Of a DNA stretch of 21,956 nt, positions 1-21,956 are shown piece by piece. Source of the DNA: Elusimicrobiota bacterium (GTDB lineage Bacteria; Elusimicrobiota; Elusimicrobia; UBA1565). The stretch covers positions 1-21,956 of the forward strand of contig JBDRPD010000073.1 of the NCBI GenBank assembly GCA_043827405.1. The letters are read 5' to 3'. How positions within the stretch are numbered: the stretch's first letter is position 1; every line of letters begins with the position of its first letter. Below the pieces are notes generated by a model, which was not told the origin of the DNA, ran no database searches, and saw only the letters and a program-made list of their open reading frames with translations. The translations under genes were made by a program, and so were the position numbers.

Positions 1-409
1 CGATCTCGATGGAATAAACCGCGCCCGCGAGCTCGCCCAGGATCGCGGCCTGGTAGCCGGAACCGGTGCCGATCTCCAGCACCTTATGCTGCGGCTTCAG
101 GTTGAGGGCCGCGGTCATGTAGCCGACGATGAAGGGCTGGGAGATGGTCTGCTTCTCGCCGATCGGCAGGGGGCGGTCCGCGTAAGCGTAATCGGCGATC
201 TCTTTGGGCACGAACTCGTGGCGCGGAACGCGCCGCATCGCGTCGAGGACTCGCGGATCCTCTACCCGGTAGCGGGGGGAATAGTCGGCGATCTTGTCGA
301 CCATGCGCTTTCTCGCCGCGCTCGCCCAGTCGGTCTCGGCTTCGGGCTCGCCGGCTTTGGCGCAGGCGGAAATGAACAGCATGCTGCAGAGAAATGCGCG
401 CAGCGACAT
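1..409 (-). CDS. pcm: Protein-L-isoaspartate(D-aspartate) O-methyltransferase, 5' part (runs off the window start)
   Basis: Not in the ORF track; translated by hand from ATG 409: [41 protein letters not shown]...[15 protein letters not shown]...[53 protein letters not shown]. It has the PIMT motifs VPRHxF, QTISQP and [13 protein letters not shown]. Confidence 0.95.
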
Positions 410-438
410 GCCATAGCTTATCAGGTATTATAGGAGTC

Positions 439-2193
439 ATGCTGCGGGCGGGAAGCGGACACGCGGAGGGGACGGATACTCTCTATATCACGCGCCAGGC
501 GCTGGCGCGGGCGCAGGCGGACCTCGGGCGGCGGCGTCCGCGGGCCGCTCTCGTCTTCGCCGGCGCGGAGTATGACCATGCCGCGATGCTGGCGGAGATC
601 GGGCGCCGCTACCCGGGTATCGAGCTGGCCGGCTGCACCGCGGCGGGCGAGTTCTCCTCCAATCTGGGCTTGAGCGAGTATTCGATCAATATCCTGCTCA
701 TCGCTTCCGACGCGGTCGATATCCGCGCCGGGCTGGGGGAGAACGCGTCTCAGGAGCCGCGGCGGGCGGCGCTCGAAGCGCTCAAGGGCGCGCGCGCGAA
801 CCTCGAACGGGTGGAAAGCTTGTGTTTGGCTTTTCCGGACGGAGCGCCGCAGGCGAATAGCGAGCTGCTGGCGGTCCTTAATGCGGAGCTGGCCGCGGAC
901 TGTCCGGTTTTCGGCGGCGCGGCCGCGCGCCATCCCGTCGCGCCGGGAGCCCCCAAGCAGTTCTGCGGCGAGCGCGTGGTCGAGGGCGGCGTTGCGCTGC
1001 TCCTGTTTTCGGGACCGGTGCGCTGCGCTTTCAGCAGCGCGGACGGCGGCACGGAGCTCCCCGTGCCGCGTCTCATCGAGGAAGCGCGGCGGTCCGCCGC
1101 CTCCGTTCCGGCCGGTTTCGCGGGGCCGCCGGAAGCCGTGCTGGTGTTTTCCAGCGCCGCGCGCCAGCGGATGCTGGGGACGCGGACGGGAAGCGAGCTC
1201 GCGGCGCATCGCGACAGCCTGCCGCCGCATACTCCGATCACGGGCTTTTATGGGTCCGCGGCGCTCGGTCCGGCCGCGCCGGGAGAGGACTGCCGGGTGC
1301 AGCCCGCCGGCATGACGACCTTGCTGCTCGGCGAGGGCGGCGGAGGGAGCGGACCCCATGAGCGGCCGGCGCCGGCGGAGAAGGAGCCGCATGGCCCCAA
1401 TCCGATGGAATCGCTGCGCCGGGAGAAGGATTTTCTGCGCTGGAAGCTGCGTGCCGCGGAGTATTTCCGGAAGGATCTGGAGGCGGTTCGCGATCAGGAC
1501 GCCGGGCTGTCGAATGAGCTCGCGGCGGCGCGCGGAGCGCTGGCCGCCGCTGAGGATTCGCTGGCGCTGGCGCAGCCGGAGCGGGATCGGCTGCTGCGAA
1601 ATTTCCTGCCGGCCAAGGCGGCGGCGGAGTTTAAAGAAAAGGGCGCTGCGTCCCCGGTTTTTTATCCTGCGGCGGCCGTGGTGTATACCGGCTTTCCGGA
1701 ATTCGCGCGCTGCGCGCGGGAGATGAATCCCCGCGACCTGGTCCGGGAATTAAATGACCGCTTCGCGGAGTTCGACCGCATCGCGCGGCGTCACGGCTTG
1801 GAGCCGCTGCGGACGGCGGGCGACTCCTACCTGTGCGCCGGCGGGCTGCCGGAGATGAAGCCCGGGCATATACTCGACGCGGTACGAGCCGCCTGGGAGA
1901 TGCGCGCCGCCATGGCGGCGCGCAAGAATTTCTGGGATATCCGCATCGGCGTGCATGCCGGTCCGCTGACGGCCGGCATCGCCGGCGGCGGGAAGTTCGC
2001 CTACGACGTTTGGGGCGACGCGGTGCGCATCGCCGCCCGGCTGCAGGCCTGCTGCGCGCCCGGCGAGATCGGCGTGTCCCTGGAGGTCTACGAGGCCGTG
2101 CACGGCGAATACGAGTGCCGGTCGCAGGGCATGATCGCGGTCAAATGCACGGACGGCGTCGAGATGTTCTTCGTTCGCCGCAAGCAGCCTTAG
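439..2193 (+). CDS. FIST sensory domain + coiled coil + class III adenylate/guanylate cyclase-like domain (catalytic residues degenerate)
   Basis: FIST motifs GCTAAGEF, PVFGGAA, FSSAAR, PITGFY. Cyclase motifs LNDRFAEFD, TAGDSYLCAGGLP, IRIGVHAGP, KFAYDVWGDAV. Start placed at ATG 439 (AGGAG at 432-436) rather than 394. Confidence 0.85.
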   Translation: MLRAGSGHAEGTDTLYITRQALARAQADLGRRRPRAALVFAGAEYDHAAMLAEIGRRYPGIELAGCTAAGEFSSNLGLSEYSINILLIASDAVDIRAGLGENASQEPRRAALEALKGARANLERVESLCLAFPDGAPQANSELLAVLNAELAADCPVFGGAAARHPVAPGAPKQFCGERVVEGGVALLLFSGPVRCAFSSADGGTELPVPRLIEEARRSAASVPAGFAGPPEAVLVFSSAARQRMLGTRTGSELAAHRDSLPPHTPITGFYGSAALGPAAPGEDCRVQPAGMTTLLLGEGGGGSGPHERPAPAEKEPHGPNPMESLRREKDFLRWKLRAAEYFRKDLEAVRDQDAGLSNELAAARGALAAAEDSLALAQPERDRLLRNFLPAKAAAEFKEKGAASPVFYPAAAVVYTGFPEFARCAREMNPRDLVRELNDRFAEFDRIARRHGLEPLRTAGDSYLCAGGLPEMKPGHILDAVRAAWEMRAAMAARKNFWDIRIGVHAGPLTAGIAGGGKFAYDVWGDAVRIAARLQACCAPGEIGVSLEVYEAVHGEYECRSQGMIAVKCTDGVEMFFVRRKQP

Positions 2194-2762
2194 GGTTTGC
2201 GGCGCTTGGCCTTGCCCTTCTGCCCCGCCTTCTTATGGAGCATCTTCTTGAGCGTCTTGTACTGGCTGTCGCTGAGCGTTTCCTTGAGCGTTAAGCAGGC
2301 ATCGACGACCTTCTTGGCCAGCGCCTTTTTCGTCTCGTACTTCTTGTCGATCAGCGAGTAGAGCGCCTTCTGGTCGGGCTTGCGCTCATGCATGGCGCTC
2401 TCGACGTCCACCATAATCACCTCGAGGTCCGCCTTGCCGCGGATGACGGTCTTCTTGGTGTCCATCATCAGCTTGAAGATAGCCTGCTCCTGCTCTTCGG
2501 TGAGTTCGAGCTTTTCGGCGTTCATGAGGATGATATGGGCTTTGTGGAGGAACTTATCATGCATGCCCTGCTTTTTTCCCATCATGCCGGGTCCCATGCC
2601 GGGCCTCATGCCCATGCCGGGTCCCATGCCCATGCCGCGATGCATGCCCATGCCGCGTCCCATTCCGGGCCCGAAGGAGGGAGCATCTGCGTCCTGTGCC
2701 GCCGCTGGAACCGCGAGCGCGCAGGCCAATACCAGCGCCGAAATACCGGTGAAAATTTTCAT
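2190..2762 (-). CDS. Secreted Spy/CpxP/ZraP-like (LTxxQ motif) helical protein with a Met/Gly-rich N-terminal segment
   Basis: Signal peptide ending PAAA|Q, GPGMGRGMGMHRGMGMGPGM tract, LELTEEQ and LSDSQ motifs. GGAGG lies 8 nt before ATG 2762. Confidence 0.75.
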   Translation of the reverse strand: MKIFTGISALVLACALAVPAAAQDADAPSFGPGMGRGMGMHRGMGMGPGMGMRPGMGPGMMGKKQGMHDKFLHKAHIILMNAEKLELTEEQEQAIFKLMMDTKKTVIRGKADLEVIMVDVESAMHERKPDQKALYSLIDKKYETKKALAKKVVDACLTLKETLSDSQYKTLKKMLHKKAGQKGKAKRRKP

Positions 2763-2885
2763 AAAGGACACCTCCGAATAGGTTGATTTAGGTTATGTTA
2801 CTGGCAGCTCGGCTGTCAATCATTGTCAGCCGATGCCAAGATTAGTAGAATGAAACACAGGGTTTGTTACATAGGGGGGCGTACT

Positions 2886-3551
2886 ATGCGCAGCAGCATT
2901 CTTTTTTCAGCCGTTCTGGTTCTCGGTCTTTCCGCCGTCGCCGAAGCGTCGATGGAGTCCGCCGCCGCCAAGTCGCTCGCGGGCTTTCAGGCGCTGCAGA
3001 TCTCGCCGCTGAGCAAGACCGTCCAGCGGATGTCGCAAGCGAAGACCGCTTCGATCGCCGCCGTGAGCGCCCGGCCGCACTTCGCCGTCATCTCCGGCGC
3101 CGCCAATAATATGCCGGTTCAGCTCCGCCTCGACCGGCGCGCCTGGACCGTCAAGGGCGCCGCGAACGGCTCGGCGGTGGATCTGCATATCGATCACGAG
3201 GCCAGCACCATAGTCGGCGGCGCCAACAGCTCCGCGGTCAAGCTGAGCTTCGACTGGAGCCCCGAGGGTGTCGCGCTGTCGGGCATCACCGGGCAGGGGC
3301 GCATCAGCCTCAAGGTGGACTACCGCGAGACCAAGCTTTACGGCTATGTCGGGACGGCCTTCGTCCGGCTGGACTATGACCCGGCCAAGGGCACGCTTAA
3401 GGGGTTCGTAAAAAATGTCCCCGTCCTGCTTCGCTTTGACCCGCGCACCGGATACCTCGAAGGCTCAATGAATGGAGCTCCGGTCCGCCTCACGATCGTC
3501 AATATGGATATCGGCGAGTTCCTGCAGTACTTCTTCCTGCTTATCGGCTAA
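2886..3551 (+). CDS. Secreted hypothetical protein with ~7 tandem 20-aa beta-strand repeats
   Basis: Signal peptide MRSSILFSAVLVLGLSAVAEA; recurring hxGxxNxxxVxLxhD units; GGGGG upstream of ATG 2886. Confidence 0.75.
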   Translation: MRSSILFSAVLVLGLSAVAEASMESAAAKSLAGFQALQISPLSKTVQRMSQAKTASIAAVSARPHFAVISGAANNMPVQLRLDRRAWTVKGAANGSAVDLHIDHEASTIVGGANSSAVKLSFDWSPEGVALSGITGQGRISLKVDYRETKLYGYVGTAFVRLDYDPAKGTLKGFVKNVPVLLRFDPRTGYLEGSMNGAPVRLTIVNMDIGEFLQYFFLLIG

Positions 3552-4277
3552 GTGACCAACCCGGAAGCGGCTAGACGCGCCAAGTACGGTCCGCTGGATG
3601 CCATCGAGGTGCCCGGCGAACCGGATGCTCCCGTAGTCGTCTGCCTGCACGGCTACGGCGCCAATGCGGCGGACCTGGCGCCCTTGGCCATGGAGCTGCG
3701 GCTGGGCGCCCCCGCGCGCTGGATTTTCCCCGACGCCCCGCTGGAGCTCGAGTTCGGCGGCTTCATGAACAGCCGCGCCTGGTTTCCCATCGATATGGAG
3801 GAGCTCGACCGGCTGCAGCGTGAAGGGCGGCACCGGGATTTCGCGCGCGTCCGGCCGCCGAAACTCGACGCGGCGCGGCAGGCCGTGCGCGAGCTTATCG
3901 ACGCCGCCGGTATTTCATGGGACCAGCTTATTATCGGCGGCTTCAGCCAGGGCTCCATGGTTGCGCTCGATGTGCTGCTGCATGAGACCCGCAAGCCCAA
4001 GGGGCTCTTCATCTTGTCGGGCAACCTCGTCGATGAGAAGAATGTGCAGGATCGCGCCCGCCGCCTGGCGGGACTGCGCTACTTCCAGAGCCACGGCACC
4101 GATGATGTGCTGCTGTCCTTTCAGGGCGCGGCGGCGCTGAGCGGCGTTCTGCGGGAAGCCGGGCTGGAAGGGGCGCTGCGGCGCTTCGCCGGCGGCCACG
4201 CCCTGCCGCCCGAGGTTCTCATGGACCTGGGCGCCTATTTAAAGTCGCTCCAGGACGCGGCGGCCCCTCAGGGGTAG
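3552..4277 (+). CDS. Phospholipase/carboxylesterase (alpha/beta hydrolase, Abhydrolase_2 type)
   Basis: LHGYGAN, FPDAP, RAWFP, nucleophile elbow GGFSQG, HGTDD and GGH motifs. GTG start immediately after the upstream TAA. Confidence 0.9.
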   Translation: MTNPEAARRAKYGPLDAIEVPGEPDAPVVVCLHGYGANAADLAPLAMELRLGAPARWIFPDAPLELEFGGFMNSRAWFPIDMEELDRLQREGRHRDFARVRPPKLDAARQAVRELIDAAGISWDQLIIGGFSQGSMVALDVLLHETRKPKGLFILSGNLVDEKNVQDRARRLAGLRYFQSHGTDDVLLSFQGAAALSGVLREAGLEGALRRFAGGHALPPEVLMDLGAYLKSLQDAAAPQG

Positions 4278-4795
4278 TAGAAGCCGAGCGCGCCGCGGGT
4301 GAACTCCGCCGTGAACTGTCCGCCTTCCCGCAGCGAGTCGTGCGTCTCTTTGCTCACGCTCTTGCGCAGCCGGCGGCCGTCCGCGTCCTTAAGGACCACG
4401 TAGTAGCCGTCCGCTCCGGCGCGTCCCTTATCGGCGACGGTCCCCGTTACCTGCACGAGCACCGATTTGGCTGAGAAGTTGTTGTAGATGAGCGCCGGGC
4501 CGGTGAGAAGGCCGGCGGCGGCAAGACCGAATGCCGCGCCGCCGGCCAATGAAAGGAGCAGCCGTTTTCGCCCGGCGGGAGGGGCCTCGCCTTGCGCCAG
4601 CGGCTCGGCCGTGCGGAAGCTCCAGCGCGGCGCGAAGTAGAAGTGGAAAAAGAGCGCCCAGGCCGCCGCCGCCGGCGGAAAGATTTTCCTGCCGGTGACG
4701 GCCCAGACGCTGAGGATGTCGCCGGGGAAGAGCATCGCTCCCCCCGCGACGGCGAGCGCCGTCAGAAACAGATACAGCCACAGGACCGTGTACAT
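4268..4795 (-). CDS. Hypothetical membrane protein (about 3 TM helices + C-terminal beta domain)
   Basis: Hydrophobic stretches; ATG at 4795 overlaps the upstream TGA (TGATG coupling). Confidence 0.6.
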   Translation of the reverse strand: MYTVLWLYLFLTALAVAGGAMLFPGDILSVWAVTGRKIFPPAAAAWALFFHFYFAPRWSFRTAEPLAQGEAPPAGRKRLLLSLAGGAAFGLAAAGLLTGPALIYNNFSAKSVLVQVTGTVADKGRAGADGYYVVLKDADGRRLRKSVSKETHDSLREGGQFTAEFTRGALGFYYP

Positions 4796-5562
4796 CACTG
4801 CCGCAGGCGCCACTCCGTCGTCATCTCGGCGATTTTCGCCAGGTCGTCCGCGCGCCGGTCATAGAAGGCGTTGTACTGCGCGATCTGCGCCTGGCGGTAG
4901 CCGAGCAGGACGTTGCGGCATTCATAGGCCTGCTCAATGGTCATCAGCTCGAGCTGGATGAAGTACTGCTCGAGCTGGGACTGATAGAATTTTTCGCTGT
5001 CGGCGGTGAGCTCTGTAAGAATCTTCTTGATCTCCGGGCGCGCGTCCGCGGCGATCACCGGGAGCTTGATCTTGGGCGGCGCGGTCGGGCGCTGGCAGGC
5101 CTGCTGGAATGCGAAGGGGTCATCGGCGGGCGGCGCGTCTTTGTCGGGGTTCTTCTTCTGGTAGGCCTCCATCGACAGCCAGGTCAGCTCTTTTTCCGGA
5201 AAGGCCCGGAGGTCGTGCAGCCGCCGGCGCTCGAACGCCGCGGCATGCGTCTTCATGGACTGGACGAATTGCTCATGCGGGCAATGGCCGCGGGTCAGCG
5301 TCATGACCTCGGCGTAGACGCCGTAGGCTTTGCTGCGGGCTTCGAGAAACTTGATGATGTCGCGCCGCAGCGGCGCCAAGAGCGAAGAGGTGTCGGCCAT
5401 GCTCTTGGGCTCAATGGGAATGGGTTCGGGCGGAATTCCCGGCAGCGCCGGCGTCGCGCAGACGAAGCTCGGCCAGGTCTGACGCACGTATTCGTCCTCT
5501 ACGGGCGCTCCGGCGGCGGCGGCCGGCAGCAGCAAGGTCAACAGCGTAAGTGCGCGTATCAT
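4795..5562 (-). CDS. Secreted hypothetical helical protein
   Basis: Signal peptide MIRALTLLTLLLPAAAAG, 4 Cys, ATGA overlap with the upstream gene at 5559-5562. Confidence 0.7.
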   Translation of the reverse strand: MIRALTLLTLLLPAAAAGAPVEDEYVRQTWPSFVCATPALPGIPPEPIPIEPKSMADTSSLLAPLRRDIIKFLEARSKAYGVYAEVMTLTRGHCPHEQFVQSMKTHAAAFERRRLHDLRAFPEKELTWLSMEAYQKKNPDKDAPPADDPFAFQQACQRPTAPPKIKLPVIAADARPEIKKILTELTADSEKFYQSQLEQYFIQLELMTIEQAYECRNVLLGYRQAQIAQYNAFYDRRADDLAKIAEMTTEWRLRQ

Positions 5563-6224
5563 TGGGGTTCCTCAAAGGTGCGAAGAATGCCGCGCGTTTC
5601 GTTCAGGAACGCGCCGAAGTTTTCCATCGTGATCCGCCGGTTGAGCCGGCAGAGCGCCAGCAAGCGGCCGCCGCCCTCGATCGTCCAGTCCGCGGGAGCG
5701 CCGATGCTGTCGAGCTTTTTCCGGGTAAAATGGATTTCCGCGCGAACCTCGTTGCGCGCGCGCAGACGGTGGGTCTCCGGCAGGCCGGGCACCGACCGGA
5801 GCTCCACATAGCCCGGGGCGGTTCCGAGCTCGGGCGGCAAATCCCTGGGGCTCAGTTCGAATTCCGGCAGCGCGGCGCTGCGCAGGCGGCAGCAGGCGAC
5901 GGTTTGCCGATAGGCGACCGTGCTTCTGCCGTCGCTGGAATCGAAGTGGTAATCGACGATGACGGCCGGCGCGCCGTCGAGCTCTCCCGTCATGACGTTG
6001 CGGTATTTGCGCGAGAAGCCCTTGTTGAAGATGGGGAAATCGGCGAAGCCCTCGGGCGGCAGCGCCGGCTCTCCGTCCTGGAGCGTGAAGCCGTGACTTG
6101 CCGCCAGCTTGGCCAGGCGCTGGCGCCGGCGCCGGTCGAAAAAATAAGCCGCCGCGGCGATCCCGCCGAAAACGGCGACGATCAGCAGCAGGATAATTAA
6201 CGGGTTGTCGATAGAGCTGCCCAC
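5559..6224 (-). CDS. Hypothetical single-pass membrane protein
   Basis: N-terminal TM followed by RRRRQRLAKLAASHGF and a soluble alpha/beta domain. GTG start lies 7 nt downstream of TGCTATTCT. Confidence 0.7.
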   Translation of the reverse strand: MGSSIDNPLIILLLIVAVFGGIAAAAYFFDRRRRQRLAKLAASHGFTLQDGEPALPPEGFADFPIFNKGFSRKYRNVMTGELDGAPAVIVDYHFDSSDGRSTVAYRQTVACCRLRSAALPEFELSPRDLPPELGTAPGYVELRSVPGLPETHRLRARNEVRAEIHFTRKKLDSIGAPADWTIEGGGRLLALCRLNRRITMENFGAFLNETRGILRTFEEPQ

Positions 6225-6275
6225 CGCGGTAAGAATAGCAGTTGCGTTTCCGCGGCGGCTAGAGTTCGCCGGCGG

Positions 6276-6743
6276 TCAGCTTTCGGGAAGCGCCGAATGA
6301 TCGCTGGGGCGGCCCTCGCTTTCCTCGCATATTTTCCGGAACACCTCGTTGATGCCCATGAATTCGGCGGCGACCGCGTTCTCGATTTCGCGGAACTGCG
6401 CGCTGTTGGTGAATTTGCGCACGTAGACGATGCCGCGGATGGCGAGCTCCATTACCTCCGTGGGATCCAGGTTAAGCAGGACCGCGGATTCGTAGGCCTT
6501 CTTCAGCACGCAGCATGCTCCGCGGGGAAGGTTCTGCTCCCGGAGCACAAGTCCCGTCATGGCGCCGGCGCAGATTTCGATAATGCTGTGCTTGTGTTCG
6601 GGCTCGAATGTCTGCGCGTTCTGCAGCGCGATCATTATGGTCTTGCGGGCGACCTCGGCGGCGGCGTCGCAGGGGTCCTGCAGTTCGCTCAGGCGGGCTA
6701 CGACCATCTCCTTCGTCAGCTGGCCGACATTGAATCGTTCCAT
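6276..6743 (-). CDS. Hypothetical all-helical cytoplasmic protein
   Basis: 155-aa ORF with natural composition, preceded by a TTGTCA-16-TACACT promoter match. Confidence 0.7.
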   Translation of the reverse strand: MERFNVGQLTKEMVVARLSELQDPCDAAAEVARKTIMIALQNAQTFEPEHKHSIIEICAGAMTGLVLREQNLPRGACCVLKKAYESAVLLNLDPTEVMELAIRGIVYVRKFTNSAQFREIENAVAAEFMGINEVFRKICEESEGRPSDHSALPES

Positions 6744-6749
6744 GGGGAT

Positions 6750-6777
6750 AGTGTAGCGGCCGGGCCGGGGCTGACAA
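6750..6777 (-). promoter_or_regulatory. Putative sigma70 promoter TTGTCA-N16-TACACT, 6 nt upstream of ATG 6743
   Basis: Forward strand AGTGTA at 6750-6755 and TGACAA at 6772-6777; no SD between the -10 and the ATG. Confidence 0.55.
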
Positions 6778-6810
6778 GACGACTTAAGTCGGTGACCCGG
6801 CAGCGGTGAC

Positions 6811-8442
6811 TCAGGTCACCGTCTCGGCGCGCACGATGGATTCGGCGATCTTGAGGCCGTCGACCGCCGAGCTGATGATGCCGCCGGCGTAGCCCGCGCC
6901 CTCGCCGGCGGGATACAGCCCTTCCAGGCTGACCGACATGCCGTCCTCGCGGCGCGGCAGGCGGACCGGCGAGCTGGTGCGGCTTTCCACCGCCAGCAGG
7001 TTGCCGTCGGGGCCGCAGTAGCCTTTTAGGCGCCGGCCGAAGCCGCGCAGCCCCTCCTTGAGCGGCGCCGTGAGCCAGTCGGGCAGGAGCACCCCGAGGT
7101 CCGCGGGTTCGGCCAGCGGGCGGAAGTTGGTCGGCGCCAACGAGCCGCTCGGCTTGCCGGACAGGAAGTCCGCGATACGCATCGCCGGCGCGGCATAGGG
7201 CGTTCGCGTCGCGGTGAAGGCGTCGGCCTCCAGGCGCCGCTGGAACTCGATGCCGATCAGCGGCGTGTCGGCATAGCCGTGCCGCCGGAGGTCGTCGGGC
7301 GTCACTTGGGCGACGACGCCCGAGTTGGCGTAGGGCGAAGTGCGGTTGGAGTTGCTCATGCCGTTGATCGCCATGCGGCCGGTTTCCGTGGGGCAGGGGA
7401 CGATGAAGCCGCCCGGGCACATGCAGAAGCTGTAGACGCCGCGCTGCGCCAGGTGCGGGTCCGGCGCCTGATGCGTCAGGTGATAGGCGGCGGCGCCGAG
7501 CGCGCGGCCGGCGTTCGCGCGGCCGTACTGCGCGGCGTTGATCAGCTCCTGCGGGTGTTCCGCCCGCAGGCCGACCGCGAAGTCCTTCGCCTCCATGCGG
7601 ACCCCGTCCTCCAGGAGACGGCCGAGGGTATCCCGTGCGGAATGGCCGATCGCCAGCACCACGCGGTCGGTCGAGATCTCCTCGCCGCCCGCGAGCCGCA
7701 CTCCGTGCACGCGGCCGTCGCGCACGATCAGCCCTTCCATCCGCGTTTGGAAGCGGATCTGGACGCCCTGTTCGATCAGCCGCGCGCGCAGGCTGCGGAT
7801 GATCGCGACCAGCTTCTCGGTGCCGAGATGGGGGTGGGCTTCGACGAGGATCGAGGGCGAGGCGCCGAAATCCACGAACGTCCGCATAATCCAGCGGACA
7901 TAGGGATGCTTGACCCGGGTATAGAGCTTGCCGTCGGTGTAGGTCCCCGCGCCGCCTTCGCCGAAGCAGATATTGCTTTCCGGATCGAGCTCGCCGTGCG
8001 CCCGCAGGCGGCCGATGTCCTTGATCCGCTCGTCGACCGGCTTGCCGCGCTCCAGCAGCAGGGTGCGGATGCCCGCCGTGCTCAGCGCCAGGGCCGCGAA
8101 CAGCCCCGCCGGTCCGGCGCCGACGACGACCACCGGGTCCATGCCGTGCGGTCCCCGCTTGCGCCGGGACAGGAACTCCGGCGGGTCGGCCGCCAGCGTC
8201 GAGCGCTCGAGGCGGCGCACCTTCGCCGGCGGGAGGCGCAGCGGCTCCGTGGTTTCGAACTCGGCCTGCACGACATAAAACAGCAGGGGCTTCTTGCGCG
8301 CGTCGATCGATTTTTTTACGACCAGGACCCGGCTGATCTGCGACGGGCGCAGGCCCGCCGCGGCCGCGATCTTGCGCCGCAGGCTTTGCGGCGAGAAGTC
8401 GAGGGGGGTGCGCAGGTCGGATATCAGGTAGAGGTTCGCCAT
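6811..8442 (-). CDS. Uncharacterised NAD(P)/FAD-dependent dehydrogenase (COG2509-type)
   Basis: KKSIDARKK, VVVGAGPAGLFAA (Rossmann), GEGGAGTYTDGKL, HPHLGT, LAIGHSARD, YSFCMCPGG, NGMS, ESRTSSPVR, LYPAGEGAGYAGGIISSAVDG. Start is uncertain (8442 or 8457). Confidence 0.9.
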   Translation of the reverse strand: MANLYLISDLRTPLDFSPQSLRRKIAAAAGLRPSQISRVLVVKKSIDARKKPLLFYVVQAEFETTEPLRLPPAKVRRLERSTLAADPPEFLSRRKRGPHGMDPVVVVGAGPAGLFAALALSTAGIRTLLLERGKPVDERIKDIGRLRAHGELDPESNICFGEGGAGTYTDGKLYTRVKHPYVRWIMRTFVDFGASPSILVEAHPHLGTEKLVAIIRSLRARLIEQGVQIRFQTRMEGLIVRDGRVHGVRLAGGEEISTDRVVLAIGHSARDTLGRLLEDGVRMEAKDFAVGLRAEHPQELINAAQYGRANAGRALGAAAYHLTHQAPDPHLAQRGVYSFCMCPGGFIVPCPTETGRMAINGMSNSNRTSPYANSGVVAQVTPDDLRRHGYADTPLIGIEFQRRLEADAFTATRTPYAAPAMRIADFLSGKPSGSLAPTNFRPLAEPADLGVLLPDWLTAPLKEGLRGFGRRLKGYCGPDGNLLAVESRTSSPVRLPRREDGMSVSLEGLYPAGEGAGYAGGIISSAVDGLKIAESIVRAETVT

Positions 8443-8510
8443 GGCGTCTCGCTGCATAGAATAGAACATCCGGGCGCTCGGGCGCGCCGATCTTGATATC
8501 ATATGCGGCG

Positions 8511-8984
8511 ATGAAAGCGACATTCGGCGCCGGCTGCTTCTGGGGGGTCGAGGAGGCTTTTCGCCGCATCGAGGGAGTGACCGACGCCGCGGTCGGCTAC
8601 CTCGGCGGCAGCCTCGAGCGCCCGACCTACGAGGACGTCTGCACCGGCCGCACCGGCCATGCCGAGGCGGTGCAGCTGGAGTACGAGCCCGGGAAGGTCT
8701 CTTATGAACGTCTCCTGGAGGCGTTCTGGGAGATGCACGATCCTACCACGCCCGACCGGCAGGGTCCGGACATCGGGTCCCAGTACCGCTCCGCCGTCTT
8801 TTATCACAGCGCGCAGCAGCGGGCGGCGGCCGAGGCGGCAAAGAGGCGGCTTGCTGCGTCCGGCCGCTGGGCGGCGCCGATCGTAACGGAGATCGCTCCC
8901 GCGACCGCGTTCTACCGCGCCGAGGAGTACCACCAGCAGTACTTCAAGAAGCATGGCGGCGCATGCGGAATCAAGCGTCCGTGA
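8511..8984 (+). CDS. msrA: Peptide-methionine (S)-S-oxide reductase MsrA
   Basis: GCFWG active site, [29 protein letters not shown] and a C-terminal resolving Cys. Confidence 0.96.
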
Positions 8985-9003
8985 AGCGCCTCTCCCGTGG
9001 AAG

Positions 9004-10650
9004 CTAATTAATCCGTTCCGGCACCGAATCCAGGGCGCTGAAGAGGTCCATCCCTTTCTGGTAGCGGTGCGGCGGCTCGGGCTCCAGGGCCTTGTGGATG
9101 ACCGGGTCGACCTCCACCGGGATGTCGTCCGAGAAGCCGCTTGCGGGAGGATAGCGCCGCTCGCGCTTCTGCGCGGTATGGTTCGGCCCGGCGAAAGGCG
9201 GCCGGCCGGTCAGCATCGCGTAGCAGAGCGCTCCCAGCGAATACAGGTCGGACTGTTTGAATTCCGTGCCCAGTTCCTGCTCGGGCGCGAGGTAGGCCGG
9301 GTCGCCGATGGCGCGCGAGAGCGACAGCTGCGCCGCCCGGCGCCGCGCTTCCAGCCCCAGCCCCAGATCCAGCATCTTGACGGTGCCGTCCTCCTGGACG
9401 ATGACGTTGGACGGGCTGATGTCGCCGTGGATGAGCCGCTTCTCATGCGCCGCGTCGAGGAGGATGGCGATTTGGCTGACGATCAGCTTGACCGAGCGGA
9501 GCTCGGTGAAGTTGCCGGGCGCGATGAACTTGGTCAGGGGCACGCCGCCCACATGTTCGGCGGCGATATAGATGCGGCTGTCGACGCGGAAGACGGAGCG
9601 GACGACGGCCAGGTTGCGATGCTTGAACTCGGCGAGCGTCCGCAGGCGCGCGAAGAAGCGCTCGAGTTCGTTGCGCGTTCGGTGGAAATCCTCAACGACG
9701 CTTTTCAGCACGACTTTGCAGCCGTCCGTCCGGTCGGTCGCCGCATAAACCGGTCCCAGCGTGCCGCTGCGCAGCAGCGCTTCGACCTGGAAGCGCTCGT
9801 CCAGGAGCGTTCCCACGACGTCCGCCTCCCTAGGCGGCGCCTTCGCCGGCGGCGGTGCCGCGCCCGCCGGCGGCGGTGCCGCGCCCGCGGCGGCGGCGGG
9901 CACCGGCAGCTTCGTTTTTTTCCGCCGGGAGAGGAGGTACAGGACGGCCAGCAGCAGCCCGAGGGCGGCGGTGCCGGCCGCCACGTACCGCTTGTGTTTT
10001 TGCGCGCGCGCCCGCGACCGGATGACCGCGGCGCGGGCTTCATCGTCCAGCCGCAGTTCGTTTTGTATCCGCTTCCCGAAGTCCAGCGCGCCGTCCTTGT
10101 CGAAGTCGCCGAGGTCCAGCAGCGTCTCGTAGTTCTTGACCGGGGCTTCGCCCTCGCCCGTTACCAGCTTGCTGAACATGATGACGCCCTGCTGGAACTG
10201 GTAGTCCTTGCGGATGTGATGGAACTCTTCAGCGTTGGCCTTGATGCGCTCGCGGCCTTCCCTTAGCGTCCGGCGCAGAGGTTCGCGCTCGGCGGCCAGC
10301 GTCTCCAGGTCGGGAGTGGCGGCGTATTTGCCCTTGAGCGCTATCAGGCGCTCAAGAACCGGCGGCAGCTCCCGCATGTCCTTGGCGACTTCCCGCTTGA
10401 TCTCGGCGATGCGCTGCGCGTACATGTCCTGTTCGTTTTCGGGGGAGTACTCGCCGATCTTCCCCTGGAGTTCGCCGACGCGCTTTTTCACCTCGGGGGC
10501 GCGAGCGGCGATGTTTTTCCGGATTTCGCCGACGCGCTTCAGTACGACGGCCGCATCTTTTTCCGAGCGCTTCTGGTCCTGCGCTCCGGCGGGCGCCGCC
10601 AGCAGGAGCGCCGCGAGGGCGAGCAGGACTGCACGAGAGGGGGGCGTCAT
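9004..10650 (-). CDS. Membrane-anchored Hanks-type Ser/Thr protein kinase(-like) with an extracytoplasmic coiled-coil domain
   Basis: Signal peptide (…APAGA|Q), helical ectodomain, TM segment, Pro/Ala linker and kinase motifs VVLK, IHGDISPSNV, DLG, YLAPEQ, SDLYSLG, LTGRPPF. Start at 10650 is supported by TATACT 7 nt upstream. Confidence 0.88.
   Translation of the reverse strand: MTPPSRAVLLALAALLLAAPAGAQDQKRSEKDAAVVLKRVGEIRKNIAARAPEVKKRVGELQGKIGEYSPENEQDMYAQRIAEIKREVAKDMRELPPVLERLIALKGKYAATPDLETLAAEREPLRRTLREGRERIKANAEEFHHIRKDYQFQQGVIMFSKLVTGEGEAPVKNYETLLDLGDFDKDGALDFGKRIQNELRLDDEARAAVIRSRARAQKHKRYVAAGTAALGLLLAVLYLLSRRKKTKLPVPAAAAGAAPPPAGAAPPPAKAPPREADVVGTLLDERFQVEALLRSGTLGPVYAATDRTDGCKVVLKSVVEDFHRTRNELERFFARLRTLAEFKHRNLAVVRSVFRVDSRIYIAAEHVGGVPLTKFIAPGNFTELRSVKLIVSQIAILLDAAHEKRLIHGDISPSNVIVQEDGTVKMLDLGLGLEARRRAAQLSLSRAIGDPAYLAPEQELGTEFKQSDLYSLGALCYAMLTGRPPFAGPNHTAQKRERRYPPASGFSDDIPVEVDPVIHKALEPEPPHRYQKGMDLFSALDSVPERIN
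9844..9888. repeat. 21-bp tandem duplication encoding the kinase linker (GAAPPPA)x2
   Basis: cgccggcggcggtgccgcgcc occurs twice in tandem at 9844-9885. Confidence 0.8.
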
Positions 10651-10714
10651 CCCGTCAAGTATAGCGCGGCTTGAGCGTTTCATCCAGAGACGCGGAGCGG
10701 GTAAAATAAGGATA

Positions 10715-12301
10715 ATGAGAGGTATGGCTTTCGCCAGGTTGTTGAAATCTCCGGCGTTTCCGGCCGCTGCCGCCCTGCTGACGTTTCTCGGCGTCTGGGC
10801 CGCCTTCTTCCCGGGAGGGCTGAGCTACGAATTCTGCCACTATGGGGATATCGGCCGCCATATCGCGCGGGGACAAGGCTACCGGACCCAGATCCTGTAT
10901 CCCGCGGACGCCGCCCTGGTGCGCTCCCAGGGCGGCACCCTGCTGCCCAATGCGCCGGTCGCTTCCCGCTTCCCTCTTTACTCCCTGCTGACCGGAGCGG
11001 CGGTCATGATCGCGGGCGAGCGGGACGCCGCCGTTCTGGCGCTGCAGGCGCTTTTGGCCGCGGCTTGTGCCGCCGCCGCCTGCTGGGTGCTGCTGACCTT
11101 TTTCGGCGGGGAGTTCGCGGCGCCGGCCGCTTTGCTGTTTATCCTGAGCCCGTCGATCCTGCGCGGCTTCGCCTTTTGGGGATATCCGGATCTGCTGTTC
11201 TGTCTGCTGCTGCTGCTGTTCAACCGGGCCTGGCTGAAGCGGGAAAATCCGTATCTGCTCGGACTGCTGGCCGGGCTGTGCTGGCTGGCCCGGCCGAACT
11301 TCCTGCTCTGGGTTCCGGTCTATGCGTGGCTGGCCCTGCGCGCCCGGCCTTTCGATCGCGGCGCGCGCCGGCGCTGGCTGAAGATCGCCGCCGGCGGCGC
11401 GGCGGCGGCTGTTCCCTACTGCGTCTATCAGCTCGCGCACGGCGGCAGCGTCTTCAACCCGAACTTCATTTGGAATCTGGCTTACGACACCCTCCTGCCG
11501 CAGCCCGGCTGGCATTACTACCGCGTCTTCAGCTGGTCCGAGTTCGGCCTGGAGCATATTCCGCTCATCCTGGCGAAAGGGGGGCGCGGCATTCTGGACT
11601 TCCTGAAGTCCTTGCCCGGGCTCTGGCAGCTGGGAGTCCTGCTGCCGCTGTCCGGCTGCGGCTTCTACCTGGCTTTCCGCGACCGGAAAAACCCGGGTGC
11701 GGAGTGGCTGCGCCTCCAGCTGTACCTGCTGGTCGCGCAGGCGGCTGTTTTCTCATTCCTGCGCTACGAGAGCCTCGGCCAGCATGTTTCCGGACGCTAT
11801 TACCTATGGTTTGCGCCGGCCTATACGGCGTCCGCCTGCTGGGCGGTCGTCGAGCTGGTCAAGGACGTCAAGCTTCGGCGGCGGCTGCTGCTCACCGGCG
11901 CCGCAGCCCTGCTGGTCTGGTTCGCGCGCTTCTACACCCTGCCGGAGGCCGGCTTTGGACATCCGCAGGGACATCCGTCGAACTGGTCCGAGATCCAGGC
12001 GCTCAGGAAGCTGCCGCTGCGCGGGGGGTATCTCGCGACCAATATTCCCGCGCTTGCCGGCTGGTATGCCGACGTGCCCTCCGTTCTGGTTCCCGCCACT
12101 TTGCCGGGCTTTCGGCGGCTGGAGGCGGACCTGAAGGTCAAGTGGCTTTACCTGTCCGCGGCGCGCGTCGGCCAGCTGGTTTCGTTCCCGCTGTGGCGGG
12201 ACATCATGCGCAGCCCGGCAAGCCTGCGGGAGTTCTGCGGCCGGGCGGGCTACCGCGTGGCCGAGGTATTTCCCATGGGCGTGCTGCTGGAGAAAATATG
12301 A
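10715..12301 (+). CDS. GT-C fold integral membrane glycosyltransferase (ArnT/PMT_2-like)
   Basis: Many TM segments; loop-1 motif YEFCHYGDIGRHIARGQGY, plus RFPLYS, YPDLLF, LARPN, GRYYLWFAP and a C-terminal soluble domain. Start is 10715 or 10724; the ORF-track extension to 10235 is antisense to the kinase. Confidence 0.75.
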   Translation: MRGMAFARLLKSPAFPAAAALLTFLGVWAAFFPGGLSYEFCHYGDIGRHIARGQGYRTQILYPADAALVRSQGGTLLPNAPVASRFPLYSLLTGAAVMIAGERDAAVLALQALLAAACAAAACWVLLTFFGGEFAAPAALLFILSPSILRGFAFWGYPDLLFCLLLLLFNRAWLKRENPYLLGLLAGLCWLARPNFLLWVPVYAWLALRARPFDRGARRRWLKIAAGGAAAAVPYCVYQLAHGGSVFNPNFIWNLAYDTLLPQPGWHYYRVFSWSEFGLEHIPLILAKGGRGILDFLKSLPGLWQLGVLLPLSGCGFYLAFRDRKNPGAEWLRLQLYLLVAQAAVFSFLRYESLGQHVSGRYYLWFAPAYTASACWAVVELVKDVKLRRRLLLTGAAALLVWFARFYTLPEAGFGHPQGHPSNWSEIQALRKLPLRGGYLATNIPALAGWYADVPSVLVPATLPGFRRLEADLKVKWLYLSAARVGQLVSFPLWRDIMRSPASLREFCGRAGYRVAEVFPMGVLLEKI

Positions 12302-12963
12302 ACGATCTGATCACCTGCATGGTTCTGCCGCTGCTGGCCGCCGCTCCGGCGCGGGCCGGCGACTCCGACGCCGAGATCGCCCGCAAGTTCTGGACGGCGG
12401 GCGTGGAGTATGTGCTGGCCGGCGACAAGCATCAAGCGCATGTCGTATGGACGAAGTGCGCCGAATACGACGCCAAGAACAAGAGCTGCCTGGCCGGCCT
12501 GCAGCTGCTGGGCGCGCGCTTTAAGCTGGAAAAGAAGGACCGGCCGACCGAGATCGACGCCGAGCTTCCCGACGTTCGGCATGTCATCTCCTCGGGCGAG
12601 GTGCAGGCGCGCGGGAAGTGGAGCGAAGGGATGATCCACTTCCAGAAGTACGACTACGACGCGGCGCAGACCGCGTGGCGGGAATGCGCCGAGCTTGATC
12701 CCAAAAACGAGGACTGCCGGCTCGGCGTCAAGCGCATCGACGGCATCCGGCGCGATGTCAAGGAAAAGGACAAGTGGCGGCGCAAGAAGAAGCCCTCCGT
12801 GGCCAAAGGGAAAAAGCAGGAGGCGGAAAAGCATTGGAACCAGGGCATCCTCTACTTCCAGGGCGGCGAGTTCGAGAAGGCGCGCCAGGAATGGCTGCGG
12901 TGTTTGGCGCGCGATCCGTCCAGCGACGACTGCCGGCAGGGCATTGAGCGCATTAAGAAATAA
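12298..12963 (+). CDS. Secreted TPR-like protein with three CxxxDxxxxxC-containing repeats
   Basis: ATGA overlap with the GT stop; signal peptide ...LLAAAPARA; three W-x2-G-x...-A-x3-W-x2-C-x3-D-x5-C-x2-G units. Confidence 0.8.
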   Translation: MNDLITCMVLPLLAAAPARAGDSDAEIARKFWTAGVEYVLAGDKHQAHVVWTKCAEYDAKNKSCLAGLQLLGARFKLEKKDRPTEIDAELPDVRHVISSGEVQARGKWSEGMIHFQKYDYDAAQTAWRECAELDPKNEDCRLGVKRIDGIRRDVKEKDKWRRKKKPSVAKGKKQEAEKHWNQGILYFQGGEFEKARQEWLRCLARDPSSDDCRQGIERIKK

Positions 12964-12998
12964 CGTGCGGAGTGTGTTCTTTTATATATACTCCATGC

Positions 12999-13964
12999 GT
13001 GCTGAAAAAATGGATTCAAGGACTGTCGCTGCTGGCGCTGAGTTCGGCCGCGTCGGCGGCGGGCCTGACGCTCCCGCCCTTGGCCGCGGGGCTCGGTGCG
13101 GTTTCTAAAACGGTCCCCGCCGCCGCCGGCGTCCCCGCCCGCGCCCCCTTCGCCGTGATCGTCGATTCGCGCAGCGCCGCGGTCTTTGACGAGAACCGGC
13201 TCTACGATATTTTGGCGCAGTTCGACGTGGTCTATGCCGGTGAGAAACACGACGAGGCGCTGCATCATGAGATTCAGGCCGCGGTCCTCAAGGGTCTGCA
13301 CGCGCGGCGACCGGACCTGATCGTCGGGCTCGAGATGCTCGACATCACCCAGCAGGAGACCCTGGACCGTTATCTGGACGGCTCGCTGGCCGAGGGGGAA
13401 TTCGCGGCGTTCTGGAAGCAGGCCTGGGGTTTCGACTTCGCGCTTTACCGCCCGATCCTGCATTATGCGAAAAGCCGCGGCGTTGCGGTGCGCGCCCTTA
13501 ATGCCCCGCGGGCCGTCATCTCCCAGGTCGCGCGGGGCGGTCTCGACTCGCTGGGCCCGGAGCAGCGGGCGCAGATCCCTCCGGTTATCCGCCCGATTCG
13601 GGACCCGCGCTACCTCGAATATGTCCGGAAGGCCTTTGAAGGCCATGGGCCTTTGCCGCCGGAACGGCTGCGGCGGATGCTGCAGGCGCAGGCGGTGTGG
13701 AATGAAACCATGGCCGCCAATGCGCTGCGGGCCGCCGCGGGAGGCGCCCCGGTGCTCGTTATCGCCGGCAGCGGCCATATGGTCTTTGGCGCGGGAATCG
13801 CTGAAAGTTTGCGTACCCGCTCCACCGTGAGCCAGCGGGTCGTGCTCCCCTATCCCCAGGACGGCGAGCAGCGTGCCCTTAGGGAGCTGCTCCGCGAGCT
13901 CCGGCGGCCGGACTCGGCCGAACGCGGCCAGGCCGATTTCTTCTGGCTGCTGCCCGCGCCATAG
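12999..13964 (+). CDS. ChaN-family (EreA/ChaN/TIKI-like) exported protein
   Basis: VYAGEKHD..HH..Q, IVGLEM, YRPIL, ALNAPR, AQAVWNETMA, IAGSGHM..GAGI. Signal peptide from GTG 12999. Confidence 0.85.
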   Translation: MLKKWIQGLSLLALSSAASAAGLTLPPLAAGLGAVSKTVPAAAGVPARAPFAVIVDSRSAAVFDENRLYDILAQFDVVYAGEKHDEALHHEIQAAVLKGLHARRPDLIVGLEMLDITQQETLDRYLDGSLAEGEFAAFWKQAWGFDFALYRPILHYAKSRGVAVRALNAPRAVISQVARGGLDSLGPEQRAQIPPVIRPIRDPRYLEYVRKAFEGHGPLPPERLRRMLQAQAVWNETMAANALRAAAGGAPVLVIAGSGHMVFGAGIAESLRTRSTVSQRVVLPYPQDGEQRALRELLRELRRPDSAERGQADFFWLLPAP

Positions 13965-14087
13965 GGCCCAGAATGCCCGTTTGCCGGGCTCATTGACCCC
14001 AATCAACGCCCTATGCCGACGGAGGTCAATCCGCCGGCCGCACCCCCCGCGGTACAATATGGGCATCTTACGGATAAGGACTTTTTG

Positions 14088-14192
14088 ATGAATAACGAAG
14101 ACGTGATAGTTTCCGGCGAATCCCAGCTGCCCAACCTGAATTGGGACGCGGATCTCTTTCCCCTGCCGACGGTCGAAACGCAATCCATTTAA
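14088..14192 (+). CDS. Putative 34-aa small peptide MNNEDVIVSGESQLPNLNWDADLFPLPTVETQSI
   Basis: Below the ORF-track cutoff. AAGGA SD at 14076-14080, 7 nt before the ATG; TACAAT at 14053-14058; fills the ChaN-gshA gap. Confidence 0.45.
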   Translation: MNNEDVIVSGESQLPNLNWDADLFPLPTVETQSI

Positions 14193-14219
14193 GCCCCCTC
14201 ACGGTACGAGAGCTTTACC

Positions 14220-14246
14220 AGGAAGGCGCCGCATGGCGGACTTCCT
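14220..14246 (+). promoter_or_regulatory. Stem-loop AGGAAG-G-CGCC-gcat-GGCG-GA-CTTCCT (possible terminator/attenuator) directly before an extended -10 (TGCTAATAT, 14251-14259)
   Basis: Complementary arms AGGAAG/CTTCCT and CGCC/GGCG; only a weak U-tract (CCTTT) follows. Confidence 0.4.
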
Positions 14247-14265
14247 CCTTTGCTAATATCTGCGG

Positions 14266-15474
14266 GTGTCGTCTGTCTACCAGCTGCTGAAATCGCATCC
14301 CAACCCCGGCCGCCGCAAGATCGGCATCGAGGTCGAGCGTCTGCTTATCGACCGCCGCCCCCTGCGCTACGAGCCCGACGTCCGGGTCCTGCTGGAGACC
14401 TTGGTCGCGCGCCATCACTGGCGCCCGACCTATGAGTCCGCGGGGAAAATACTGGCGGTTGAGAAGGACGGGCATGCGGTGACGATCGAGCCGGGCGGGC
14501 AGTTCGAGGTTTCCTCGGGCCCCCGGGAGACCATCGCGGTTCTGAAGATCATCAAAGAAGAGATCGATGAGGATATCGCGGCGGCCATGTCCGGCCGCAG
14601 CGCCGGCTTCCTCTGCGTCGGGCTCAACCCCTGGGACCGGGCCGAGGATATCCCGCTGCTGCCCAGTCCGCGCTACCGGCTGATGGACGCGCACTTCCAG
14701 CGCCTCGGCGGCCGCGGCCGGGAGATGATGCGCCTGTCGCTGGGCCTGCAGGTCAATCTCGACATCGACGGCGAGAAGCTGGCCGTCGAGATGCTGCGCT
14801 CCGCCTTCTACGCCGCGCCGGTGCTGAGCTCCTGGTTCGCCAACTCGCCCTGCCTGCGGGGCGCCAGGACGCCGCATCTCTCGGAGCGGCATTTTGTCTG
14901 GCGCGAAACCGATGCCGCGCGCTCGGGCTTTCCGCCCTGCGTCTTTGCAGAGGGCTTCAACCTCAAGAGCTACGGCGCGTATGTCGGCCGCACGCCGCTG
15001 ATGTACGCTTTTGACGCCGCCGGCGAGGTCTGGGATCCCCAGGGCCGCTGCCTCGACGACCTCGATCCGGAAATGCGCGAGATCAATACCCTGCCGGCGG
15101 TGAAGCAGATTTTTACCGAGGCGCGGCTCAAGCCCTGCTGCGTCGAGGCGCGCTTTTTCGACCAGCTTGACGACGATTTGCGCTACGCCGCCGTCGCGTT
15201 GACCGTGGGCCTGCTCTACGATGAAGAGAACCGGAGGTGGCTCAATAAAAAGTATGCCGGAGCGAAAGCGCCGGCGCTGGCGGCGCTGATGAAAAAAGGC
15301 GCCGAGTCCGGCCTCAAGAACGCGGAGATTTACGCCGCCGGCAAAGAGTTTTTCGCCGCGGCGGAGAAGGGGCTGCTGCGGCGCGGCCTGCGCGAAGAGG
15401 CGTTCCTGGCGCCGGCCGAAGAGCTGCTGCGCGTCCGCCGGACGCCGGCCGAGGATTTTCGCGTCGAGCTATGA
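14266..15474 (+). CDS. gshA: Glutamate--cysteine ligase (GCS2 family, plant/alphaproteobacterial type)
   Basis: IGIEVE, TIEPGGQFEVS, PRYRLM, GREMMR...QVNLD, FANSP, R..VW..TD..RSG, FTEARLK..VEARFFD; adjacent to gshB. Confidence 0.88.
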   Translation: MSSVYQLLKSHPNPGRRKIGIEVERLLIDRRPLRYEPDVRVLLETLVARHHWRPTYESAGKILAVEKDGHAVTIEPGGQFEVSSGPRETIAVLKIIKEEIDEDIAAAMSGRSAGFLCVGLNPWDRAEDIPLLPSPRYRLMDAHFQRLGGRGREMMRLSLGLQVNLDIDGEKLAVEMLRSAFYAAPVLSSWFANSPCLRGARTPHLSERHFVWRETDAARSGFPPCVFAEGFNLKSYGAYVGRTPLMYAFDAAGEVWDPQGRCLDDLDPEMREINTLPAVKQIFTEARLKPCCVEARFFDQLDDDLRYAAVALTVGLLYDEENRRWLNKKYAGAKAPALAALMKKGAESGLKNAEIYAAGKEFFAAAEKGLLRRGLREEAFLAPAEELLRVRRTPAEDFRVEL

Positions 15475-16427
15475 AGGTCCTGTTCATCGCCGACCGGCCC
15501 GCGGACCTCAATCCCCGAGCCGATACGACGCTCTACATGCTGCGCGAGGTCCTGCGCCGGGACATGGCGGCGTATTACGCCGTTCCCGAACGCGTCTACT
15601 GGTCGGGGACCGAGCTCCTGGCCGACGCCGAGGCCGTCGAGTCCTGCGCCAAGCATGCGCTGCCCGTTCTGGGCCGGAGGGAGCGGCTGTCCTTCGCCGG
15701 CGGGATCGACGCGGTCTTTATCCGCAAGGACCCGCCCTTCGACCTCGACTATATATCGCTGTGCTGGCTGCTGACGGCCTATGAGGAAAAGGTGCGGATG
15801 ATCAACCGCCCCAGCCTGCTGCTGCGCTATCATGAGAAGATGCCTCCCTACGCGGCGGCGGCGGCGGGGAAGCTGCGCGCGGACGACGTCGTGCCGGCCT
15901 GTCTGGCTTCGCGGCTGGAGCAGATCACGGCGTTCGTGGAGGCGTTGGACGCGCCGCGCATCATTCTCAAGCCCTGGCTCGGCTACGGCGGCCGCGGCAT
16001 TCGCCGCGTCGCGCGCGATGAGTTTCTTAAAGCGCCGGGCTCCTTCGGCTTGGGCAAGGAACGCTGGATGGTTCAGCCCTACCTTGAAGCGGTGGAGCGG
16101 ACCGGCGACCGCCGCGGCTTCTTCTTTAACGGCCGCTACTGCGGCAGCATCGTGCGCATGCCCAAGCCGGGCGGCTTCGTCTCCAATCTGGCGCAAGGCG
16201 GCACGGCGGTCAAGCAGGAGCTCTCCGCCAAGGAGCGGGCCTTGGTCGCGCGCATCGAGAGCTGGCTTAAGGGATCGGGCATCGTTTTCGCGGGCTCGGA
16301 CTTCATCGACGGGCGGCTCAGCGAGCTCAATATCACCTCGCCCACGGGCTTCGCCTCGTATGAAGAGCTTTACGGCGGCGATCCGTCCGCGGCGCTCATC
16401 GACGCGGCCTTCGCGGAGCGGCGGTGA
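15471..16427 (+). CDS. gshB: Glutathione synthetase (prokaryotic ATP-grasp)
   Basis: FIAD...DTT, RKDPPFD.DY, INRP..L...HEK, KP..GYGGRGI, MVQPYL...GDRR, SNLAQGG, ELNITSPTG; ATGA overlap with gshA. Confidence 0.92.
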   Translation: MKVLFIADRPADLNPRADTTLYMLREVLRRDMAAYYAVPERVYWSGTELLADAEAVESCAKHALPVLGRRERLSFAGGIDAVFIRKDPPFDLDYISLCWLLTAYEEKVRMINRPSLLLRYHEKMPPYAAAAAGKLRADDVVPACLASRLEQITAFVEALDAPRIILKPWLGYGGRGIRRVARDEFLKAPGSFGLGKERWMVQPYLEAVERTGDRRGFFFNGRYCGSIVRMPKPGGFVSNLAQGGTAVKQELSAKERALVARIESWLKGSGIVFAGSDFIDGRLSELNITSPTGFASYEELYGGDPSAALIDAAFAERR

Positions 16428-17356
16428 ATACGGCGCTCAAGATCGATGAGCTGACGGTCCGCTATGCGGTCGATGCGGGCGAGACGGTCGCGGTTGATCG
16501 CCTTAATCTCGAGGTGCGTGAAGGCGAGCTCTTCGCGCTGCTGGGCCCCAACGGGGCGGGGAAGACCTCGGTCATCTCGGCGATTACCGGCATCATCACT
16601 CATCAGACCGGCCGCATTCAGATATTCGGCCATGCGGCGGCGACGCCGACGACCAAGCGCCTGGTGGGGCTGGTGCCGCAGGAATTGGTGGGCTACGGAT
16701 TTTTCAACGTCAACGAAGTGCTGCAGTTTACCTCGGGCTATTTCGGCCTGCGCGACAATCAGCGCCGGATCGACGAGCTGCTCGACCGCCTGCAGCTGAC
16801 GTCCGAGCGCGGCAAGCTGATCTCCCAGCTCAGCGGCGGCATGAAGCGCCGCATGCTGATCGCCCGGGCCCTGGTGCACTCGCCCAGGATCCTGCTGCTG
16901 GACGAGCCCTCGGCCGGGGTGGACGTGGAGCTGCGCGCCATTCTGCTGGATTTTATCACCGAGCTCAATAAAGGCGGGACGACCATCATCCTGACCACGC
17001 ACTACCTGGAAGAGGCCCAGCGCCTGTGCAAGCGCGCGGCGATTATGAACGAGGGGAAGCTGCTGGCGCTCGATGAGACCGGGGCGATGATCGCCGAGAT
17101 GTCGGAGCGGATTTTAACGGTGACTTTGCGCTCGGCGCTGCCGGGGCCGGCCCCCCAGGCGCACCCGGACCAGGGGCTGCTGGAAGTTTCCCGCGAAGAC
17201 CGGGTAGTGCGGGCGACGGTAACGGGGACCACCGGCCTGCAGACGGCGCTGCGCCTGCTCGATATCCCGTTATCGAATATTCAGGACTTGCAGACCGAGG
17301 AGGGGGACTTGGAACATGCCTTCCTCCGCCTGCTCAAGAAGGAGCGGGCGAGATGA
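16424..17356 (+). CDS. ABC-2 type transporter ATP-binding protein (YadG-like)
   Basis: Walker A GPNGAGKT, VPQE, signature LSGGMKRR, Walker B LLLDEP, TTHYLEEA; GTGA overlap with gshB. Confidence 0.93.
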   Translation: MNTALKIDELTVRYAVDAGETVAVDRLNLEVREGELFALLGPNGAGKTSVISAITGIITHQTGRIQIFGHAAATPTTKRLVGLVPQELVGYGFFNVNEVLQFTSGYFGLRDNQRRIDELLDRLQLTSERGKLISQLSGGMKRRMLIARALVHSPRILLLDEPSAGVDVELRAILLDFITELNKGGTTIILTTHYLEEAQRLCKRAAIMNEGKLLALDETGAMIAEMSERILTVTLRSALPGPAPQAHPDQGLLEVSREDRVVRATVTGTTGLQTALRLLDIPLSNIQDLQTEEGDLEHAFLRLLKKERAR

Positions 17357-18144
17357 TCTACTGGGAGAATCCGGTGGGCTTTCGCTCCTTGGTGCGCAAG
17401 GAGATCATGCGCCTGATGAAGGTTTTTACCCAGACCATAGTCAGCCCGCTGATCAGCGCCGGGCTCTATATGCTGGTTTTCGGGGTGAGCCTGTCGAGCC
17501 TGCTGCGCAACCAGCAGGGCTTTACCTATTTGGAATTTCTGGTGCCGGGACTGATCGCGCTGTCGTCGCTCAATAATGCGCTGCAGAACGCCGCCAGCTC
17601 GATCATGATCAGCAAGTTTCACGGCGATCTGCAGGACCTGCGGCTGATCCCCTTGTCGCCCGGCTCCATTTCGATCGCCTACGTGCTGGCCTGCGTGTTC
17701 CGGGGGGGGATCGTCGGGTTTCTGGTTTTGGCCTTGGGACAGGCGGTCTTCTTTCTGCAGACGGGAAACTGGATCGGGGTGGCGCATCCGTTGGGGCTGG
17801 TTGTCTTTTTGGTTCTGGGCTGCTCCATCTTCGGCAATCTGGGCATCTGCTCGGGCTTCCTGGCCAAGAGCTTCGACCATATCAACGCCTTCGCCAATTT
17901 CGTGATCCTGCCGCTGATCTATCTGGGCGGGGTGTTTTTCTCGCTGGATATCCTGCATCCGTTGTTCCGTTCGGTCGCGCACTTTAATCCTCTCGTTTAC
18001 CTGATCAACGGCATCCGCTGGAGCGTGCTCGGGGCCGGGGATATCCCGGTGCGGACCTGCCTGGCGTCGGCGCTGGCATTTACCGCGGTGAGCTTCGGGG
18101 CGGCATGGGTGAGCGTGGCGAAGGGCTCGTATCAGCGGTTTTAG
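17353..18144 (+). CDS. ABC-2 type transporter permease (YadH-like)
   Basis: KEIMR...QTIVSPLI, YLEFLVPGL, PLIYLGGVFFS, NPLVYLINGIRW; about 6 TM; ATGA overlap with the ATPase gene. Confidence 0.92.
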   Translation: MIYWENPVGFRSLVRKEIMRLMKVFTQTIVSPLISAGLYMLVFGVSLSSLLRNQQGFTYLEFLVPGLIALSSLNNALQNAASSIMISKFHGDLQDLRLIPLSPGSISIAYVLACVFRGGIVGFLVLALGQAVFFLQTGNWIGVAHPLGLVVFLVLGCSIFGNLGICSGFLAKSFDHINAFANFVILPLIYLGGVFFSLDILHPLFRSVAHFNPLVYLINGIRWSVLGAGDIPVRTCLASALAFTAVSFGAAWVSVAKGSYQRF

Positions 18145-18167
18145 AGAACCGGCGGCGCTCCGGAGTC

Positions 18168-18197
18168 TTGACGGTCCGGCCCCCGCGGTAATACACT
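18168..18197 (+). promoter_or_regulatory. Putative sigma70 promoter TTGACG-N18-TACACT for the 443-aa gene
   Basis: TTGACG at 18168-18173 and TACACT at 18192-18197, 13 nt before ATG 18211. Confidence 0.55.
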
Positions 18198-18210
18198 ACC
18201 GGCAGCCCTC

Positions 18211-19542
18211 ATGACCCCGCAGGAGTACTACGCCCAGGTCTACGCGAAGCTCGAGGAGAGCTTCCGGCAGTTCCATTACGTGGTGGCGGCCGGCCGCGAC
18301 CTGCTGGCCGACGGCTGGGACCCCGGCTTTCTGGTCGCGGTTGAGCCCGTGGACCAGCTGGGAAAATTCACGCGCGAAAAGGGGATGCAGGTGCACCTGC
18401 CGGTGGTCGGCGAAAGGAGCTGTTCCGTGCTCATGCCCATGGACTTCGAGATTTTCCTCCTGGGGGAAAACCATGCGCTCTACACGGACCAGGAGTCGCA
18501 GCGGCACTGGTTCAAGCAGATGGCGGGAGTTTTCCGCTTCGTGGAACGTTTTTTTAGAAGGCGGGGGGTCCCCTATTTGCTGGACTACACCCCTTCCGGC
18601 GCCCACCTTCTGTGGCATAACCCGATTGGGGAAAGCACCGCCGACGCTCTGGAAAGCATCGGCTGCCTGGAGCCGGATCTTATCGCGGCCTGCCGCTACG
18701 TCGACGAAGCCGACATCAAGCGGCGCTGGGGAGTAACGCTTGAAGCGGCCCGGGTGTTCAGCGGGCTCACCAAGCTGGCGGAGTACCTGTCGCTGATAAC
18801 GATCGAGGCTTTCAAGGACAACGAGGCGCGCGGGGAGCTTCCGGTCACTATCTCCGACAGCGTCGACCGCTGCATCAACTTCGACAACTCCTGGTGCGAG
18901 GGCTCGCCGTTTATGCGGTCGATCCGCAGTCCTTTCAGCCTGCATAAGAAGAACCACGACAAGTACCATATGTTTCATCATCCGCCCCTGGTCGACGTGG
19001 TCGGCGCCCGCTTCAACGGCCTCGAGGCCGTTGAGGAGCCCGACATGGACCGCATCGTCGACTGCATGTGGGACTTGGACCGGGCCGCCGAGCACGCCCG
19101 GGGTTTTTCCGGGATCATCCCCGCTGCCAACGACGGGACGGCCGCGCTGGTGGGCGAATATATGCGCAGCGAGCTGTTCTGCTTTCATGAGGAGTTCGAC
19201 AAGACGGACGATAAGCCGCGCGGGCAGGCGCTCGCCGAGGCACAGCGGGACGGCCGCCTCACCGACTTCGCGCGGCAGTTCCTGGCGTGCCCCAACCCCA
19301 TGGCCCTCCAGCCCAAGAACATGCTGGGCTTCGTCTATGATCTCCTCGTCTACGCCGGCTGGAAGCCCAAGCACATCGCGAACGTGCTGCGCGACTTATA
19401 CATCGATCCCCGCCACGGCTGGACCATCGACTTCTTCAAATATCCGGCCGAGGAGAAGGCGAACTTCTGGGTCCGGACTTTCAGCTCGCTGGCGCTGTGG
19501 CGGACGGGAAAGCTCCGCGTTCCGGCGGAGCCCGCCGAATAG
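18211..19542 (+). CDS. Hypothetical protein, predicted archaeo-eukaryotic primase (AEP/PrimPol) superfamily catalytic domain + helical C-terminal domain
   Basis: In order: LMPMDFE (D78/E80), YTPSGAHLLW (H132), INFD (D225), RSIRSPFSLH (236-245). The ORF is confident; the family assignment rests on motifs only. Confidence 0.6.
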   Translation: MTPQEYYAQVYAKLEESFRQFHYVVAAGRDLLADGWDPGFLVAVEPVDQLGKFTREKGMQVHLPVVGERSCSVLMPMDFEIFLLGENHALYTDQESQRHWFKQMAGVFRFVERFFRRRGVPYLLDYTPSGAHLLWHNPIGESTADALESIGCLEPDLIAACRYVDEADIKRRWGVTLEAARVFSGLTKLAEYLSLITIEAFKDNEARGELPVTISDSVDRCINFDNSWCEGSPFMRSIRSPFSLHKKNHDKYHMFHHPPLVDVVGARFNGLEAVEEPDMDRIVDCMWDLDRAAEHARGFSGIIPAANDGTAALVGEYMRSELFCFHEEFDKTDDKPRGQALAEAQRDGRLTDFARQFLACPNPMALQPKNMLGFVYDLLVYAGWKPKHIANVLRDLYIDPRHGWTIDFFKYPAEEKANFWVRTFSSLALWRTGKLRVPAEPAE

Positions 19543-19622
19543 CGCCGCCGCCGCGGATTTTTCCGGGAACCTTTCTCCCGCTTGCGCGTAGTCCTATACG
19601 AATCCGCCGGACGGAGGAGTGC

Positions 19623-20330
19623 ATGACGCCGACTCTATTGTCGCTATTGTTTGTTTTGTCCGTGCCGCCCGGCGCGGAGGCTCGGGCGCAAGGCCGCGAA
19701 ATCGACAGCATGCTGGTCGAAGGCAGCGACCGGGCCGCCCTGTTCGGCCGCCCGAACGCCGCGCCCGCCGTCAAGCTTCCGCCGAGCTACGGCCAGGTGA
19801 TCGCGATCGGGAAATCGGGGCGCCTGACGGTGCGCCGCAAGGACGGGAAGAGCGAAACCCTGAAGCTGTCGCGAGCGACCCGGCTGACGCAGGGCGGCGA
19901 GTTTGCGGCGGTCAAGCAGGCGGCGCTGCAGAAAGGGCAGTGGATTAATTACGCGCATAAAAACGGCAGCGCCCTGCACGTGCATATCAATGCAGCGCCG
20001 GAGAAAGCGAAAGACAAGCCGTCCGCGCCTGTCGAGGCAGTAGAACCGGCCGAGGATTCCGCCGAGGAGTCAGCGGCGGAGCCGGCCGAGGAACCCGCGG
20101 AAGAACCGGCGGTAGAGCCCGCGGAAGAACCGGCCGAGGAACCGGCGGCGGAGCCCGCCGAGGAACCGGCGGTAGAGCCGGCCGAGGAGCCCGCGGTAGA
20201 ACCGGCCGAGGAGCCGGCGGCGGAGCCCGCTGAGGAGCCGGCGGCTGAGCCCGCCGAGGAGCCAACGGCGGAGCCCGCCGAGGAGCCCGCCGAAGAGCCG
20301 GCGGAAGAGACGAGCTCGGACTGGGAATAG
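19623..20330 (+). CDS. Secreted protein with a small beta (OB/DUF5666-like) domain and an acidic PAEE-repeat tail
   Basis: GGAGGAG SD before ATG 19623; signal peptide; beta-rich domain (YGQVIAI...LTVRRKDG...LQKGQWI...LHVHI); repeat tail. Confidence 0.75.
   Translation: MTPTLLSLLFVLSVPPGAEARAQGREIDSMLVEGSDRAALFGRPNAAPAVKLPPSYGQVIAIGKSGRLTVRRKDGKSETLKLSRATRLTQGGEFAAVKQAALQKGQWINYAHKNGSALHVHINAAPEKAKDKPSAPVEAVEPAEDSAEESAAEPAEEPAEEPAVEPAEEPAEEPAAEPAEEPAVEPAEEPAVEPAEEPAAEPAEEPAAEPAEEPTAEPAEEPAEEPAEETSSDWE
20043..20310 (+). repeat. Coding 12-bp tandem repeat, ~20 units of E-P-A-[E/A/V]
   Basis: Units such as gagcccgccgag, gaaccggcggta and gagccggcggcg. Confidence 0.9.
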
Positions 20331-20352
20331 AGTTCCCTATTCTTCCGGCTGA

Positions 20353-20365
20353 AGGAATCTGCTTG
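20353..20365. repeat. 13-bp direct repeat, copy 1 (AGGAATCTGCTTG)
   Basis: Identical to 21753-21765. Confidence 0.75.
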
Positions 20366-20440
20366 CGGGAAACGGCGGTGGCGGTGAGACCAAGTAATAT
20401 GGGGATTATCAATATGTCTTGGGCTTCCCGGTCGTCGGAC

Positions 20441-21676
20441 TTAGATCTCGCGTCCCAGCCAATGGAAATAATCCTCCATCGAGAGGACCTCGGCGTCCTC
20501 GGCGAGGGAGACGGTTTTATCGCTTAGAGACAGGATACGCCCCTTCCCGATGTCGAGGCGCGCGAAGAGTTTCCTGAACCGCCCGATGCCGGCGGCCATG
20601 GAAAGCCGGGGGGTCTTGGACAGCTTGATCTCCAGCGGATAGAGTTTCCTGTTTCCGGCTTCTATCAGCAGGTCCACTTCAATGCCGTTGTGGGTGCGCA
20701 GATAGAATAACTCGGGACTCTTTCCCTCGTTGAGGAAGATCTTAAGCGTCTCCTGTATCCAGAAATTTTCGAACAAGGCCCCCGCCATCGGTCCGCTGAA
20801 CAAATGCTCCCTGCTGCGCACTCCGGTCAAATAGCAGACAAGGCCGCAATCCACAAAGTAGACCTTGGGCGCTTTCGTCACTCTTTTCCCGAGATTATTG
20901 TAGTAAGGAGGCAGCAAATACACGATCCTGCTCGCTTCCAGGATCGATATCCAGCGCTTGATCGTGTTGGCCCCGACTCCCAGGTCTTTGGAGAGCGACG
21001 CCGTGTTGAGCACCTGGGAGCAGCGGGCCGCCAGCAGCTTGACGAATAACTGGAAATCCCTCAAGTTGCCGATATTATGCAGGGTCCGTACGTCTCGCTC
21101 CAGGTAAGTCCGAAGATAGGCGCCGTACCACGCTTGGACGTCGATGTTTCCGTCAACGCTCGTCTCCGGGAACGAGCCCCGCAGGCACGCATGGGTAAAG
21201 CATCCGCCCGTGTCGGTCAGCGCCGATCGGATGCGTTTGACTTTTCTCTTCTCCCCGACGCCGAACGGCATCAGCTCGAGCAGGGCGATCCGGCCCGCCA
21301 GGGAATCTCCCAGGTCCTTGATCAAGGCGAACTGTTGGGACCCGGTCAAGAGGAAGCGCCCCTTCTCGCTTCGCCGGCTGTCGATCGCCATCTTCAGATA
21401 GGAGAGCAGATGCGGAGCGTACTGTATCTCGTCCAATATGATTCTTTCGCCCGCTTCTTCAAGCAGAAGCCTGGGATCGGAAAGAGCCTTTTCTCGGACC
21501 AGAGGGTCGTCGAAAGTGACGTACGTATGGGTCTTGGAAAAAACCTTCCGCAGGAGCGTGGATTTTCCACTCTGTCGGGGGCCGGTCAGGGCTACGGCCG
21601 GGAATTGCTTCGCCAAGCCGGAAAGGGTCTTCTCAATGCTTCTCGGGATGTAAACCGGCCGCTTCTTGGGCGCCAT
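20441..21676 (-). CDS. AAA_14 + DUF4143 ATP-binding protein (COG1373-like)
   Basis: YIPR, Walker A GPRQSGKST, ILDEIQ, LLTGSQ, SLAGR, RGSFPE, TYLERDVR, KAPKVYFVDCGL, GALFEN, YLRTHNGIEVDLL, PLEIK. Confidence 0.92.
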   Translation of the reverse strand: MAPKKRPVYIPRSIEKTLSGLAKQFPAVALTGPRQSGKSTLLRKVFSKTHTYVTFDDPLVREKALSDPRLLLEEAGERIILDEIQYAPHLLSYLKMAIDSRRSEKGRFLLTGSQQFALIKDLGDSLAGRIALLELMPFGVGEKRKVKRIRSALTDTGGCFTHACLRGSFPETSVDGNIDVQAWYGAYLRTYLERDVRTLHNIGNLRDFQLFVKLLAARCSQVLNTASLSKDLGVGANTIKRWISILEASRIVYLLPPYYNNLGKRVTKAPKVYFVDCGLVCYLTGVRSREHLFSGPMAGALFENFWIQETLKIFLNEGKSPELFYLRTHNGIEVDLLIEAGNRKLYPLEIKLSKTPRLSMAAGIGRFRKLFARLDIGKGRILSLSDKTVSLAEDAEVLSMEDYFHWLGREI

Positions 21677-21684
21677 GACGGCAT

Positions 21685-21713
21685 ATTATAGCCCGCAAGG
21701 GGAAATATAACAA
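21685..21713 (-). promoter_or_regulatory. Putative sigma70 promoter TTGTTA-N17-TATAAT, 8 nt upstream of the AAA ATPase ATG
   Basis: Forward ATTATA at 21685-21690 and TAACAA at 21708-21713. Confidence 0.65.
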
Positions 21714-21716
21714 GAC

Positions 21717-21741
21717 AAATCTGCCATGGCATGGCAGATTT
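21717..21741. repeat. Perfect 11-bp inverted repeat AAATCTGCCAT-GGC-ATGGCAGATTT (operator or terminator)
   Basis: Read directly; lies between the caspase-like stop and the AAA promoter -35. Confidence 0.7.
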
Positions 21742-21752
21742 TCATGGCCGAT

Positions 21753-21765
21753 AGGAATCTGCTTG
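21753..21765. repeat. 13-bp direct repeat, copy 2 (AGGAATCTGCTTG)
   Basis: Identical to 20353-20365; 1 nt past the stop codon of the caspase-like gene. Confidence 0.75.
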
Positions 21766-21766
21766 G

Positions 21767-21956
21767 CTAGGGCTGCTTCAGCCGGTACAAGGGGATATCC
21801 GTTCCGAAGCCGATAATGACCGGGGTTTGACTGCGTCCCATATCCCGAGAGAGGCGAGCGGTCGTCTTTTTAGAGAAGGCTCCTAGTTCGACCAGGCCCA
21901 CCATCTGGTCTCCATCCAGGTCGGCGTCCCGATTGTCGCTGAGGCCCTTGAGCAGC
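21767..21956 (-). CDS. 3' end of a probable caspase-family (peptidase C14) protein (partial)
   Basis: Hand translation: LLKGLSDNRDADLDGDQMVGLVELGAFSKKTTARLSRDMGRSQTPVIIGFGTDIPLYRLKQP*. This matches the LLxGL..AD.D.D..V...EL...QTP...D.PL C-terminus of bacterial caspase-like domains. The catalytic dyad is outside the window. Confidence 0.65.
   Translation of the reverse strand, partial: LLKGLSDNRDADLDGDQMVGLVELGAFSKKTTARLSRDMGRSQTPVIIGFGTDIPLYRLKQP

Follow-up and report, generated by a model that had tools for sequence, protein, structure and literature searches.

The window (the whole 21,956-nucleotide stretch of DNA that was analysed) harbors a gene for a 443-residue single-chain protein, designated P0001, in which an AEP catalytic domain is followed by a helical C-terminal domain (CTD) (Table 1). 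The residue numbers given in the original prediction (D78, E80, H132, D225 and R236) and its C-terminal stretch WKPKH/W404/ANFWVR agree with the translation. The gene starts with ATG, and the homologues share the same initiator methionine. Scoring of 8,000 candidates gave 198 homologues at E <= 0.001; the top 120 of these 198 are 54-80% identical to P0001 over nearly the full length, and the family comprises 214 representatives at the 50% level. A loose regular expression for the motif order matched one of the 6,847 stop-to-stop frames of at least 200 aa in the host genome, namely the P0001 gene. Among seven homologues compared, dS was saturated in three; against the four that were left, the closest ones, dN/dS is 0.13-0.20, and the codon-position GC content resembles that of neighbouring and host genes. 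On sequence grounds, the interval is a real gene and is under purifying selection.

Table 1. Features of the P0001 gene and its upstream region (window coordinates)
Feature	Position	Strand	Basis
Sigma70-like promoter candidate, TTGACG-18-TACACT	18168..18197	+	Consensus match only; 13 nt before the ATG
Gene for P0001, 443-aa AEP + PriX/PriL-CTD-like single-chain protein	18211..19542	+	ORF, homologues, models
AEP catalytic domain, residues 1-~305	18211..19125	+	Structural alignment to MtPolDom / Prim-PolC
Motif I, D78-F-E80, on strand E72-83	18442..18450	+	Alignment, model
Motif II region, T127-PSG-A-H132, leading into strand E130-138	18589..18606	+	Alignment, model
Motif III, D225, end of strand E220-225	18883..18885	+	Invariant in 120/120
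Basic motif, R236-x-x-R239-x-P-x-S-x-H-x-K247	18916..18951	+	Conservation; role proposed
C-terminal all-helical domain, residues ~320-438, PriL-CTD/PriX/photolyase-like	19168..19524	+	Models, alignments

The gene had been predicted to possess its own promoter. The element TTGACG-18-TACACT is indeed present and matches 9 of 12 consensus positions, but one promoter-type site was found versus 0.3 +/- 0.6 in shuffles of positions 17900-20500, so it is not clearly above chance. Nor was a terminator-like site found between the upstream ABC permease gene, which ends at 18144, and the P0001 gene; a separate promoter is therefore no more than plausible. The P0001 gene has no obvious Shine-Dalgarno sequence. 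Inspection by eye of 45 upstream regions of family genes revealed no common operator, with a TTGAC-type hexamer also present upstream at two of these loci (L050 and L054), and no Rfam family matched in the window.

Further upstream, positions 14266-18144 carry genes for a GCS2 glutamate-cysteine ligase and a glutathione synthetase overlapping an ABC-2 transporter pair, which form a glutathione operon. A link between these genes and the AEP gene was rejected, since in the relative G784 they lie on different contigs and close P0001 homologues have other neighbours. Downstream, the ORF at 19623-20330 combines a signal-peptide-like start with a long acidic tail of Pro-Ala-Glu-Glu repeats (24-bp period, 10.4 copies, 20061-20309); sequences resembling its N-terminal part occur on two other contigs of the host. 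The window also encodes a FIST-domain adenylate/guanylate cyclase (394-2193) and a membrane Ser/Thr kinase whose N-terminal part is a long coiled region (9004-10683). No Ku, ligase, helicase, Cas or mobile-element gene was seen among the window ORFs, 13 of which were scanned.

Database searches bear out the earlier description of the gene as unannotated. P0001 matches no Pfam family at E <= 1, yields only one weak and irrelevant NCBIfam row, and has no match in PADLOC, PHROGs or PDB sequences; profile searches of PDB sequences with three family alignments (A2, A3 and A4) returned insignificant rows only. The named relatives belong to Elusimicrobiota, Desulfobacterota and Victivallales, and all names among the matches listed are 'hypothetical protein'. 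No published description of the family was found in titles and abstract openings. In the supplements of PMC5862659, Elusimicrobia and Victivallales are absent among the matches listed, and the few Verrucomicrobia and Desulfobacterales rows listed there represent other families. The sequences represent an unnamed chromosomal bacterial AEP family; a clade scheme of AEPs is outlined in PMC4538821.

The host genome, which is 98% complete, contains one family copy together with DnaG and an Nfo match above cut-off. Searches of it for LigD-Pol, Ku, ATP ligase, Cas1 and PriS gave no match. The Nfo match occupies the distal half of a 562-aa frame (G000:C81:33381-35066, minus strand), which may be a fusion or just a long frame. 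The P0001 family was present in 5 of 17 genomes from the host's taxonomic family, in 22 of 301 from its phylum, in 7 of 301 genomes of the phylum of G303, and in 51 of 201 genomes of the order of G428. Such a patchy distribution, together with the predominance of mobile elements among published bacterial AEPs (PMC5862659), could suggest a mobile-element remnant or an inactive protein. This is highly improbable given the intact active site (see below), the low dN/dS, the host-like codon GC and the mostly ordinary cellular neighbours of the family genes; moreover, searches reaching close relatives only found none in viral contigs (three queries), plasmids (two) or phages (one). The original view of a stand-alone chromosomal gene holds.

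Catalytic domain and its relation to repair polymerases

The AEP motifs as defined in PMC10345425 (motif I, hhhDhD/E; motif II, sxH; motif III, hD/E) occur in this order and are conserved in the P0001 family. In alignment A2 (n = 120; P0001, 33 close homologues and 86 near-full-length representatives, fragments excluded), D78 is kept in 117 sequences, an acidic residue (D/E) at position 80 in 117, H132 in 112 and D225 in all 120. G130 is likewise invariant (120), and R236, R239 and K247 of the basic motif, which by analogy with other AEPs would be nucleotide-binding, are kept in 113, 109 and 112 sequences, respectively. Of the 120 tree sequences, 108 have the whole catalytic set (D, D/E, H, D), and all 25 members of the window clade keep each of these four residues.

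The AlphaFold model of P0001 (mean pLDDT 97.2, pTM 0.95) was compared with 48,161 representative chains. The best fold match is Prim-PolC (6sa0; Z 16.8, rmsd 3.9, 255 aligned residues), followed by LigD-Pol (Z 15.5, 15.5 [2fao/2iru] and 15.3), PriS/Pri1 (Z 12.4) and the CAPP core (Z 11.5; 11.5-12.8 with a second comparison included). The 13 chains at Z >= 8 comprise AEP structures plus Helicobacter pylori HP0184 (Z 8.0), whose structure title does not name an AEP. A Foldseek search with the whole model gave no match at E <= 0.001, its top-ranked rows being LigD-Pol. The fold match and the positions of the four catalytic residues on the motif strands suggest that these residues are spatially clustered. 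The original prediction of a divergent AEP, for which a homologue alignment and a fold comparison had been proposed as checks, is thus supported by both, Foldseek on its own not being significant. By its motifs and predicted fold, P0001 is a member of the AEP/Prim-Pol superfamily, and it is very probably an active nucleotidyltransferase of this type.

The nearest cores are those of Prim-PolC (PolD1 of Mycolicibacterium smegmatis) and LigD-Pol (6sa0, 5op0, 2fao, 2iru and 5dmu), which have AEP motifs I-III in common with P0001 and are likewise chromosomal bacterial AEPs. However, P0001 is only 12-17% identical to them, the LigD-Pol/Prim-PolC family PF21686 has no match in P0001 or in the host genome, and both polymerases lack the PriL-CTD-like domain of P0001. 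In addition, residues 1-305 of the model align to MtPolDom residues 27-291, and residue 1 aligns to residue 36 of Prim-PolC. The 5'-phosphate pocket of Prim-PolC consists of N20, K23, Y25 and K35 (PMC7442782). The alignment therefore begins past these residues, indicating that the pocket segment present in Prim-PolC and LigD-Pol is absent from P0001; 18 of the 25 window-clade members have at most five residues before Y6. A ligase or Ku operon partner of the LigD-Pol type was found neither at the P0001 locus nor in the host genome, nor among the scanned neighbours.

The proximity of the core to LigD-Pol and Prim-PolC, in a host with neither Ku nor LigD, would be compatible with an end-joining or RNA-repair polymerase that works without these partners, by terminal transfer or microhomology bridging, and some Verrucomicrobiota copies lie near genes for topoisomerase IB, PfpI and a PolX-like HhH protein. 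Nevertheless, such a role is improbable, considering that no ligase or Ku gene occurs among the recurring clusters or the 79 scanned neighbours, that the host has no ATP-dependent ligase, and that the 5'-phosphate pocket segment is missing.

C-terminal domain and absence of the cysteines

The CTD of P0001 lacks the Fe-S cysteines and the cysteine tail found in sister clades. Distant family members (alignment A3, n = 71), whose homology to the window clade extends across 408 columns (hhalign E 2.8e-60), contain LPPC and, about 85 residues further on, C-x8-C-x4-C, with cysteine in 51, 50, 50 and 40 of the 71 sequences at the four positions. Of 120 sequences, dereplicated from 266 at 64% identity, all 64 with the tail also have the first cysteine; 53 lack both, and in 3 the first cysteine is present but the tail pattern is not matched. 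The median spacing in the sister clades is 85/9/5, compared with 75/12/8 in the Nanoarchaeum fusion primase NEQ395 (PMC10250227) and 81 between the first two cysteines of yeast PriL (PMC2852410); by sequence, the sister-clade cysteines are spaced like PriL 4Fe-4S ligands.

A model of a four-cysteine sister-clade CTD (pLDDT 94.8) has the PriL Fe-S domain as its top match (Z 6.5, rmsd 3.9, 112 aligned residues), and 17 of the best 18 rows are PriL-CTD (including human PRIM2C), photolyase/cryptochrome, the pRN1 HBD or PriX. Within the whole P0001 model, the PriL Fe-S domain is matched at Z 4.8. PriL-CTD, photolyase/cryptochrome and their kin are structurally related according to PMC2852410. In the ESM Atlas, the CTD leads to clusters in which 17% of members carry PF04104 (0.91) and 90% PriX (0.90), whereas whole P0001 leads to a PriX cluster (47% of members) and to Nanobdellota PriS clusters, some with PriL (0.94). 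PF04104 itself matches 2 of 65 CTDs, with a best E of 0.0027 that does not reach the cut-off. Because the Z-scores are under 8 and Foldseek with the CTD gave nothing significant (E <= 0.001; pRN1 HBD among the top rows), membership in the PriL-CTD/PriX/photolyase superfamily is likely rather than proven. The earlier guess of a PriL/PriCT-like C-terminal module has thus gained support and can be stated more sharply, in that the domain is homologous to the four-cysteine PriL-CTD-like domain of the sister clades and lacks the cysteines, as PriX does.

The window clade comprises 25 representatives (support 0.987; FastTree, tail columns excluded, midpoint root) and corresponds to a subfamily from Elusimicrobiota, Desulfobacterota and Victivallales. 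The four-cysteine motif occurs in none of these 25, compared with 64 of 120 family representatives; P0001 has F353 at the first-cysteine column and ends before the tail. Cysteine-free groups also occur in several other places of the midpoint-rooted tree, suggesting that the four cysteines were probably lost more than once. As PriX still primes (PMC5700102) and so do cysteine mutants of NEQ395 (PMC10250227), loss of the cluster does not exclude priming.

Members of one Elusimicrobiota family (f17; L129, L130, L131, L132, L133, L134, L170 and L171) carry tandem paralogues, one with the four cysteines and one without; these pairs directly follow thiM-thiE-like genes and have no nuclease partner. 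Convergent pairs of cysteine-free paralogues adjoin an ATP-grasp gene at L162 and L163 (genomes G390 and G444), and genome G303 has three dispersed family copies.

An AEP core followed by a PriL-CTD-type domain is also the arrangement of Nanoarchaeum equitans NEQ395 and of archaeal PriS with PriL or PriX, and the cysteine-free version in P0001 parallels archaeal PriX, which is cluster-free (PMC5700102). Unlike the archaeal primases, the P0001 family is bacterial, patchy and non-essential-looking, and its hosts possess DnaG; no match to the archaeal primase families PF01896, PF04104 or PF18689 was found above cut-off. P0001 has none of the four cysteines of the NEQ395 type and, because these are missing, is not a canonical PriS-PriL fusion. 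The initiation arginines of PriL, NEQ395 and PriX also appear not to be kept when positions are assigned by sequence offset. In yeast PriL, the initiation arginine R355 lies 19 residues after the first cysteine, C336 (PMC2852410). By sequence offset, the equivalent column contains Q in 48 of the 64 cysteine-bearing members; in P0001 it is L372, where 41 of 44 close homologues have I, M or L, and the preceding basic position is Q367 (41 of 44). Counted from the first cysteine, the positions of yeast R355, NEQ395 R301/R303 and PriX R72/R74 thus fall on Q367/L372 of P0001 by sequence offset only. Elsewhere in the CTD, R394, K416 and R422 are each present in 44 of 44 close homologues, and W404 in 112 of 120 sequences.

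A helical C-terminal domain from the PriL/PriCT superfamily behind an AEP core is further shared with CAPP, PolpTN2, pRN1 ORF904 and RepB' (PMC8211822; PMC5862659). However, P0001 lacks the TPR, helicase or RT fusions of CAPP and mobile-element AEPs. CAPP is associated with cas1/cas2, whereas no Cas1 was found in the host and no cas gene among the scanned neighbours, and the mobile-element AEPs (PrimPol-PV1 supergroup, RepB' and pRN1) differ in that close relatives of P0001 were not found in plasmids, phages or viral contigs. By the features compared, P0001 is not a LigD-Pol/Prim-PolC, CAPP or mobile-element primase.

Gene neighbourhood and proposed function

The neighbourhood sample comprised 153 distinct gene copies; the 133 with sufficient flanking sequence were clustered at 85% identity. 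Of 41 informative main-clade groups, 29 have an AP_endonuc_2 barrel no more than 500 bp away, as against none of 41 window-clade groups and none of 11 groups in a second cysteine-free clade; 7 groups were too short to score. Among eight longer or outlying members of the family that were tested, one, P0195, is an AEP-barrel fusion. Among the 301 Elusimicrobiota genomes, the barrel subfamily (E <= 1e-40) was found in 13, namely in 11 of 22 AEP-positive versus 2 of 279 AEP-negative genomes, counts in which related genomes are not independent; it was not found in the host genome. Nine His/Asp/Glu positions of the barrel are invariant in 18 of 18 sequences, and we take them to correspond to the ligands of the three-metal site of endonuclease IV. 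Assignment of the barrel as Nfo was rejected: it falls below all Nfo cut-offs, and CbiR, sugar epimerases and MJ1311 score as well or better. In NCBIfam, the phosphodiesterase CbiR gives the top match; among solved structures the nearest relative is the uncharacterised MJ1311, and a search of the literature on the relatives MJ1311 and TTHB071 found nothing relevant. The substrate of the barrel may therefore not be DNA.

Window-clade genes have shifting, mostly ordinary cellular neighbours (30 loci mapped, 79 neighbours scanned). This neighbourhood survey, which had been suggested together with the original prediction, found no recurring repair neighbour, ligase, Ku, cas or helicase partner beside the window clade; one of the 30 loci has IS-like genes upstream and one a downstream helicase gene. 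Judged from the sequences, the window clade is a subfamily without the cysteines and without the nuclease partner in which the active site has been kept.

Some neighbours recur within single lineages. A cNMP-binding Crp-type gene lies directly upstream of Elusimicrobiota four-cysteine AEP genes (L120:2495-3178, L122, L124, L128 and L168), whereas other Elusimicrobiota four-cysteine AEP genes are preceded by phosphomannomutase and NTP-transferase genes. Window-clade loci with nearby glycogen-type genes (L065, L066, L076, L085, L114, L116, L042, L082, L100 and L105) feature glycogen phosphorylase, debranching/branching enzyme, CBM48 and glucokinase, a recurrence judged by count only. Functional links to thiamine, Crp or glycogen genes were rejected as lineage-restricted. 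Verrucomicrobiota AEP-barrel pairs (L157, L196, L200, L189, L158 and L156) lie near topoisomerase IB, PfpI/DJ-1, PolX-like HhH, HSP20 or Usp genes, which suggests that they are located in stress or stationary-phase islands (for L196 and L200, judged from sequence starts only).

A synthase encoded beside a phosphodiesterase is a common layout. P0001 might accordingly belong to enzymes that make an oligo- or cyclic nucleotide without a template, or nucleotidylate a non-DNA acceptor, with the trimetal barrel serving phosphodiesterase turnover. The CbiR match of the barrel, the Crp gene directly upstream in several Elusimicrobiota and the glycogen-metabolism genes recurring near Desulfobacterota-type copies are consistent with such a product synthase. 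We consider it unlikely, however, as the retained PriL-CTD/photolyase-like domain is a nucleic-acid-binding module (PMC2852410), the Crp and glycogen neighbours are lineage-restricted, PADLOC gave no match, and the window clade persists without the hydrolase.

The reading to which we give about an even chance is that P0001 acts as a single-chain PriS+PriX-like repair polymerase in short-patch gap filling. In its build, the protein would resemble PriS to which the C-terminal domain of PriL has been fused, the window form being PriX-like. As in established AEP chemistry, the enzyme would extend a 3'-OH on a DNA template with (d)NMPs, using two metal ions on its acidic triad. The helical CTD may bind the template where it is single-stranded, or else the nascent or downstream strand at its 5' end, and may stand in for the N-terminal phosphate pocket used by LigD-Pol and Prim-PolC. 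Repair synthesis would then take place at nicks or gaps left by an AP endonuclease or 3'-phosphoesterase; in the sister clades the nick-maker could be the co-encoded endonuclease-IV-like barrel, and in the host its own Nfo acting in trans. By analogy, this role is favoured by the barrel adjacency in the main clade, the P0195 fusion and the precedent of Prim-PolC, which fills gaps after EndoIV in excision repair (PMC5663958). As the window clade has no repair neighbour, the role is carried over from a sister clade of about 25% identity, and this link, which runs through a putative nuclease partner, is its main weakness. A further point against it is that initiation, not gap filling, is the usual task of a PriL-like domain.

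Initiation is the basis of another scenario, in which P0001 is a true single-chain primase for repriming or replication restart that makes short primers on ssDNA downstream of lesions, with the CTD binding the initiating nucleotide as in PriX and the enzyme serving as a back-up to DnaG. The combination of a PriS-like core with a PriL-CTD/PriX-like domain recalls the monomeric primase of Nanoarchaeum, priming does not require the cluster in that enzyme or in PriSLX (PMC10250227; PMC5700102), P0001 lacks the phosphate pocket that directs LigD-Pol and Prim-PolC to gaps, and its CTD keeps the basic and aromatic residues R394, K416, R422 and W404. However, Q367 and L372 occupy the offset positions of the PriL initiation arginines, the core is nearer to repair polymerases than to PriS, and no recurring helicase partner was found among the neighbours, so we regard repriming as doubtful. 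Framed in evolutionary terms, and equally tentative, the family may constitute an unrecognised chromosomal bacterial lineage of PriS+PriL-CTD primases, with a 4Fe-4S, nuclease-coupled form and a repeatedly derived cluster-free, partner-free form (P0001, in which PriX would have been re-invented) that primes past lesions beside DnaG.

In PMC5862659, bacterial AEPs either belong to Ku/ligase repair systems or reside almost only on mobile elements, and PriL is tied there to archaeal and eukaryotic chromosomal replication. The P0001 family, being chromosomal, ligase-free and fused to a PriL-CTD-like domain, fits neither pattern. What the Fe-S cluster of primases does is described as unresolved in PMC10250227. 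With variants that naturally have or lack the four cysteines, among them the tandem pairs of one Elusimicrobiota family, its role could be tested directly in a small enzyme made of a single chain. Should P0001 be active, it would represent a cofactor-free Prim-Pol that is expected to be easy to express. A further family member, P0235, carries N-terminal CBS domains and may represent a ligand-regulated form.
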